Below, in pieces: positions 1-64,000 of a stretch of DNA of 64,000 nt (position 1 is the stretch's first letter; each line of letters opens with the position of its first letter). The notes beneath the pieces are model-generated. The model did not search any database, was not told where the DNA came from, and was given only the letters and a program-made list of their open reading frames with translations. The stretch is taken from positions 128,001 through 192,000 of the forward strand of contig CAWIXE010000002.1 of assembly GCA_963840035.1 (NCBI GenBank). Direction: 5' to 3'. Made by a program: the position numbers and the translations under genes. Origin of the DNA: a candidate division FCPU426 bacterium. Lineage in GTDB: Bacteria; Oederibacteriota; PGYV01; Palsa-1178.

Positions 1-187
1 CTCCACCGGCCTTGATGACTGGGAATTAAACTTAAGGCAGTCCTACAGCCTCTCCGGTGGAACCATTGACGATTTATTAAGCAACATAAAACAGATAAAC
101 TTCACATGCTATACAAACGGAGTCCCGGGCGACGCGATAGATATTGAGTTGGTAATTGATGATGTCAGGTTCGTATACAGGCCTTAA
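1..187 (+). CDS. 3' end of a CDS truncated by the window edge; possibly a CIA30/CBM11-like carbohydrate-binding domain C-terminus
   Basis: Open frame from base 2 to TAA at 185-187, ending ...IELVIDDVRFVYRP*, which resembles the terminal strand of galactose-binding-like folds. Confidence 0.45.
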   Translation, partial: STGLDDWELNLRQSYSLSGGTIDDLLSNIKQINFTCYTNGVPGDAIDIELVIDDVRFVYRP

Positions 188-200
188 ATAAGGAGGACTG

Positions 201-708
201 ATGAAAAAAGGCATTTCAATTGTATTTACATTAATATTTGTTCTGAGTATCTTTTCCGGCTGCGCAAGTGAACGCGTTTATGTAAAATCCGGGCTTCTCA
301 GAGATTAAATGCGCTGAAAAACTCAGCCAGACAACGATGGGATTTAATGTTTACGGTAGAACATCCATGATAACTGTACCGGCGGAGCATCCGGACGTAA
401 GTAAACTGTTTCTGTTTGAAGAAAAAAGCGGCACTGCATATATGGCATTTTTAGACGCTAAAAAAGGTTATGATTTAACCATGTATATTTCACTGGCGGG
501 TTTAGCTGTAGTTACAGTGTCTTCCGGGGTGTTAATAGGAAGCATGGGAAATTACACGCCAAAAGACAGCGGCGCGTGGCTGAATGTGTTTTTATCCAGC
601 GCATGTGTCACAAGCCTGTTTGCCATAATCGGACTGGCGGACTGGATAGATGCAGGAGTAAAGCTCGACAGCGCCATATCAATTTACAACGCGTCCTGTA
701 AGTTCTAG
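201..708 (+). pseudogene. Lipoprotein/membrane protein split by a one-base frameshift (real or sequencing error)
   Basis: AGGAGG RBS, ATG at 201, MKKGISIVFTLIFVLSIFSG-C lipobox, stop at 308; the frame of ORF 337-708 is open from 286. Confidence 0.6.
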
Positions 709-742
709 ATTTCGCAGGTAGCGCAAGTTTGAGGAGGCAAAT

Positions 743-1615
743 ATGTTTTTTATAACACCTGTTATTGTTATTATAGCGGTGATTGTCATACTTGCCGCCG
801 TTCAAAAGAAAAAAACAAGCATTGCCCGCGCTCAGACGGGTGTTGCTATTGTCATAATTGGCACGGGTTGCCTGTGCGCGGTGTCCTTCTTTGGCCTGCT
901 TAAAATGATATTTATGGGCGGGTTCCTTTCAAGCAAGGGAGAAACTGTAGGCGGACAGATTGTAATCGTGACGGTTTTTACCATGTTAATGCTACTTTCC
1001 GCGGCTGTTGTGGTTTTTGGATTAAGCCTGTTTACAACAATCATGGAGCAGAAAAAAATGATTGCCGGGATAATGCTGGCCGGCCTGATATTCCCGGCCA
1101 TATTCGGGCTGACCGGGCTGCTTGACATGGGAACACAGAATGTAAACTTTAAGGGAGTAATTGATTATTTAGCCTCAAAAAAATTCAAATACGGCCGCCT
1201 CCATTGGAATATGGATAAAACAGAGGTCATGAATTTATACAGGGAAGGTTACTCAAGCCCGCCGGAGGAAACCTGCGGAATTTCCGGGAAGATACTTTTC
1301 ATAAGGTATAATTTTAAGAATAAGCTTTACCAGATAGAAGTGCTCTTCGATACCAAAACAAAAAAAGAGCAGGATTACTTTTTATCCTGTCTGACATCAA
1401 AATACGGAGCGCCAGTATCAAGGCAAAAGGGAGCCCAATGCGGCTGTTCGACGGTAAACTGGACCCTGCCTGAAACAAACATAAAAATGACCCTGTACGA
1501 CGAAGCAATAAACGGAGCCATAGAAACGCCGCCATACAGTCTTGTGAGCATAGAATACACCTTCGCACCGCAATACCTAAAACTGAAACAAGCCGCAGCC
1601 TGGGGCGGGATGTAA
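743..1615 (+). CDS. Hypothetical membrane protein (about 4 N-terminal TM helices plus a soluble C-terminal domain)
   Basis: 290-aa ORF, GAGGAGG RBS, hydrophobic segments. Confidence 0.75.
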   Translation: MFFITPVIVIIAVIVILAAVQKKKTSIARAQTGVAIVIIGTGCLCAVSFFGLLKMIFMGGFLSSKGETVGGQIVIVTVFTMLMLLSAAVVVFGLSLFTTIMEQKKMIAGIMLAGLIFPAIFGLTGLLDMGTQNVNFKGVIDYLASKKFKYGRLHWNMDKTEVMNLYREGYSSPPEETCGISGKILFIRYNFKNKLYQIEVLFDTKTKKEQDYFLSCLTSKYGAPVSRQKGAQCGCSTVNWTLPETNIKMTLYDEAINGAIETPPYSLVSIEYTFAPQYLKLKQAAAWGGM

Positions 1616-1648
1616 GAAAATAAGCAAAGTTATTAGGTTAATGTTTTT

Positions 1649-1801
1649 GTAGGGCAATTCACGAATTTTCCCTACGAATGCAATATTTACAATCCCTGTA
1701 GGGGCGGCCCCAAGGCGTCATTGCGAGTGAAGCAAGCAAAATATAATTATATGGGCAACATTTCGCCTTGTCGAAAAGGTTTACCCGACATGTGGCCGCC
1801 C
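1649..1801. repeat. Two GTAG-type REPs, the second interrupted by a 78-bp insert
   Basis: gtagggcaattcacgaattttccctac (1649-1675); gtaggggcggcccca...tgtggccgccc (1698-1801) versus the intact copy at 33314-33339. Confidence 0.75.
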
Positions 1802-1819
1802 GAATTGAATGGAGGCTAA

Positions 1820-2479
1820 ATGAAAGGAATAATTGCGTTTTTATTTGTTGTTTTAGTTCTTGCTTCCGGCTGTTCGGAAAAACCTGATAAAGTCATGAAG
1901 GATAAGGGCTATGAAGTGTTCACTGTTATGCGGAGTTTGATGTATGCTGATGACCCTCGAATTTTGGGAAAAATTGATCCTCAAAAAATAGTTGGTGATA
2001 AAAATGCGGAATCCAGGATGATTCTCGCTTCTTGGGCAAAGTTAAGGAGCCAAGGAATAAATCCTAAACCGGATACTGCGGATCAGTTATTGGGCGTTAT
2101 TGTTGAAATTGCAGAGTATCAAAAAGAAGCTGATAACACCGTATATATGGCCATAAGCGGATATAAGGATGGAGATACCAGATTTTTTACAAGCTTGGGT
2201 GGTGGAAATATAGGCGAGAAATGGTCAACAGAAATGAGGGATGCTGTAAGAGTGTTTGTGAATTCAGCTGAAAAGTTTGTTTTGAAGGCTGCAATTGAGA
2301 AAGAACATCCTTTGCCAAAATCCGGGAAGATCCGTTTTGTTTTTCTTACCCCTGCCGGGGCAAGGTCTTTGACATTTCCGCATAAGTTTATAGCTGACGG
2401 GGGAAATGATTTGTATGAGGTATATGAGGCTTGTTTTGGAAATGTATTAAGGCTGCACAATGAGATCCGCAAGAAATAG
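1820..2479 (+). CDS. Hypothetical lipoprotein
   Basis: GGAGG RBS; signal peptide with LASG-C lipobox; 219 aa. Confidence 0.8.
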   Translation: MKGIIAFLFVVLVLASGCSEKPDKVMKDKGYEVFTVMRSLMYADDPRILGKIDPQKIVGDKNAESRMILASWAKLRSQGINPKPDTADQLLGVIVEIAEYQKEADNTVYMAISGYKDGDTRFFTSLGGGNIGEKWSTEMRDAVRVFVNSAEKFVLKAAIEKEHPLPKSGKIRFVFLTPAGARSLTFPHKFIADGGNDLYEVYEACFGNVLRLHNEIRKK

Positions 2480-2508
2480 CGCCGTGGTTCTATTTAATAA
2501 ATGAACCT

Positions 2509-2571
2509 GTAGAGAGCCGGCTTGCTGGCTCTCTGCGTTGAAGGGCGAGAGGGGGCAAGCCCCCTCTCTAC
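2509..2571. repeat. REP doublet (REPIN-like, inverted GTAG REPs)
   Basis: gtagagagccggcttgctggctctc ... gagagggggcaagccccctctctac. Confidence 0.8.
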
Positions 2572-2609
2572 AAATACTCTGAAGGATGGAAATATATACA
2601 GGAGGTTTT

Positions 2610-2936
2610 ATGAAACAAAACATCATCGTAACAACAGCCTTTGAAATCCCCGACATGAAGGTCGTAGAACACAAAGGCCTCGTCCGCGGTATCATTGTCA
2701 GGACCCCAACCATTATCCAGGGCGTCCTCGGCGGCCTAAAATCCATCATAGGCGGAAACATAGGAGCCTACACGGAAATGTGCGAGCAGGCCAGGACCCA
2801 GGCATACGACGCACTGGTAGCCCACGCGCAGCAGCTGGGAGCCAACGCGGTCATAGGAGTGCGCTACGACGCATCAGAAGTGGCAGTAGGGGCGACGGAA
2901 GTGCTGTGTTATGGCACGGCGGTTGTGGTTAAGTAA
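2610..2936 (+). CDS. YbjQ/UPF0145 family protein
   Basis: GGAGG RBS before ATG 2610; motifs GLKSIIGG, GANAVIGVRYD, EVLCYGTAV. Confidence 0.92.
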   Translation: MKQNIIVTTAFEIPDMKVVEHKGLVRGIIVRTPTIIQGVLGGLKSIIGGNIGAYTEMCEQARTQAYDALVAHAQQLGANAVIGVRYDASEVAVGATEVLCYGTAVVVK

Positions 2937-2951
2937 ATATACACGTTTTTT

Positions 2952-3738
2952 GTAGAGCCACCGCTTGCTGCGGCTCAGACGTTGGATTTCGTAGTCGCAG
3001 GCCTTCGTCTCACCGGCCTGCGCCTAGATAAGGGATTGAATAACGCAAACGAAAGACGGACCAGACCACGTATGACCAGTTACTAATCTATTAAAATGAT
3101 GGTTGTCGGGAGGTGGTTGTGTTTAAAAAAATTACTAAAATTATTGGCGTTGTGATGGTGTTCGCAATATTAATTGGGATATTAGGCTGTTTCTTTGCGG
3201 AAAAAACGATACCTGGATTTGTTTCAAATATCGTGTGCGAAAAGATGTATGGCGACACTACTATCCCGCACAATTTGTTTGTTGATTACTTTGATATTTA
3301 TAATTATCAGATTATTAAGAGTGGAAAACTATCAAAGCAATCAGATTGTTATACAAAATATCTTAAAGAAACAGAAAGAATTAAATATTTTTCTGAAGAT
3401 AAAATCAAAGTAATCGACAATTATTACAAGGCTTGGAATGATTTAACCGATAACCCAAAAATAAACGGCCTTTTGAAGTGCTACAGGTTATCGATTTTAA
3501 AAAAAGAAATTGAAAGGTATTACGGCATTTAATTAAGTCGGATTAAGCGTGGTATTTATCTTGTTATAATATTCTATATGCTTTGGCCGCGAATTTTATT
3601 TCATGCAACTCCACGTTTTAATATATCAATCAATGACGCAAACGAAAGACGGACTAGACCATGCTTGCGCACCCCGATGAAGCGTAGAGGGTGCGACTAC
3701 CAATGTCAAAGGCGAGACACAGCAAGCTGTGTCTCTAC
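2952..3738. mobile_element. Nested REP-doublet element carrying a gene cassette between 26-bp direct repeats
   Basis: Left half 2952-3068 and right half 3636-3738 match the halves of the empty copies at 19124-19353 and 21170-21353; direct repeats at 3043-3068 and 3636-3661. Confidence 0.7.
3113..3532 (+). CDS. Hypothetical AT-rich protein with N-terminal membrane anchor (cassette cargo)
   Basis: 139-aa ORF, GGAGG near the start, visibly AT-rich relative to neighbours. Confidence 0.7.
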   Translation: MVVFKKITKIIGVVMVFAILIGILGCFFAEKTIPGFVSNIVCEKMYGDTTIPHNLFVDYFDIYNYQIIKSGKLSKQSDCYTKYLKETERIKYFSEDKIKVIDNYYKAWNDLTDNPKINGLLKCYRLSILKKEIERYYGI

Positions 3739-3766
3739 GAAGAACATTTAAACACATAAATATTAT

Positions 3767-3795
3767 TTGACAACCACCCGTATTTTTGTTATATT
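3767..3795 (+). promoter_or_regulatory. Sigma70 promoter of the leader peptide
   Basis: TTGACA-17 bp-TATATT with extended -10 TG. Confidence 0.8.
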
Positions 3796-3820
3796 CTAAT
3801 CACAAAGGAGGACGTGCACA

Positions 3821-3934
3821 ATGGCTAATAATTACAGCAATTCTATCGCAATCAACACAGCCATTAATACGTCTGTCCTTCTTCCGGTAGTAGTCCTTTT
3901 ACTTACCGGGCTTCTGGTAGTCGTACTCGCCTAA
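3821..3934 (+). CDS. Branched-chain amino acid attenuator-like leader peptide, 37 aa (MANNYSNSIAINTAINTSVLLPVVVLLLTGLLVVVLA)
   Basis: AAAGGAGG RBS directly behind a strong promoter; runs of Val/Leu codons; overlapping alternative hairpins at 3906-3993; adjacent to the ilv-leu cluster. Confidence 0.75.
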   Translation: MANNYSNSIAINTAINTSVLLPVVVLLLTGLLVVVLA

Positions 3935-4039
3935 GGCGAGCAACGGCGCAGAAACCCGGGAACCTCAAAAAACCCCCAAGTTTCAAGCGCCGTGATAGGT
4001 CTGTTTACAGTTGCTATATTATATAGTCCCATCCACTTT

Positions 4040-4153
4040 CCTCCCCCTTTTAGGGGGAGGATCAAGGTGGGGGTGAAGTTGTACTGCGGGAGGGTCAGCT
4101 GTGTATGTGCTGCGTTGACCCTCACCCTGGCCCTCTCCCTGGAAGGGAGAGGG
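4040..4153. repeat. Palindromic repeat doublet of the CCCTCACCC..CCCTCTCCC..GGGAGAGGG type
   Basis: Two hairpins in inverted arrangement; related copies at 16699-16784 and 36713-36801. Confidence 0.75.
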
Positions 4154-4172
4154 AAAAGGTAGGTGAAACTTT

Positions 4173-4967
4173 ATGATGGACAAGTGGAACGCGCAGGAGT
4201 ACAGGAAGAATTCTCAGAACCAGTACAGGTGGGGGATGGAGCTTGTTTCTAAGACCGGCGTAAAGAAAGGTGATAGTGTCCTTGATATTGGCTGCGGGGA
4301 CGGGAAGATTACCGCGGAGATTGCGAAGAGAGCAAGCGGCGGAAAGACCGTGGGACTGGACAGTTCCGCTAAGATGCTGAAGCTCGGGAAAAAGTTGTTC
4401 CCGGCTGATGCATACCCGAACCTGAGTTTTAAAAAGGCTGACGCGCAGAAATTTGATGTAAAAGGGCCATTTGACCTTGTTTTTTCAAATGCCTGTCTGC
4501 ACTGGATAAAGGACCAGAACAAAGTGTTGAAGAACGTAAATAAGGTTTTACGCCCGGGCGGCAGGATATTCTTCCAGATGGGCGGCAAGGGCAACGCAGG
4601 AATAATGAATGAAATAGTGGAAAATATGACAAAACAGGATGAGTGGAAAAAGTATTTTAAGAAATTCAAAGGCGCTTACTATTTCTATTCACCCGAGGAG
4701 TATATAGTGTTCCTGAAGAAAAACGGATTGCAGCCGGTGCGGGTTTTTCTTAACCCTAAGGTTGCCGTGCATGAAGGTGCGGCTGGCCTTGCCGCCTGGA
4801 TTAGGACCACATGGCTTCCTTATACCCATATGGTGCCTGCAAAACTGCGCGAATCCTTCATCGGCGAGGCTGTAGCTAAGTTTTTAACGGCAACAAAACA
4901 AATAGATAATAAGGTAGTTCAAATGCAGATGATAAGGCTCCAGGTTGAGGCTGTAAAACCCCTTTAA
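4173..4967 (+). CDS. Class I SAM-dependent methyltransferase, trans-aconitate methyltransferase (Tam)-like
   Basis: N-terminal WNAQEY, motif I VLDIGCGDG, FDLVFSNACLHW, LRPGG. Confidence 0.85.
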   Translation: MMDKWNAQEYRKNSQNQYRWGMELVSKTGVKKGDSVLDIGCGDGKITAEIAKRASGGKTVGLDSSAKMLKLGKKLFPADAYPNLSFKKADAQKFDVKGPFDLVFSNACLHWIKDQNKVLKNVNKVLRPGGRIFFQMGGKGNAGIMNEIVENMTKQDEWKKYFKKFKGAYYFYSPEEYIVFLKKNGLQPVRVFLNPKVAVHEGAAGLAAWIRTTWLPYTHMVPAKLRESFIGEAVAKFLTATKQIDNKVVQMQMIRLQVEAVKPL

Positions 4968-4981
4968 AATAAAGGGTTTTT
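4955..4981 (+). terminator. Possible intrinsic terminator overlapping the methyltransferase stop
   Basis: aaaacccctttaaaataaagggttttt hairpin with T tract. Confidence 0.5.
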
Positions 4982-5025
4982 CATGGTGAAACAGAAAAAA
5001 GCCATAGTTTTAAGGGCTTTTTCGG

Positions 5026-5054
5026 TTGAACCGAAGTTTGATTTTTGATATACT
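5026..5054 (+). promoter_or_regulatory. Putative sigma70 promoter of ilvD
   Basis: TTGAAC-17 bp-TATACT with extended TG. Confidence 0.65.
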
Positions 5055-5123
5055 CTTTACGTTTTCTGTATACACGTAAAGTTACATATATGCAACGAAA
5101 AATTTAGTAAAAGGAGATATAAA

Positions 5124-6800
5124 ATGAGATCTGACGCGATGAAGAAAGGCAATGAAAGACAGCCGCACAGGGCGCTTTTTAAAGCCATTGGTTATTCGGA
5201 TGAACAGCTGAAAAGACCTATAATCGGCGTTGTTAATTCATTTAATGAAGTTATTCCGGGGCACATACACTTAAACACCATAGCGCGCGCCGTGAAAGAC
5301 GGTATCCTTATGGCTGGCGGCACGCCCATGGAATTCCCGACAATCGGCGTTTGTGACGGCATAGCAATGGGCCACGCGGGCATGAAGTATTCGCTCGTTT
5401 CCCGCGAGTTAATAGCCGACGGCATCGAGATCATGGCAAACGCTTATCCTTTTGACGGACTGGTTTTCATACCCAACTGCGACAAGATAATCCCCGGCAT
5501 GCTCATGGCGGCTGCCAGGGTTAATGTCCCGTCCATATTCATCAGCGGCGGCGCCATGTTAAAGGGTAAATACAAAGGCAAGAATTATGACCTGATATCC
5601 GGCGGCTTTGAGGCTGTCGGCGAATTTGCAAATGGCAAGCTTTCCAAAGAGGATCTGGCAGGTATTGAAAATTCCTGCTGCCCGACCTGCGGCTCATGCT
5701 CGGGAATGTTTACCGCGAACACCATGAACTGCATGACAGAAGTGCTTGGCTTAGGCCTACCGGGGAACGGGACTATCCCCGCGGTTTATTCAGAGAGGAT
5801 AAGGCTTGCTAAGACCGCCGGCATGAGGATACTTGAACTCGTGGAAAAAAATATAAAGCCACGTGACCTTTTGACTGATAAGGCTTTTGAAAACACATTT
5901 ACAGTTGACGTGGCGCTTGGCGGCTCGACAAACACTGTGCTCCACCTGCCTGCGATCGCGCATGAAGCCGGATTAAAGTTTGACTTAAAAAAGATAAACG
6001 AAATATCGGCGAAGACCCCGAACCTGTGCAAGCTTTCGCCGGCAAGGCGTTCCGACGGCAGCCAGCACTTTATTGAGGATTTAAACGACGCGGGAGGCAT
6101 TCCGGCGGTTATGATGGAACTCGCGAAAAAGAAACTTCTTCACCTGGACGCAATGACGGTCGCGGGCAAGATCGGCGATATCATAAAGAACGCGGAAAAT
6201 ATTAATACTGACGTTATAAGGACGGCGGAGACTGCGTACTCGCAGCAGGGCGGCCTCGCGATATTATTCGGCAACATAGCCCCTGATGGGGCTGTTGTAA
6301 AACAGTCGGCAGTCGCGCCGGAGATGATGAAAAGGGAGGGCAGGGCAAGGGTTTTTGGCTCCGAAGAAGACGCTCAAAAAGCGATCCTCGGAAAAAAGAT
6401 CGTGCCCGGTGATGTAGTAGTCATCCTGTATGAAGGCCCCAAAGGCGGGCCGGGCATGAGGGAAATGCTCGCTCCCACCGCGGCGATAGCCGGCATGGGG
6501 CTTGATAAAGACGTGGCGCTTATTACGGACGGAAGGTTCTCCGGAGGCACGAGAGGCGCGGCCATCGGCCACATCTCCCCTGAAGCAATGGAAGGCGGCC
6601 CCATCGGCCTGGTGCGCGAAGGAGATATCATAGCCATAGATATTCCGGCAAGAAAAATTGACCTGAAAATATCGGACGGGGAAATGGCAAAAAGAAAGTC
6701 CGAATGGAAACAGCCGGAGCCGAAAATAAAAAGCGGCGTTCTTTACAGGTACTCGCAGATGGTGACATCGGCGTCTACAGGGGCTGTTTTTAAAGACTAA
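5124..6800 (+). CDS. ilvD: Dihydroxy-acid dehydratase
   Basis: [42 protein letters not shown] motifs. Confidence 0.98.
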
Positions 6801-6921
6801 TACGTGGTAAGTGATACGTGGTGTGTGGTAAGTGATATGGTGGGACAAATTGTGGAAGGTGATAGTAGCAAGTGGTATGTGGGAAGTTCACGTATCACAT
6901 AGCACATATCACGCACCACTA
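6801..6921. repeat. Inverted 7-mer tandem arrays (TACGTGR / TCACRYA)
   Basis: tacgtgg-taagtga-tacgtgg-tgtgtgg-taagtga ... tcacgta-tcacata-gcacata-tcacgca. Confidence 0.8.
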
Positions 6922-6938
6922 AATAAAGGAGAAAAACT

Positions 6939-8612
6939 ATGCTGGGTTCCAAAATATTGCTTGAATGCTTGAAAAAGGAAGGCGTGGATACCATATTCGG
7001 ATATCCGGGCGGCGTGGTTCTTCCGCTCTTTGACGCTTTATATGCTGAGAAGGATATCAACCTCGTTCTCGTAAGGCACGAACAGGGCGCGGCGCACATG
7101 GCTGACGGCTACTCGCGCTCCACGGGAAAGACAGGCGTATGCCTGGCAACATCAGGCCCGGGCGCTACAAACTTAGTCACCGGCATTGCGACCGCATACA
7201 TGGATTCCATACCCATGGTCGCCCTCACAGGACAGGTTACGACAAACTTAATCGGCAACGACGCGTTTCAGGAAGTTGACATGACAGGCATCACAAGGCC
7301 TATCGTAAAGCACAACTATATTGTAAAAGACATAAAAGACCTGGCGCAGACCATAAAGAACGCGTTCTACATAGCCTCCACGGGAAAACCCGGGCCGGTT
7401 GTTGTGGACCTTCCCAAGGATATTTTCACGGGCGAAACCGAATACATTTACCCGGCGAAGCCGAACTTACGCGGCTACAAACCCGTATACGATGTCAATA
7501 AAGCGGAGATAAAAAAAGCGGTCGATATGATAGAAAAAGCAAAGAGGCCGCTTTTATACGTGGGCGGCGGAGTGGTGTTATCCGGCGCGACTGAGGAACT
7601 GGCAAAGTTCGTGGAAAAAACCGACATCCCGGTCACCACGACACTGATGGCCATGGATTCCTTTCCGTCAGCGCACCCGCTAAGCTGCGGCATGCTCGGC
7701 ATGCACGGGACAAGGGCCGCGAATTACGCGGTTCAGGAATCAGACCTTTTAATCGCCGTGGGCGCGAGGTTTGACGACAGGGTAACAGGCAAAGTATCTG
7801 AGTTCGCTCCTCACGCGAAGATACTTCACATAGACATAGACCCGGCGTCCATTTCAAAGATAGTGCGCGCGGACCTTCCGGTCGTCGGCGACGCGAAGAA
7901 TATACTGAAAGAGATGACGGTTCAGATAAAAAAGATGGACCATAAGACATGGCACGCGCAGATAGGGCAGTGGAAAAAGGAATTCCCGCTGACATATAAG
8001 GATACGGAGAAAGAGATAAAGCCACAGTACGTCGTGGAAAAGATAGCCGAGCTCACAAAGGGCGAAGCCATCATCGCAACCGAGGTTGGGCAGAACCAGA
8101 TGTGGGCAGCTCAGTTCTCAAAGTTCAAAACGCCGAGGACATTTATTACGTCCGGCGGGTTGGGTACTATGGGATTTGGGCTACCAGCGGCCATAGGAGC
8201 GCAGGCAGGCAACCCGGATAAGCTTGTTATTGACATTGCCGGAGACGGTTCCATTCAGATGAACATCCAGGAACTGGCCACGGCTGTTAAGTATAAATAT
8301 CCGGTAAAGATAGTTATTTTAAATAACGGCTGGCTCGGCATGGTAAGGCAGTGGCAGGAACTTTTCTACGGCAAGCGTTACTCCTCCACGCTTATCGAGC
8401 AGTCTGTTGATTTCGTAAAGCTTGCCGAGGCGTACGGAGCCAAGGGCATGAAGATAGACAAAAAGGGCGATGTTGAAAAAGCCCTGAAGGAAGCCTTTGC
8501 GTATAAGGGCGTGGTTGTTATGGACTTCACGGTATCCAGGGAAGAAAACGTTTTCCCGATGGTCCCGACAGGAGCCGCGCTGCATACGATGATTGACGGA
8601 GGGTTGGCGTAA
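6939..8612 (+). CDS. ilvB: Acetolactate synthase large subunit
   Basis: [23 protein letters not shown]-binding GDGS..MN..NN motif. Confidence 0.97.
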
Positions 8613-8723
8613 TTTAAAATTTGAAATTTGAAATTTTAAATTGAAGGCGAAAGGACAGTTTAAAACGGTTTGAGTTTTGGTTTGAGATATCAATTTCAAA
8701 TTTTAAATTTCAAATCTTAAATT
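8611..8723. repeat. Inverted 7-mer tandem arrays (AATTTGA / AATTTCA)
   Basis: aatttaa-aatttga-aatttga-aatttta ... aatttca-aatttta-aatttca-aatctta. Confidence 0.8.
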
Positions 8724-8736
8724 AAAGGAGCATTTT

Positions 8737-9228
8737 ATGGAGCAAACCAAGATCATAGCGGTAACAGTGGAAAACCAGCCGGGCGTGCTTGCGCGCGCCG
8801 CGGGGCTTTTTTCGGGCAGGGGATTTAATATTTCCAGCCTGGCTGTCGGCGAGACAGAGGACCCGACTACTTCGCGCATGACCATAGTGGCCAGCGGCGA
8901 TGAGCTTGTGCTTGAGCAGATTATGAAGCAGTTAAATAAGCTTATTGATGTCATCAAAGTTGTGGATATGAGCGCCGAGACGCATGTGGAGCGCGAACTC
9001 GCGCTGGTGAAGATAGGCGTGACAAAGAAGAAAACAGAAATGCTGGCCGTGATAAAGGCGTTTAAAGCCAACGTGCTCGACGCGGCAAAAGACGCGTACT
9101 TGGTGGAAGTCACCGGCAGCGACGAGCGGATTAACTCCTTCATCGAGGCAGTAAGCGACTACGGCATTAAGGAAATGGTAAGGACGGGGACGATTGCGAT
9201 GACGCGCAGTAAAAAAGGGAAGAAATAA
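8737..9228 (+). CDS. ilvN: Acetolactate synthase regulatory subunit
   Basis: ACT domain VENQPGVLAR..LFSGRGFNISSL; QLNKLIDV. Confidence 0.96.
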   Translation: MEQTKIIAVTVENQPGVLARAAGLFSGRGFNISSLAVGETEDPTTSRMTIVASGDELVLEQIMKQLNKLIDVIKVVDMSAETHVERELALVKIGVTKKKTEMLAVIKAFKANVLDAAKDAYLVEVTGSDERINSFIEAVSDYGIKEMVRTGTIAMTRSKKGKK

Positions 9229-9321
9229 GCCCAGAGCCCAAAGCTCAAGGGGTGGAAGGGTAATAGTAAAAAAGTTTTAAAAAAATCCGGGCGATGCCCG
9301 AAAATTTGAAAGGAGAAATAA

Positions 9322-10389
<1,068 letters not shown>

Positions 10390-10397
10390 ATGATATA

Positions 10398-10522
10398 GTC
10401 CCAAGACCCAAGCCCCATGACCCAGGTAACTGGGTTATGGGCTTGAGGGCTGGGAAAGGAAGGATATGTGACAGATTCGGATCTGGTTTTGACTTGGGTC
10501 CTGAGTCCTGGGTCATGAGACT
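10398..10522. repeat. Inverted 7-mer tandem arrays (GACCCAR / CYTGGGT)
   Basis: gtcccaa-gacccaa-gccccat-gacccag ... cttgggt-cctgagt-cctgggt-catgaga; same family at 43336-43413. Confidence 0.8.
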
Positions 10523-10541
10523 AACGTAAAGGCGGTGCTTT

Positions 10542-12065
10542 ATGAAAAACGAAAAGATCCTGATATTTGACACGACGCTCCGTGACGGCGAACAGGTTCC
10601 GGGCGCGTCGCTAACAAAGGCAGAAAAACTTGAGATAGCGCTGCAGTTAGAGCGCCTCAATGTTGACATAATAGAGGCGGGATTTCCCTTTTCCTCGCCG
10701 GGCGACCTTATATCCGTAAAAGAGATAAGCAAAGTTGTGAGGAAACCCATAATCGCGGGTTTGTGCCGTTCCGTGAAAAAAGACATTGACGCTTGCGCGG
10801 AAGCGATAAAACCCGCCAAGAGGGGAAGGATACACACATTTATTGGCACGTCCCCGCAGCACGTGAAGTTCATAACAAGGTCGACAAATGAAGAAATTTT
10901 AAAGCGCGCAATAGACGGCGTTAAATACGCGCGTACTTTTTGCGACGATGTGGAGTTCTCGGCTATGGACGCGACCCGCACAAGTTTTGATTACCTCTGC
11001 CAGATAGTAGAAGAGGTAATAAAAGCCGGCGCGACAACAGTCGACATTCCTGATTCGGTAGGTTATACGACCCCGGAAGAATTCGGGGCCATGATAAAGA
11101 AACTGATGAATACCGTCCCGAATATTAACAAAGCTGTCATAGCGGTCCACTGCCATAACGACCTTGGAATGGCGACCGCAAACTCACTGGCCGCTGTTGT
11201 AAACGGCGCGAGACAGGTTGAGTGCACCATTAACGGCCTCGGAGAGAGGGCGGGCAACGCGGCACTTGAGGAAGTTGTTATGGCATTAAAGACCCGCGAG
11301 GACATTTACGGTTTTACGACAGGCATCAAAACAGAGGAAATATACAAGACTTCAAAGATGGTCTCGCGCTTAACCGGAATGCCGGTACAGCCGAATAAGT
11401 CCGTGGTCGGGGCAAACGCCTTCGCGCACGCTTCAGGCATACACCAGGACGCCATACTGAAAAATGAAACGACCTTCGGCATTATGACGCCGAAGTCCAT
11501 AGGCATACCCGGACATGAATTGATCTTAACTTCGCGCTCCGGCAGGCACGCCATAATGCACAGGCTTGCTGATTTAGGCTTTAAGGTAAGCGAGACAGAG
11601 ATGGCAAGCGAGATATACCCGAAGTTCCTCCAGATAGCGGACAAGAAAAAGGAAGTCTTTGACGAGGATTTGACAGCCATGATGGAAGGCCAGGGCAAAA
11701 AAGGCAACGAAACCTTTGTGCTCGAGTCAATTTACTCGGCTACAGGTACTAACATAATCCCGACATCGACAGTGGAGATAAGCAAAGCCGGAAAAAAATC
11801 AGTGGCGGCTTCCACCGGAGACGGCCCTGTGGACGCGACATATAAGGCCATTAACGAGATAGTAAAGGCAGACTTAAAGATTGTTGATTACCAGATAAAG
11901 TCGGTCACAAAAGGCGAGGAAGCCCAGGGCGAAGTAACGATACGCGCTAAAAAAGGCGACAGGGAAGTAACCGCCCGCGGCATCTCAACGGACATAATAG
12001 AGGCCAGCGCGAAGGCATACCTTAATGCGCTTAGTAAATTCGAGAATTATAAAAGCAAAAAATGA
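10542..12065 (+). CDS. leuA: 2-isopropylmalate synthase
   Basis: DTTLRDGEQ, HCHNDLG, GERAGNA, HASGIHQD, C-terminal regulatory domain with GDGPVDA. Confidence 0.96.
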   Translation: MKNEKILIFDTTLRDGEQVPGASLTKAEKLEIALQLERLNVDIIEAGFPFSSPGDLISVKEISKVVRKPIIAGLCRSVKKDIDACAEAIKPAKRGRIHTFIGTSPQHVKFITRSTNEEILKRAIDGVKYARTFCDDVEFSAMDATRTSFDYLCQIVEEVIKAGATTVDIPDSVGYTTPEEFGAMIKKLMNTVPNINKAVIAVHCHNDLGMATANSLAAVVNGARQVECTINGLGERAGNAALEEVVMALKTREDIYGFTTGIKTEEIYKTSKMVSRLTGMPVQPNKSVVGANAFAHASGIHQDAILKNETTFGIMTPKSIGIPGHELILTSRSGRHAIMHRLADLGFKVSETEMASEIYPKFLQIADKKKEVFDEDLTAMMEGQGKKGNETFVLESIYSATGTNIIPTSTVEISKAGKKSVAASTGDGPVDATYKAINEIVKADLKIVDYQIKSVTKGEEAQGEVTIRAKKGDREVTARGISTDIIEASAKAYLNALSKFENYKSKK

Positions 12066-12080
12066 CGTTTGAGGGATAGC

Positions 12081-12223
12081 GAGACAAGAGACTGGAGACA
12101 AGAGTACTTAACTGAGTAAGAACTAGACAAGAGACTGGAGACAAGAGTAAGAATAAAGGCAAGGTGAGGTTTTGTGGGATTTGGGTTGTTTTTTTTACTC
12201 CAGTCTCCTATCTCTTGTCTCTT
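12081..12223. repeat. Inverted 7-mer tandem arrays (GAGACWR / YWGTCTC)
   Basis: gagacaa-gagactg-gagacaa (twice) ... cagtctc-ctatctc-ttgtctc; same family at 16538-16928. Confidence 0.8.
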
Positions 12224-12262
12224 AAACTCTACGCGGTCTAACTAACTTCTGGAGGTTTTATC

Positions 12263-13528
12263 ATGGCAATGAACATAGCAGAAAAGATCCTGGCTTTCAA
12301 GTCAGGCAAAAAACACGTAGAACCCGGCGAGCTTATTATCGCCGATATCGACCTTGTGTTGGCAAACGATATTACCGCCCCTATCGCCATTAAGGAATTC
12401 AAGGCGTCCGGCGCCACAAAGGTTTGGGATAGGACCAAGATAGCGCTTGTGCCCGACCATTTTACGCCGAACAAGGATATCAAATCCGCTGAGCAGGCAA
12501 AGATGCTGCGCGAATTCGCTCATGAGCAGAAGCTCACGCATTACTATGACCAGGGCGAAGTCGGCATAGAGCACGCGCTGCTTCCTGAAAAGGGAGTTGT
12601 CGTGCCCGGAGACCTCGTAATCGGCGCGGACTCGCATACCTGCACATACGGCGCTTTGGGCGCTTTTGCAACGGGCGTGGGTTCCACTGACGCCGCATTC
12701 GGCATGATGACAGGCAAGGCGTGGTTCAAAATACCCGAATCAATCAAGTTTATATATAAAGGAAAGCTTAATAAATGGGTGGGAGCGAAGGACCTGATAC
12801 TTCATACCATCGGCGACATCGGAGTTGACGGCGCGCTGTATAAAGCAATGGAATTCACAGGGCCGGTAATAGACAGGATGTCAATGGACGGAAGGCTTAC
12901 CATGTCAAACATGGCAATTGAAGCCGGCGGAAAAGCAGGGCTTATGAACCCGGATGAAATAACCATGGAGTATGTAAAAGCGCGCGCCGAGCATAAGTGG
13001 AAGATATTTACCTCTGATAAGGACGCCAAATATGAGAAAGTCATTGAGTACGATTGCGCGAAGATTGAACCCATAGTTTCGTGCCCGAGCCTGCCTGAGA
13101 ACACAAAGGCGGTTTCCAAGCTCGGCAAAGTCATGATAGACCAGTCAGTCATCGGTTCATGCACAAACGGCAGGATGGATGATTTAAGGATTACGGCAAA
13201 GATATTCAAAGGCAGGAAGATAAATTCCCGCGTGCGCTGCCTGATATTCCCTGGAACCAGGGACATATACGTGCAGGCCATGAAAGAGGGGCTGGTTGAC
13301 ATATTCATGAAAGCAGGCGCGGTATTTTCAATGCCCACCTGCGGCCCGTGCCTGGGCGGACACATGGGAATCCTGGCAAAAGGCGAAGTGGCCGTGTCCA
13401 CGACAAACAGGAATTTTGTCGGCAGGATGGGACATACCGAAAGCTCGGTATACCTCTCGAGCCCGGCAGTAGCCGCGGCAAGCGCGGTACTGGGGTATAT
13501 AGGAACGCCGGAAGGTTTGAAGAAATAG
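12263..13528 (+). CDS. leuC: 3-isopropylmalate dehydratase large subunit
   Basis: [31 protein letters not shown]. Confidence 0.96.
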
Positions 13529-13613
13529 CCCAGAGCCCATAGCCCAAGTGAGGGCTGAAGGCGGGGTTGTTTTTGATCTTAAAACTTGAGCTTTGAGCTT
13601 TGGGCTCTGAGCT
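13527..13613. repeat. Inverted 7-mer tandem arrays (AGCCCAD / TTTGRGC)
   Basis: agcccag-agcccat-agcccaa ... cttgagc-tttgagc-tttgggc-tctgagc; left-arm-only copies near 9228, 18265 and 59508. Confidence 0.8.
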
Positions 13614-13631
13614 AAATACGGAGGTTTTCTT

Positions 13632-14129
13632 ATGAAGTTCACAGGCAAAGTTTGGCGGTTCGGAAACGACATAGACACTGACCTTATCATACCGGCGAGG
13701 TACTTAAACTCATCCGACCCTGCGGAGCTGGCAAAGCACTGCATGGAAGACGCGGATAAGACCTGGGCGGGAAAAGTGGGCAAAGGCGATATCATAGTCG
13801 CGGGAAAGAATTTCGGATGCGGTTCCTCGCGCGAGCACGCGCCGGTGGCCATTAAAGCCGCAGGGGTATCATGCGTTATCGCGAAGGATTTCGCCAGGAT
13901 ATTTTACAGGAATTCATTCAACATCGGGCTGCCGATATTTGAGTCTGAGGAAGCTTCCCTTAAGATAAAGGAAGGCGACACCGTGGAAATAGACGCTGAC
14001 AAAGGCGTGATAAAGAACATAACCAAAAACGAGACTTATAAAGTAAAGCCAATCCCGCCGTTTATGCAGGAGCTCGTGGAAGCGGGCGGGCTGATCGCGT
14101 ACGGGAAGACTAAGTTTAAAATAAAATAG
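13632..14129 (+). CDS. leuD: 3-isopropylmalate dehydratase small subunit
   Basis: [32 protein letters not shown]. Confidence 0.96.
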
Positions 14130-14133
14130 TACC

Positions 14134-14294
14134 AGCCCAAAGCTCAAAGCCGAGAAAAACCACTTGAGTTTTGGGCTCTGGGCTTTGGGATTGCAGTATA
14201 ACTTTCGTTCTGGGCTTTGGGGTTGCAGTATAACTTTCGTTCTGGGCTTTGGGATTGTCGTATAACTTTCGCTCTGGGCTTTGGGCTCTGGGCT
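14134..14294. repeat. Inverted AGCCCAA-type 7-mer arrays with an internal 3 x 32-bp tandem duplication
   Basis: tctgggctttgggattgcagtataactttcgt repeated at 14177, 14209 and 14241. Confidence 0.85.
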
Positions 14295-14314
14295 AACACA
14301 CTGGAGGTTTTATT

Positions 14315-15382
14315 ATGGGAAAGACCTACAACATCGCGGTAATGGGCGGGGACGGAACAGGCCCGGAAGTAGTGGCGGAAGGCATTAAAGTTTTAAAAGT
14401 CGCGGCTGCAAAGCATAATGTCGGGCTGCATTTTGTGGATTATGACCTCGGAGGCGAGAGGTACATGAAGACCGGGGAAATGGTGCCGGATTCGGTTCTG
14501 GAGGAATTCAAAAAAGCCGACTCCATCTATCTCGGGGCCATAGGCCATCCGGACGTAAAACCGGGCATCCTGGAGCTGGGCATTCTTTTAAAGATCCGTT
14601 TTGCCCTGGACCAGTACATCAATTTAAGGCCGGTAAAACTTTATCCTAACGTGGAAACCCCGCTTAAGGACAAAGGGCCGGAACACATAGAGTTTGTGGT
14701 AATCAGGGAAAATTCAGGCGGCATATACACGGGCATGGGCGGAGTGGTAAAAAAAGGCACGCCGAACGAAATCGCCACCCAGACCATGGTATATTCGCGC
14801 TTTGAAGTGGACAGGTGCATAAAGTACGCTTATGAACTTACGCGCAAAAGGAATAAAAAGAATATGTTAACGCTCGTGCATAAATGCAACGTATTAACGC
14901 ACACCGGAGACCTCTGGGTCAGGGCGCATAAGGAAATGGGAGACAAACACTTCCCGGACATAAAACAGGATTACGCGCACGTGGACGCCACGACAATGTG
15001 GTTTGTGAAGAACCCGGAATTCTTTGACGTTATCGTCACAGAGAACCTCTTCGGCGATATCATCACCGATTTGGGCGCCATGATACAGGGCGGCATGGGA
15101 ATAGCGGCCGGAGGAAACATCAACCCGGAAGGCGTATCCATGTTCGAACCCATCGGCGGCTCGGCCCCGAAGTACACAGGCAAAAACGTCATTAACCCGC
15201 TCGCAGCAATCAACGCCGCGGCCATGATGATGGATACTATGGGCGAGGACAAACTTGCAAAGTCCATAGATAACGCAGTAACAGCAGCGCTGTCTACCGG
15301 AAAGATACCATCCATGTCGGCAGGCAAGATGGGAATGGGGACGAGGGAACTTGGGGATTTTGTGGCGGGGTTTGTAAAGTAA
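14315..15382 (+). CDS. leuB: 3-isopropylmalate dehydrogenase
   Basis: GDGTGPEV, NLRPVKL, NLFGDIITDLGA, FEPIGGSAP; operon context. Confidence 0.93.
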   Translation: MGKTYNIAVMGGDGTGPEVVAEGIKVLKVAAAKHNVGLHFVDYDLGGERYMKTGEMVPDSVLEEFKKADSIYLGAIGHPDVKPGILELGILLKIRFALDQYINLRPVKLYPNVETPLKDKGPEHIEFVVIRENSGGIYTGMGGVVKKGTPNEIATQTMVYSRFEVDRCIKYAYELTRKRNKKNMLTLVHKCNVLTHTGDLWVRAHKEMGDKHFPDIKQDYAHVDATTMWFVKNPEFFDVIVTENLFGDIITDLGAMIQGGMGIAAGGNINPEGVSMFEPIGGSAPKYTGKNVINPLAAINAAAMMMDTMGEDKLAKSIDNAVTAALSTGKIPSMSAGKMGMGTRELGDFVAGFVK

Positions 15383-15392
15383 TATGTAATTA

Positions 15393-15455
15393 AGATAGTA
15401 GATTTTAGATTGCGGATTAATAGTCTATTAATCAACAATCTACTATCAACAATCT
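15393..15455. repeat. Inverted 7-mer tandem arrays (AGATWnn / ACAATCT)
   Basis: agatagt-agatttt-agattgc-ggattaa ... ttaatca-acaatct-actatca-acaatct. Confidence 0.7.
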
Positions 15456-15503
15456 TCAATAATATGGAACACACTATATGAAGAAAGGGTAAGGTAAACA
15501 AAC

Positions 15504-16523
15504 ATGAGCAAGGAATACAACGTAGCGATTATGGGCGCGACGGGCGCCGTGGGAAAGGAACTGCTTTCGATAGTCGAGGAGCGGAAGTTTCCGATAAAGA
15601 ACCTGAAACTCCTGGCTTCCGAGAGGTCAGTGGGTAAAAAGATGAAGTACCAGGGCAGGAACCTGACTGTCGAGCTCCTGGACTCAAATTCGTTTAAAGG
15701 CGTGGACATAGTCCTGGCGTCAGCCGGAGCTTCCTTATCCAAGCAGTACCTTAAGGATATGGCCGACGCAAAAGCGCTGTGCATAGACAATACGTCCGCT
15801 TTCAGGATGGAAAAGGACGTTCCGCTCGTTGTCCCGGAGATAAACCCCGAGGACTGCCGCTGGAACACGGGCGTGATAGCCAACCCGAACTGCACGACCA
15901 TCATAGCCATAGTGCCGTTAAAACCCATACATGACGCCGCGAAGATTAAGAGGATGGTGATTTCCTCATACCAGGCTTCTTCAGGCGCGGGCGACAAGGC
16001 CATGTTTGAAGTACAGCAGCAGGCAAAGGACTGGGCAGCGGGCAAGCAGTTAAAGGTCGAAAAATTCGCGTACCAGCTCCTGTGGAACGTGATACCGCAT
16101 ATTGACGCCTTTACGGATAACGGTTATACAAAAGAAGAACTCAAGGTATTAAACGAGACCAGAAAAATTATGCACGAGCCTGAGATGATGATATCTTGCA
16201 CGTGCGTCAGGGTGCCGGTATTACGCGCGCATTCAGAGTCCATAATGATAGAGACCGAGAAAAAATTATCGGTTAAAGAGATCCAGGACCTGATGAAGAA
16301 TGCCCCCGGAGTGACGCTTGAGGACGATCCGGCAAACAAGAAATACCCCATGCCGCTTTTTGTCTCAGGCAAGGATAACGTCTCCGTAGGCCGCATAAGG
16401 GAGGACATCTCCTGCTCAGGAAACGGATATAACCTGTGGGTGGTAGGAGACCAGATAAGAAAAGGCGCCGCTTTAAATGCCGTGCAGATAGCCGAGATTG
16501 TTGCAAAAGAAGGATTGAAGTAA
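15504..16523 (+). CDS. asd: Aspartate-semialdehyde dehydrogenase
   Basis: GATGAVG, IANPNCTT, CVRVPVLRAHS, DQIRKGAALNAVQIAE. Confidence 0.98.
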   Translation: MSKEYNVAIMGATGAVGKELLSIVEERKFPIKNLKLLASERSVGKKMKYQGRNLTVELLDSNSFKGVDIVLASAGASLSKQYLKDMADAKALCIDNTSAFRMEKDVPLVVPEINPEDCRWNTGVIANPNCTTIIAIVPLKPIHDAAKIKRMVISSYQASSGAGDKAMFEVQQQAKDWAAGKQLKVEKFAYQLLWNVIPHIDAFTDNGYTKEELKVLNETRKIMHEPEMMISCTCVRVPVLRAHSESIMIETEKKLSVKEIQDLMKNAPGVTLEDDPANKKYPMPLFVSGKDNVSVGRIREDISCSGNGYNLWVVGDQIRKGAALNAVQIAEIVAKEGLK

Positions 16524-16592
16524 ACGTTTGATGTAGAGAGACAAGAGACTGGAGACTGGAGTAAGTCGACAGTCTTAAGTCTGGAAAATACG

Positions 16593-16620
16593 GGCCGGAG
16601 AGAAATCTCCGGCCTTTTTT
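16593..16620 (+). terminator. Intrinsic terminator of the ilv-leu-asd cluster
   Basis: ggccggaga-gaaa-tctccggcc followed by tttttt. Confidence 0.9.
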
Positions 16621-16648
16621 ATTTGTATTGTCAATATTTACAAACCCT

Positions 16649-16784
16649 GTAGGGGAGGACCTGTGTGTCCGCCAGTAAGGTTGGGTTCCGTTTTTTATCC
16701 CTCTCCCCCCGGGAGAGGGTAGGGTGAGGGGACATTAAAGGCAAGGTTCACCTCACCCCAGCCCCTCTCCTAAGAGGAGAGGGG
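16649..16784. repeat. GTAG REP plus CCCTCTCCC-type palindrome doublet
   Basis: gtaggggaggacctgtgtgtccgcc; ccctctccccccgggagagggtagggtgagggg ... cctcaccccagcccctctcctaagaggagagggg. Confidence 0.75.
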
Positions 16785-16965
16785 AGGAAATAACTGCCGT
16801 TCGGGCTAATACAATCTATTTCTTAAAGACAAACCGTCTTACTTGTAGTATAATGTCCTTCGCTTCAGATTTTACCGGTTTTGCTGTTTAAGGGACCCTA
16901 AACTCTTGTCTCCAGTCTCTTGTCTCTTAAACTCATGCCAGGTATATATAACGGGGAGGTTTACT

Positions 16966-18258
16966 ATGATTAAACGCTACACACTCGAAAAAATGGGCGC
17001 GCTATGGACGGAAGAAGCTAAGTTTCAGTCATGGCTTGACGTGGAAGTGGCTGTATGCGAGGCATGGGCTAAAAAGGGCAAGATACCAAAGAAAGACATG
17101 GCAGTCATAAAGAAAAAAGCCGGTTTCAACATAGATGAAATAGATAAAATAGAACTCAGGACACGCCATGACCTTATCGCTTTTACTGAATCCGTAGCCA
17201 ACCATGTAGGGCCTGCCTCAAGGTATATCCATATGGGAATTACTTCATCTGATGTTGTGGATACCGGGTTTGCTTTAAGGCTGGTAAAGGGATGCGATAT
17301 TGTTTTAGCGGATATGAAAATACTGGTAGCCACCCTCAAAAAACTCGCGACAAAACACAAATACACCGTCCAGATAGGCCGCACACATAATGTGCACGCC
17401 GAACCCATAACATTCGGGCTTAAGGTGCTTGTATGGCATTTTGAAATGAAGAGAAGCATTGAACGGTTAAAAGCGGCGAAAGAGGATATCAGGGTAGGAA
17501 AGCTTTCAGGCGCGGTCGGCAACTACGCGAACATACCGCCGGATGTTGAGAAGATAGCCATGACAAAACTTGGCCTGAAAAGGGCTGAGATTGCCAACCA
17601 GGTAATACAGAGGGACAGATACGCGTATTTAATGACAGTAATGGCTGTTGCCGCAGGCTCGATTGAAAAAATTGCCACCGAGATCAGGAACCTGCAGCAT
17701 ACAGAGATACTTGAAGTTGAAGAACCCTTCGCAAAGGGCCAGAAAGGCTCCTCTGCCATGCCGCATAAGAGGAACCCGGTGGTCTGCGAGCAGATAACAG
17801 GTTTGGCCAGGGTTATAAGGTCAAATTCCATATCATCGCTCGAAAATATAGCCCTATGGCATGAGAGGGACATATCCCACTCTTCAGTGGAGAGGATTAC
17901 GGTACCTGACACATTCATTCTCCTTCATTATATAATCAACAAGATGAACTGGGTTATGGACGGACTGCAGGTATACCCGTCAAACATGAAGCGCAACCTG
18001 CATTACCTGAAGGGCGCTATATTCTCCCAGAGGCTCCTGCTTGCGCTTGTCCAGAAGGGCCTGACAAGGGAAAAGTCGTATGAAATAGTGCAGGACAACG
18101 CCATGAGGGTATGGAGAGGCGAATCCCCGGACTTCATAACGTCGCTGCTCGCTGACCCGGATGTTAAAAAGAACTTTGAAGCCAAGGAACTCGACGGCAT
18201 ATTTGACGTGAATTACTACCTGAAATACGTGGATGAGTTCTTCCGCAGGGCAAAATAA
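16966..18258 (+). CDS. purB: Adenylosuccinate lyase
   Basis: GGAGG RBS before ATG 16966 (MIKRY); GRTH, GSSAMPHKRNP, WHERDISHSS. Confidence 0.97.
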   Translation: MIKRYTLEKMGALWTEEAKFQSWLDVEVAVCEAWAKKGKIPKKDMAVIKKKAGFNIDEIDKIELRTRHDLIAFTESVANHVGPASRYIHMGITSSDVVDTGFALRLVKGCDIVLADMKILVATLKKLATKHKYTVQIGRTHNVHAEPITFGLKVLVWHFEMKRSIERLKAAKEDIRVGKLSGAVGNYANIPPDVEKIAMTKLGLKRAEIANQVIQRDRYAYLMTVMAVAAGSIEKIATEIRNLQHTEILEVEEPFAKGQKGSSAMPHKRNPVVCEQITGLARVIRSNSISSLENIALWHERDISHSSVERITVPDTFILLHYIINKMNWVMDGLQVYPSNMKRNLHYLKGAIFSQRLLLALVQKGLTREKSYEIVQDNAMRVWRGESPDFITSLLADPDVKKNFEAKELDGIFDVNYYLKYVDEFFRRAK

Positions 18259-18297
18259 GATACAAAGCCCAGAGCCCAAAGCTCAGGGAAACATTGG

Positions 18298-18322
18298 GGC
18301 GGGCGAAAGCCCGCCTTTTTTT
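18298..18322 (+). terminator. Intrinsic terminator after purB
   Basis: ggcgggc-gaaa-gcccgcc followed by ttttttt. Confidence 0.9.
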
Positions 18323-18355
18323 GTAGGATAATACATGTCGGTAATGGAGGAAATA

Positions 18356-19034
18356 ATGGGGCGTTCAATTTCACTGGTTGCCATAAAAGGGAATTCCATA
18401 GACGGGGTCAAAAAGATCATAGGGTTGAGGAAAACTGGGAAAAAGACTTCAATTGGGGACAATCCTTTATGTGGCAAACTTTTGAAAAATGGGTGGTATC
18501 TGATAGCCTGCAGATACATCTGAAAGCCCGGTGTCAAAAAACAGCCTCATGAGGAAAGTTTCAGTTAATGCAAATGTGCTTGCGTTTTCTATGGATGACC
18601 ATGTCATGAACAGTACTTGTAAAGCCTGGAAAAATGGTAAAAACATATGGGCTGTTGTACATAATGGTGACAAAGACGTATTAAACATAACTGAGCGCGG
18701 GGAACTCCCGGAATTTTATGAAAGTATGAAGAAAGGTTATATTAAAAGACAAAAAGGCGCTGAAGACGATGTTGACCTGTTTTTTGATATGCCGGCAGAT
18801 ATTATAAGGGAGGTCACAGGGTTTAACCTTAATGGAAAATCCGCAGGAACCGATTTTGAAATATTGGATGCTGATTTTAGGTTGAAAATGTCGAAGTCTT
18901 TATCAGGAATTATGGTCTGGCTCGAAATAGCCGGAGTCGTTGTGGGTTTCTTGCTAACAATTGTTCTGGCAGTTATATTTGTTCCAAAAATACTAAATGT
19001 AATAATGAAATTTATTGCGGGGATTTTTGCGTAA
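18356..19034 (+). pseudogene. Hypothetical protein with C-terminal TM helix, split by a frameshift at about 18505-18520
   Basis: GGAGG RBS before ATG 18356; first frame stops at 18523, second frame is open from 18507 with no RBS of its own. Confidence 0.6.
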
Positions 19035-19042
19035 TTAACTTT

Positions 19043-19107
19043 GTAGAGATGGGACCCGTGCCCATCTCAAGGCAGGAAAGCGAGAGGCCCACAGGTGGCT
19101 TCTCTAT
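19043..19107. repeat. REP doublet (GTAGAGATGGG type)
   Basis: gtagagatgggacccgtgcccatctc ... gagaggcccacaggtggcttctctat. Confidence 0.7.
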
Positions 19108-19123
19108 AGTGTATTTGATTCTC

Positions 19124-19353
19124 GTAGAGCCGCCGCTTGCTGCGGCTCAGGGTTGGCAGGTATATGGTTGGTATTTGTAGTCGCAGGCCTACGTTCCATC
19201 GGCCTGCGCCTAAATTAGGAATTGATGGACGCAAAAGACGGATGGTTCACACCGCTACGTTGCGCACCCCGGTGAGGCGTAGAGAGTGCGACTACCAATG
19301 TTGCGATGTTTGATCTGTTACGACGTCTGAGCCGCAGCAAGCAGCGGCTCTAC
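19124..19353. mobile_element. Nested REP-doublet element, empty complete form (230 bp)
   Basis: Outer inverted pair gtagagccgccgcttgctgcggctc / gagccgcagcaagcagcggctctac; inner pair gtagtcgcaggcc..ggcctgcg / cgcacccc..gagtgcgactac. Confidence 0.8.
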
Positions 19354-19374
19354 AAAAAACTATAAGGCGGATTA

Positions 19375-20389
19375 ATGAAAAAAACAGGAATATTTATCAT
19401 TATCTTATCCATGCTTGTCGCGCCTGCCATTGCCGAACCGGGCTGTGATGATTATTATTTCGGACTGGATGTGGAGCAGGATTATAGGCAGGCTTTTGAC
19501 TGCTATCAGGCCGCTTCGTATAAAAACTACCTTGCGCTGGCTTCAATGTACTTAAACGGCGAGGGTGTCGGGCAGGATTTTGAGAAGGCCAGGGATATGT
19601 GGAGGCAATACACACTGACCAACGGCGGGGAATACTACGAAAGCGACGTCATGAATAAGTTCATTAATGACACTAGAAATAAAAAACATCCAAAGCGCGT
19701 GGATTATAGCGATCTTTCACAAGGCACACTTGACAGCAACTACTGGGTAAATGTACAGGGTTTATTGAGGGAACAGCAGCTTAAAAAAATGGCCGGCAGG
19801 ATGGCTTTTGAACTATCACCCGGAATGAAAGGCGATTTTGATACTATTTGCAGGCAATATGAAATTATAAAGGATAATGACAGTGAAAGGGCGTATGAGC
19901 TGTTTGCCGACGGCTCTATCAGGGACCAGGTACAGACTTTAACGCAGGTTTTTATACTTAACAGGCATAAAGACAGGTTGCCTGCATCTGGACGGAAATA
20001 TCATGCCGCAGATAAAAACCGCGGAAGAATACGCAAATCTGGATAAAAAGCTTAATGAAGCTTATGATAAAGCGGTTGTTGTGGGAGATGATTGGGTTAA
20101 GGATATGTCGGCTTCAGATGTGAATAAAATGACAGCGGCAAACCTGAAGGAATTCAAGGAAGAATATTTCAGCGCCCTTAAAAAGTCCCAGAAAGCGTGG
20201 ATAAAATACAGGGACGCGTGGATAAGCCTGTATAAAAAGAAAAAACTTACCATATATAAGAACAATGACGAGGTATTATATTCTGTCGGCGGCTGGTTGA
20301 CAGCCGAGAGGACCGAAGAGCTGGATTTTGTATCGGGGTATTGCAAGGAAAAGGTTGAGTTAAAGCCGTTTTCAGAGGAGAATAAATAA
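19375..20389 (+). pseudogene. Secreted Sel1-repeat plus LprI/DUF1311-like protein, split by a frameshift
   Basis: Signal peptide; Sel1 motif LASMYLNGEGVGQDFEKA; second frame has LDKKLNEAY..LKKSQKAWIKYRDA..LTAERTEEL; frames overlap 19943-20046. Confidence 0.65.
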
Positions 20390-21156
20390 TGGCTTTTTGG
20401 AAAAGATCAGCGGTTGCTGCGGTCGTTTTGATGTTGCTTTCCGGATGCTGGCAAACCGGACCGGGGAAGAAAGCGGCTCATGAAGAGGGTAAATCCGGGA
20501 GCGCATCAGCGCAGGAAGCCGAAACCGGAATTCCCTCCAAAAACGCGCTGGATACCGCAGATCAGGTAGTAATTAAAGTCCTTGATAAGGATAAAAATGC
20601 CATATTCCAGTACACAGCTCCTGAGTCGGCCGGTATATACGAAAAATACCTTACAAAGAACGGAAAGTACGGTTATGTCCAATTTTCCGAGGCAGTGTCA
20701 GGGATGGCGTTTTTTGATGTTTACAATAATAAAACCATAGAATACAAGTATGATGAAAGCGGCGACGACCACAGCAGTTGGATAAGCTGCGCAATGAGTG
20801 AAACCGGGCTGGGCGAGGTCATAGAGAACCATGATCTTGAAAACAAGCTCATAAAAACAACGGTATATTCCATATCATTCACAGATCCGGCATATAAACA
20901 TGTAAATAAAACCATAGAGATACCCAAAAAAGTCCTGTATTACAACCCGGAAATCGAAGGAAGCGATTATCAGGACATGATGTTCAGCATCAAGTACCTA
21001 AATGAGGTGCCGGGCCTGAAAGACCTGAATATAATAAAACGGAAAATGGGTGAATATATAGTATATATGATAGCCTTCGGGGATAAATCTGTTAAAATAG
21101 ACAAGGTGCTTCAGGACGAGGATTTAAAGGACAGGATACTGAAGTTCTGCAGGTAA
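20389..21156 (+). CDS. Hypothetical lipoprotein
   Basis: GGAG RBS; LLSG-C lipobox; start overlaps the upstream stop. Confidence 0.8.
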   Translation: MAFWKRSAVAAVVLMLLSGCWQTGPGKKAAHEEGKSGSASAQEAETGIPSKNALDTADQVVIKVLDKDKNAIFQYTAPESAGIYEKYLTKNGKYGYVQFSEAVSGMAFFDVYNNKTIEYKYDESGDDHSSWISCAMSETGLGEVIENHDLENKLIKTTVYSISFTDPAYKHVNKTIEIPKKVLYYNPEIEGSDYQDMMFSIKYLNEVPGLKDLNIIKRKMGEYIVYMIAFGDKSVKIDKVLQDEDLKDRILKFCR

Positions 21157-21169
21157 AAAAAAGGTTCTG

Positions 21170-21353
21170 GTAGAGCCGCCGCTTGCTGCGGCTCAGGTTT
21201 GGTGTTTTGTAGTCGCAGGCCTACGCCCCACCGGCCTGCGCCTAGAGTAGGAATTGAAAGACGCAAACGACTGACAGTTCAAACCACCGCGTTGCGCACC
21301 CCGGTGGGTCGTAGAGGGTGCGACTACCAATGTTACAACGTTTGAGCCGCAGC
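21170..21353. mobile_element. Nested REP-doublet element, empty form, right outer REP truncated
   Basis: Colinear with 19124-19353; ends at gagccgcagc. Confidence 0.8.
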
Positions 21354-21368
21354 CATTAGACAGGGAGG

Positions 21369-21752
21369 GTGATTGTGAAAAAAATAAGGTATACACTATT
21401 TCCGGACCTAGCAGGGGGATTTTATAATAAGCAAGAATCTGTCCTTGCATTCTTACAGGACACTTTAATACTAAATAAGGCAAAGATAATACCCCCGCTT
21501 GATATATTAAATTCTATTTTTATGAGAGTCCCGGATATTTCAACCGGAAGGACTGCTGAATGGGAACCGTTTGAAATAAGCAAGTTGGAATATGGATTAT
21601 TAGTTAAAGAACTTGAATTAATTCAGGGGTTGCCATATAGATATGAATTACCACCGGAAACCATTAAGAATGCAAAGGACTGGCTTTTATGGCAGGGATA
21701 TAAATGGTATGCAGAAAAACCGGAGACAAAATATAGGCCGTATAAAAAATGA
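21369..21752 (+). CDS. Hypothetical protein (start may be GTG 21375)
   Basis: 127-aa AT-rich ORF with GGAGG upstream. Confidence 0.65.
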   Translation: MIVKKIRYTLFPDLAGGFYNKQESVLAFLQDTLILNKAKIIPPLDILNSIFMRVPDISTGRTAEWEPFEISKLEYGLLVKELELIQGLPYRYELPPETIKNAKDWLLWQGYKWYAEKPETKYRPYKK

Positions 21753-21767
21753 AACAGGAGAAAACAA

Positions 21768-22151
21768 ATGCCACTAATCAAAATTCACATGCGCGACGGT
21801 AAGGAAAAGCAGCACAAGAGGGCTCTTTTGGACGGGGTGCATCAGGCGCTGGTTTCGGCTTTTAAGATACCCAAGAATGACAGGACTATACTGCTAACCG
21901 AGTATGACGCCGAGCATTTTGACGGCAGGGATGAGAACTTTACCATTGTCGAGGTTATCGCGTTCGCGGGCAGGACAAAGGACGCGAAAAGGGAGTTGTA
22001 TAAGAAAATCGTTGAAAACGTATGTAAAACGACAAAACTGGCGCCAACGGATATCTTCATCATAATAAACGACATACCAAAGGATAACTGGGGAATCCGC
22101 GGCGGGCAGATGGCAAGTGAAGTGGATATCGGGTTTAAAACAGATGTGTAG
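21768..22151 (+). CDS. Tautomerase family protein
   Basis: N-terminal Pro (MPLIKI), GRTKDAKRELY, NWGIRGG. Confidence 0.88.
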   Translation: MPLIKIHMRDGKEKQHKRALLDGVHQALVSAFKIPKNDRTILLTEYDAEHFDGRDENFTIVEVIAFAGRTKDAKRELYKKIVENVCKTTKLAPTDIFIIINDIPKDNWGIRGGQMASEVDIGFKTDV

Positions 22152-22247
22152 GGACAGCGCTCCCGCGCTGTCCGACAGGATTTGGTAGCCGCAACCTGAA
22201 GGTTGCGTAAGGCTGCCAGCCCTGCGCAACCTGAAGGTTGCGGCTAC
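22148..22247. repeat. Single GTAG REP overlapping a stop codon plus a REP doublet
   Basis: gtagggacagcgctcccgcgctgtcc; gtagccgcaacctgaaggttgcg ... cgcaacctgaaggttgcggctac. Confidence 0.85.
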
Positions 22248-22279
22248 CAGTGCTATAATACGACGAAATAGGAGCAAAT

Positions 22280-23080
22280 ATGACCAATAAAAACGTGATA
22301 TACCAGGTTGACTCTTTTACAGCCGTGCCTTTTAGAGGCAACCCTGCCGGGGTTATGATTGTTGATAAGACGATGAAAACTTCCCGTATGCAGGATATTG
22401 CCCTGGAAATGAACCTCTCTGAGACCGCTTTCATAATACCTGACGGCAGGGATTATAAGATCCGGTATTTTACTCCTGCCGCTGAAGTTCCTCTTTGCGG
22501 CCATGCTACATTGGCGTCCGGGCACATTCTGTACTCACTGGGCATGCGCAAGCCCGGGGAAGAGATAATATTTAAGGCAAAAGGCGGGGTTTTGACCATC
22601 ACCAATGAAAACGGCTGGATATCCATGAACTTTCCCTCATATCCTTTAAAAAAGGTTAAAACGCATAAAGCCTTTAAAAAGATAGTCGGGTTTCAGCCTG
22701 TTGAAATGTATTCAAGCCAGTATAACTGGGTAATTGCAGTGGCAAAGTCTGATAGTGACATTATAAAGGCAAAGCCCGATTTAGCTGCCCTTGAAGTAAA
22801 CGGCATGGGTCACCTCTTAATTACCGCGGCGAGCAAAGGCAAAGGCGCTGATTTTTCCCTGAGATGTTTCGCGCCCGCATTGGGAGTAAGCGAAGACCCG
22901 GTAACAGGTTCAGCCCATTGCGCCTTAACACCGCTGTGGTCCGTGAAGACAGGCAAGACAGCTTTAAATTCAATCCAACTGTCAAAAAGAGGCGGAAGGC
23001 TGAAAACAAGGTTCATCAATGGCAGGGTGGAGATTAAAGGTCAGGCAATAACGGTACTTAAAGCGGAATTATTGGTTTAA
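22280..23080 (+). CDS. PhzF family isomerase
   Basis: QVDSFT..F.GNPAGV, EMNLSETAF, EVPLCGHATLA, EDPVTGSAH. Confidence 0.95.
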   Translation: MTNKNVIYQVDSFTAVPFRGNPAGVMIVDKTMKTSRMQDIALEMNLSETAFIIPDGRDYKIRYFTPAAEVPLCGHATLASGHILYSLGMRKPGEEIIFKAKGGVLTITNENGWISMNFPSYPLKKVKTHKAFKKIVGFQPVEMYSSQYNWVIAVAKSDSDIIKAKPDLAALEVNGMGHLLITAASKGKGADFSLRCFAPALGVSEDPVTGSAHCALTPLWSVKTGKTALNSIQLSKRGGRLKTRFINGRVEIKGQAITVLKAELLV

Positions 23081-23161
23081 AAAACAGGTCAAGACGTTTC
23101 ATCTGAGACGATCCACCTGAGACGGTTTATCTGAGACTATTGAGACATTCTTGGAGGTTTT

Positions 23162-23701
23162 ATGGACAAAGCACAGATCATTCAATTCATCGGAGTCACT
23201 GCAGGCATTGTGGTATTCTCCTGGTTCATCTCAATCAAACACGGCCGTTATCACGGCATCGCCCGGTTCTTTGCCTTTGAATCAATCGCGCTTATGGTTA
23301 TTCTCGATATTAAGTACTGGTTTGTCGATCCTTTCTCGCCTATGCAGATAATATCCTGGCTATTTCTGTGTTTAAGTATTTTCGTCGCCATTGGCGGGTT
23401 CATGCTTTTGGTATCCATGGGTAAGCCTAAAAGTATGTCTGAATTTGAGGCTACAACCAAGCTGGTAACTACGGGCATGTATAAATACATCAGGCACCCG
23501 CTGTATTGTTCCTTAATACTGCTTGGATTCGGCGTGTTCTTTAAACGTATTGAGACAGCACAAATAGTACTTATAATAATTAACACAGCAGCCCTTTATG
23601 TTACATCCCGCATGGAAGAAGGGGAAATGATAAAGGGTTTCGGGGAAGAATACAGGCAATACATGAAGAAGTCGAAAATGTTCATTCCATATATCTTTTA
23701 G
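23162..23701 (+). CDS. Isoprenylcysteine carboxyl methyltransferase (ICMT/PEMT) family membrane protein
   Basis: LVTTGMYKYIRHPLY, EE..M...FGEEYRQY. Confidence 0.88.
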   Translation: MDKAQIIQFIGVTAGIVVFSWFISIKHGRYHGIARFFAFESIALMVILDIKYWFVDPFSPMQIISWLFLCLSIFVAIGGFMLLVSMGKPKSMSEFEATTKLVTTGMYKYIRHPLYCSLILLGFGVFFKRIETAQIVLIIINTAALYVTSRMEEGEMIKGFGEEYRQYMKKSKMFIPYIF

Positions 23702-23712
23702 AAAGGTAAACA

Positions 23713-23874
23713 ATGAAAAGAACCGCTAAAAAGAAGAAAAGCACCGTAAAGAAACACTGGTACTGGTCCAATTCCTGCCAGTGCGTAGAAAAGGCGTCGG
23801 ATAAGGATGTTAAGGCGGGCAGAGTTAAAAGGTGCATGTCCGCTGATGAACTTAAAAAGGAACTACGCGGATGA
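23713..23874 (+). CDS. Short putative antitoxin, 53 aa (absent from the ORF track)
   Basis: MKRTAKKKKSTVKKHWYWSNSCQCVEKASDKDVKAGRVKRCMSADELKKELRG; ATGA overlap with the downstream toxin-like gene. Confidence 0.7.
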   Translation: MKRTAKKKKSTVKKHWYWSNSCQCVEKASDKDVKAGRVKRCMSADELKKELRG

Positions 23875-24131
23875 TATTTGACAGGACGCATACATTTGAA
23901 AAAGCTTTTTTGGATTTGCCGCCTGATGTCAAAAAGGTTTTTCTTGGAAAAACGGCCATTATGGAAAAAGATTTTGACCATCCGTCATTGCGCATCAAAA
24001 AGATTACGGGTTCCGGTGGGGTATATGAAGGCAGCGTCAATATGCATTACAGGTTTACGTTTGAACTTATAAAAGGCGGCATATTGCTCAGGAACATCGG
24101 GCAGCATGACCCGGTATTGTCGAGAAGGTAG
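23871..24131 (+). CDS. RelE/ParE-superfamily type II toxin
   Basis: 86 aa; F.K.F..LP, HPSLRIKKI.G, YRFTF, LRNIG.HD pattern. Confidence 0.8.
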   Translation: MIFDRTHTFEKAFLDLPPDVKKVFLGKTAIMEKDFDHPSLRIKKITGSGGVYEGSVNMHYRFTFELIKGGILLRNIGQHDPVLSRR

Positions 24132-25031
24132 TCTCAACAATCTCAGAAGTCTCAATAGTAAAGACACGGAGGATAAATTGAAAAAATACGTTCACGGTTA
24201 CTCTAAAAAGGAAAACAACAGGCTTTACGACCAGGCAGGGACTCTGACAGGACTGCTGCACGGTGATACCCGCTATAAAAAAGGGGAAAGTGTGCTTGAG
24301 GCCGGATGCGGGGTGGGAGCGCAGACGCTGATACTGGCTAAAAACAGCCCTTCCGTGGACATAACATCAATTGATTTTTCTTATGAATCCCTGGATAAAG
24401 CCAGACAGCTTATCAAAAAGAATAAAATAACCAATGTGAAGTTCCTGCACGCCGATATATTTGACCTTCCTTTTGACGATAATACCTTTGACCACGTATT
24501 TGTATGCTTTGTGCTGGAACACCTTAAGGAGCCAGTAAAGGCGCTGAAGTGCATGAAAAAAACGCTGAAAAAAGGCGGGACAATTACGGTTATAGAAGGA
24601 GACCATGATACTTCGCTGTTTTATCCTTTCAGCGAAGCTGCCATGAAAACAATAAAGTGTTTAATAGACCTGCAGGCTAAAATGGGAGGGAATTCCCTCA
24701 TAGGCAGGGAGTTATACCCGTTGTTAAAAAAAGCGGGATTCAAAGATGTTGATATATCCCCGAGGTTTGTATATGCGGATGCCTCAAAACCAGCAATGGT
24801 TGACGGGTTTACAAAGAAGACATATATAGCCATGGTAAAAGGCGTTAAAGAGCAGGCAATCAGTTCGGGTATGATAAACAGGAAGATGTGGGACAAAGGA
24901 ATAAAGGATCTGAATAAGACCGCGGGCAAATACGGAGTATTTTGTTACACTTTTTTTAAAGGTATTGCGGTTAAATAAGTTTGTTCCCATAACTATTGAG
25001 ACTTCTGAGATCATTGAGATTGTTGAGACTT
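24130..25031. repeat. Inverted 9-mer arrays bracketing a methyltransferase gene
   Basis: 24130-24159 is the reverse complement of 24992-25031 apart from one extra 9-mer unit. Confidence 0.8.
24178..24978 (+). CDS. Class I SAM-dependent methyltransferase
   Basis: GGAGG RBS then TTG 24178; YVHGYS..E..RL.DQA, VLEAGCGVG, FDHVFVCFVLEHL. Confidence 0.9.
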   Translation: MKKYVHGYSKKENNRLYDQAGTLTGLLHGDTRYKKGESVLEAGCGVGAQTLILAKNSPSVDITSIDFSYESLDKARQLIKKNKITNVKFLHADIFDLPFDDNTFDHVFVCFVLEHLKEPVKALKCMKKTLKKGGTITVIEGDHDTSLFYPFSEAAMKTIKCLIDLQAKMGGNSLIGRELYPLLKKAGFKDVDISPRFVYADASKPAMVDGFTKKTYIAMVKGVKEQAISSGMINRKMWDKGIKDLNKTAGKYGVFCYTFFKGIAVK

Positions 25032-25116
25032 GTTTTATCAGTACGTAACCAAAAACCCCCTTGAACACGTCTAATATTCTAGGTATAATAATGTTATCTT
25101 ATTATAGGAGGAAACA

Positions 25117-25863
25117 ATGAAAAAAATCATTATTTCAGCGGTTTTAATACTTGCCTTATATTCCATGTCATTCGCGGGGTTGACATGCACACAGACTGAG
25201 GACGGCAAGGTCTTTTATGAGGGCTTAACGCAGGTGGCTTCGTGGACCTATGATAGCGGGGCGCGTACCATGCAGGGTATCACCATTACCGGCGCTGTAA
25301 GGATAACAGCTGATTTTGACGGCAATTCGCGTTTTGCCGTAATTAACTACAAAAACAACGGCATTGTGGACGGTGTGTATTACTGGTATTTTATGGACAA
25401 AAAGCCGGCTTCCATGGAGACATATAAGAACGGCAAGATAGACGGCGCGTGCAAGACATATCATAAGAATGGGAAAATAAACCTTACCGGCACATATAAA
25501 GAAGGCAAAAAAGACGGTGTGTGGAAAGTGTATTACACAAACGGCCAGGTGGCGGAAATAGTGAATTATTTAAATGATTTAAAAAACGGGGATTATACAA
25601 AGAACTATGAATCAGGAAACCAGAATATAACATGCAAATATGTCAATGGAAAGATAGAAGGCTTGTATCAGGAGTATTATGATTCAGGTTCCTTAAAGAC
25701 AGAAGGCAACTATGTAAACGGCGCGCGGGACGGCGATTTTTCGATGTTTTATGAGTCCGGAGAAAAGCAATATACAATGAGATACAAGAACGGAAAAGCA
25801 ATAGGCGCCGTAAATGAGGAAGGCACTGAAATGGAGCCTGTGGAAACAGAATCGGATAAGTAA
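25117..25863 (+). CDS. Secreted MORN-variant repeat protein (YwqK-like)
   Basis: Signal peptide; repeated Y.NGK..G....YY..G units. Confidence 0.85.
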   Translation: MKKIIISAVLILALYSMSFAGLTCTQTEDGKVFYEGLTQVASWTYDSGARTMQGITITGAVRITADFDGNSRFAVINYKNNGIVDGVYYWYFMDKKPASMETYKNGKIDGACKTYHKNGKINLTGTYKEGKKDGVWKVYYTNGQVAEIVNYLNDLKNGDYTKNYESGNQNITCKYVNGKIEGLYQEYYDSGSLKTEGNYVNGARDGDFSMFYESGEKQYTMRYKNGKAIGAVNEEGTEMEPVETESDK

Positions 25864-25907
25864 TACATCAGTTTTATTTCAGGGGGAAGAACTATAGGGG
25901 GTAATGC

Positions 25908-27008
25908 GTGAAAAAAACCTGTTTATTTATGTTTGTTGTTATATTTTCCGTTATTGTCGGATGTTCAAAGAAACACGGGCCTTTTGACCCTATGACAGCG
26001 GTTTCATCGCCGTCATCGACCAGTACCATATCAATTCCTACGCAAACAAATACTCCAGTTATTCCTTCATCAACAAGGACAGCCACAAGAACCAATACAC
26101 CTGCAAATACGGCAACGGCCACATATACAAGAACATCAACTAAAACCGCAACCTGCACGGCCACTAATACGGATACCGTTTTCCCGACGGGAACGCCGAC
26201 ATTAAACAGCACTTCAACCGCTTCTTCTACGCAGACATTGATCATATCTGCAACGCCGACTTCCACGAAATCATGCACAAGTACCGTTACTAACACAAAG
26301 ACCGTTACATATACGGGGACTATAACTATTACAGCGACTGAAACGCTGGAAGTCTCGCCCACATCCACGGCAACAATAACACCTACGGAAGTTATAGCCC
26401 CTGGAATATTTGTGTCATTTGGCGCCGCCGAAAATGTGTCTCAATACATAATGGGCATGCCTTTAAACATTTCAGCTGCGCTTGTTATGCTCACACGCGG
26501 GACCGATATGAGCCCGCCGCTTTTGGGGGCGGATGTTACAGTAAACTCATACGCGCTGATAGACAGTATGTCAAACGGGCAGTACATGTATGTAAACTAT
26601 TCAGGCACGGTATTCACTCCGGGCATGCAGGTGGGCCTGCACATATCGTGTTCCGAGGGTGCGGCAACCTGCACAATAACGGCAACGGAAGATTTCTCAA
26701 TCACCGCGCCGGCTGACGGCACATTCCAAAGCGCGGCTGCCGGATTCGGTATCTCCTGGACATATCCTGGAAACATCCCACCGCTGATATATCTTTCCGT
26801 AGGTGATACGACAAATGCGTATGTTACGCAGACAATACCGGGGACTGATACATCGTATAATGTGCCGGGCGGAGTGCTTCCTTCATCAGGGGACATAACA
26901 ATAACATTGCAGACAATGAATAACTCGCCGATTACCGGAGTGAACGCGGGATCAGCTGATTTTATATATTTGAATTCGCGGGCGAACACGGTAAAAATGC
27001 AGCCGTAA
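25908..27008 (+). CDS. Lipoprotein with a long Thr-rich linker and a beta-rich C-terminal domain
   Basis: IVG-C lipobox; about 130-aa alternating T-x region. Confidence 0.8.
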   Translation: MKKTCLFMFVVIFSVIVGCSKKHGPFDPMTAVSSPSSTSTISIPTQTNTPVIPSSTRTATRTNTPANTATATYTRTSTKTATCTATNTDTVFPTGTPTLNSTSTASSTQTLIISATPTSTKSCTSTVTNTKTVTYTGTITITATETLEVSPTSTATITPTEVIAPGIFVSFGAAENVSQYIMGMPLNISAALVMLTRGTDMSPPLLGADVTVNSYALIDSMSNGQYMYVNYSGTVFTPGMQVGLHISCSEGAATCTITATEDFSITAPADGTFQSAAAGFGISWTYPGNIPPLIYLSVGDTTNAYVTQTIPGTDTSYNVPGGVLPSSGDITITLQTMNNSPITGVNAGSADFIYLNSRANTVKMQP

Positions 27009-27036
27009 AATACTTTAAAATAAATGAAATAAAGTA

Positions 27037-27064
27037 TTGACAGATTTTGTTTTTTTGTTATAAT
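27037..27064 (+). promoter_or_regulatory. rRNA promoter P1
   Basis: TTGACA-16 bp-TATAAT, extended TG, A/T-rich UP element. Confidence 0.88.
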
Positions 27065-27275
27065 CATCTCACGTTCGACAAGCAAGAAAAAGCGTTCTTA
27101 TAAAGTAAAATTCAAAGATGCTCAAAAGACTAAAAATTGTTCCGGCATGCAATAAAAAAATGAGAAAAGTTGCATGAGGCAGAAAAATCTGTCATAAAAA
27201 ATACCTTTAAAATATAGGGTTTTTTAGTACTGAAAAAAGAGAAGTTAAAAAGATTGAAAAATCTGAAAATTCTTC

Positions 27276-27304
27276 TTGACAATTAATCGGAGTTTTGGTA
27301 TATT
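27276..27304 (+). promoter_or_regulatory. rRNA promoter P2
   Basis: TTGACA-17 bp-TATATT; boxA-like gttctttgaa at 27341. Confidence 0.8.
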
Positions 27305-27627
27305 GTATTCACGGTTAGACAAAAACCAAAGTTGAAGAAAGTTCTTTGAAGCAAAAAGTTGCTACAGGGGTATTTTACGCTTTTTTTTGGGTTTGTTAGA
27401 AACTTATTGTAAAGTAAATGAGTTTTTAGAACCAGAAAAGCAAAAATGAAAATCCGCAGAATTAAAAACCTCGGATATAAAAATAAAATCCCAGCAAAAC
27501 CTTATACGGGATAGTATTCACCCTAAACGGCCATAGTGGCCCGGCAGGGGTACAAAAATGGTTCTTCACCAGTTATCAGAGAGAGAATAAGTTAATAAAT
27601 TGAGTTTCGCCTTGGCCAGAATAATAG

Positions 27628-29208
<1,581 letters not shown>

Positions 29209-29312
29209 ATTTAAAACAAGTTAAGACAGCTTTTTGGTGTAAATAAATTACTGGCCAGGCGAGCTCAATTTATTAACTATTCTCTCTCAATTCATAAAAA
29301 ATACGGATCAGT

Positions 29313-29390
29313 GGGCCTTTAGCTCAGCTGGTTTAGAGCGCACGCTTGATAAGCGTGAGGTCTCTGGTTCAAGCCCAGAAAGGCCCACCA
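29313..29390 (+). tRNA. tRNA-Ile (GAT)
   Basis: Cloverleaf, anticodon arm cacgc-ttGATaa-gcgtg, encoded CCA. Confidence 0.97.
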
Positions 29391-29494
29391 GCCTTAATAA
29401 AGCTTCGGCTGGTTAAAGCCGAATCGAGCAAAACCCGACAGGTGAGGATGCGGTTTTCAGACCGAAATCCGTAATCCAAATCCGCAGTTAATGT

Positions 29495-29570
29495 GGGGAT
29501 GTAGCTCAGTTGGGAGAGCACCTGGTTTGCAACCAGGACGTCGCAGGTTCGATCCCTGTCATCTCCACCA
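29495..29570 (+). tRNA. tRNA-Ala (TGC)
   Basis: Cloverleaf, anticodon arm cctgg-ttTGCaa-ccagg, G3:U70 pair, encoded CCA. Confidence 0.97.
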
Positions 29571-29877
29571 AATCTTTAAAAATTTGAGTGAATGACAAAA
29601 GCGGTTAACCGTAAAAAATAATTGACAAACGGCGCGTAATTTAGTAAATTGTGCGCCGCATATTCGTTCTTAAAAAGCATCCAGAGTGTTGATGATACAA
29701 AGTTGAGTGATATATTAATTTAAGATTCATGATTGAGTCTCCACCAACTTTTTATTCTCAATTCTCAGGAGCATATTGAGTGGTTCTTTTACAGCTATCA
29801 GAGCAGGAAATACAATTTTCGTCGAGTGTAATACGTAATACAAATGAAACAAATTGACTTAACAATATAAAAATTGT

Positions 29878-32898
<3,021 letters not shown>

Positions 32899-33095
32899 CT
32901 TAAATATAAGGATCCTGCGGATAGAATCCGCAGGGTACCTTATGAAATAATAAGTGCAAGACGCTTATGTAACAAGAAATACCGACGAAATGTATTATCC
33001 TGCTGATAGCTGTATAAAAACGACTCAAGAGAATTGAGGTCGTAACAATAGACACCGTTCCCGGTGCAAACCGGGCGACGTTTGTCGAAGATATG

Positions 33096-33211
<116 letters not shown>

Positions 33212-33214
33212 CTT

Positions 33215-33250
33215 AAAAAAAGCCCGGTGGGGAAACCCACCGGGCTTTTT
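33215..33250 (+). terminator. rRNA operon terminator
   Basis: aaaaagcccggtggg-gaaa-cccaccgggcttttt. Confidence 0.9.
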
Positions 33251-33313
33251 CATTTATATTGTAACGTAGTTTCCCCACCGGGCTTTTTTTAAGTCCAGCA
33301 ACGCCCTGCCTTC

Positions 33314-33517
33314 GTAGGGGCGGCCCCATGTGGCCGCCCGCAAGTTGTTGTTTTATGTTTCCGCGCAGGGTAGGGCAAAGCCCACCTACCCCCCCGTAGG
33401 GGCAGCTGTCTTTGTATAACCCGTTATTTAACATCTGTTTAGCCATATCTAACCCCGGCCACATTTTTGTCTTGTTCTTATACCCGCGTCCGGGCCGACA
33501 CACAGGTCGGCCCCTAC
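33314..33517. repeat. Cluster of GTAG REPs upstream of the RAYT locus
   Basis: gtaggggcggccccatgtggccgccc (33314) and inverted gggccgacacacaggtcggcccctac (33492), plus partial copies. Confidence 0.8.
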
Positions 33518-33643
33518 AGGAGGATTTGGTTGAAGCTTATAGCATACTCATGCGCCAGATTGAGTGCGAATTTATAAATTTATTTCATTTTGTTACGTTT
33601 CTGGTATAATAAAAAATATAAAATTATTTCGGGGGTGGTGAAT

Positions 33644-34219
33644 ATGAAGCCGATTTTGACGCTAATTTTAGTATTTTGTTTTTGTTCCTGTATTTACGCT
33701 GATGAAATCGAAATAACAAAATCACCCAATGGGAAATATGCCTTTGAATATGTTCTAAATGGAAAAGAAAACAAGCTGATTAAAGGTTTTCAAAGTTATG
33801 ACTATGAGGACTATGATCTGAATATTTATGAAACAAAAACAAATAAAAAAATAAAGTCATGGGAAAGCGCTCCCTGGGTTGACTGCGTTAAATGGTCTCC
33901 GGACAGTAAATGGCTTTTGCTTCAGACGCATACCAGGTATAGTAGCGACATAAGCTTTATTAACATTAAAAATAAAGATGTTTTTAATGTTGATTTCTGG
34001 GGATATATTCTTTCAAATAAAAACAAATATGATTTCAAACCTACTGGAAATAATCCATATCCGTATGTTGATTTTACTTCTTGGGACTATGCGAAAAACA
34101 TAATTGAAGCAAAATATACGTTTAACGACGAGAACGGTGAGCGTAAAGGCAAGTTGTGGTACGATTTTAAAAAAAGGTATATTTTAGAACTAGTTGATGA
34201 CGGAATCGTTTCAGAATAA
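33644..34219 (+). CDS. Secreted hypothetical protein with beta-propeller-like motifs
   Basis: Signal peptide; SPNGKY and WSPDSKWL motifs; AT-rich. Confidence 0.75.
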   Translation: MKPILTLILVFCFCSCIYADEIEITKSPNGKYAFEYVLNGKENKLIKGFQSYDYEDYDLNIYETKTNKKIKSWESAPWVDCVKWSPDSKWLLLQTHTRYSSDISFINIKNKDVFNVDFWGYILSNKNKYDFKPTGNNPYPYVDFTSWDYAKNIIEAKYTFNDENGERKGKLWYDFKKRYILELVDDGIVSE

Positions 34220-34259
34220 TAGGATTTTCTAATATTTAAAATATAGAGGGGTGTTCTTT

Positions 34260-34887
34260 ATGTCCGATTCCACAGGTCTGCCTTCCCGCAAACCCACACG
34301 CCTTAAATCCTTCAATTATTCCGCTGCCAGCCGTTATTTCATCACCATCTGCACGAACAAATGGGAGGAGCTCTTCTGGCTGGACAAAGACAACCTGAAC
34401 GCCGAACCATATACATGCTATTGTTGTGATTGAAAATCCCGCGTTGGCGGGCGGCCACATGGGGCCGCCCCTACAGGGAGGGTTTGGTGTTGTTGAACTA
34501 GACAAAAATACCCCGCTGGCGGGCGGCCACATGGGGCCGCCCCTACAGGGAGGTTTTGGTGTTACAAATCCCACACCTAATTCCCCTGTAGGGGCCGCTC
34601 CGTGTGGCGGCCCGAAACAGGGGTCTTTAAGCCAGATTATGGATTGGTATAAAACCATGACCACCAATGTCTATATCCGTGGGGTTAAAGAACACGGCTG
34701 GCCACGGTTCAAAGACAAGCTTTGGCAACGGTCTTTTAATGACCACATAATACGAAGCGAAAAGACCCATGACAATATAAGGGAATATATTTCCAGAAAT
34801 TCCTATATGTGGGAATTGGACGCGGAGAACAAACGGATAGATGCGGATAGGGAAAGGTATTATAAAAAGTTATACGAAGATAAATAG
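34260..34887 (+). pseudogene. REP-associated tyrosine transposase (RAYT, Y1 HUH), internally deleted and frameshifted
   Basis: N-terminal RKPTRLKSFNYS...YFITICT; HUH motif PNHIHAIV lies in another frame; LWQRSFNDHIIR and REYI..N; flanked by and containing REPs. Confidence 0.88.
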
Positions 34888-34992
34888 CCCGCGTGACGGG
34901 CGGCCACATGGAGCCGCCCCTACAGGGAGGATTTTTTGGTGTAGAACCGACACTAAATTCCCCTGTAGGGGCCGCCCCATGTGGCGGCCCGA
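34888..34992. repeat. REP doublet duplicating the doublet inside the RAYT gene
   Basis: gggcggccacatggagccgcccctac ... gtaggggccgccccatgtggcggccc; similar to 34511-34614. Confidence 0.85.
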
Positions 34993-35130
34993 CCAAAAGG
35001 CGCTTTGATCCTCCCGGGATTTGACTTCACCAGATTCATATGATATATATATAATTACCATACTAAATCCACTGCCCACTCTAAAAATGCCTATTTTTCT
35101 GGTTATATTAATGATACGCGAGGTTGCTGC

Positions 35131-35223
35131 ATGAAAACCATCTTCAAATTTATCCTTGCCTGCGCCATGTGCGCGGGGATCGTGGCTGTTATTGTCATTG
35201 CCGTAAAATTCTTTACAAAATAG
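35131..35223 (+). CDS. 30-aa hydrophobic small protein (MKTIFKFILACAMCAGIVAVIVIAVKFFTK)
   Basis: GAGG RBS, single TM-like helix, ends just before the next gene's RBS. Confidence 0.5.
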   Translation: MKTIFKFILACAMCAGIVAVIVIAVKFFTK

Positions 35224-35237
35224 AAAGGAGGTATCCG

Positions 35238-35483
35238 ATGAAACTTAATATGGGGTTAATTGACAGGATAATCAGGGCTGTTATAGTGGCCGTTATCGCC
35301 GTGTTGTACTTCACCAAAACCATAAGTGGCACGGTCGCTATCGTGCTGGAAGTGGTTGCTGTGCTTTTTCTGCTCACAAGCATTATCGGCTGGTGCCCGA
35401 CCTACCATGTGCTCGGGCTTTCATCCATGACGAAAAAGGAAAAGGAAGCAATGGAAGCAAGAAAGGCAAAGAAACAGCAATAA
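35238..35483 (+). CDS. DUF2892/YgaP-family membrane protein
   Basis: AGGAGG RBS; NMG.IDRIIR and GWCPTY..LG motifs. Confidence 0.88.
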   Translation: MKLNMGLIDRIIRAVIVAVIAVLYFTKTISGTVAIVLEVVAVLFLLTSIIGWCPTYHVLGLSSMTKKEKEAMEARKAKKQQ

Positions 35484-35513
35484 CCATACGCGTGCAAAAA
35501 AAATGGGGGCCGG

Positions 35514-36074
35514 GTGAAAAAACTTTACTTAAAAACAAGGGCTGCATGGCGTAAGTGGCTTAAAAAAAACTACAGGACAGCAAAGGAAATATGGCTCATG
35601 ACCCCCCATAAAAGCAGCGGTAAGCCGGGCGTGCTTTATAATGACGCTGTAGAGGTTGCCCTGTGCTTCGGATGGATAGACAGCACGGTCAGGAACATTA
35701 ACCCGGATTTTTCCGCGCAGAGATACTCGCCAAGGAATCCGCATACTGCTTATTCTCAGGCAAACATCGAGAGGCTGAAATTATTGTCAAAGCAGGGGCA
35801 GTTGGCGCCTGATGTCAAAAAATCAACGATAAGCGTCATTAAAAAAATTTTTACATTCCCCCGCGACATTATGGACGCCATCCGGGAAGATGAAACCGCA
35901 TGGAAAAACTTCGCGAAATTCCCCGCTGCATATAAAAGATTGCGTGTAGCGTTCGTGGAAGGGGCGCGGAAGAGGCCCGCGATGTTCAGGACGAGGCTTA
36001 AATACCTGACAAAAATGAGCCATGCCGGAAAAATGTTCGGTTACGGCGGCATAGATAAATACTATAAGAAATAA
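35514..36074 (+). CDS. YdeI/OmpD-associated family protein
   Basis: WRKWL.KN, AVEVALCFGWIDS, YSPR, F.KFP.AYKR. Confidence 0.88.
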   Translation: MKKLYLKTRAAWRKWLKKNYRTAKEIWLMTPHKSSGKPGVLYNDAVEVALCFGWIDSTVRNINPDFSAQRYSPRNPHTAYSQANIERLKLLSKQGQLAPDVKKSTISVIKKIFTFPRDIMDAIREDETAWKNFAKFPAAYKRLRVAFVEGARKRPAMFRTRLKYLTKMSHAGKMFGYGGIDKYYKK

Positions 36075-36090
36075 TTTCAGAAGGGGAGAC

Positions 36091-36702
36091 ATGAGAAAAA
36101 TAATAGTAACGCAGTTCATGACCCTTGACGGCGTGGTACAGGCGCCGGGCGGGCCCGAAGAAGACACGGCCGGCGGTTTTAAATACGGTGGATGGTCTTT
36201 CAATTACTGGGATAAACTCTCGGGAGATATCATGGCCGGGTTCATGGGCATACCTTTTGAACTGCTCCTGGGCAGGCGTACTTATGACATATTTGCCGCG
36301 TACTGGCCCACGGCAAAGGAAGACCTTATAGTGGCGGATAAATTTAACGCAACAAAAAAATATGTAGTCTCGCATAAGGAGTTTGAGCCATCATGGAAGA
36401 ACACCATATGCGTCGCAGGCGATATACCCGCCCGGATAAAAGAACTGAAAGAAGCTGCCGGGCCCGATCTCTGGATACACGGAAGCGGGAATCTCATACA
36501 AACACTGCTTAAGAACCGGCTGATTGACAGGATGCACATCTGGACATGTCCTGTAACGTTAGGGACAGGCAAAAGGCTCTTTGCCGAAGGCACGCAGGCC
36601 CAGGATTTTAAGCTTGTTGAAACCAAAATTTCATCAAAAGGCGTGGTGATCGGCACATATGATCCGGCTGGCGGACTAAAACCGGGTTCGTTTGTCCCGT
36701 AG
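36091..36702 (+). CDS. Dihydrofolate reductase-like (RibD C-terminal) family protein
   Basis: MTLDGVVQAPGG, LLLGRRTY, GSGNLIQTL, LGTGKRLF. Confidence 0.92.
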   Translation: MRKIIVTQFMTLDGVVQAPGGPEEDTAGGFKYGGWSFNYWDKLSGDIMAGFMGIPFELLLGRRTYDIFAAYWPTAKEDLIVADKFNATKKYVVSHKEFEPSWKNTICVAGDIPARIKELKEAAGPDLWIHGSGNLIQTLLKNRLIDRMHIWTCPVTLGTGKRLFAEGTQAQDFKLVETKISSKGVVIGTYDPAGGLKPGSFVP

Positions 36703-36945
36703 AGCCGACGACTTCTCCCCTTGGGAGAAAATCAGGATGAAGGGTAATCAAGCCCTGTTTTATTCCCCTCACCCCCAGCCCCTATCCCAAGAGGAGAGGG
36801 GAAGCATAGGCGCAAAGAGATAGACATATTTAGTATAGGAAAAATGAAATTACACACTATTATATGCAGTATCACTGTAAACACCGCCCTTGAATTATCC
36901 CCGAAAAGGTCTATAATATCCATATTACGTAAATGAGGGGTGCTC

Positions 36946-37512
36946 ATGAAAACTCAGGTGAGGAACGGGCTGGTGCGGAACTTTAATGATTATGTTAAGG
37001 CCGTTTATGGGGCGGATAAGTACGGGATATGGCTTAATAACCTTAAACCCGCGGCAAAGGCTTTATACTCCGCGGGCAGGTTTGCGCAGCGGTGGTATGA
37101 CGCTGAGGAGTTTTATATAGAACCGGTCATAACCATGTGCAAGGTTTTTGACAAGGGGCATACTGACGCTGCATGGCACTCCGGCGTATGGGGCGTGGAA
37201 AGCTGGATGAAAGGCCGCATCAAATGGATGTTTGAAAAACTTAATACTGAAATGGTCATGAAGACATTACTCGTGCCCGCGGCGCTGCATTATTACAGGC
37301 CCGTAAAGATCGCGGAAATTTCGGTAAAGAAGGGCGAGGCCGCGATATATGTGGCGGGCATGGACAGTTCGGAGAGTCTGCTTGCCTTCAGGTTCGGCGG
37401 CGGCATGGAAAAGGCGCTGCAGATGAAGGGCTGCAGGGATGTGCTTGTGCAGACCGGAACCGCGAAAAGGAAAGGGCTGGAGTGCACGGCCTTTTTCATA
37501 AGCTGGAAATAA
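36946..37512 (+). CDS. Hypothetical protein
   Basis: Long ORF with GAGG RBS and upstream TATAAT. Confidence 0.7.
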   Translation: MKTQVRNGLVRNFNDYVKAVYGADKYGIWLNNLKPAAKALYSAGRFAQRWYDAEEFYIEPVITMCKVFDKGHTDAAWHSGVWGVESWMKGRIKWMFEKLNTEMVMKTLLVPAALHYYRPVKIAEISVKKGEAAIYVAGMDSSESLLAFRFGGGMEKALQMKGCRDVLVQTGTAKRKGLECTAFFISWK

Positions 37513-37525
37513 TAAGAGAGGAAAT

Positions 37526-37873
37526 ATGGATAAACGCAAGGAACTTAAACTTCAATATAAGGAAACAAAACCCGTGGCAGGGGTTTATCAGATAAAAAAC
37601 ATCAGGAATGGGAAAATGCTTGTAGACTCACTGCCTGATATGCGCTCTTTTAACGGTAAAAAGTTCCAGCTTTCCATTGGCAAACATTTTAACGCGCGGC
37701 TCCAGGCCGAGTATAATGAATTTGGCGGGGACGCGTTTAGTTTTGATGTCCTTGAAACTTTAATGGAAAAGGATGAACCGGGGTTTGACAGGGAAAAGGA
37801 ACTGAAGAAACTTAAAGATAAGTGGATAGACACGCTAAAACCTTTTGATGAAAAAGGGTATAATACTAAATAA
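37526..37873 (+). CDS. GIY-YIG-like family protein
   Basis: RKELK..YKE....GVYQIKN, LQAEYNEFG...FSFDVLE. Confidence 0.8.
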   Translation: MDKRKELKLQYKETKPVAGVYQIKNIRNGKMLVDSLPDMRSFNGKKFQLSIGKHFNARLQAEYNEFGGDAFSFDVLETLMEKDEPGFDREKELKKLKDKWIDTLKPFDEKGYNTK

Positions 37874-37885
37874 CAGAGGTGGAAC

Positions 37886-38254
37886 ATGGGAAAACAGACG
37901 GTCGCAATACTCGGAGCAAGCCATAAACCACAGAGGTACGCGCACAAGGCAATGCTGGCATTATTAAAGGAAGGGCATAAGGTAATCCTTATTAACCCGG
38001 GGCTAAAGGAAATAGAGGGGATAGAATGCCTGAAATCCATCACTGATATTGCTGAAAAAGTGGATACCCTTACATTATATGTAGGCAAAGAAAAAGTGGA
38101 ATATCTGGCTGACAAGATAGTCGCGTTAAAGCCCGGCAGGATCATATCAAATCCTGGAACAGAGACGGAAGTGCTCAAAGAAATGGCGGAAAAGAACAAA
38201 ATTGAATACATGGAAGCATGCACGCTGGTAATGCTGAAAACAGGGCGGTTTTAA
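37886..38254 (+). CDS. CoA-binding domain protein
   Basis: VAILGASHKPQRY, DTLTLYV, NPGTE, ACTLVML. Confidence 0.9.
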   Translation: MGKQTVAILGASHKPQRYAHKAMLALLKEGHKVILINPGLKEIEGIECLKSITDIAEKVDTLTLYVGKEKVEYLADKIVALKPGRIISNPGTETEVLKEMAEKNKIEYMEACTLVMLKTGRF

Positions 38255-38282
38255 TGTCTGATTACAGGTTTATGGGGCGCTG

Positions 38283-39701
38283 ATGGAAGACAGGGAAAAA
38301 CTTCAGAATGATTTCATAAAAATTGCGGCAGAGGAAATAAGGTTTAATAACCTGCGATTTGAAATATTTTACAAAATGACGCAGATGATGGGGCATGACG
38401 AAAAAGAATTAAAAGATTTTGCGCTGGAATCATGCGTCCAGGCGACAAAAAGTTCCATAGGGTACATATATTTTATGAATGAAGATGAGACTGAGTTAAG
38501 CCTTCATGCCTGGTCGAAAAGCGTCATGACGGAATGCGAAGTTGAGGCAGTTCCGGACGTTTATAAGGTGTCGGAGACGGGGCTCTGGGGCGACGCGGCG
38601 CGGCTGAGAAGGCCTGTCATCACAAACGATTATGACGCGCCGAATCCTTCAAAAAAAGGCTTGCCAAAAGGCCACGTGCCTTTGCAAAGGCACATGAGTA
38701 TCCCGCTGATTGACAACGGTAAAATAGTGCTTTTGGCCGGGGTGGGAAACAAAAAGGCGCCTTATGTGGATGATGATATAAAGTCTATGACTGTTATTAT
38801 GGAGACTATGTGGCGCATTATTCAAAAGAGAAAAGCGGAAGAGTCACAGAAAAAATACGGACAGGACCTTGAAGCGGCCATTAATGAAAAAACTGCGGAA
38901 CTAAAGGCGTCAAAGGAAGAGCTTAAGTTCAATTATGAAAAGCTTCTTGAAACGGAAAAAATAAAAAGCAACTTTCTTTCCATTGTGTCGCATGAGCTCC
39001 GCACGCCGATGACATCTATAAAAGGTTTCCTTTCGTTCATGTTAGCCGGTGCTGCCGGGCCTTTAAATGATAAGCAGAAAGAATACCTTAATATAATTAA
39101 AAACAACTCAAACAGGCTTTTATCCCTGATAAATGAGCTGCTCGACGTGTCCAGGATGGAGGCTGGTACTTTCTCGATAAACATGAAAATGTTCGACCTT
39201 GTGCTCATACTTGATGAATCCATAAAGGATATCATGTCACTGGCGGAAAATAAAAAGATCAGGATCAGGAAAGTGACGGCTGTTGAAAAGCTTGATATAA
39301 AGATAGACGAGTACAGGATATCGCAGTCCATATTAAACCTGCTCAGCAACGCCGTTAAATTTTCCCCGCAGGGGACGGAAATAACGGCAGGATTGGCGCT
39401 GAAAAAACGCAGGGAAATCGATTTGCCTGTGTATGTCAGCCTGGAAGGCAGCGCGGAAAAAAAATACGCTGTGATATATGTAAAAGACAGCGGATTTGGC
39501 ATGGAAAAAAAGAGCTTGCCTCTTTTGTTCAGGCGTTTTTATCAGGTGGATGACATAAATACAAGGCGCTATGAAGGCGCCGGGTTGGGGCTTGCTATAA
39601 CAAAGGAAATTGTAATAGCTCACGGAGGCATGGCCTGGGCTGATTCGGAAGGGCCGGGAAAGGGCTCCACTTTTTTTATTGCTTTGCCGTATAATACGTA
39701 A
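38283..39701 (+). CDS. Cytoplasmic GAF-domain sensor histidine kinase
   Basis: GAF domain; H-box SHELRTP; N box NLLSNAVKF; G boxes DSGFG, GAGLGL. Confidence 0.93.
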   Translation: MEDREKLQNDFIKIAAEEIRFNNLRFEIFYKMTQMMGHDEKELKDFALESCVQATKSSIGYIYFMNEDETELSLHAWSKSVMTECEVEAVPDVYKVSETGLWGDAARLRRPVITNDYDAPNPSKKGLPKGHVPLQRHMSIPLIDNGKIVLLAGVGNKKAPYVDDDIKSMTVIMETMWRIIQKRKAEESQKKYGQDLEAAINEKTAELKASKEELKFNYEKLLETEKIKSNFLSIVSHELRTPMTSIKGFLSFMLAGAAGPLNDKQKEYLNIIKNNSNRLLSLINELLDVSRMEAGTFSINMKMFDLVLILDESIKDIMSLAENKKIRIRKVTAVEKLDIKIDEYRISQSILNLLSNAVKFSPQGTEITAGLALKKRREIDLPVYVSLEGSAEKKYAVIYVKDSGFGMEKKSLPLLFRRFYQVDDINTRRYEGAGLGLAITKEIVIAHGGMAWADSEGPGKGSTFFIALPYNT

Positions 39702-39823
39702 AAGTGCATAATTCGGGTTTTGCGTATAATGAGCGGTTTTTTCCCCGTTGACTGTTTTTAAAAGAATGATATAATTAGGCTGTTTTATTAATCGATATAC
39801 CATTTCACAGGGAGGTTTTTATA

Positions 39824-40060
39824 ATGGGTAAATTTGGGATTGCGGTATATGTCGGAGTCGTAGGTCTTTTAACAGGCGTTGTAATAGGCGAATTCTTTCC
39901 TAAACTTTTTAACGATAATCTCATGGGTTCTATCGGCAGCGCTGTAAGCGAGCCGTTTTCAAGATACAGGAATGAACTGGCCATTAAATACGCCCTTATC
40001 GGCCTCGCAATCGGCGCGGTAATCGGCATCGGCCTGGCTTTATTATCCAAGAAAAAGTAA
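39824..40060 (+). CDS. Small two-TM membrane protein
   Basis: GGAGG RBS; two hydrophobic Gly-rich helices. Confidence 0.7.
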   Translation: MGKFGIAVYVGVVGLLTGVVIGEFFPKLFNDNLMGSIGSAVSEPFSRYRNELAIKYALIGLAIGAVIGIGLALLSKKK

Positions 40061-40083
40061 TAAACAATCCCCCGGAGGGAAAT

Positions 40084-41435
40084 ATGAAAAAGAGAATTCT
40101 TTTATTATTGGCATTTATATTTGTCATATCATTCGGCGTTTTTGCCGAAGATCCCATGCTTCCAGGCGACCCGGGAATGGGCGACCCGATGGCTTCAGAT
40201 CCGGGAATGGGTATGGATCCTATGGCTTCTGACCCTGGAATGGGTGCGGATCCAATGGCTTCTGATCCGGGTATGGATCCGGGAGCAGGATTATCCGGTG
40301 ACGCGGGAGCAATGCCCGGAGGCGATATCGCAGGCGCTGACCTTATGCCTGCTGACCCGTCAATGGGAGCGGACCCGGCTGCGGGCGCTGACATGGGAAT
40401 GGGCGCAGACCCGGCAATGGGTGCGGACCCGGCTGCGGGAATGCCCGGAGACGCGACAGGCGCGGACATGATGGGCGCTGATATGGGGACAGGGACTGAC
40501 CAGGCTTTAATGACGCCGGACACCGGAGCGGATATAACAGGAGGAGCGGGAATAACCGACCCGTCAATGGACCCGGGAGTGGCGGAGCACGGCGATTTTG
40601 CCGCGCAGGGAAATTTAGACAGCAATAATCAGCAGGTAACACCTGACAATATGGGCACGCCGGGCGATGACCCCATGGCTGGCATGGGCATGGATTCCGG
40701 AATGGGTCTGCCGGGAGGCGCGGCGCAGAGCAGGCAGCGCCTGTAACGGCCGGGGGATCCCTTCCCGCACTTCCTTCAACGTCATCATCTAAAAGCAAAA
40801 GTACTCCTTATTATAAAGCGGTACCGCTTACAAACGAACTCAGGGTAATGGATAAAAAGACCGGAGAACTCGGCCAGCAGTATTCTTTGAAAAGGTTCAT
40901 GGGATGGATGACTGAAAGTTCATCGCAGATGAAGTCAAAACACGGTGCCATGAATACGCAGGATTTAAACGCGTATACGGCATGGGTTACAAATAAGGGC
41001 AATAATGGAGTGGGACAGTCGTTGACGCTGGATTTTTCACCCATATATTTTGCGTCCATGCAGGAAGGCGAGATAGGGGCCGCGAAAATCACGGGGATAA
41101 AAATAATTAACGGCTATAACAGGTCAAAAGAAGACTGGACAAATAACGCGCGCGTGCGCACCATGAGGATATATAAAAACGACAAAGTGTTCTGCAATAT
41201 AGAGCTTTATGACACCACAAACTGGCAGGAGATAAAGTTTAAGAAAGCCATGATAGTAAGGCCCGGCGACGTAATGAAGGCAAAGATTACCGATTATTTT
41301 GAAGGTTACATGTACCCGAACGCCGCAATAACTGAGTTCCTGCCTGTGGGCGCGCCGGACGGCGTGGTTGTGGGCGCGGAATACATGGACGGAAAACCGC
41401 TGACCAGCGTGCGAAACGGCGGGATGTACGATTAA
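40084..41435 (+). pseudogene. Secreted protein with DPxMG low-complexity repeats and a C-terminal discoidin/NADase-type glycan-binding-like domain; split by a frameshift near 40725
   Basis: Signal peptide; the frame of ORF 40848-41435 is open back to about 40725 (AEQAAPVTAGG...); TAWV..G..GVGQ, INGY, NARVR, AITE pattern. Confidence 0.65.
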
Positions 41436-41458
41436 AAACGGATTCCAGATTCTGGATT

Positions 41459-42516
41459 CTTGAATTCAAGGTAAAAGTGCAACACTTCTGTTAAAATCTT
41501 TATGTCGAGTAAAGAATACAGAAGGAGGTTGCACCAATGAAATTATACAAGCATTTAGGCATAGAAGAAAGAGCAAAAATTGTTATTTTACAGGACCAAG
41601 GGTTCACAGTTGGTGAAATAGCAGCTGAGCTTGGAAGACACAGATCCACGATACACAGAGAAATAACTAGGAACAGCAACATAGAAACCGGAGAATATGT
41701 TGCTAGAGATGCAAACACATCATACAGACGAAGATTAAGTGTCCCCCAGGGCAGAATAAGGGATACAGCAATAAAGTCGTATGTGATAGATAAACTTAAA
41801 AACGGTTGGTCTCCTGAAAGAATTTCAGGAAGGATAGCGGAAGAACTACCGGGAAAAAGTATTAGTACTGAAACAATATACATGTTTGTATATAAAGAAG
41901 AGCCGGGATTTAGAGGATGTTTAACTAGGCACCACATGAAAAGGCACTTAAAAGGTCAGAGAAAGACGCATACAAAAGGTCGTATACCCAATAAAACATC
42001 AATAGAATTAAGGCCTAAACAAATAGACGAACGTAAACAGGTCGGGCATTGGGAAAGCGACACAATGGCTGGATTACAAAAGAAAAATTCAGGACTAACC
42101 TTTACAGTGGAAAGAAAAACACGGTTAACGAAGATATATAAGTTAAGAGTAATAACCGCAAGGCATAACAGAAGAAACATAATGAAATCATTACGAAGTG
42201 TGCCTGAAGGCGTTCGGTTAAGCATAACTTATGACAACGGAAAAGAAAATGTTGAGCACGAAAAGATTAATAAACAGATAGGGTGTAAATCATACTTTTG
42301 CCATGAAAAAAGTCCCTATGAAAAAGGCACGGTTGAGAACACAATAGGATTGGCGAGAAGGATATACCCAAAAGGCACAGACTTTGATATGATAAGCTCC
42401 GGCAGGATAAAAGAACTTGAAAATTGGCTGAATAATTTACCAAGGAAATGTTTGGGCTGGAAAACTCCAAACGAAGCATTTAACAAGATGTGTTGCACTT
42501 AAACATTGAATGTAGC
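41459..42516 (+). mobile_element. IS30-family element with 26-bp imperfect IRs and a 3-bp ATT target duplication
   Basis: Left IR cttgaattcaaggtaaaagtgcaaca; right IR (reverse complement) gctacattcaatgtttaagtgcaaca; ATT at 41456-41458 and 42517-42519. Confidence 0.9.
41537..42502 (+). CDS. IS30-family transposase
   Basis: HTH LGRHRSTIHREITRN; GHWESDT, TYDNGKE, EKGTVEN, NNLPRKCLGWKTP. Confidence 0.96.
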   Translation: MKLYKHLGIEERAKIVILQDQGFTVGEIAAELGRHRSTIHREITRNSNIETGEYVARDANTSYRRRLSVPQGRIRDTAIKSYVIDKLKNGWSPERISGRIAEELPGKSISTETIYMFVYKEEPGFRGCLTRHHMKRHLKGQRKTHTKGRIPNKTSIELRPKQIDERKQVGHWESDTMAGLQKKNSGLTFTVERKTRLTKIYKLRVITARHNRRNIMKSLRSVPEGVRLSITYDNGKENVEHEKINKQIGCKSYFCHEKSPYEKGTVENTIGLARRIYPKGTDFDMISSGRIKELENWLNNLPRKCLGWKTPNEAFNKMCCT

Positions 42517-42550
42517 ATTCTAAATTTTGAATTAAAACGAAAAGCATATA

Positions 42551-42581
42551 AAAGGCGGCGCGAAAACGCCGCCTTTATTTT
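42551..42581 (+). terminator. Intrinsic terminator
   Basis: aaaggcggcg-cgaaaa-cgccgccttt followed by T-rich sequence. Confidence 0.75.
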
Positions 42582-42595
42582 TGAAGGAGTTAAAT

Positions 42596-43336
42596 GTGAA
42601 AAAGTTTGCTGGGCAGGCTGTTTTGGCGGCGGTTTTAGTCGCTGTTTCAGCGCTGATTTTTTACTTCCATTACAGAGTGTACCATGACAAGAAGTTTGTC
42701 ATAGACTGGCTTATCGGGTCGCTGGCGTTTTTGCCTATTTCAGTGCTTGTGGTATCACTCATACTAGAGCGCATCATTAGCGGCAGGGAAAAGGCGGCGC
42801 TGCTGGCAAAGCTTAACATGGTAATAGGCGCGTTTTTTAGCGAGGCAGGGGGCGGGCTTTTGTTCATGCTTGAAAAACACGCCAATGTCTCCTCTGAAAT
42901 AAAGGAAAGCCTGCTTATAAACGGCAAGTGGCTAAAAAAGGATTTTATCGCGGCTGAAAAGAAACTCCGCGGGTACTTTTATGGATTTGACACCAGGGGC
43001 ATGGACTTAAAGGCGATAAGGGATTTTTTGACATCCAAAAGGGAATTTCTGCTCCGGCTTCTGGAAAATCAGAACCTTCTGGAACATGAGACTTTTACCG
43101 ACCTTTTATGGGCGGTTTTCCACGTGACAGAAGAGCTCGAATCAAGGAAAAACCTGAAAAAGCTTTCACAGGGCGACCTTGCCCATATATCCGGAGACAT
43201 ACAAAGGGCTTATGTGCTTTTGGTGGCGGAGTGGATCGGTTACATGTCACACTTAAAGACGCAGTACCCGTACCTTTTTTCGCTGGCCGTAAGAAAGAAC
43301 CCGTTTGACAGCAAGGCGAAGGCGGAGATACAGTAG
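42596..43336 (+). CDS. Conserved-looking hypothetical membrane protein
   Basis: AAGGAG RBS then GTG; two N-terminal TM helices; KLNMVIGAFFSE, LLEHETFTDLLWAVFH. Confidence 0.8.
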   Translation: MKKFAGQAVLAAVLVAVSALIFYFHYRVYHDKKFVIDWLIGSLAFLPISVLVVSLILERIISGREKAALLAKLNMVIGAFFSEAGGGLLFMLEKHANVSSEIKESLLINGKWLKKDFIAAEKKLRGYFYGFDTRGMDLKAIRDFLTSKREFLLRLLENQNLLEHETFTDLLWAVFHVTEELESRKNLKKLSQGDLAHISGDIQRAYVLLVAEWIGYMSHLKTQYPYLFSLAVRKNPFDSKAKAEIQ

Positions 43337-43427
43337 TCGCAAGACCCAAGACCCATTACCCAGGTCCAGAACTGTTGTTTTTGACTTGAGTCATGGGGCC
43401 TGGGTCATGGGACAAAAGGAGAATGTT

Positions 43428-44219
43428 TTGAATATAGACGAACTGATAATGTACGAGGATGACGATTTTATCGCTGTTAACAAGCCTTCAGGGCTGCTTG
43501 TGATACCGGACAGGTTTGATAAGGCTAAAGAAAATTTATATGACATGTTAAACGCCAAATACGGCAAGGTATTCGTGGTCCACAGGCTTGATAAGGATAC
43601 CAGCGGACTGGTCATATTCGCGAAGAACCCGGAAGCGCACAGGGATCTTTCCATGAAATGGGAAGAGGGGAATGTGTCTAAGACGTATTTTGCCATAGTT
43701 AAAGGCAGGCTCAAGGAAAAGACAGGCACCATAAACATGGGAATCGCGCCTTTAAAAAAGAAAAAAGGCGTCATGACCATAGACATGAAAAACGGCAAGC
43801 GTTCGGTCACAAATTATAAGGTGATGGAAGAGTATAAGGATTTTACCCTTCTGGAGGTAAAGCCGAAAACCGGAAGGACCCACCAGATAAGGGTGCATCT
43901 TTCAGCCATCGGGCACCCGCTGGCCGTGGATCCTTTATATGACAGGATAGAAGCCATAGGAAAAGGCATAAGGCGCGGGCCCGGGTCAATGGCAAAATCG
44001 CAGAAAACAGGGCTTGTAAAGGGCAAAAATTTTGTCCCTGAAGCTGTCAAGGCCCCCATCGGCAGGCTGCCGCTGCACGCCGGAAAAATAAGTTTTACGC
44101 ATTTCAGGAAAAACGAGACGGTGGAGCTTGAGGCTAAAATGCCGAAGGATTTTAAGACAGCCATTGAAATACTGGGCTTGCAGAAGTTTTACAACGGCAA
44201 GGATTCAAGGCTGAACTAA
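43428..44219 (+). CDS. RluA-family pseudouridine synthase
   Basis: VNKPSGL, catalytic HRLDKDTSG, TGRTHQIRVHL, LHA. Confidence 0.95.
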   Translation: MNIDELIMYEDDDFIAVNKPSGLLVIPDRFDKAKENLYDMLNAKYGKVFVVHRLDKDTSGLVIFAKNPEAHRDLSMKWEEGNVSKTYFAIVKGRLKEKTGTINMGIAPLKKKKGVMTIDMKNGKRSVTNYKVMEEYKDFTLLEVKPKTGRTHQIRVHLSAIGHPLAVDPLYDRIEAIGKGIRRGPGSMAKSQKTGLVKGKNFVPEAVKAPIGRLPLHAGKISFTHFRKNETVELEAKMPKDFKTAIEILGLQKFYNGKDSRLN

Positions 44220-44251
44220 ATAAATTTGATTTTTGATCATATAAATTAAAG

Positions 44252-44281
44252 AGGGCCCGGGAAGTTGTTCCGGGCCTTTTT
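44252..44281 (+). terminator. Intrinsic terminator
   Basis: ggcccggga...ttccgggcc followed by a T tract. Confidence 0.8.
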
Positions 44282-44317
44282 ATTTTTTCTCCTGCAACCC
44301 CTTCAATAAAAAATAAC

Positions 44318-44359
44318 TTGACAAAGTTATATCTTTTTGATATATATCAATTAGATATA
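44318..44359 (+). promoter_or_regulatory. Promoter with two tandem palindromic operators (TATATC-N5-GATATA)
   Basis: TTGACA at 44318; palindromes at 44328-44344 and 44343-44359 covering the -10 region. Confidence 0.7.
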
Positions 44360-44384
44360 TAAATATCGTCATGCGGAGGTTGTC

Positions 44385-44951
44385 ATGAAAGAAAACAAGG
44401 CAAAGTATGTGATACTCGGGCTGTTGTCTCATATGCCAATGACCGGGTATGAACTGAAGAAATACTCTTCAAGCTGGATACCTTATTTTTGGGAGATCAG
44501 TTATGGGCAGATATATCCATCCTTAAAACAGATGGAAACAGGAGGTTTGATAGACCTGGCCGAAGGGAAGATAAAGGGAAAAAGGGCGGAGTCAAAGACT
44601 TATATGCTGACTTCAAAAGGGAAAGAATCCCTTGAACAATGGCTCAAGGACCCCAAACAAAATGAGGTTTACAGGTCGGAACTCCTGCTAAAGCTCTTTT
44701 TTAGTTCCCGCATACCGCCCGAAGTAAGTTCGGAAAAAATCCGGGTATTAAAAAAAGAAAGCTTAAAACACAGGGATTTACTTAAAGGCGAGGTGGATAA
44801 ACTCAAAGAACAAATCAGCCTGAGCCCGGACCATCCGTATTTTATGTTCACGGCGATGTTTGGCGAGATGTATTATGACATGTGCGCGCAATGGTCGGAT
44901 AAGGTTTTAAGGATCTTAAGCAGGCTGGACAGGGCGAAAAGAAGCGAATAA
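44385..44951 (+). CDS. PadR-family transcriptional regulator
   Basis: ILGLL...PMTGYEL, SYGQIYPSL, Y.LT.KG, LLKLFF. Confidence 0.93.
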   Translation: MKENKAKYVILGLLSHMPMTGYELKKYSSSWIPYFWEISYGQIYPSLKQMETGGLIDLAEGKIKGKRAESKTYMLTSKGKESLEQWLKDPKQNEVYRSELLLKLFFSSRIPPEVSSEKIRVLKKESLKHRDLLKGEVDKLKEQISLSPDHPYFMFTAMFGEMYYDMCAQWSDKVLRILSRLDRAKRSE

Positions 44952-45000
44952 AAGTTTACGCGGCGTTAAAACCGGGCAATAACTAAAGGAGGAAAATGAC

Positions 45001-46509
45001 ATGGAAAAGTCTGTCGTAATTATCGGAGCGGGAATCGCGGGATTGTCGGCGGGGTGTTATGCGAGGATGAATGGGTATAAAACGACGATTGTTGAGATGC
45101 ACAATAAACCCGGGGGGCTGTGCACGGCCTGGGAGCGCAAAGGCTATACTTTTGACGGCTGCATACACTGGCTTGTGGGCTCAAAACCCGGCGATGCCAT
45201 GCGCGAGGGATGGGAAGAACTCGGCGCGGTCCAGGGAAGGACAATCATAGACCATGATGTTTTCATGGCGGTTGAGGACATGGACGGTAAAAGGTTCACC
45301 ATATATGAAGACGCGGACAGGCTTGAAAAGGAAATGCTGCGTGTGGCCCCGGAGGACGCGAAGGCCATAAAGAGGTTCATTTCGGACATAAAAACATTCT
45401 CCAAAATGCCGTCAGCCCCTCCGGATGAAAAACCAGGCGCGAAAAAACCCGGCTTGTTGGCATCGCTTCCGGGCTTCATGGGATTTTTACCGGCAATCAT
45501 GGTTATTATTAAATACGGGTTCATCAATATCAGGCAGCTGGCAAAAAAATTCAAAAATCAGTCATTGAGTTTTGGCATATCCCAGGTTTTCGGGGGGATG
45601 GAGGAGTTTTCCGCGCTGGGGCTCCTGGGAACGCTTGCCTGGATGCATAATAAAAATGCGGGATATCCGATAGGCGGGTCGTTTGAATTTGCGAAATCCA
45701 TAGAGAAAAGGTTCCTTGATTTGGGCGGGGCAATCACATACGGCTGTGCCGTGGAAAAGGTGGTTGTAAATGACGGCAGGGCCTGCGGAGTACGGCTGAA
45801 AAACGGAACAGAGTTCATGGCGGACACCGTAATATCCGCGGCTGACGGTCATGCCGCCATATATGACATGCTTGAAGGGAAATACAGGGATAAAAAAATT
45901 GACAGGATTTACTCAACATATAAGCGGTTCCCGTCAATTGTGCAGGTGTCAGTGGGCGTTGCCATGGACTTATCAGGCGAGCCGCAGTCCCTGGATTTCC
46001 CCCTTGCCAGGCCCATATCAGCGGGCGCCGAAACTGACGGCCGCATGAGCCTGCGCATATACTCGTTTGATAAGACCATGGCCCCGGCGGGATGCACGGC
46101 TGTGACCACCTACTTAGGCGGGGATTATGAATACTGGACGGGATTAAAACAGGCTGATAAAAATAAATATGAAGAGGAAAAAAAGAGGATAGGCGCCGAG
46201 GTTGTTGATGCCATTAACATGAGGTTCCCGGGATTCAAGGGCCGTGTGGAAGTTGTGGATGTGGCTACGCCTGCCACTTATGTTAGGTATACGGGAAACT
46301 GGATGGGGTCATTTGAAGGCTGGCTTATGACTCCTAAAAACGCGGTGGAACAGATACCGCGCACCCTTCCCGGGCTCACAAACTTTTACATGATCGGCCA
46401 GTGGGTGATGCCCGGAGGCGGGCTGCCGAGCGGGCTGATGACAGGCAAGGAAATAATAAAAAGAATCTGCCGCGCTGATGGAAAGGCCTTTACGGCTTCA
46501 AAACCGTAA
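45001..46509 (+). CDS. Phytoene desaturase-like FAD-dependent oxidoreductase
   Basis: IIGAGIAGL Rossmann motif, GYTFDG, YPIGG, ATP.T..RYTGN..G, PGGGLP. Confidence 0.88.
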   Translation: MEKSVVIIGAGIAGLSAGCYARMNGYKTTIVEMHNKPGGLCTAWERKGYTFDGCIHWLVGSKPGDAMREGWEELGAVQGRTIIDHDVFMAVEDMDGKRFTIYEDADRLEKEMLRVAPEDAKAIKRFISDIKTFSKMPSAPPDEKPGAKKPGLLASLPGFMGFLPAIMVIIKYGFINIRQLAKKFKNQSLSFGISQVFGGMEEFSALGLLGTLAWMHNKNAGYPIGGSFEFAKSIEKRFLDLGGAITYGCAVEKVVVNDGRACGVRLKNGTEFMADTVISAADGHAAIYDMLEGKYRDKKIDRIYSTYKRFPSIVQVSVGVAMDLSGEPQSLDFPLARPISAGAETDGRMSLRIYSFDKTMAPAGCTAVTTYLGGDYEYWTGLKQADKNKYEEEKKRIGAEVVDAINMRFPGFKGRVEVVDVATPATYVRYTGNWMGSFEGWLMTPKNAVEQIPRTLPGLTNFYMIGQWVMPGGGLPSGLMTGKEIIKRICRADGKAFTASKP

Positions 46510-46657
46510 AACCGCGCCCGACCCCGGGTCATAAAAAAATGGCAATATAGCGGGACGCAGGATTTATATATTGACAAAAATAGCCAGTCAAATAATACTG
46601 TTTTAGCCCGGTCAGGGCGGGAACCGGAAAATCAGCATTACCACAGGGAGAGATTAA

Positions 46658-48988
46658 TTGGCGAGGGCAACAACAGTGAAAGATAAAGAGGCTCATACCG
46701 CAGTCCCCGGACGAATGAAGTTTTTTCTCTCGGCGCTTTTTTTTGTATCGGGCTTCACAGCCCTGGTATATGAAATATTATGGATAAGGGAATTCTCGTT
46801 CATGCTGGGAAACTCCACGTATACCATATCCGTGGTGCTGGCGGCATACATGGCGGGGCTTGCCGCCGGGAGTTATATTGCGGGAAAGTACGCTGATAAG
46901 GCAAAAAATCCGCTATTGGTATATGCCGCGCTTGAGGCGGGGATCGGGTTCTGCGGGCTCTGGATATACTGGCTGTTTCAGGCAGGCTTAAAGTCAATCG
47001 GCCCCATTGGCGCGGTAAATCAGACAGACATATTGCCGATGATCCAGCGTTTTGTCCTGGCATTCGCCATGCTCCTGCCGCCGACAGCCATGATGGGCGC
47101 GACGCTTCCTTTTCTGACGCGTTTTTTTCCGGCAAGCGGAAAAAAGGACGGCGGTTTTTTCGGACTCTTATACGGAATAAACACCATGGGCGCGGCAATC
47201 GGGTGCTTTACCGCGGGTTTCTTTTTTTTACGCGTCTACGGGATGCAAAAATCAACCTATATAGCCGTTTTATTAAACGCGGTTATCGCCTTAATTGCGG
47301 CGCTTTTTAGCGCTGTAGTCAAACCAGCCCGCAAAGATACAATCGGCATTCCGGCCGGCGGCGCAGCAATAAAAAATTCAGGTTACACAAAGAGCACCGG
47401 TGTTTTTATAATGTGGGCTTTTGCCATATCGGGTTTTTCGTGCATGGCTTACGAACTTATATATTTCAGGTGGCTGTCATACATACTCGGAAACAGGGTT
47501 TATGCTTCATCCGCCATGATCACAACTTTTTTGACAGGAATCGCTTTTGGCAGCCTTCTGGCAGGAAGGGCGGCTGATAAATGGGGCAACGAGGCCAGGC
47601 TTTTTGGGGCGTTACAGGCGGTAACCGGGCTGACCGCCGTTTTTACGGCCTTATTTTTTCCGGAGATACTCGGAGGAATGCAGGCGCTGGAGCAGGGTTT
47701 AAAACTATCCGACCCGTGGCAGTATGTCGCTGTGAGGTTCGGAGAAGCTTTTGTAATACTCTTTATACCGGCGGTTTCGTTCGGGGCCATATTTCCCGCG
47801 GTAATTAAATACTTAAACAGGGGCGAAGGGGAGCTCCCCGGCATAGTGGGACGCGCTTATGCCGTAAATACAATAGGATGCATACTGGGTTCGCTGGCCG
47901 CGGGATTTTTGATACTACCCGCACTCGGCGCTTACGTTTCAATGGCGGTTATCGCGGCCCTTTCCATACTTCTCGGGCACAGGCTCATAGCCCCGGACTT
48001 TGAGACATACGGCCTAAAACGCAGGGTTTTTACGGCGTTTGTTACAATTCTTTTTGCCGCTGCGGCGGTCATGGCGGTATTATCCGGCGGCAGATATCCA
48101 TGGCCGAGGCAGGGATTAAAAATAATATCGGCGAAGGAAGATTCCATGGCCCTAGTCACCGTGCTTGAAGGGCCTCTCGGGAAATACATATACGCTGACG
48201 ACACCATGCTGTCATTTCCCATCGGGCCGATGACCCGCGCTATAAAGGTGCAGAAGCTGCAGGCACATATCCCGCTGCTCTTACACCCGCGGCCTGAAAG
48301 GGTGCTTGTTGTCGGCATGGGGTTCGGGGTGACGGCGGGTTCTTTTGCGTCGGATAACGGGGTGAGGTCGGTGGAGTGCGTTGAAATATTCCCGGCGTTA
48401 ATAGATGCCATGCCGTTTTTCAGCGAGGAAAACAGGGATGTCGCAAATGACAAAAAGGTCCGGCTCATCGCGGGCGATGGCAGGTATTATATGAGGCACT
48501 CGCCGGTAAAATACGACATTATAGCGTCAAACCTCACGGGCTCCGACCTTCCGGGGAGCGCCGCCTGCTACACAAAGGAGTATTTTGAGGAAGCCAGGGG
48601 CAGGCTTAATCCGGGCGGCATATTTTTGGTGCATTCTTTCGGCCCTGAGAGCGCCGTGGTGCTGAAGACTTTGATGGCTGTGTTCCCGTATGTCACGGGG
48701 TACAGGGCTTATAAATATACGCAATACATGGTGGCATCGATGGAGCCTTTAAACGAAGACAAGAACAGGATAAACAGGAGGATAATGGCCGACAGCGGGT
48801 TCAGGCTGGACCTTAAAAAAGCCGGAATATGGAAATATGACGACCTGAAAGAAATGGTGATTTACGGGAACGACGCGGCGCGCAGGATGGCTGCCGCTGA
48901 GAAATCCCCGTTAAACACAGACGACCTGCCGCTTCTTGAATACAGGTTCAAAAAACGCGATCCAAATGTTTTTGTGAGCAAACTGTGA
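46658..48988 (+). CDS. Fused MFS-like membrane domain / spermidine synthase-like protein
   Basis: SGFTALVYEILW, YGINTMGA, many TM helices; C-terminal VLVVGMGFG.T, DGRYY, LNPGG. Confidence 0.9.
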   Translation: MARATTVKDKEAHTAVPGRMKFFLSALFFVSGFTALVYEILWIREFSFMLGNSTYTISVVLAAYMAGLAAGSYIAGKYADKAKNPLLVYAALEAGIGFCGLWIYWLFQAGLKSIGPIGAVNQTDILPMIQRFVLAFAMLLPPTAMMGATLPFLTRFFPASGKKDGGFFGLLYGINTMGAAIGCFTAGFFFLRVYGMQKSTYIAVLLNAVIALIAALFSAVVKPARKDTIGIPAGGAAIKNSGYTKSTGVFIMWAFAISGFSCMAYELIYFRWLSYILGNRVYASSAMITTFLTGIAFGSLLAGRAADKWGNEARLFGALQAVTGLTAVFTALFFPEILGGMQALEQGLKLSDPWQYVAVRFGEAFVILFIPAVSFGAIFPAVIKYLNRGEGELPGIVGRAYAVNTIGCILGSLAAGFLILPALGAYVSMAVIAALSILLGHRLIAPDFETYGLKRRVFTAFVTILFAAAAVMAVLSGGRYPWPRQGLKIISAKEDSMALVTVLEGPLGKYIYADDTMLSFPIGPMTRAIKVQKLQAHIPLLLHPRPERVLVVGMGFGVTAGSFASDNGVRSVECVEIFPALIDAMPFFSEENRDVANDKKVRLIAGDGRYYMRHSPVKYDIIASNLTGSDLPGSAACYTKEYFEEARGRLNPGGIFLVHSFGPESAVVLKTLMAVFPYVTGYRAYKYTQYMVASMEPLNEDKNRINRRIMADSGFRLDLKKAGIWKYDDLKEMVIYGNDAARRMAAAEKSPLNTDDLPLLEYRFKKRDPNVFVSKL

Positions 48989-48989
48989 T

Positions 48990-50048
48990 GTGGAGCGAAT
49001 GAACAAGAATATCAGAACAGCCGCGGCTATAATTTGTTTCGCCGTAATGGCGGCGTTAATGGGCGGATGCGGGTTAAAGATGCTGCGCGAAAATAATATT
49101 GTGGAATATACTTTTGTCGGCGACGTGCTCCTGTACCACTGGCCCGCGGGCAGGGTTTATAACGCCATCCAGAGGGAAAAGGGCTGGGACGCAGTGGTGG
49201 AATATCCTTTCGCAAAGGTCAGGGAATATTTCAGGGGCCTTGTTTTCTGCAACCATGACGGGCCGATTTCGGACCGCGGGGCCAGGAAGTTCAAGGACAA
49301 GGATGAAAAATCGTATTTTCAGGTATCAAAAAAATACGCGGTGATATTAAAGAAAGCCGGTTTCACAGGGGCTTTTCTGGCGAATAACCACATAAAGGAT
49401 TGCGGAGATAAGGGCGTGACAGAGACGCTCGCGAACTTAAAGGAAGCCGGGGTTTTGCCGATAGGCGCAGGTGAAGATGACAGCCAGGCGCGGCAGCCGG
49501 TGATAATTGAAGAAAATGGAATTAAAACCGCATTCCTCGCGTACAATCTGGTGCCGCCGTTTAGCGTCAGGGCCGGTAAAAACACCCCGGGCGCGGCATA
49601 CGCGGATAAAAAAGGAATCATAGAGGATATTCAAAAGGCGAAAAAATCTGCCGATATCGTCGCGGTAAACTTCCACTGGGGCAGGGAAATGCGCCAGGAC
49701 TGGGTAATGAAAAAACAGGATAAAGCCAAGGTGGAATTAGCGCGGGCGGCCATAGACGCGGGGGCGCTTATGGTAGTCGGCGAGCATTCCCACGCGGTCG
49801 AGAAAATAGAACTTTATAAGAACGGCATCATCGCGTACAGCCTGGGAAATTTTGTGTTCGGAGCATCGACGCGCGGCGGCCACAAACAGAGCATGATACT
49901 TCGCGTAAAAGCCGCGCCCGGCGGAATGGTTTCATATGATGTCATACCGGTGATGATATACCCGAAAAAGGCGAAGTACCAGCCGGTACCGCTTGAAGGC
50001 GCGGAAAAAGAGGCTTTTATGAAAAAACTGGAAAATCTTTCTGAATGA
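48990..50048 (+). CDS. CapA (PGA_cap) family metallophosphoesterase-like lipoprotein
   Basis: GDV, LANNH.KD.G, HWG.E, HSH, AYSLGNFVF. Confidence 0.88.
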   Translation: MERMNKNIRTAAAIICFAVMAALMGGCGLKMLRENNIVEYTFVGDVLLYHWPAGRVYNAIQREKGWDAVVEYPFAKVREYFRGLVFCNHDGPISDRGARKFKDKDEKSYFQVSKKYAVILKKAGFTGAFLANNHIKDCGDKGVTETLANLKEAGVLPIGAGEDDSQARQPVIIEENGIKTAFLAYNLVPPFSVRAGKNTPGAAYADKKGIIEDIQKAKKSADIVAVNFHWGREMRQDWVMKKQDKAKVELARAAIDAGALMVVGEHSHAVEKIELYKNGIIAYSLGNFVFGASTRGGHKQSMILRVKAAPGGMVSYDVIPVMIYPKKAKYQPVPLEGAEKEAFMKKLENLSE

Positions 50049-50191
50049 ACCCAAGGCAGGCCGTGCTCCGCGGTCCTGGATTTTTGCGCGGTAAACAGAA
50101 AGACAATGATTGAAAAATTTGGGTTGAATAATTGCGCCTTTAGATGTATAAATATTGTGATGTGTGAAAATGATATCTAAAGGAGGGAAAT

Positions 50192-50785
50192 ATGAAAAAA
50201 GCACTAGTCCTACTGGCAGTTGTGTTAGTTGTTGTGTTTGCCGCGCCGGTTTTCGCGGATGAGGCCACGGACCAGGCACAGGACCAGCTTATGGCGGAGC
50301 AGAACGCTTTTGACGGCATGACGCCCGACGAACAGGCGGAAATACGCACGCAGGCGGTAGGCTTTTTTAAGTCCAAATGGGGGTCATTAACGCCCGAACA
50401 GCAGCAGAAAATAAGGGAAAAAGCCTCTGAAAAATGGGCGGCCCTTCCGGAAGAAAAGCAGGAAGCCATAAAGGATAAATGGAACGAGAAATGGATGTCG
50501 CTTACGCCCGAGCAGAGGGAAGCGGCAAGGCTTAAGGCAATTGATAAGTGGAATACGCTGCCTGAAGAGGTAAAAAAAGCAAAGATTGACAAGGCAAAAG
50601 CCCGCTGGAATAGCTTAAGCAAGGAACAGAAAAAAGCGGCAAAGATAAGGGTGCAGGAAAGATGGCAGGGCGCGTCGACTGAAGAGAAAAAAGCCATAAA
50701 AGAGCGCATGAAAGAAAGGGCAAAGAACATGAAAGCCGAAAAAAAGGAAGCGCTTAAGGAAAAGATCAAAAACAGGAAAAAATAA
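50192..50785 (+). CDS. Secreted helical repeat protein with 19-aa W..L..E.K repeats (DUF3106-like)
   Basis: Signal peptide; six Trp-anchored repeats spaced exactly 19 aa apart. Confidence 0.8.
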   Translation: MKKALVLLAVVLVVVFAAPVFADEATDQAQDQLMAEQNAFDGMTPDEQAEIRTQAVGFFKSKWGSLTPEQQQKIREKASEKWAALPEEKQEAIKDKWNEKWMSLTPEQREAARLKAIDKWNTLPEEVKKAKIDKAKARWNSLSKEQKKAAKIRVQERWQGASTEEKKAIKERMKERAKNMKAEKKEALKEKIKNRKK

Positions 50786-50803
50786 GCGGATAAAAGATAT
50801 TTA

Positions 50804-50832
50804 AGGCCCCGGGTTCAAGCCGGGGCCTTTTT
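50804..50832. terminator. Likely bidirectional terminator between convergent genes
   Basis: aaggccccgg-gttcaag-ccggggccttttt. Confidence 0.8.
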
Positions 50833-50857
50833 GTTTTGTGTTATGGCAGGCGACAGC

Positions 50858-52480
50858 CTACATTCCGGGTTTTCTTTTATAAATATTTATGAAATAACCA
50901 TGCGAAGGCTTGTAATTTTCAGCCTCTTTATCCCATACGTATTTCGTGTATTCGGGCGAGAAAATCTCGGCAACGCCTTTTATATCGTAATATTTTTTTA
51001 CGTAATCCTTATACCAATAAAAAATATATTTCTCCGACGCGCCTGTCAAAAGCCAGGAAATCCTGATGTTCACAAAAACCAGGTATTCAGGCTTGGCGGC
51101 TGCAATCTCGGCGCAGGCTTCCTTCTGCATCTTGAGCGAATCTATCAGGATGTTCATGTAAGCGTAACCGGTCGCGGACCGCCTTTTTGAATAAAAGAAA
51201 ATCTGCGGTTCGGAACCAAGCACCGCTATGCGGCTGTCCGGACCGGAGTGGGCTTTTATATAAGCCGCAATTGGAACGGATTCGATAAATGGGTTTTCGC
51301 CAAACACCTGCCTGGTGACGGCCTGCGGCGGGGTTTTAAAAAGGTACGCGTTTTCTGACACAAGAAAATAGGAAAATGCGGCCAAAATTATTAAGGGCGC
51401 AGCGTACGCGGGCCATTTAAGGGAAGGAAATAAAACCGGGTTTTTTACAAACGCGGAAATTGCGAGTGAAAGCGACGGCAACAAAAACAGGTAGTAGTGA
51501 GGCCTGAAGTAAAAACCGGCGGAAACAACGGCAAACGAAAAAACCGCCAGCAATATCAAAAAATATGGCGTGTTAAAGGGGCTCTGCGCCCTGCTGCCCG
51601 TGAGCAGCCCGGCGGTTGAAACGGCAACAAACGGCCATATGGTTGAAAATGAAGCGGGGAATGTGTTTAAGAATTCATTTACACCGGCGCGGAAACCGAC
51701 TGCGCCGGCGTAATTCAAGGTGGTAAGGACTGCTGAACTGTAAAACCTGGAAAAGGAGCCGTCGGCCAGGTATAACAGGCATATGGCCAGCAAAGGAAGC
51801 ACGGCGCCGGCGGAAAATAACAAAAGCCGCAAAATCATATTGCGGCTGTTTTTTTCCTTAAAAAAACGCGCGGCGGCGTGAACTGCGATAAAAACAGCGA
51901 ATAAAACGGCAGGCTGTTTTATTATAAGGCAGATACCGGCGGATAAGCCCGAAAAGAACAAAGTGGGGCTGGAATATTTTTTGAGATTTTTGAAGTATAG
52001 AAAAAGTGACAGAAGCAGGAAAAGGACGGCGAAATGCTCGGTATTCGCGGAGAAGCCCTCGAGCTTTGCCGAAAGGGACGCGCAGGCAAAGAATAACGCG
52101 GAACACAAAGCCGCGGGTGAACCGTATAATGGGCGGCATATATTAAACACCAGCAAAATTGACGCAAGATTGCAGGCTAAAAGCCCCAAGTGTATACCCG
52201 ACGGGGTTTGCCCGAAGAGCGACATTATTGCCGCGTATATATAATAAACCCCCGGCATTTTAATGTCGTAGAACACGCTGTATGGAGGTATACCGTTCAT
52301 TATGAGCTGCCCGGCGTAGGCCCACGCGCCCTCGTCCCGGTCAAGCGGGGTGCTCATGAGGCGCAGCCTGACATAGGCTGAAAGCAGCATTATCAGCAAC
52401 AGCGCGGCGTAAACCATCGTATTGCCAATCCCCGTCCGGGCACGCTCTGATAAATGCGGAAAAAACATTTTCTTACCCAA
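50858..52480 (-). CDS. GT-C fold glycosyltransferase (ArnT/PMT-like); start codon uncertain
   Basis: DRDEG..AY, PY...YD.K.PG, many TM helices, KQP, HYY. Confidence 0.85.
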   Translation of the reverse strand: MGKKMFFPHLSERARTGIGNTMVYAALLLIMLLSAYVRLRLMSTPLDRDEGAWAYAGQLIMNGIPPYSVFYDIKMPGVYYIYAAIMSLFGQTPSGIHLGLLACNLASILLVFNICRPLYGSPAALCSALFFACASLSAKLEGFSANTEHFAVLFLLLSLFLYFKNLKKYSSPTLFFSGLSAGICLIIKQPAVLFAVFIAVHAAARFFKEKNSRNMILRLLLFSAGAVLPLLAICLLYLADGSFSRFYSSAVLTTLNYAGAVGFRAGVNEFLNTFPASFSTIWPFVAVSTAGLLTGSRAQSPFNTPYFLILLAVFSFAVVSAGFYFRPHYYLFLLPSLSLAISAFVKNPVLFPSLKWPAYAAPLIILAAFSYFLVSENAYLFKTPPQAVTRQVFGENPFIESVPIAAYIKAHSGPDSRIAVLGSEPQIFFYSKRRSATGYAYMNILIDSLKMQKEACAEIAAAKPEYLVFVNIRISWLLTGASEKYIFYWYKDYVKKYYDIKGVAEIFSPEYTKYVWDKEAENYKPSHGYFINIYKRKPGM

Positions 52481-52634
52481 TTTGGCCTCTGTTGAGCAGT
52501 TTTAAAATATATTAAAGTATATCATAAATGAAACGAATGTTACACGGCGTTTGCCTGCGGAAAGTATGATATAATAAGTAATCATAAGTGCGGTTTAATT
52601 CGTCTAAAATACAGGTTAAAAATCAGGAGATGCC

Positions 52635-53366
52635 ATGATTATGAAAAAATATGCGCTTGTTGTAGTTGTCTTAATGGCCTTTTCAGCCGCTTCTTACGCG
52701 GGTCCGCAGAAACTGCGCATACCGGCGCAGCAGAGCCAGTCCATGATAACATACGACTCTATTGCCATCATATGGGAATACATGGATGATGATGTGAAAA
52801 AGAAGACCCTCGGGGAATTAAAGGACAAATGGTCCAAAATGAATACTGACGACAAGGGCAGGTTTGTCGATGATATTAAGAACTGGTGGGGCGGGTTAAA
52901 ACCTTCTGAAAAAGAAAAGGCCATAAAAAAGACGAAGGAAAAATGGGACGCCCTGACCGAAAGCCAGAAGACTGTGCTTGTCAGGAACGTTAAAGACTGG
53001 TGGATGGGGCTAACCGACGACGAAAGAAAGGTCATGATAGTAAGGCTTCAGCAAAAATGGCTGACCTTCAGCGAAAGCGACAGGGAAGCGATACTCAACG
53101 GGCTTGAGATGTGGTGGGCTCAGCTTAATTACACCCAGAAGGAAAAGGCGATAGAACGCGCGAAATACTGGTGGCTCGGGTTGTCCTTTGATATTCAGGA
53201 AGGGCTTATCATGAGCGCGGACCAGAACTATAAAGCCATACCGGACTCGCAGAAGGAAAAGATAAGGACGAGGGCTACGGAATGGTGGAATAACCTAACG
53301 GTCGAGGAAAAGGAACTGATGATAACGAAGATAAAGGCGAGGCTGGATAAGATAGGAAAAAAATAA
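52635..53366 (+). CDS. Secreted helical repeat protein with ten 19-aa Trp repeats
   Basis: Signal peptide; (W)W..L...(E/Q)K units with 19-aa period. Confidence 0.8.
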   Translation: MIMKKYALVVVVLMAFSAASYAGPQKLRIPAQQSQSMITYDSIAIIWEYMDDDVKKKTLGELKDKWSKMNTDDKGRFVDDIKNWWGGLKPSEKEKAIKKTKEKWDALTESQKTVLVRNVKDWWMGLTDDERKVMIVRLQQKWLTFSESDREAILNGLEMWWAQLNYTQKEKAIERAKYWWLGLSFDIQEGLIMSADQNYKAIPDSQKEKIRTRATEWWNNLTVEEKELMITKIKARLDKIGKK

Positions 53367-53483
53367 TTAACAATTTACAATTAATGTGTGCTGTTGCACG
53401 GTGTATTTTAGTAATGCAAATCCAAAAAATCTTATATTCAAGCCTCAAACCCGACCGGGAGTCGTAATACCAGCCGTATTTTT

Positions 53484-53512
53484 TTGACAATTCTTTTAAC
53501 ATGTTCTACAAT
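53484..53512 (+). promoter_or_regulatory. Sigma70 promoter
   Basis: TTGACA-17 bp-TACAAT. Confidence 0.7.
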
Positions 53513-53561
53513 ACATTATCGCGGCAAAAAACCCGACTATGGGTGCTAAAAAGGAGACTAA

Positions 53562-55097
53562 ATGAACCTACTTCAGGTTGTCAGGCAGTCAGCGGATTTA
53601 TCTCCAAATAAGGTTTTTTTGGTGCAGGAAAGAAGAAAAAGGACTTTTAAGCAGTTTTATGAAAGGGTCCAGTCGGCAGGGTCGGGTTTTTCCTCACTGG
53701 GTTTAAAGCAGGGCGATAAGGCAGCCATCCTCCTTAATAATTCAATCGAATTCATGGAAGCGTATTTTGCCGTGATATCCATAGGCGCGGTTATAGTGCC
53801 TTTAAACACTTTTTTAAAGGCTGAAGAGGTAGCGTATATCCTTAATGACTGCAGGGTAAAGGTGCTTATAACCTCATCCGAGTTTAAATCCGTAGTTGAC
53901 GGGTTAAAACCCGGACAGGTGCCGGCGCTGGATATTATAGTATCGGTCGATGAGATACCCGGTAAAACCACGGTGCAGTTTTCAACGCTGTTTTTAAACG
54001 GGGAAGCGCAGGATATACGCATGAGCCAGGATGATATCGCCGTCATTATCTATACGTCCGGAACCACGGGACACCCCAAGGGCGCCATGCTTTCGCATAA
54101 AAATATAGTGTCTGACGTGGAAAACTCCATCCATATAATAGGAATGAGCGAGAAGGATATTTTGATGGCGTTTTTGCCCATGTTCCATTCGTACAGCTTT
54201 ACCGCGAACTGCATGATATCGCTTTACTGCAGGTGCAAACTGGTGGTTATACCGTCCATACAGCCCTTTACAAGGGTTGTAAAAAACCTGATACTGCACA
54301 GGGTCTCTGTTTTCATCGCGATTCCCCAGATATACTCGATACTGGCCACAAAAAAAATGCCCTTCTGGTTCCATTTATTAAACCCCATGAGGCTGTGCAT
54401 ATCCGGAGGAGCTTCGTTACCCGTGGATTCTTTCCATAAGTTTGAAAAGTCGTTTAATAAGCCGCTGGTGGAAGGGTACGGACTCTCGGAAGCCTCGCCG
54501 ATTTGCGCGCTTAACCCGCTGTATTCAAAAAGAAAAGCCGCTTCCATAGGGCCGTCCATTAATAATGTCGAGATCAAGATAGTGGATGATAACGGCAAAG
54601 AAGTGGCGATGGGCGAGAGCGGGGAAATGATAGTAAAAGGCGATAATGTGATGAAAGGTTATTACAATAACCCCGAGGCCACGTCACAGGCAATAAAGGA
54701 CGGATGGCTTTACACCGGGGATATAGGGAAAAAAGATGAGGAAGGGTACATCTTCATTCTGGACAGGAAAAAAGACCTGATAATAGTAAACGGCATGAAT
54801 GTTTACCCCAGAGAAGTAGAGGAAATATTATACGCGCATCCGGCAATAGCTGACGCCGCCGTTGTGGGGCAGAAAGAAGCCATGCATGGCGAGATACCCG
54901 TGGCAGTTGTAGTGCTTAAGGAAGGCGCGACAGTTGATGAAAAAGAACTGCGTAAATACTGCAGGCTGCACATAGCCAACTTCAAAGTCCCGCACAGGGT
55001 GGAGTTCTGGAAGGAACTGCCGAGGAATTCCACGGGCAAGGTCGTAAAGCGGGAAATAAAAAAGATGGTGGACCAGGAGCAGAAGTTCAATAAATAA
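53562..55097 (+). CDS. Long-chain fatty acid-CoA ligase (FadD-like)
   Basis: YTSGTTGHPKG, EGYGLSE, WLYTGD, DRKKDLII, TGK. Confidence 0.92.
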   Translation: MNLLQVVRQSADLSPNKVFLVQERRKRTFKQFYERVQSAGSGFSSLGLKQGDKAAILLNNSIEFMEAYFAVISIGAVIVPLNTFLKAEEVAYILNDCRVKVLITSSEFKSVVDGLKPGQVPALDIIVSVDEIPGKTTVQFSTLFLNGEAQDIRMSQDDIAVIIYTSGTTGHPKGAMLSHKNIVSDVENSIHIIGMSEKDILMAFLPMFHSYSFTANCMISLYCRCKLVVIPSIQPFTRVVKNLILHRVSVFIAIPQIYSILATKKMPFWFHLLNPMRLCISGGASLPVDSFHKFEKSFNKPLVEGYGLSEASPICALNPLYSKRKAASIGPSINNVEIKIVDDNGKEVAMGESGEMIVKGDNVMKGYYNNPEATSQAIKDGWLYTGDIGKKDEEGYIFILDRKKDLIIVNGMNVYPREVEEILYAHPAIADAAVVGQKEAMHGEIPVAVVVLKEGATVDEKELRKYCRLHIANFKVPHRVEFWKELPRNSTGKVVKREIKKMVDQEQKFNK

Positions 55098-55269
55098 GGG
55101 CCCCGGAAATCCCTCTCTCATCTCCCTTTCTAAAAAAAGGGAGACGATTACTTGAGGCGGTTTGGCCGGGAGGCGGATGGGCGGTCTACTTTTTGTTATT
55201 GTAGAGCCGCTGCTTGCTGCGGCTCAGTCGCTGGATTTGTGGTTAAAATCAGAGGTATAAAGGGGAAGA

Positions 55270-55734
55270 ATGGAAGATACTGTGTCGCTTCAAAAAAGAA
55301 TTCAGGATACGCCTGTTCCTCGTAGGGTGAAAATCAGGTGGAGCGCTTTAAATGAAAGATTTTTTGCTTCTGGTATTATAGTTGTAATTTTTTTTGTATT
55401 GATTGTTTTTTCGGATATGTTCAGTAATGTTTTATTTACCCTGCCTCTTTTAATTGCTATTTTGATGCCCAATTTTTATATTGCTTATAAACAAAGGAAT
55501 TTGCTTGAATGTGGAATGCCTGTGATTGGAATGATAACCAATGAGAAGAATATCGATAGAACATATTTCTTCGCTTCATTATCGTATTATTGGAAAGACC
55601 AAAGATTCTCAAAGCAAATTTACACATCGCTTTCAGAGACGGGTGAAATTGTTGTTATGCTGGATACTTCTAAACCCAAGAAGGCATTTGCATATAGCAA
55701 GAATTTTATGTGGACCCTTGAGGACAATAAATAA
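55270..55734 (+). CDS. Membrane protein, paralogue 1
   Basis: P.PRRV..RW N-terminus, two TM helices, G.PV.G motif, F.W.L end. Confidence 0.75.
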   Translation: MEDTVSLQKRIQDTPVPRRVKIRWSALNERFFASGIIVVIFFVLIVFSDMFSNVLFTLPLLIAILMPNFYIAYKQRNLLECGMPVIGMITNEKNIDRTYFFASLSYYWKDQRFSKQIYTSLSETGEIVVMLDTSKPKKAFAYSKNFMWTLEDNK

Positions 55735-55933
55735 GTATAAAACTATACGGGCACAGGATTAAATGAGTTCTGTGGTATTGAGTCAAATGTGGGCGATTCG
55801 TGAATCGCCCCTACGAGGAAAAACAATACAAATGCCTTCGTATAGAAGGGGTTGCCGTCTCCGCCATAGTAGCCAAATGATACGACGGCCGGGAACCACA
55901 TCTCTACGGGGGATTTGATTTTTTGGGGGGATA

Positions 55934-56401
55934 TTGGAAAACATTTCAGAAATGAAAAGAAAACTTGAAGCCATACCTGTACCGCGGAAGGTCAGGTTCA
56001 GGTGGGCGGCTTTGTTTGCCCCTCAGATGATAATGCTCAATATCATATTTGCCGCGTGTTTATTACCGCTCTTGTGGTATCGATATACCGATACGTTAGA
56101 CGCGGGAACAATATATACGGTTATAATACTCGCTTTAATTGCCGATTTTGGCCTTATGTCGGCGTTTTATGCGGCAGGGAAATTGTTAAGGACGGGCGTG
56201 CCTGTAATCGGGACGGTATTAAGCAGGCGGGGCAGGATTAATGTTTACTGGACAGTTTCCTATAAATATAAAGAGGCTGAAATGGTACGGGAATTTTACG
56301 GCTATAAAAGCGCGGAAAACGAAGTACTGCTTCTTGTTGACCCGGTAAATCCTGTGCTGGCATATATTTATACGAAGAGGTTTTATTGGGAACTGGCGTA
56401 A
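55934..56401 (+). CDS. Membrane protein, paralogue 2
   Basis: PVPRKVRFRW, two TM helices, GVPVIG, FYWEL. Confidence 0.75.
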   Translation: MENISEMKRKLEAIPVPRKVRFRWAALFAPQMIMLNIIFAACLLPLLWYRYTDTLDAGTIYTVIILALIADFGLMSAFYAAGKLLRTGVPVIGTVLSRRGRINVYWTVSYKYKEAEMVREFYGYKSAENEVLLLVDPVNPVLAYIYTKRFYWELA

Positions 56402-56523
56402 AGGGCGATTAGTCCTTCTGCAGGCCCGGGATCCGGCGAATTACCTGCGAAAATCACAAACAAATGCCTTCATAGAGATGGGGTTAACCCCATCTCTACG
56501 GGGGATTTAATACGGGGGATGGA

Positions 56524-57261
56524 ATGGACGATGTTTTAAAAATAAAAACAAATCTGGAACGCATGCCTTTGCCGCGGCGGGCCAGGTTCAGGGCAAAAGG
56601 GCTGCTTGGATGGCCGACGCTGATATTTGTTTTTGCGGTTATTTTTCTTGTTGTGGCAGGGTGGGAAGTCACGTGCAGGCAGATTACCCGGCACTTCGGC
56701 AAGTCTTCAACAGCTGTTGTGGAAGGAAAAACTGAGTGGACAACCCAAAGCAAACATGGAACGACGCATCATTACGGGGTATATATAAAATACCCGGCTC
56801 CAATGTGCAAAAACAGGAAATTTGAAAAACTGTCATATAGCCAGTACGTTTCCGTGGGGACGGGGGATGTACTGGGTATTTACTACTTTGATAAGCTTCC
56901 GGGATACCCGGCTTTAAAAAGCAGGGATGAATCCGGAATTTTTTATTTTTTGTTATCATTGCTGGCGGGTTTTCTTGTTTTAACCGTATGGTGGATACTG
57001 CGGCAGAAGTCGTTTATTGAAAACGGGATGCCGGCAGAAGGGGTTGTAATACGTGAATACGTAAACAGAAAGGGACAAAAATCCTGGGTCGTGACGTACA
57101 GCTGGAAAGAAAAGTTTTATCAAAAAGCAATTTCCTCCAAAGGTTTGGACACGGGATACGGGGCGCTGATTATCATAATGCCGGAAAAGCCGGAATCGTT
57201 TGCGGTTTATGACAGCAGTTTCTTGTGGGAATTAGATGACTGGGGCACGCCGGTGTTGTAG
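56524..57261 (+). CDS. Membrane protein, paralogue 3, with an extra domain between its TM helices
   Basis: PLPRRARFR, GMPAEG, FLWEL. Confidence 0.75.
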   Translation: MDDVLKIKTNLERMPLPRRARFRAKGLLGWPTLIFVFAVIFLVVAGWEVTCRQITRHFGKSSTAVVEGKTEWTTQSKHGTTHHYGVYIKYPAPMCKNRKFEKLSYSQYVSVGTGDVLGIYYFDKLPGYPALKSRDESGIFYFLLSLLAGFLVLTVWWILRQKSFIENGMPAEGVVIREYVNRKGQKSWVVTYSWKEKFYQKAISSKGLDTGYGALIIIMPEKPESFAVYDSSFLWELDDWGTPVL

Positions 57262-57371
57262 TGATTTATTCATGGTTTTTGCGGGCTGTTGCTTGTAAAT
57301 GTCATAAGTTATATAATATGTTGAAGGCATAACGTAAACAACGGCTGTGGCTTAGAACTATAAACTGTGCA

Positions 57372-57491
57372 GGTGTGGTCCGGCAATCGTTTGCGCCCAT
57401 CAAATCCTTATATAGGCGCAGGCCGGTGGGGCGTAGGCCTGCGACTACGAAAACAATACCAGCCTTGAGCCGCAGCAAGCGGCGGCTCTAC
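57372..57491 (-). mobile_element. Left half of the nested REP element in reverse orientation; its partner outer REP is at 55201-55227
   Basis: Reverse complement matches 2952-3068 and 21170-21285, ending at the core site. Confidence 0.75.
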
Positions 57492-57608
57492 TAAAAACGA
57501 AGGCGGGCGATTCGTGAATCGCCCCTACGATAACAAAACCGGTTTATGTGTTATAATATTCCCATATTAAATCGAGACGCACTCAGTGCGTTTTTACAAT
57601 GGAGATAT

Positions 57609-59501
57609 ATGTTTTTACCTACTACCAAAGAAGAAATGCAAAAGCTTGGATGGGAACGGTGTGATGTTATACTTGTCACCGGGGATGCTTATATAGACAG
57701 CCCTTACGTTGGCGTGGCTGTTATCGGGCATGTTCTTATGGACGCGGGATATAAGGTGGGGATTATTGCGCAGCCTTCTTTAGCCCAAAGCCAAGAGCCC
57801 AAAGCCCAAGGAAATTCTACGTCTTCCCCTGAGCTTTGGGCTATGGGCTCTGGTATTAACGACATTTCCCGCCTTGGCGAGCCCCGCCTTTTCTGGGGTG
57901 TTTCAGGTGGTTGTGTCGACTCTATGGTTTCAAACTATACCGCGCTTAAAAAGCCGCGGCGTTCTGATGACTTTACTCCGGGCGGGGAAAACACCAAGCG
58001 GCCTGACAGGGCTGTGATTACTTACTCAAACCTTATACGGCGCTGTTTTAAGAATACGGTGCCAATCGTTTTAGGCGGCATTGAAGCTTCGCTCCGGCGC
58101 ATGGTTCACTATGATTACTGGCAGGACGGGTTGCGCAAATCAATTTTATTTGATGCCAAGGCTGACGTGCTAGTATATGGGATGGGCGAGCGGGCGGTCG
58201 TGGAGATTGCAAACGCTTTATCAGGGCGTTCGGAGGGTGGAGTTCGGAGTTCGGAGTTCAAACAGAACAGGTCGAACTTCGAACCCCGAACCCCGAACTC
58301 CGAACTGAATTCGCCGGACTTCGAACCCCGTGCTGATGTTAACAAGTTTCAGTTAATCAAAGGTATCTGTTACATCAGTAAAACCACAGTGCCCGGATAC
58401 ATAGAACTGCCGTCTTTTGATGAAGTGATTAAAGACAAAGCCAAGTTTATGGAATCATTCAAAACCTTCTACGACAACAACGACCCCGGCATTTCAAAAG
58501 GGCTCATGCAAAAGCAGGACACCCGTTACCTCATACAAAACCCTCCGCAGCCTGTGCTCACCGAAGCGGAACTCGATAAGGTTTATGAGCTTCCTTTTGA
58601 ATACGAGGCCCACCCTTATTACGCGGACATGGGGCGGATAAAGGCGCAGGATACAATAAAGTTTTCCATAAACACCCACCGCGGGTGTTTTGGCGAGTGC
58701 AACTTCTGCGCCATCACAACGCACCAGGGCAGGATAGTCACGAGCAGGAGCGCGCAATCTGTTATCCGCGAGGCTGAGCGGATTACGCATCTGCCCGGAT
58801 TCAAAGGATACATATACGACGCCGGCGGCCCCACCGCGAACATGTACCGTATGGGCTGTTCAAAGATTAAGAACGGGCACTGCAGGAACAAGCGCTGCGT
58901 CTTTCCGGAAATCTGCGATGACCTTGATTTCAGCCATAAGCCCCAGATGGTTTTGCTGGAGACTTTAAGGCGGGTAAAAGGTATCAAAAAGATATTCATC
59001 GGTTCGGGGCTGAGGTACGACATGATTACCGCGGATGAAAAGTACGGGGACGACTATATAAAAATGCTTGTTGAGCACCACATATCAGGGCAGATAAAGC
59101 TGGCGCCTGAGCACTCTGAGGCAGAGGTGCTCCGGCTCATGGGAAAGCCCGGGGTTGAGTCATTAAAGGCATTTAAGGACAGGTACTTCATTATAAATAA
59201 GGAAACAGGGAACAAACAATTTCTGACCTACTATATTATAGCGGCGCATCCCGGGTGCGAGGAAAAGGACATGCATAAGTTGAAGATGTACTTAAATGAG
59301 GAACTTCAGGCAAATCCTGAGCAGGTGCAGGTATTTACCCCTACGCCGGGGACGTGGTCCGGGGTCATGTATTATACGGAAACAGACCCTTTTACAGGGA
59401 AACATGTATTTGTTGAAAAGACGCATAAGGGCAAGGAGCGGCAAAAAGAGGTAATAACGGGGAAAACAGTGGATAATAGGAAGGGTTGGAAGGGGAAGTA
59501 A
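57609..59501 (+). CDS. YgiQ/UPF0313 radical SAM protein with two in-frame repeat insertions
   Basis: MFLPTTKEE, TGDAYID.P, GGIEASLRR..HYD, CFGECNFC, APEH, QVQVFTPTP. Confidence 0.93.
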   Translation: MFLPTTKEEMQKLGWERCDVILVTGDAYIDSPYVGVAVIGHVLMDAGYKVGIIAQPSLAQSQEPKAQGNSTSSPELWAMGSGINDISRLGEPRLFWGVSGGCVDSMVSNYTALKKPRRSDDFTPGGENTKRPDRAVITYSNLIRRCFKNTVPIVLGGIEASLRRMVHYDYWQDGLRKSILFDAKADVLVYGMGERAVVEIANALSGRSEGGVRSSEFKQNRSNFEPRTPNSELNSPDFEPRADVNKFQLIKGICYISKTTVPGYIELPSFDEVIKDKAKFMESFKTFYDNNDPGISKGLMQKQDTRYLIQNPPQPVLTEAELDKVYELPFEYEAHPYYADMGRIKAQDTIKFSINTHRGCFGECNFCAITTHQGRIVTSRSAQSVIREAERITHLPGFKGYIYDAGGPTANMYRMGCSKIKNGHCRNKRCVFPEICDDLDFSHKPQMVLLETLRRVKGIKKIFIGSGLRYDMITADEKYGDDYIKMLVEHHISGQIKLAPEHSEAEVLRLMGKPGVESLKAFKDRYFIINKETGNKQFLTYYIIAAHPGCEEKDMHKLKMYLNEELQANPEQVQVFTPTPGTWSGVMYYTETDPFTGKHVFVEKTHKGKERQKEVITGKTVDNRKGWKGK

Positions 59502-59585
59502 ATTCATAGCCCAGAGCCCAAAGCTCAAGTGTAAAAAGACAATATAACGCAACCTTTTAACGGCAAAACAGTTATATATATAAGG

Positions 59586-60785
59586 TAAAAAGTGTAAGAT
59601 GAAAAACCCCACATAGAAAAAGAAAAAGTCCCAACAGAACAACTGATGGTATTATGTAAGTGCGACCAAACATAAACCAAAGGAGCTGGACTGATGGGAC
59701 AAGTAAATAGTACCACAAGAACGTATTTAAGGGAAAGCGAAAGATACAAGATTGAGGCTTTACGGCAGAAGAAATTAACAGGTCGCGAGATAGGCCGTTT
59801 GTTGGGTAGAAATCACAGGACGATAAACAGAGAGATAAAAAGAGGCACGATTGAGCTGTTGAATAGTGATTTAACAACCCGGAAGGTATATAAAGCGCAC
59901 ATAGGCCAGGAAATACATGATGAAAAGTCAAAGCACAAAGGACCAGGATTAAAGATAGGCAGCGACCACAAACTGGCTGAATACATAGAACTAACCATAA
60001 AGAAAGACCGATACTCTCCGGCCGCGGTTGCAGCAACAATCAAGAACAAAGAACAGAAATTTACTGTGACTTTAAGTGCAAAAACCATTTATAACTATAT
60101 AGGCAAAGAAGTTTTTTATGGCATAAGCAATGAGGATTTATGGATGAAACGCAAAAGGAAAAACAAGAACAAAAGAGTGCGTGTTTTCGATAAGAACAGA
60201 CTTTGCAAGAGCATAGAAGACAGACCAAAAGAGGCCAATGAAAGATCTGAATACGGTCACTGGGAAATCGATTGCGTCAAAGGAAAGCAAGGGGATAAAG
60301 AATGTTTGTTGACGTTGAGTGAAAGGAAGACAAGAAAGGAAATAATTGAGAAAATGAAGTCAGCCTCAAATGAAGAAGTCGACAGAGTTCTGACGAAGTT
60401 GGAACAGAAATACAAAGAAAATTTTAAGGATATTTTTAAGAGTATCACGGCAGATAATGGCTCGGAGTTCTTGAACTGGGAGTTTTTAGAAGCCAGCAAA
60501 GTATTTAATGGACAAAAAAGGACAAATATATATTTTGCTCACCCTTATTGTTCCTGTGAAAGAGGTACAAACGAGAACTCAAACAGGATGATAAGACGGT
60601 TTATACCCAAGGGAACCAGCATAGGCCCTATAAGCAATAAGGAAATCAAGAAAATAGAGACATGGATGAACAATTACCCCAGAAAGGTAATTGGATACGA
60701 AACTGCGACACAAATGACAAATCAAATCTTTACAAGAAAAATGCCTCAGTTGGTTGGGGTGGGGTTTTAATTGTTGCAACTTACG
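59586..60785 (+). mobile_element. Second IS30-family element with long (15-17 bp) flanking direct repeats
   Basis: Imperfect IRs ending aaaaccccac / gtggggtttt; gttatatatataaggta at 59571-59587 and 60786-60802. Confidence 0.85.
59694..60770 (+). CDS. IS30-family transposase
   Basis: LGRNHRTINREIKRG, GHWEIDCV, TADNGSEF, ERGTNEN.N, NNYPRK. Confidence 0.96.
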   Translation: MGQVNSTTRTYLRESERYKIEALRQKKLTGREIGRLLGRNHRTINREIKRGTIELLNSDLTTRKVYKAHIGQEIHDEKSKHKGPGLKIGSDHKLAEYIELTIKKDRYSPAAVAATIKNKEQKFTVTLSAKTIYNYIGKEVFYGISNEDLWMKRKRKNKNKRVRVFDKNRLCKSIEDRPKEANERSEYGHWEIDCVKGKQGDKECLLTLSERKTRKEIIEKMKSASNEEVDRVLTKLEQKYKENFKDIFKSITADNGSEFLNWEFLEASKVFNGQKRTNIYFAHPYCSCERGTNENSNRMIRRFIPKGTSIGPISNKEIKKIETWMNNYPRKVIGYETATQMTNQIFTRKMPQLVGVGF

Positions 60786-60811
60786 GTTATATATATAAGG
60801 TACAAATGATA

Positions 60812-60839
60812 TTGACATTATTTGTGGTTGTGATAAAAT
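60812..60839 (+). promoter_or_regulatory. Putative sigma70 promoter
   Basis: TTGACA-16 bp-TAAAAT with extended TG. Confidence 0.55.
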
Positions 60840-60880
60840 TTGGTATATTTGTGGTTGAACTAATCTCACGGAGGTTCATA

Positions 60881-61993
60881 ATGTACAAAAAGCTTTTCGT
60901 GGTTATGGCATGTCTGCTTTTGGCAACGGTATCATTTGCTGCGGGGATGAACGCAAAATTTGGACTTGAATTACGCGGGAACGCGCTTAACGTAAACGCT
61001 ACGGAGTTAACCACCGCATACCAGCAGTCATTTTACATGGGCTATCCTTCGCTTCTTGGCGGGGTTACTGCCCAGGATTTGACTTGTGACAGCATAGCCG
61101 GTTTTTTCGCGGGCGCTGACGCAAGCTTCCAGTATTTCGCGACCCCGAATTTCGCGATAGCATTAAGGGGCGCTTTTACGAATGTTGATGTTACCACTAA
61201 TATCACCATGGAAGGGCTTGCTGATGACGCTTTTGAATCACATGTCGGCGTGGATATGGCATACATCGGAGTCGGCGGAAGGTATTACATAGACATTGCT
61301 GGAGTAAAAGGTTTTTACCCTTACATCGGGGCGGATGTTGGAATGTTCATGCTTATGAACGGCTTTTGGGAAATATACGCTAATCCGGATGTGAATACAA
61401 AGGTGGCAGGCACTCCGATAAACAACATCGCCGGTTCTCCGGACAGGAACGATTACGCTGTCGTGGATTTTGGTAAGTCGTTCTTCGGAGCGGACATCGA
61501 AGCCGGAGCGCAGTACATGTTTACCGACACGGTCGGCATGAGCCTGGGAGTAGGATACAGGCTCGCTTCAGCGCCATTCCCCACAACAACAACAGGCAAG
61601 GTATTTGCAAATATATTTGATGAAACAACAGGAGTCGCAATGCCAAAAGAAGTTAACCTCGGCGGAATCTATGTTTCCGGCGGATTGAACTTTAATTTCG
61701 GCGGGACAGCCGGAGGCGCCGCAACAGGCGGAGCAGCGGCAAAAGGAACTGGCGCGGGAGCCAAGTATGAGGCTTACGGAGACTATTACATGAAGGCAAA
61801 GAACTACGCCGGAGCGCTTAAGTATTACGGCGGAGCCATGAAACTTGACCCGAAGAACGCCGGCATATATAAGAAGATCGGCATGTGCTATTACTACATG
61901 AAGGACATGAATAACGCGAAGAAGTACTTTGCATACTACTTAAGGCTTAACCCGAACGACGCGGCCATGAAGAAATGGCTTGGAATACCGTAG
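60881..61993 (+). CDS. Outer-membrane beta-barrel protein with a Gly/Ala linker and a C-terminal TPR domain
   Basis: GGAGG RBS before ATG 60881; signal peptide; amphipathic strands PYIGADVG, GLNFNF; two TPR-like units. Confidence 0.82.
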   Translation: MYKKLFVVMACLLLATVSFAAGMNAKFGLELRGNALNVNATELTTAYQQSFYMGYPSLLGGVTAQDLTCDSIAGFFAGADASFQYFATPNFAIALRGAFTNVDVTTNITMEGLADDAFESHVGVDMAYIGVGGRYYIDIAGVKGFYPYIGADVGMFMLMNGFWEIYANPDVNTKVAGTPINNIAGSPDRNDYAVVDFGKSFFGADIEAGAQYMFTDTVGMSLGVGYRLASAPFPTTTTGKVFANIFDETTGVAMPKEVNLGGIYVSGGLNFNFGGTAGGAATGGAAAKGTGAGAKYEAYGDYYMKAKNYAGALKYYGGAMKLDPKNAGIYKKIGMCYYYMKDMNNAKKYFAYYLRLNPNDAAMKKWLGIP

Positions 61994-62015
61994 AATAAGG
62001 AAGTCTTGAAATATC

Positions 62016-62050
62016 AAGGCCCGGCGGTTAAACGCCGGGCCTTTTTTTTT
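62016..62050 (+). terminator. Intrinsic terminator
   Basis: aaggcccggcg-gttaaa-cgccgggcc followed by a long T tract. Confidence 0.9.
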
Positions 62051-62154
62051 GCGTTTTAATCCTTATCCTTAGCCATTGGAACTTATTTTAAAGGCAGGTC
62101 TAACGGCTAAGGATAAGGGTGAGGGTAAGGGTTAAGGTTGGCCGGTTGTGTAAG

Positions 62155-62245
62155 TCAAATGCGGGCGATTCGTGAATCGCCCCTACGAGAAAAAACAATA
62201 CAAATTCCCACGCGGAGATGGGGGGTTAACCCCATATCTATGTGG
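62155..62245. repeat. Composite REP repeat shared with 55783-55915, 56402-56507 and 57506-57528
   Basis: gggcgattcgtgaatcgcccctacga..aaaaacaatacaaat followed by a gagatggg..ttaaccccat hairpin. Confidence 0.75.
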
Positions 62246-62311
62246 GATCATTCACCGCAACCCCGGGGATGTATTTCCGTTATATTATTAACATACATAA
62301 AAGGAGAAACC

Positions 62312-64000
62312 ATGAAAAAAACAGCCCTTATTACCGCGGCTTTATTGTTTTCTGTTTTCGTATTTGCCGTTGACGACGAGATTCAGGTAGACCAGCTCGG
62401 ATACAGGCCGCTTGACGCCAAATACGGTTCTGTGGCCATGGATAAGGCTGAAAATTTCAGGATATTAAGGGTTTCTGACGATAAGGAAGTATTCACTGGA
62501 GAATTAAAAAACCCGGTTAAGGATGAAATCGCGGGGGACAGCACTTATGCCGCGGATTTTACCGGCGTAGATAAAGAGGGGGAATATTATATGGAAGTAG
62601 ACAGGGAGTTTAAGTCACAGCCATTTACAATAGGATACGATATATATAATGAAGCATTTTTAAAAGCCATGAGGGGCTATTACCTGCAGCGCTGCGGCAC
62701 GGCGGTAAAAGACCCGGCCGGGTTTAACCACGCCGCCTGCCACATGGAAAAGGCGTCGTTCCACGCAAGCGCAGGCAGGGGATTGTCGGAAACTATTGAT
62801 GTAACAGGCGGCTGGCATGACGCGGGCGACTATGGCCGGTACATAGTAAACAGCGGCTTAACGACCGCCACGCTTATGTGGGCCTTTGAGAGATATAAAT
62901 CCAAACTTGAAAACTATAAGATGAACCTGCCTTACACCGGTTATAAACTTCCGGATATTCTTGAAGAGGTAAAATACAACCTTAAATGGATGCTGAAAAT
63001 GCAGGGGCCGAACGGAGGCGTGTATCACAAGGTGACGCCTTTGCGTTTTCCCGAGATGAATATAATGCCTGAAAAAGATAAAAGCCCCGAGTTTGTATTT
63101 GAAACAACGACATGCGCGACAGGCGATTTTGCCGCTGTCATGGCGATTGCCGCCAGGATATACGCGTCATATGACAAGTCATTCGCAGATAAATGCCAGG
63201 CAGCGTCAGTTAACGCGTGGCAGTTTCTGAAGTCTAACCCCGATATAATACCGGCAGGGGGTTTTAAAAACCCGTCTGATTGCGGCACGGGACAGTACGG
63301 TGACGGGGAAGATAAGGAAGAGCGTTTCTGGGCGGCTGTGGAACTTTTTAACCTTACCGGCGGTGATGAGTACGCGAAGTACATAGAAGATAATATAGGC
63401 ACCTGGTCGCCCACGGTGAAATCCGCCGCAAACTGGCGGGAAGTGCTGCCCGCGGCCATGATATCCTACGCGTACTCGGAAAATCCCATGAAAAACACAA
63501 CAATTGACGCCAGGATAAAAAAGGACCTAAAGGACCACGCGGATATCCTTGTGTACAGGATAAATGAAAGCGGTTATAAGTCAATGATGGCGGCCGAGGA
63601 TTTTGTGTGGGGCTCAAACGCGGTTGTTTTAAATTACTCCATAAACCTCCTCGCGGCAGGGGACTTATTAAAGGAAAAGAAATACACTGCGGCGGCGGAA
63701 GAAGGGCTGCATTACATATTCGGCAGGAACCCTTTTAACGTAAGCTTTGTGACAGGCGTTGGAAAAAACCCGGTAGAGAACATACACCACAGGCCGTCCG
63801 CGGCCATGGGAAAAGCGTGGCCCGGCCTTTTGGCCGGCGGCCCGAATAAAGGCAGGAACGACGGGGTGCTTCAGGGGCTTTCATTCGACACCCCGCCCAT
63901 GAAGTGCTATATGGACAGCCAGGGTTCATACGCGGGAAACGAGATAGCCATAAACTGGAACGCACCGCTGGTATATGTGCTGGCGGCATTCATTAAATAA
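62312..64000 (+). CDS. Glycoside hydrolase family 9 (endoglucanase) with an N-terminal Ig-like domain
   Basis: Signal peptide; VDQLGY, GGWHDAGDYG, GRNP, HHR, NEIAINWNAPL. Confidence 0.95.
   Translation: MKKTALITAALLFSVFVFAVDDEIQVDQLGYRPLDAKYGSVAMDKAENFRILRVSDDKEVFTGELKNPVKDEIAGDSTYAADFTGVDKEGEYYMEVDREFKSQPFTIGYDIYNEAFLKAMRGYYLQRCGTAVKDPAGFNHAACHMEKASFHASAGRGLSETIDVTGGWHDAGDYGRYIVNSGLTTATLMWAFERYKSKLENYKMNLPYTGYKLPDILEEVKYNLKWMLKMQGPNGGVYHKVTPLRFPEMNIMPEKDKSPEFVFETTTCATGDFAAVMAIAARIYASYDKSFADKCQAASVNAWQFLKSNPDIIPAGGFKNPSDCGTGQYGDGEDKEERFWAAVELFNLTGGDEYAKYIEDNIGTWSPTVKSAANWREVLPAAMISYAYSENPMKNTTIDARIKKDLKDHADILVYRINESGYKSMMAAEDFVWGSNAVVLNYSINLLAAGDLLKEKKYTAAAEEGLHYIFGRNPFNVSFVTGVGKNPVENIHHRPSAAMGKAWPGLLAGGPNKGRNDGVLQGLSFDTPPMKCYMDSQGSYAGNEIAINWNAPLVYVLAAFIK

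Follow-up and report, generated by a model that had tools for sequence, protein, structure and literature searches.

In the window analysed here, a 64-kb stretch of DNA (G000:C2:128001-192000, G000 being the genome analysed and the other G-numbers the compared genomes), a short open reading frame rich in leucine and valine codons is followed by a methyltransferase gene and then by the ilv-leu operon. The locus raises the question of which genes this leader serves, and of what the methyltransferase does in between. A sequence-only reading had proposed that the leader, sensing branched-chain amino acids (BCAA), is dedicated to the methyltransferase, that ilvD is transcribed separately, and that the enzyme, described as Tam-like, may methylate an isopropylmalate-type intermediate.

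All features are given in window coordinates and lie on the forward strand, unless otherwise specified. The leader is preceded by P1, a sigma-70-like promoter (TTGACA-17-TG-TATATT, 3767..3795) with 11/12 matches and an extended -10 TG, which ranks best of the 9 promoter-like sites found by scanning 3000-5600, and by a GGAG-type ribosome-binding site (AAAGGAGG, 3804..3811), conserved in the alignment. The leader ORF (3821..3934) encodes a peptide of 37 aa, predicted to act as the Leu/Val sensor of an ilvD-ilvBNC-leuACDB operon. The methyltransferase gene (4173..4967), regarded here as an accessory gene, encodes a 264-aa class I SAM-dependent enzyme with a Tam/JHAMT-like fold, a predicted carboxyl O-methyltransferase. 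Two copies of an AT-rich palindrome (4955..5022), the first overlapping the last methyltransferase codons and corresponding to the "terminator-like hairpin" of the sequence-only reading, separate it from a second sigma-70-like promoter, P2 (TTGAAC-17-TATACT, 5026..5054). The latter precedes ilvD (5124..6800), which heads an ilvD-ilvB-ilvN-ilvC-leuA-leuC-leuD-leuB-asd run extending to 16523. Promoter, ribosome site, 37-codon ORF, methyltransferase, hairpin and second promoter, as first proposed, were each recovered in place by re-scanning the sequence. A conserved switch RNA (3906-3993) and a pair of REP-like repeats (about 4040-4153), both described below, had not been part of that proposal.

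Of the final 19 codons of the leader, 8 specify Leu and 7 specify Val; the remaining 4 include no Ile, and the three Ile residues of the peptide all fall in its first half. The leader was compared with the 20-60 aa ORFs of G000 provided with a ribosome site, 834 in total, and is the only one with 15 L/V/I in 19 residues: the Leu/Val run exceeds chance, and the leader noticed initially for its 15 Leu/Val codons ranks at the top of the set. Scanning the whole G000 genome yielded no second convincing leader peptide, and cimA is not preceded by one. A functional Leu/Val-sensing leader is, from its predicted features, very likely.

The distribution of the leader was analyzed in 41 genomes, searched with IlvD and the methyltransferase; the 1.5 kb upstream of ilvD were inspected at 30 loci. 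"Order" denotes here the bacterial order of G000 (24 genomes), and "family" its family (8 genomes). A homologous leader was found upstream of ilvD at 20 of the 21 order loci having upstream DNA, the exception being G016, where ilvD lacks one. In all 20 order leaders examined the last 20 residues hold 11-16 L/V/I; the first half of the peptide is poorly conserved. The alignment shows a TTGACA or TTGACT hexamer at the P1 position in 19/20 loci. A covariance model built from the 20 loci matched 21/24 order genomes (G021 being an independent match), with one copy each, always upstream of ilvD. The genomes missed are G016, without leader, G014, without an ilvD match, and G017, in which ilvD is truncated by the contig end. 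Outside the order, a single marginal match (E 0.0095) was obtained in 75 genomes. The genes upstream of the leader vary among genomes and leader-ilvD(-ilvB) stays linked, ilvB following ilvD at 20/20 order loci with downstream DNA, and also in G017.

Among the 21 leader-bearing order genomes, 15 have no intact methyltransferase and still carry the leader before ilvD; where the methyltransferase has decayed, the leader is intact (leader model E 1e-15 in G001 and 6e-29 in G002). Since the leader and its pairings persist before ilvD without an intact enzyme, the leader is not methyltransferase-specific, and the idea that it is dedicated to this gene is not supported. Its prediction as a Leu/Val-sensing switch serving the ilv-leu operon is, in our judgement, highly probable.

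The history of the methyltransferase gene was reconstructed from the same gaps. An intact copy lies between leader and ilvD in six of the 21 leader-bearing genomes (G000, G003, G005, G006, G007 and G023), and two others hold remnants: in G002, a deletion has joined nine N-terminal codons to the final 55, and in G001 a frameshifted, decayed middle part scores 39.8 bits, against a best value of 2.9 in 300 shuffled gaps. The remaining 13 of the 21 leader-ilvD gaps show no methyltransferase trace; a score of 3.9 bits in the G018 gap (control best 2.9) and a protein match with E 0.08 in G009 were not counted as remnants. The synteny of leader, methyltransferase and ilvD anticipated in relatives is therefore long-standing within the family, and limited among the 21 leader-bearing genomes to these six intact loci and two wrecks. 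Gene or wreck occupies the slot in 7/8 genomes of the family; five intact copies, together with the remnants in G001 and G002, place the gene in the family ancestor. At least three losses within the family follow (G001, G002 and G004), the leader being retained. Two observations had been named in advance as speaking against dedicated control, a leader directly before ilvD in relatives and a methyltransferase recently inserted; the former is what most relatives show, and recent insertion is excluded by the G001 and G002 remnants and the five intact family copies.

The ilv-linked methyltransferases form one clade (support 100/100), with 55-91% identity across four genera and two families. Their dN/dS values range between 0.10 and 0.15, versus 0.05-0.08 for ilvD (four pairs), and the gene is under purifying selection. 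All 6 close orthologues with visible context occupy this slot; the more distant phylum members G010 (41%) and G027 (44%) are located elsewhere. G023, which carries the methyltransferase, belongs to another family; the leader peptide is identical in its congeners G012 and G022, which have no enzyme. A single family clade was not rejected by the AU test (p=0.078); the larger 80-row methyltransferase tree was computed as a quick version only. Two histories could account for the G023 enzyme: the slot was entered a second time, or losses in other lineages were far more numerous. Taken as a whole, the methyltransferase is an old, dispensable accessory gene, probably co-regulated.

The reading that we favour, and that we hold to be on balance probable, is that the leader and its pairings make up a ribosome-dependent attenuator of the ilv-leu operon, with the methyltransferase as a dispensable, likely co-induced passenger. 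That the gene has stayed in this slot in four genera from two families is more than a neutral rider need show, and sits uneasily with a mere passenger.

The enzyme itself matches Pfam Methyltransf_31 with 85 bits, and its LDIGCGDG, D63 and SNA motifs are invariant in 40 aligned rows; the predicted structure is confident (pLDDT 94.9). The Tam equivalog models were missed, with 97.8 of 297 bits for NCBIfam PRK01683 and 92.7 of 320 bits for PRK14103. The "Tam-like" label is therefore kept in the loose sense of a shared fold, its 98 bits, where 297 are required, placing the protein outside Tam proper. E. coli Tam (b1519) is 22% identical, sharing an N-terminal W-N..Y..S pattern and a C-terminal R-L, and A. 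tumefaciens Tam (2P35) has the same class I fold and cap domain (Z 21.9, rmsd 2.8, 239 aligned). Aligned with E. coli Tam, the methyltransferase does not keep the Tam residues ERxRP, LQW and TGLRP and has NQYRW, LHW and TWLP instead, with Gln17 in place of Tam Arg16; an acid-binding role for these Tam positions is suggested by the JHAMT alignment. The closest solved structure among the matches listed is an uncharacterised methyltransferase from Anabaena variabilis, 3CCF (Z 28.0, rmsd 2.1, 235 aligned; E 2.5e-30, 27% identity), and the best characterised structural neighbour among them is 4VPMT2 (Z 25.7, rmsd 2.6, 252 aligned), which, judging from its entry name, presumably acts on a phenol. 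JHAMT (7EC0; Z 24.2, rmsd 2.4, 238 aligned) also comes ahead of Tam. JHAMT and 4VPMT2 are eukaryotic enzymes with unrelated substrates and about 20% identity; the same scaffold group includes SAMT, a mycobacterial fatty-acid O-methyltransferase and carboxyl/phenol O-methyltransferases. No yeast Tmt1 entry is present among the matches listed (the best 50-60 rows of the sequence and structure lists).

In JHAMT, Gln15, His115 and Trp116 anchor the substrate carboxyl, and mutating the Gln or the His abolishes activity (PMC8526772). These residues align with Q17, H110 and W111 of the methyltransferase, conserved in 119/120 (with 1 gap), 120/120 and 120/120 homologues, respectively; R255 is also invariant among homologues. 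The conserved anchor makes it plausible that the enzyme forms a methyl ester on a small carboxylic acid, and to this extent the carboxyl-methylation chemistry proposed earlier finds a predicted basis. O-methylation of a phenol is a possible alternative chemistry.

At E<=1e-40, 3,121 proteins match the methyltransferase; they often bear the automatic name trans-aconitate methyltransferase and yet fall short of the Tam cut-offs, and named relatives come from Bathyarchaeia, Verrucomicrobiae, Chloroflexi, Bacillota and Thermodesulfatator. A protein grouped at 90% with a close homologue (P0009) carries the NCBI label Candidatus Goldiibacteriota, a hint at the lineage. A metagenome scan gave at least 80 loci, many on short contigs, 42 of which were near full length and were analyzed as family members; close-clade proteins are absent among the metagenome matches listed. 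Neighbours are mixed (63 of the 105 nearest neighbour ORFs were scanned with Pfam), with 6/42 loci lying between argC and argJ; ilvN or ilvC are nearby in 3/42, on the opposite strand and all within the argC-argJ clade. A search of genome contigs with the single methyltransferase protein gave one distant locus only, from a phylum in which 0/399 scored genomes match at 1e-60, and there are two distant plasmid matches, with about 30% identity.

The methyltransferase might be more than a passenger, namely an optional pathway member esterifying an acid of the ilv-leu or citramalate route under a real attenuator, in the manner of Tmt1; we keep this as a tentative reading and think it doubtful. The candidate acids are 2- or 3-isopropylmalate, isopropylmaleate, citramalate, citraconate or their trans isomers, and esterification could serve as a signal, as an overflow outlet or as damage control in connection with the aconitase-like LeuCD. 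Yeast Tmt1, which methylates 3-isopropylmalate and isopropylmaleate (PMC6320622 and PMC3197675), is the precedent; the likeness lies in esterifying a leucine-pathway acid under amino-acid shortage and is a functional analogy only, and the title of a reference in PMC6320622 states that Tam and Tmt1 catalyse distinct reactions. Isoleucine is made through citramalate in the order, with cimA above cut-off in 23/24 genomes and no match to TIGR01127 (ilvA) in the 24, so LeuCD handles extra small diacids and candidate acids exist. The slot, held since the family ancestor under purifying selection and possibly gained twice (G023), its place as the one gene of the locus upstream of P2, which would render the methyltransferase wholly switch-dependent, and the carboxylate-anchoring Q17/H110/W111 with R255 all agree with pathway membership. 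Against it, the family has seen at least three losses of the gene, which is missing at this slot in 15/21 genomes running the same pathway, and in other organisms a BCAA-rich short ORF precedes it at 0/32 loci with at least 350 nt upstream, and ilvD or leuABCD neighbour it at 0/42, within the available contig DNA. The active-site motif, moreover, is common to the whole 3,000-member family and is unspecific, and the closest characterised folds, JHAMT and 4VPMT2, act on hydrophobic mono-acids or phenols.

Action on an ilv-leu intermediate is accordingly rated unlikely. Isopropylmalate in particular is suggested as a substrate by the Tmt1 analogy and by nothing further, because the protein scores below the Tam cut-offs and no BCAA leader precedes its outside relatives at the 32 loci scanned; nothing found ties the predicted acid substrate to leucine synthesis in particular. 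A more elaborate version, rather unlikely as a whole, would have an independent counterpart of Tmt1: a JHAMT-like enzyme recruited, perhaps twice, under a Leu/Val attenuator switching through a U-less pause hairpin and Rho, and esterifying an acid of the isopropylmalate or citramalate route as an overflow or damage-control branch.

How the leader would act was analyzed on the RNA between the last leader codons and the methyltransferase gene. A short hairpin surrounds the leader stop codon (3926..3940) and is followed by a conserved, GC-rich putative OFF hairpin formed by segments 3 and 4 (3943..3993). In a 20-row alignment, 81.9% of the cells of this hairpin are paired and 16 two-sided changes are seen; either value is reached in 0/500 shuffles and slid controls are 35-51% paired, figures that amount to support and not proof, the structure being taken from G000 and the rows being kin. 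The loop is C-rich and G-poor, and a conserved AGGT motif is located downstream of the stem. The 5' arm of the OFF stem can alternatively pair with leader codons 29-35 (segment 2, 3906..3924), the predicted partner of segment 3 in the ON fold. This ON duplex is stronger than in synonymous recodings in 12/20 genomes (p<0.05), and in the divergent G012, G022, G023, G018 and G013 the cognate leader ranks first of the 20. The ON helix is moderately supported by the alignment (68% paired; covariation reached in 9/500 shuffles), and G002 and G006 carry a change that weakens the duplex (p=0.11). The predicted ON and OFF pairings, which are mutually exclusive, are conserved.

The hallmark of an intrinsic terminator, a GC-rich hairpin with a U-tract, is missing at the leader: the OFF stem is followed by 2 U in 8 nt in G000, 5 U are reached in 1/20 genomes, and no intrinsic terminator was called at the hairpin by the terminator scan. 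U-tract terminators are found at G000 gene ends, in 29 of the 92 convergent gaps on one strand and 18 on the other, and in none of the shuffles; the absence of a U-tract from the OFF hairpin, in a genome using such terminators elsewhere, is a point against termination there. G000 has a rho gene, and the 5' leader RNA has a mean C of 0.27 and G of 0.13, versus 0.23 and 0.28 in the operon genes, a bias partly dictated by the encoded amino acids. Rfam gave 9 weak matches within 2900-5200, all under the gathering score, and no T-box or riboswitch. Hairpins between leader and methyltransferase (z -5.5) were considered as part of the switch and rejected; they belong to two inverted REP-like palindromic repeats (about 4040..4153, strand not assigned) of a genome-wide family, with 38 further BLAST hits and 122 pattern matches in G000. 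The pair is absent from the corresponding gap in five relatives (G003, G005, G006, G007 and G023), and is for this reason not a switch component.

According to the favoured attenuator reading, P1 would drive synthesis of the leader RNA, and ribosomes would stall in codons 19-27 when charged Leu or Val tRNA is scarce. Segment 2 would then pair with segment 3, the 3:4 hairpin would be blocked and transcription would proceed through the methyltransferase into ilvD; with charged tRNAs, the ribosome would cover segment 2, the 3:4 hairpin would form and transcription would stop. The U-less hairpin might serve as a pause site at which Rho engages the leader RNA, rich in C and poor in G, a tentative step preferred because no U-tract follows the hairpin, rho is present and the leader RNA has this composition. 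P2 would maintain basal transcription of the operon. The control codons form a run of about 15 reaching the leader stop codon; ribosomes stalled that far along would cover segment 2, which is awkward for an attenuator.

The lack of a U-tract and the control codons abutting the stop codon leave room for ORF and hairpins to act in a non-classical way: they could affect RNA stability, do no more than cause pausing, or work via the hydrophobic peptide as such. Similar leaders before ilvB of Streptomyces coelicolor are unresponsive to codon changes, according to PMC1262725, and three genomes of family f12, in the same phylum, have a different Val/Leu leader before ilvD with a stop-codon hairpin and no obvious 3:4 stem. 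The complementarity of segments 2 and 3, on the other hand, exceeds what the peptide requires in 12/20 genomes, the leader always heads the ilv-leu operon, and conservation of the first half of the peptide is poor, all of which make non-classical action improbable.

Whether P1 transcripts reach ilvD depends on the region around P2. A P2-like site scoring at least 9/12 is present at 20/21 order loci, with or without the methyltransferase, a score also expected by chance in AT-rich DNA. The AT-rich palindrome lies between switch and P2 in the enzyme-less G004, G008, G011, G012, G018 and G022 as well. The terminator-like hairpin and the separate ilvD promoter of the sequence-only reading are thus both real features of the locus, and neither is peculiar to loci with the enzyme; their recurrence in relatives lacking the methyltransferase argues against an ilvD separated from the leader. 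A strong terminator at this point would render the switch pointless in the enzyme-less relatives, and P1 transcripts therefore likely read through into ilvD, with P2 supplying a basal level. In G005 the leader stop and the methyltransferase start are 98 nt apart, mostly switch RNA; this leaves hardly any room for a promoter of its own, and the gap structure makes transcription of the methyltransferase from P1 very likely. A shortage of Leu/Val would hence induce the methyltransferase together with the operon, and more tightly than ilvD. Control of the methyltransferase only, the transcript ending at the hairpin with a U-run (4960-4976) directly after its stop codon and P2 driving ilvD independently, accounts for the presence of both elements, but is very improbable in view of the 15 genomes where ilvD is the only controllable gene behind the leader, of the six enzyme-less genomes whose switch a strong terminator at the same palindrome would disable, and of a terminator scan no richer than chance (2 sites observed, 2.6 expected).

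The E. coli leaders ilvL and ivbL are ribosome-dependent BCAA attenuators. Leu-rich attenuator peptides are also described upstream of ilvD-leu in S. aureus (PMC5794164) and upstream of ilvB in Corynebacterium (the ilvB-II uORF; PMC10272879) and M. tuberculosis (the ilvB1 leader; PMC13236596), and for Actinobacteria PMC1262725 reports terminator-less leaders, with Rho proposed. With the attenuators of S. aureus, Corynebacterium, M. tuberculosis and E. coli the present leader shares a Leu/Val-rich short ORF heading an ilv-leu operon, and mutually exclusive pairings, part of the ORF being able to bind the 5' arm of a hairpin further downstream. It differs from them in the missing U-tract, in a control run of about 15 codons reaching the stop, in a second promoter-like site before ilvD and an optional gene inside the leader region, and in matching no Rfam family. 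It is a U-less variant of a well-known kind of attenuator, predicted to serve the ilv-leu operon. A literature search, with subscription journals mostly outside its coverage, did not turn up any publication describing this leader or an ilv-leu operon that contains a Tam-like gene.

For the methyltransferases, the locus offers a lead on a large uncharacterised family, whose active site points to carboxyl methylation, and which in two lineages sits inside amino-acid biosynthesis operons, ilv-leu here and argC-argJ elsewhere. Were the substrate an ilv-leu acid, a side branch so far known from yeast would exist in bacteria; if not, the gene would be an ordinary accessory gene riding the operon. 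For the uncultured order, the finding is a conserved BCAA leader switch, predicted to work through an output stage other than a U-tract terminator, and it bears on how attenuation may operate without intrinsic terminators.

Remnants of the methyltransferase gene are found between the leader and ilvD at two loci: in L006 (genome G002) the gene is reduced by a clean internal deletion, while L008 (G001) holds an old, decayed fragment. The two gaps represent two stages in the loss of one gene, the methyltransferase.

In G000, the final codons of this gene overlap the left arm of an AT-rich palindrome of the AAAACCCT...AAGGGTTTT type (window 4955-5022), located immediately 5' of the -35 box of P2, the second sigma-70-like promoter before ilvD. 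The palindrome occurs in one or two copies, whether or not the methyltransferase is there; it is also present upstream of ilvD in G004, G008, G011, G012, G018 and G022, and further sites are found in G000 at C2:1536231 and C2:116210. It may be an operator, a weak terminator or what is left of the end of the methyltransferase gene. Palindromic repeats of REP-like type are located at window positions 2945-3070, 3630-3745 and 4040-4153. At least three families, ranging from dozens to over 100 copies, are present in G000, where BLAST with three intergenic queries returned 170, 152 and 39 matches; a tandem array lies near C2:429850-430450.

Among the genomes of the order with ample DNA upstream of ilvD, only G016 (L015) lacks the leader; a 236-aa ORF and one promoter-like site precede ilvD there. 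In f12, another family of the phylum, the leader upstream of ilvD (L022 in G038, L023 in G032, L025 in G025) is shorter, and a Val run and Gly form its C-terminal end. Its stop codon is covered by a hairpin and a C-rich tract is present; no obvious downstream stem was found at these three loci, and the covariance model built from 20 order leaders did not match them. These leaders are possibly a simpler, Rho-type form.

A genome-wide scan found no BCAA leader at the second, distant IlvD-family gene of G000 (C3:18750-20393), 44% identical to the operon copy. Since citramalate synthase scored above cut-off in 23 of the 24 order genomes, and none of the 24 matched the threonine dehydratase model TIGR01127, isoleucine is likely derived from the citramalate route across the order. 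In G000, cimA (C2:1149734-1151284) is located 3' of the aspartate kinase gene and has no leader.

Members of the methyltransferase family also occur in other settings. At six metagenome loci (L064, L069, L070, L090, L094, L098), forming a single, well supported clade, the gene is flanked by argC and argJ and is in frame with their operon; at another, L061, a His_biosynth gene lies downstream. Amino-acid biosynthesis operons in general may be a preferred setting of the family.

Follow-up and report, generated by a model that had tools for sequence, protein, structure and literature searches.

The inverted arrays of 7-nt units in the ilv-leu-asd-purB region of this candidate division FCPU426 bacterium are, on balance, probably gene-less versions of the arms (30-35 nt) around small four-helix-bundle (TIGR02436) cassettes, and probably spread, as neutral passengers, by short templated replacement of host DNA. 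A sequence-only reading of the window (the whole stretch of 64,000 nt analysed) had proposed that a dedicated process spreads these elements, a proposal that our analysis supports.

Heptamer arrays in the window and in the genome

All of the heptamer arrays named by the sequence-only reading were recovered where it had placed them, and its statement that nearly every gap of the region holds one was borne out: the gaps from ilvD to purB are occupied in 10 of 10 cases, the longest such run in the genome. The arrays and nested features are listed below; the ends of some nested features are approximate and were read by eye.

6801..6919, + strand: paired arms of family K (GTGRTAN units; arms 6801-6842 and 6888-6919), ilvD-ilvB gap
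8611..8723, + strand: paired arms of family U (AAATTTG-type; arms 8611-8644 and 8690-8723), ilvB-ilvN gap
9228..9248, + strand: solo left arm of family D (AGCCCAR), overlapping the ilvN stop codon
10398..10521, + strand: paired arms of family I (GACCCAR; arms 10398-10425 and 10494-10521), ilvC-leuA gap
12081..12229, + strand: family C (GAGACWR), two left arms and one right arm (12201-12221), leuA-leuC gap; right end read by eye
13527..13613, + strand: paired arms of family D (13527-13547 and 13586-13613), leuC-leuD gap
14134..14294, + strand: family D, left arm at 14134 and right arms at 14171 and 14274, with a 28-nt unit three times between, leuD-leuB gap
15394..15460, + strand: paired arms of family J (GATWGYR; right arm about 15427-15460), leuB-asd gap; right end read by eye
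16538..16934, + strand: family C arms (16538-16558 and 16906-16926), ~340 nt apart, at both ends of the asd-purB gap
16592..16620 (approximate), + strand: terminator-like hairpin within the asd-purB arms; a similar hairpin is present in the armless relatives G003, G005 and G007
16648..16813 (approximate), no strand assigned: nested non-heptamer palindromes within the asd-purB arms, presumably a GTAG-type REP pair, around a G+C-rich hairpin pair
16824..16854 (approximate), + strand: purB promoter-like motif within the arms, common to G002, G003, G004, G005 and G007
18266..18286, + strand: solo left arm of family D, 3' of purB; a terminator-like hairpin is next to it
41441..41454, + strand: left arm of family H, split by an IS30 element (transposase 41537-42502)
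43336..43413, + strand: paired arms of family I (43336-43356 and 43386-43413), beginning at the stop codon upstream of an RluA-family gene
57787..57854, + strand: hairpin of family D, in frame inside a YgiQ-family radical SAM gene
58232..58308, + strand: hairpin of family F (GTTCGGR), in frame inside the same YgiQ-family gene
59508..59528, + strand: solo left arm of family D, 3' of the YgiQ-family gene

The arrays at 16538 and 16906, previously read as one more inverted element, are both present, but the pair encloses ~340 nt that include a host terminator and promoter. GTAG-type REPs like those presumed between these arms also flank RAYT-like genes in this genome. The two in-frame hairpins of the YgiQ-family gene and the IS30-hit arm at 41441 were absent from the sequence-only reading. 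The ilvC-leuA element site is probably old, because a related hairpin is found in several relatives. In Rfam, rRNA and tRNA were the sole matches in the window, and the leuA-leuC gap had no match in the phage collection.

A genome-wide scan identified 593 period-7 arrays, compared with 11 in a local shuffle, whereas periods of 5, 8, 10 and 11 yielded 10-20. The arrays fall into approximately 20 families and, at a relaxed threshold, 935 of 1066 are intergenic; they thus consist of an abundant and mainly intergenic tandem 7-nt unit, as heptamer simple-sequence repeats do. The inverted arrangement proved general, with 222 inverted versus 13 direct pairs within 100 nt and the arms of pairs pointing inwards. 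Among gaps of at least 40 nt, arrays occur in 544 of 1606 co-directional, 48 of 134 convergent and 41 of 161 divergent ones. About a third of all gaps in the genome are therefore occupied, and the arrays are not peculiar to the ilv-leu-asd-purB region. Most arms contain four or five units (393 of 492; more than five in 20). Solo arms are more often left (128) than right (61), with too few lagging-strand cases (3 and 5) to tell an effect of transcription from one of replication; a polarity with transcription was dropped because an inverted repeat reads identically from either strand.

The arms form stable stems of 25-35 bp, as expected of intervening sequence (IVS)-type cassettes with inward-facing inverted arms. 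Compared with shuffled controls, seven of the eight folded window gaps gave z-scores of -2.5 to -4.5, the exception being the solo arm at 9228 (z -1.2), and 57 of 60 elements sampled genome-wide had z < -2. The arms therefore pair better than their shuffled counterparts.

Association with TIGR02436 genes

The link to TIGR02436 genes, which the sequence-only reading had raised, holds in this genome: two of the six families that it named, those at 6801 (family K) and 8611 (family U), also stand on both sides of intact TIGR02436 genes, at C2:519685 and C1:780720, respectively. A third four-helix-bundle ORF lies between inverted arms at C1:786256, so that two of the three such ORFs have arm families seen in the window. 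In other phyla, inverted heptamer arms were detected at 56 of 78 TIGR02436 homologues and at none of 70 leuC controls, with a looser unit count (four or five units in 60 of 98 arms). Of the approximately 20 families, only K, U and F have a cognate four-helix-bundle gene in the genome, and three further ones are located behind tRNA genes and are not bracketed by matching arms. None of the eight PF05635 matches of the genome lies in the window, including its 23S gene (29878-32899), and no GxxExxY nuclease partner was found in G000.

To our knowledge, the structure of a TIGR02436 protein has been solved and no function or catalytic activity is known. Against the Avd model, the cassette protein gave a weak match that stayed below the cut-off (E 1.7e-4). 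Structure 2GSC has five chains and is called a homopentamer in the available text of PMC4990558. According to the same text, the Coxiella 23S IVS carries tandem heptamers with a 28-bp stem and a protein of the same family (S23p/PF05635/TIGR02436) between inverted repeats. The present genome differs in having, besides cassettes, hundreds of empty arms between and inside protein genes.

The suggestion that the arrays are scars of mobile genes is only partly sustained: the window contains no four-helix-bundle remnant, the loops are mostly unique, and solo arms in coding DNA, some without length change, strain it further. Treating every window gene as a cassette with matching arms on both sides also fails, as this fits leuD only.

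At pyrC-carA, a whole cassette is present here and absent in 11 relatives, in which the gap is 13-47 nt. A joint across this cassette in sequencing run X1 was set aside, because other X1 pieces cover the cassette leader and trailer; another family K copy may be its source. The 85-nt hairpin at 13529-13613 replaces a different element of 27 nt, which the close relative represented by the same run has there and which resembles G005 and G008. Array load correlates with the number of four-helix-bundle genes (rho 0.68; 21 genomes, hand counts), a correlation that is not independent evidence since it was obtained among related genomes. Four relatives (G012, G017, G022 and G023) have 3-6 such genes and no array in nine ilv-leu gaps. 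A metagenome scan with leuC yielded one close locus (L038); the sequencing runs comprised one DNA run with a small share, and no RNA runs were listed.

Arms in coding sequences and around host DNA

In-frame arms are present in approximately 20 genes, nine of which were compared with orthologues; as with Rickettsia palindromic elements, these copies lie inside intact housekeeping genes. Compared with relatives, the arm causes no length change in ispG (5 of 5), ksgA (9 of 9) and trmD (2 of 4), and lipA of G001, which contains a family C arm, has the same length as in four arm-free relatives. In iorA, one loop has the same length in G000, G002 and G006 but is occupied, in register, by a different family in each. 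Plain net insertions in frame were also found (lipA, +36 nt; murF, +42; a glycosyltransferase, +48 and +21). Of 10 arms tested in coding DNA, six match an intergenic one at 91-94% across 31-36 nt and that of leuS does so at 88% across 42 nt, whereas the ksgA and pyk arms gave weak matches (scores 18 and 20). Since even the closest genomes share only ~85% protein identity, the length-neutral arms may also have arisen by insertion with a later compensating deletion.

At 246 elements, the longest flanking direct repeats agreed with those of shuffled sequences, giving no sign of target-site duplication at ends that were set from the stems and are approximate. No identical whole elements were found. 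The arms, 28-35 nt long, position-specific and alike on both sides, resemble the terminal inverted repeats of MITEs, but near-identical copies with a common interior are lacking: loops are shared in only 14 of 165 cases. Similarity between the left and right arm of one element scarcely exceeds that of the left arm to the rest of its family (0.74 and 0.73 in family A; 0.69 and 0.69 in family I).

Ancestral promoters or terminators lie inside arm pairs at asd-purB, groEL-dnaJ and C1:1005462, and pairs at least 80 nt apart belong to the same family in 13 of 16 cases, versus 15% by chance. At C3:255925, C3:404846 and C1:1008321, two hairpins, or a hairpin and a right arm, stand around a host promoter; where both hairpins are complete, erosion could turn such a gap into a pair of arms enclosing host DNA.

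Mode of spread and relation to known systems

Spread probably involves templated overwriting rather than cut-and-paste transposition, because single arms replace host DNA without length change in several genes. A donor arm would pair with a short seed that looks like it, either an already present older arm or bases close to a stop codon, and would then be fixed in place by host repair. Uptake of one end would leave a solo arm, uptake of both ends alone would leave arms around host DNA, and uptake of both ends with the interior would produce an empty hairpin or a full cassette. Speculatively, the pentameric four-helix-bundle protein might bind the approximately five units of an arm and promote this exchange. 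That the arrays lie between a stop codon and the next ribosome-binding site is probably a matter of survival in tight gaps.

Retro-mobility was rejected, as no reverse transcriptase was found: PF00078 had no match in G000 or in seven family-level relatives, and the reverse transcriptase domains of six relatives, used as queries, gave one weak match (E 0.009) in an unrelated radical-SAM-like gene. We put forward, tentatively and as a possibility that may well prove wrong, a broader scheme of widespread arm writing without reverse transcriptase, in which the pentamer would recognise the five-heptamer arm of its own cassette and cause ~30 bases of host DNA at short seeds to be overwritten in register. 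Such a process would exchange one family for another at a given site, alter codons of essential genes while protein length stays the same and now and then bring in its own gene. As a single mechanism, it would account for ORF-bearing rRNA intervening sequences, for the STRR and P6b repeats of cyanobacteria and for the pairs in Xanthomonas and Geobacter.

REPIN- or MITE-like hairpins may instead have been moved as blocks by a trans-acting transposase (e.g. Y1/RAYT), with erosion and compensating deletions later yielding the solo, promoter-flanking and length-neutral arms. We regard this as unlikely, though it has evidence in its favour. Five copies of family S share one asymmetric loop in both orientations, and block copying therefore also happens; the full pyrC-carA cassette is a block insertion; the hairpins around host promoters may be intermediates; neighbours less than 2 kb apart belong to the same family more often than expected (16 of 70, versus about 10%); and the genome has eight matches to Y1 enzymes, which leave no target duplication. 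However, identical copies are absent and loops mostly unique, the eight Y1 loci are flanked (within 260 nt, by eye) by REP-type palindromes of their own or by none, with heptamer arms at 0 of 8, and IS30 copies insert into arms and carry none. Furthermore, the exact length neutrality of ispG, ksgA and iorA would require two balanced events each. Polymerase slippage and template switching at local seeds, with four-helix-bundle genes merely tolerating or favouring such flanks, would dispense with a dedicated system. Pure single-unit expansions do occur (~50 copies at one locus), the ancestral sequence is often like the inner end of the new arm (by eye), and same-family arrays cluster locally (110 of 608 neighbours versus 81 +/- 7; weakly without the AT-rich families, 38 of 278 versus 28 +/- 5). 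This explanation is nevertheless quite improbable, given that the families have fixed arm lengths, defined ends and position-specific variant units, that coding arms copy distant intergenic arms including their flanks, that inward-facing pairs far outnumber direct ones and that the tie to one gene family spans many phyla.

Least probable is an extension of the earlier proposal of mRNA hairpins that tune processing, in which selected hairpins set the processing and stoichiometry of the ilv-leu-asd-purB transcript. The stems fold stably, the genome has an RNase III gene, RNase III cuts the 28-bp heptamer stem of the Coxiella 23S intervening sequence (PMC4990558, available text) and the operon is the densest array run in the genome. 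Yet no array was detected in these gaps in 12 of 20 relatives, and most of the orthologous gaps are either short and free of arrays or occupied by other families, with different families in one slot in different lineages; the arrays are therefore not an ilv-leu regulator. They also fill convergent and divergent gaps and coding loops, and the asd-purB arms flank a terminator and a promoter. G-U mismatches in the stems barely exceed A-C ones (195 versus 155, with 449 others), and the folding advantage of the sense strand is no larger than in armless gaps, which leaves the tuning of mRNA unsupported. Cleavage of stems by RNase III may occur as a side effect. The arrays in the ilv-leu operon are most likely passengers.

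Several known systems share parts of this picture. Diversity-generating retroelements (Avd plus reverse transcriptase) perform length-neutral templated replacement of a short target; here there are hundreds of targets and no reverse transcriptase was found. Rickettsia palindromic elements are selfish repeats that housekeeping genes carry and translate in frame; they are block insertions, longer and conserved, whereas 30-nt solo arms are common here and some replace host codons. The cyanobacterial STRR are likewise heptamer repeats. In the P6b stem of the Nostoc trnL intron, complementary 7-nt repeats of one class repeatedly replaced the other at the same site; the available text describes this for two classes at a single RNA site and gives their origin as unknown (Kaasalainen et al. 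2015, PMC4476775), whereas family replacement here is genome-wide and extends to protein genes.

Inverted heptamer pairs have already been published for Xanthomonas and Geobacter. The Xanthomonas GGGAATC arrays resemble ours in intergenic site, unit number (mostly four) and convergent pairing (70-75 pairs per genome, near stop or start codons), but form one unit family, discussed in the available text as G-quadruplexes, versus approximately 20 families here; the words 'helix bundle', 'S23', 'XCC0516' and 'transposase' do not appear in the main text (Rehm et al. 2015, PMC4692102). In Geobacter metallireducens, paired 'global regulator binding sites' and four-heptamer elements likewise form opposite-strand pairs at variable distance with 3-5 tandem units, some inside genes and some beside insertion sequences; the available text reads them as IHF/HU-type binding sites and names neither a cassette gene nor replacement (Aklujkar et al. 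2009, PMC2700814). As described in the available text of Bertels and Rainey (2011, PMC3116915), REPINs are inverted doublets that form hairpins across spacers of variable length; they are accompanied by many singlets, occur in hundreds of intergenic copies and have a small cognate gene with the repeat on its flanks, all of which apply here. However, REPs themselves are short palindromes with a tag, their copies are nearly identical and their HUH enzyme is known, whereas the present arms are tandem heptamers, and no catalytic activity is known for the cognate protein.

Many bacterial genomes contain more heptamer arrays than expected, and the available text of publications on these arrays states their origin to be unknown. 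The present genome ties such arrays to the TIGR02436 protein and provides a clue to the mechanism, in that arms take the place of host DNA in register and often leave neither a change in length nor a target duplication. Two questions become directly testable: whether the pentamer binds its own arm and whether an arm is written into a seeded target. If true, such spread would be selfish yet distinct from transposition and would edit housekeeping proteins.

Distribution and anatomy of the heptamer arrays

The study genome (3.46 Mb in three contigs, C1-C3; 98% complete; 47-48% G+C) contains the window at C2:128001-192000, where the region examined has the gene order ilvD-ilvB-ilvN-ilvC-leuA-leuC-leuD-leuB-asd-purB. 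All array positions proposed by the sequence-only reading were borne out: an array is present in 10/10 gaps from ilvD to purB, and the genome contains no longer run. A genome-wide scan, proposed in the same reading, found the pattern throughout, with 593 period-7 arrays versus 11 after local shuffling and 10-20 each at periods 5, 8, 10 and 11. Periods 6, 12 and 14 yielded 153, 335 and 474 arrays, respectively; the first two counts likely reflect codon periodicity, and the third is a harmonic of period 7. At a relaxed threshold, 935 of 1,066 arrays are intergenic. There are 290 inverted pairs in total, of which 222 lie within 100 nt, versus 13 direct pairs. Against shuffled controls, z values lay between -2.5 and -4.5 in 7/8 folded window gaps (all but that of the solo, one-sided arm at 9228) and were below -2 in 57/60 elements sampled genome-wide. 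According to gene calls from our own simple predictor, arrays occur in 544/1,606 co-directional, 48/134 convergent and 41/161 divergent gaps of at least 40 nt. The heptamer arrays are real and are not specific to the ilv-leu operon.

The arrays have a modular structure. About 20 unit families (working labels A-U) cover 762/790 arrays of co-directional gaps, and every family shows its own defined arm, 28-35 nt long, in which variant units keep to particular positions on the left and right alike. In 246 paired elements, 393 of the 492 arms are built of 4-5 units and 20 of a larger number, and 86% of stem pairs (5,102/5,901) are Watson-Crick. No identical element pairs were found in this genome, and 14 of the 165 loops of at least 20 nt have a partner. 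A left arm often resembles its partner on the right no more closely than it resembles other arms of the family (0.74 versus 0.73 in family A, 0.69 versus 0.69 in family I); the difference is wider in families B, K and H, the own pairs having been selected for score beforehand. Solo arms are frequent (128 left-type and 61 right-type). Target duplication is absent, flanking direct repeats showing no excess over shuffled expectation. The leuD-leuB gap is extended by three tandem 28-nt units, each with a family D (AGCCCAR) right-arm piece (window 14171-14294).

Heptamer arms seem to be a target for two groups of IS30 elements. In one group, 3/3 copies adjoin family B arms at their inner end; in the window's group, 2/5 copies lie within family H arms. 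An IS30-family element at window 59694-60770, close behind the 59508 solo arm, is bordered on each side by a 15-nt direct repeat and has several identical copies elsewhere.

IS30 copies linked to arms
Window 41441-42520, IS30 copy
C2:388182, IS30 copy
C2:827355, IS30 copy
C3:55017, IS30 copy
C3:228353, IS30 copy

Four-helix-bundle genes between heptamer arms

The suggested association of such arrays with TIGR02436 genes holds in this genome: 3 of its 7 PF05635 matches over the cut-off are TIGR02436 genes between heptamer arms (one 6801-type, one 8611-type and one family F). The repeats of a fourth are longer and composite. The other three, which are related genes, come directly after tRNA genes and lack matching arms on both sides:

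C2:73372, four-helix-bundle gene
C3:492511, four-helix-bundle gene
C2:1127107, four-helix-bundle gene

The cassette with 6801-type arms occupies the 544-nt pyrC-carA gap, which is 13-47 nt long and arm-free in 11 relatives (those of the 21 examined with pyrC identifiable upstream). Among 79 homologous loci from other phyla, 78 of which had enough flank, 56/78 had an array whose inverted partner lies on the other side of the gene, versus 0/70 leuC control loci (70 usable of 71, from 80). Arms of these cassettes are looser than those of the study genome, with 4-5 units in 60/98. The cassette protein matches PDB 2GSC and 2RLD (5 chains each) and, weakly, the Avd model; that a pentamer binds about five heptamers of an arm is a speculation.

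An unusual ribosome-binding variant, ATAG-purine-GGGG, precedes 4/7 four-helix-bundle genes and several small genes of RAYT-like, toxin-antitoxin-like and RadC-like type, yet just 26/2,943 predicted genes overall. In a relative, a reverse transcriptase adjoins a weak PF05635 match (locus L341, G020:C181:1840-2915), likely a true DGR Avd-RT pair.

Occupancy of genes and orthologous gaps

In-frame arms occur in approximately 20 genes, including a YgiQ-family radical SAM gene:

Window 57787-57854, in-frame hairpin
Window 58232-58308, in-frame hairpin

Among 12 orthologues compared, the same two loops carry other families in G001, G008, G011 and G014, are decayed in G002, and have no arrays in G003, G005, G007, G012, G016 and G019. 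Eight further arm-bearing genes were aligned with relatives. Net insertions were found in lipA (+36 nt), murF (+42), a glycosyltransferase gene (+48 and +21) and pyrK (at most +12). Other arms are length-neutral, namely those of ispG (versus 5/5 relatives), ksgA (9/9) and trmD (2/4, with +6 nt versus the other two), as is a family C arm in lipA of G001. The iorA loop has an identical length in the study genome, G002, G006 and G004; the first three each carry a different right-type arm in the same register, and G004 carries none. Six of 10 tested coding arms match an intergenic arm (91-94% over 31-36 nt, flanks included), with weak matches for ksgA and pyk. Judged by eye, the ancestral sequence is often like the inner end of the new arm.

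Turnover is lineage-specific. The ilv-leu gaps of 20 relatives are mostly short and empty, with no array detected in 12/20, and arrays that are present usually belong to another family; the leuC-leuD gap has an array in 8/21 genomes, with eight different consensus units. A contig of sequencing run X1, with 96% identity across 441 nt of leuD, has another element, 27 nt long, where the study genome has the 85-nt hairpin (13529-13613). Because the 27-nt element resembles the leuC-leuD content of G005 and G008, the hairpin appears to have taken the place of older sequence rather than being added beside it, as judged from this one contig at depth 3.

Proposed templated replacement and alternative readings

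These results are suggestive of templated replacement, which fits them better than insertion; the overwriting is unproven because the relatives are distant. A donor arm would pair with a seed, and repair would fix the arm in place. Uptake of one end would give a solo arm, uptake of both ends would give arms around host DNA, and uptake of both ends with the interior would give a hairpin or cassette. Block copying is seen as well, with one asymmetric loop common to five family S copies (three sense, two antisense); the two orientations point to DNA-level events. No reverse transcriptase was found in the study genome or in seven family relatives, no GxxExxY nuclease was found in the study genome, and none of its eight Y1 loci has heptamer arms.

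Some arm pairs lie around host sequence. Between the 16538 and 16906 arms are a terminator-like hairpin and a promoter-like motif, both also present in armless relatives. At groEL-dnaJ, G002 and G006 retain the enclosed terminator and motif, but the slot on the stop or start side is occupied by other families. Arms at C1:1005462 likewise enclose an ancestral promoter or terminator. Outer arms match in family in 124/143 gaps, and in 13/16 when at least 80 nt apart (chance, 15%). Double insertion followed by erosion would also allow this arrangement, and some gaps do contain a promoter between two complete hairpins, or between a hairpin and a single arm. The terminator enclosed at C1:1008321 is not an ancestral one, which counts against replacement. 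Tuning at the mRNA level, the other earlier proposal, gains little from the excess of G-U over A-C mismatches (195 versus 155, p 0.04), which is open to explanation by leading-strand mutation bias; the sense strand folds better in 135/200 elements, yet also in 313/443 armless gaps.

At window 16648-16813, a GTAG-type REP pair around a second, G+C-rich hairpin pair is nested within family C arms, with similar nesting at C1:1005462, C1:672963 and C3:90420. A further type of loop, in which an A+T palindrome is bordered by two small hairpins, occurs within arms of various families and may be a nested element in its own right. The nrdJ gene and the mannose-1-phosphate guanylyltransferase cluster are neighbours in several relatives and far apart here (C3:255925 and C1:1005462), with arms of family A at either end, possibly an arm-mediated rearrangement.

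Loops with two hairpins around an A+T palindrome (about nine more in the genome)
C1:775826, loop
C1:780255, loop
C1:689105, loop
C3:38657, loop
C3:39168, loop

In earlier reports, comparable features include convergent GGGAATC pairs in Xanthomonas (Rehm 2015, PMC4692102), paired multi-heptamer sites at variable distance with copies within genes (Aklujkar 2009, PMC2700814), an intron stem repeatedly shifted between two 7-nt classes (Kaasalainen 2015, PMC4476775), heptamers next to the S23p gene of the Coxiella IVS, which is excised by RNase III (PMC4990558), direct TAACTGA repeats (MacGregor 2015, PMC4679880) and the definition of REPINs (Bertels and Rainey 2011, PMC3116915). A literature search that covered few subscription journals found no paper joining dispersed heptamer arms to TIGR02436 genes and no account of length-neutral overwriting in coding DNA. 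Heptamer arrays belong to a known repeat class, and the value of those described here lies in the evidence they provide for overwriting of host DNA.
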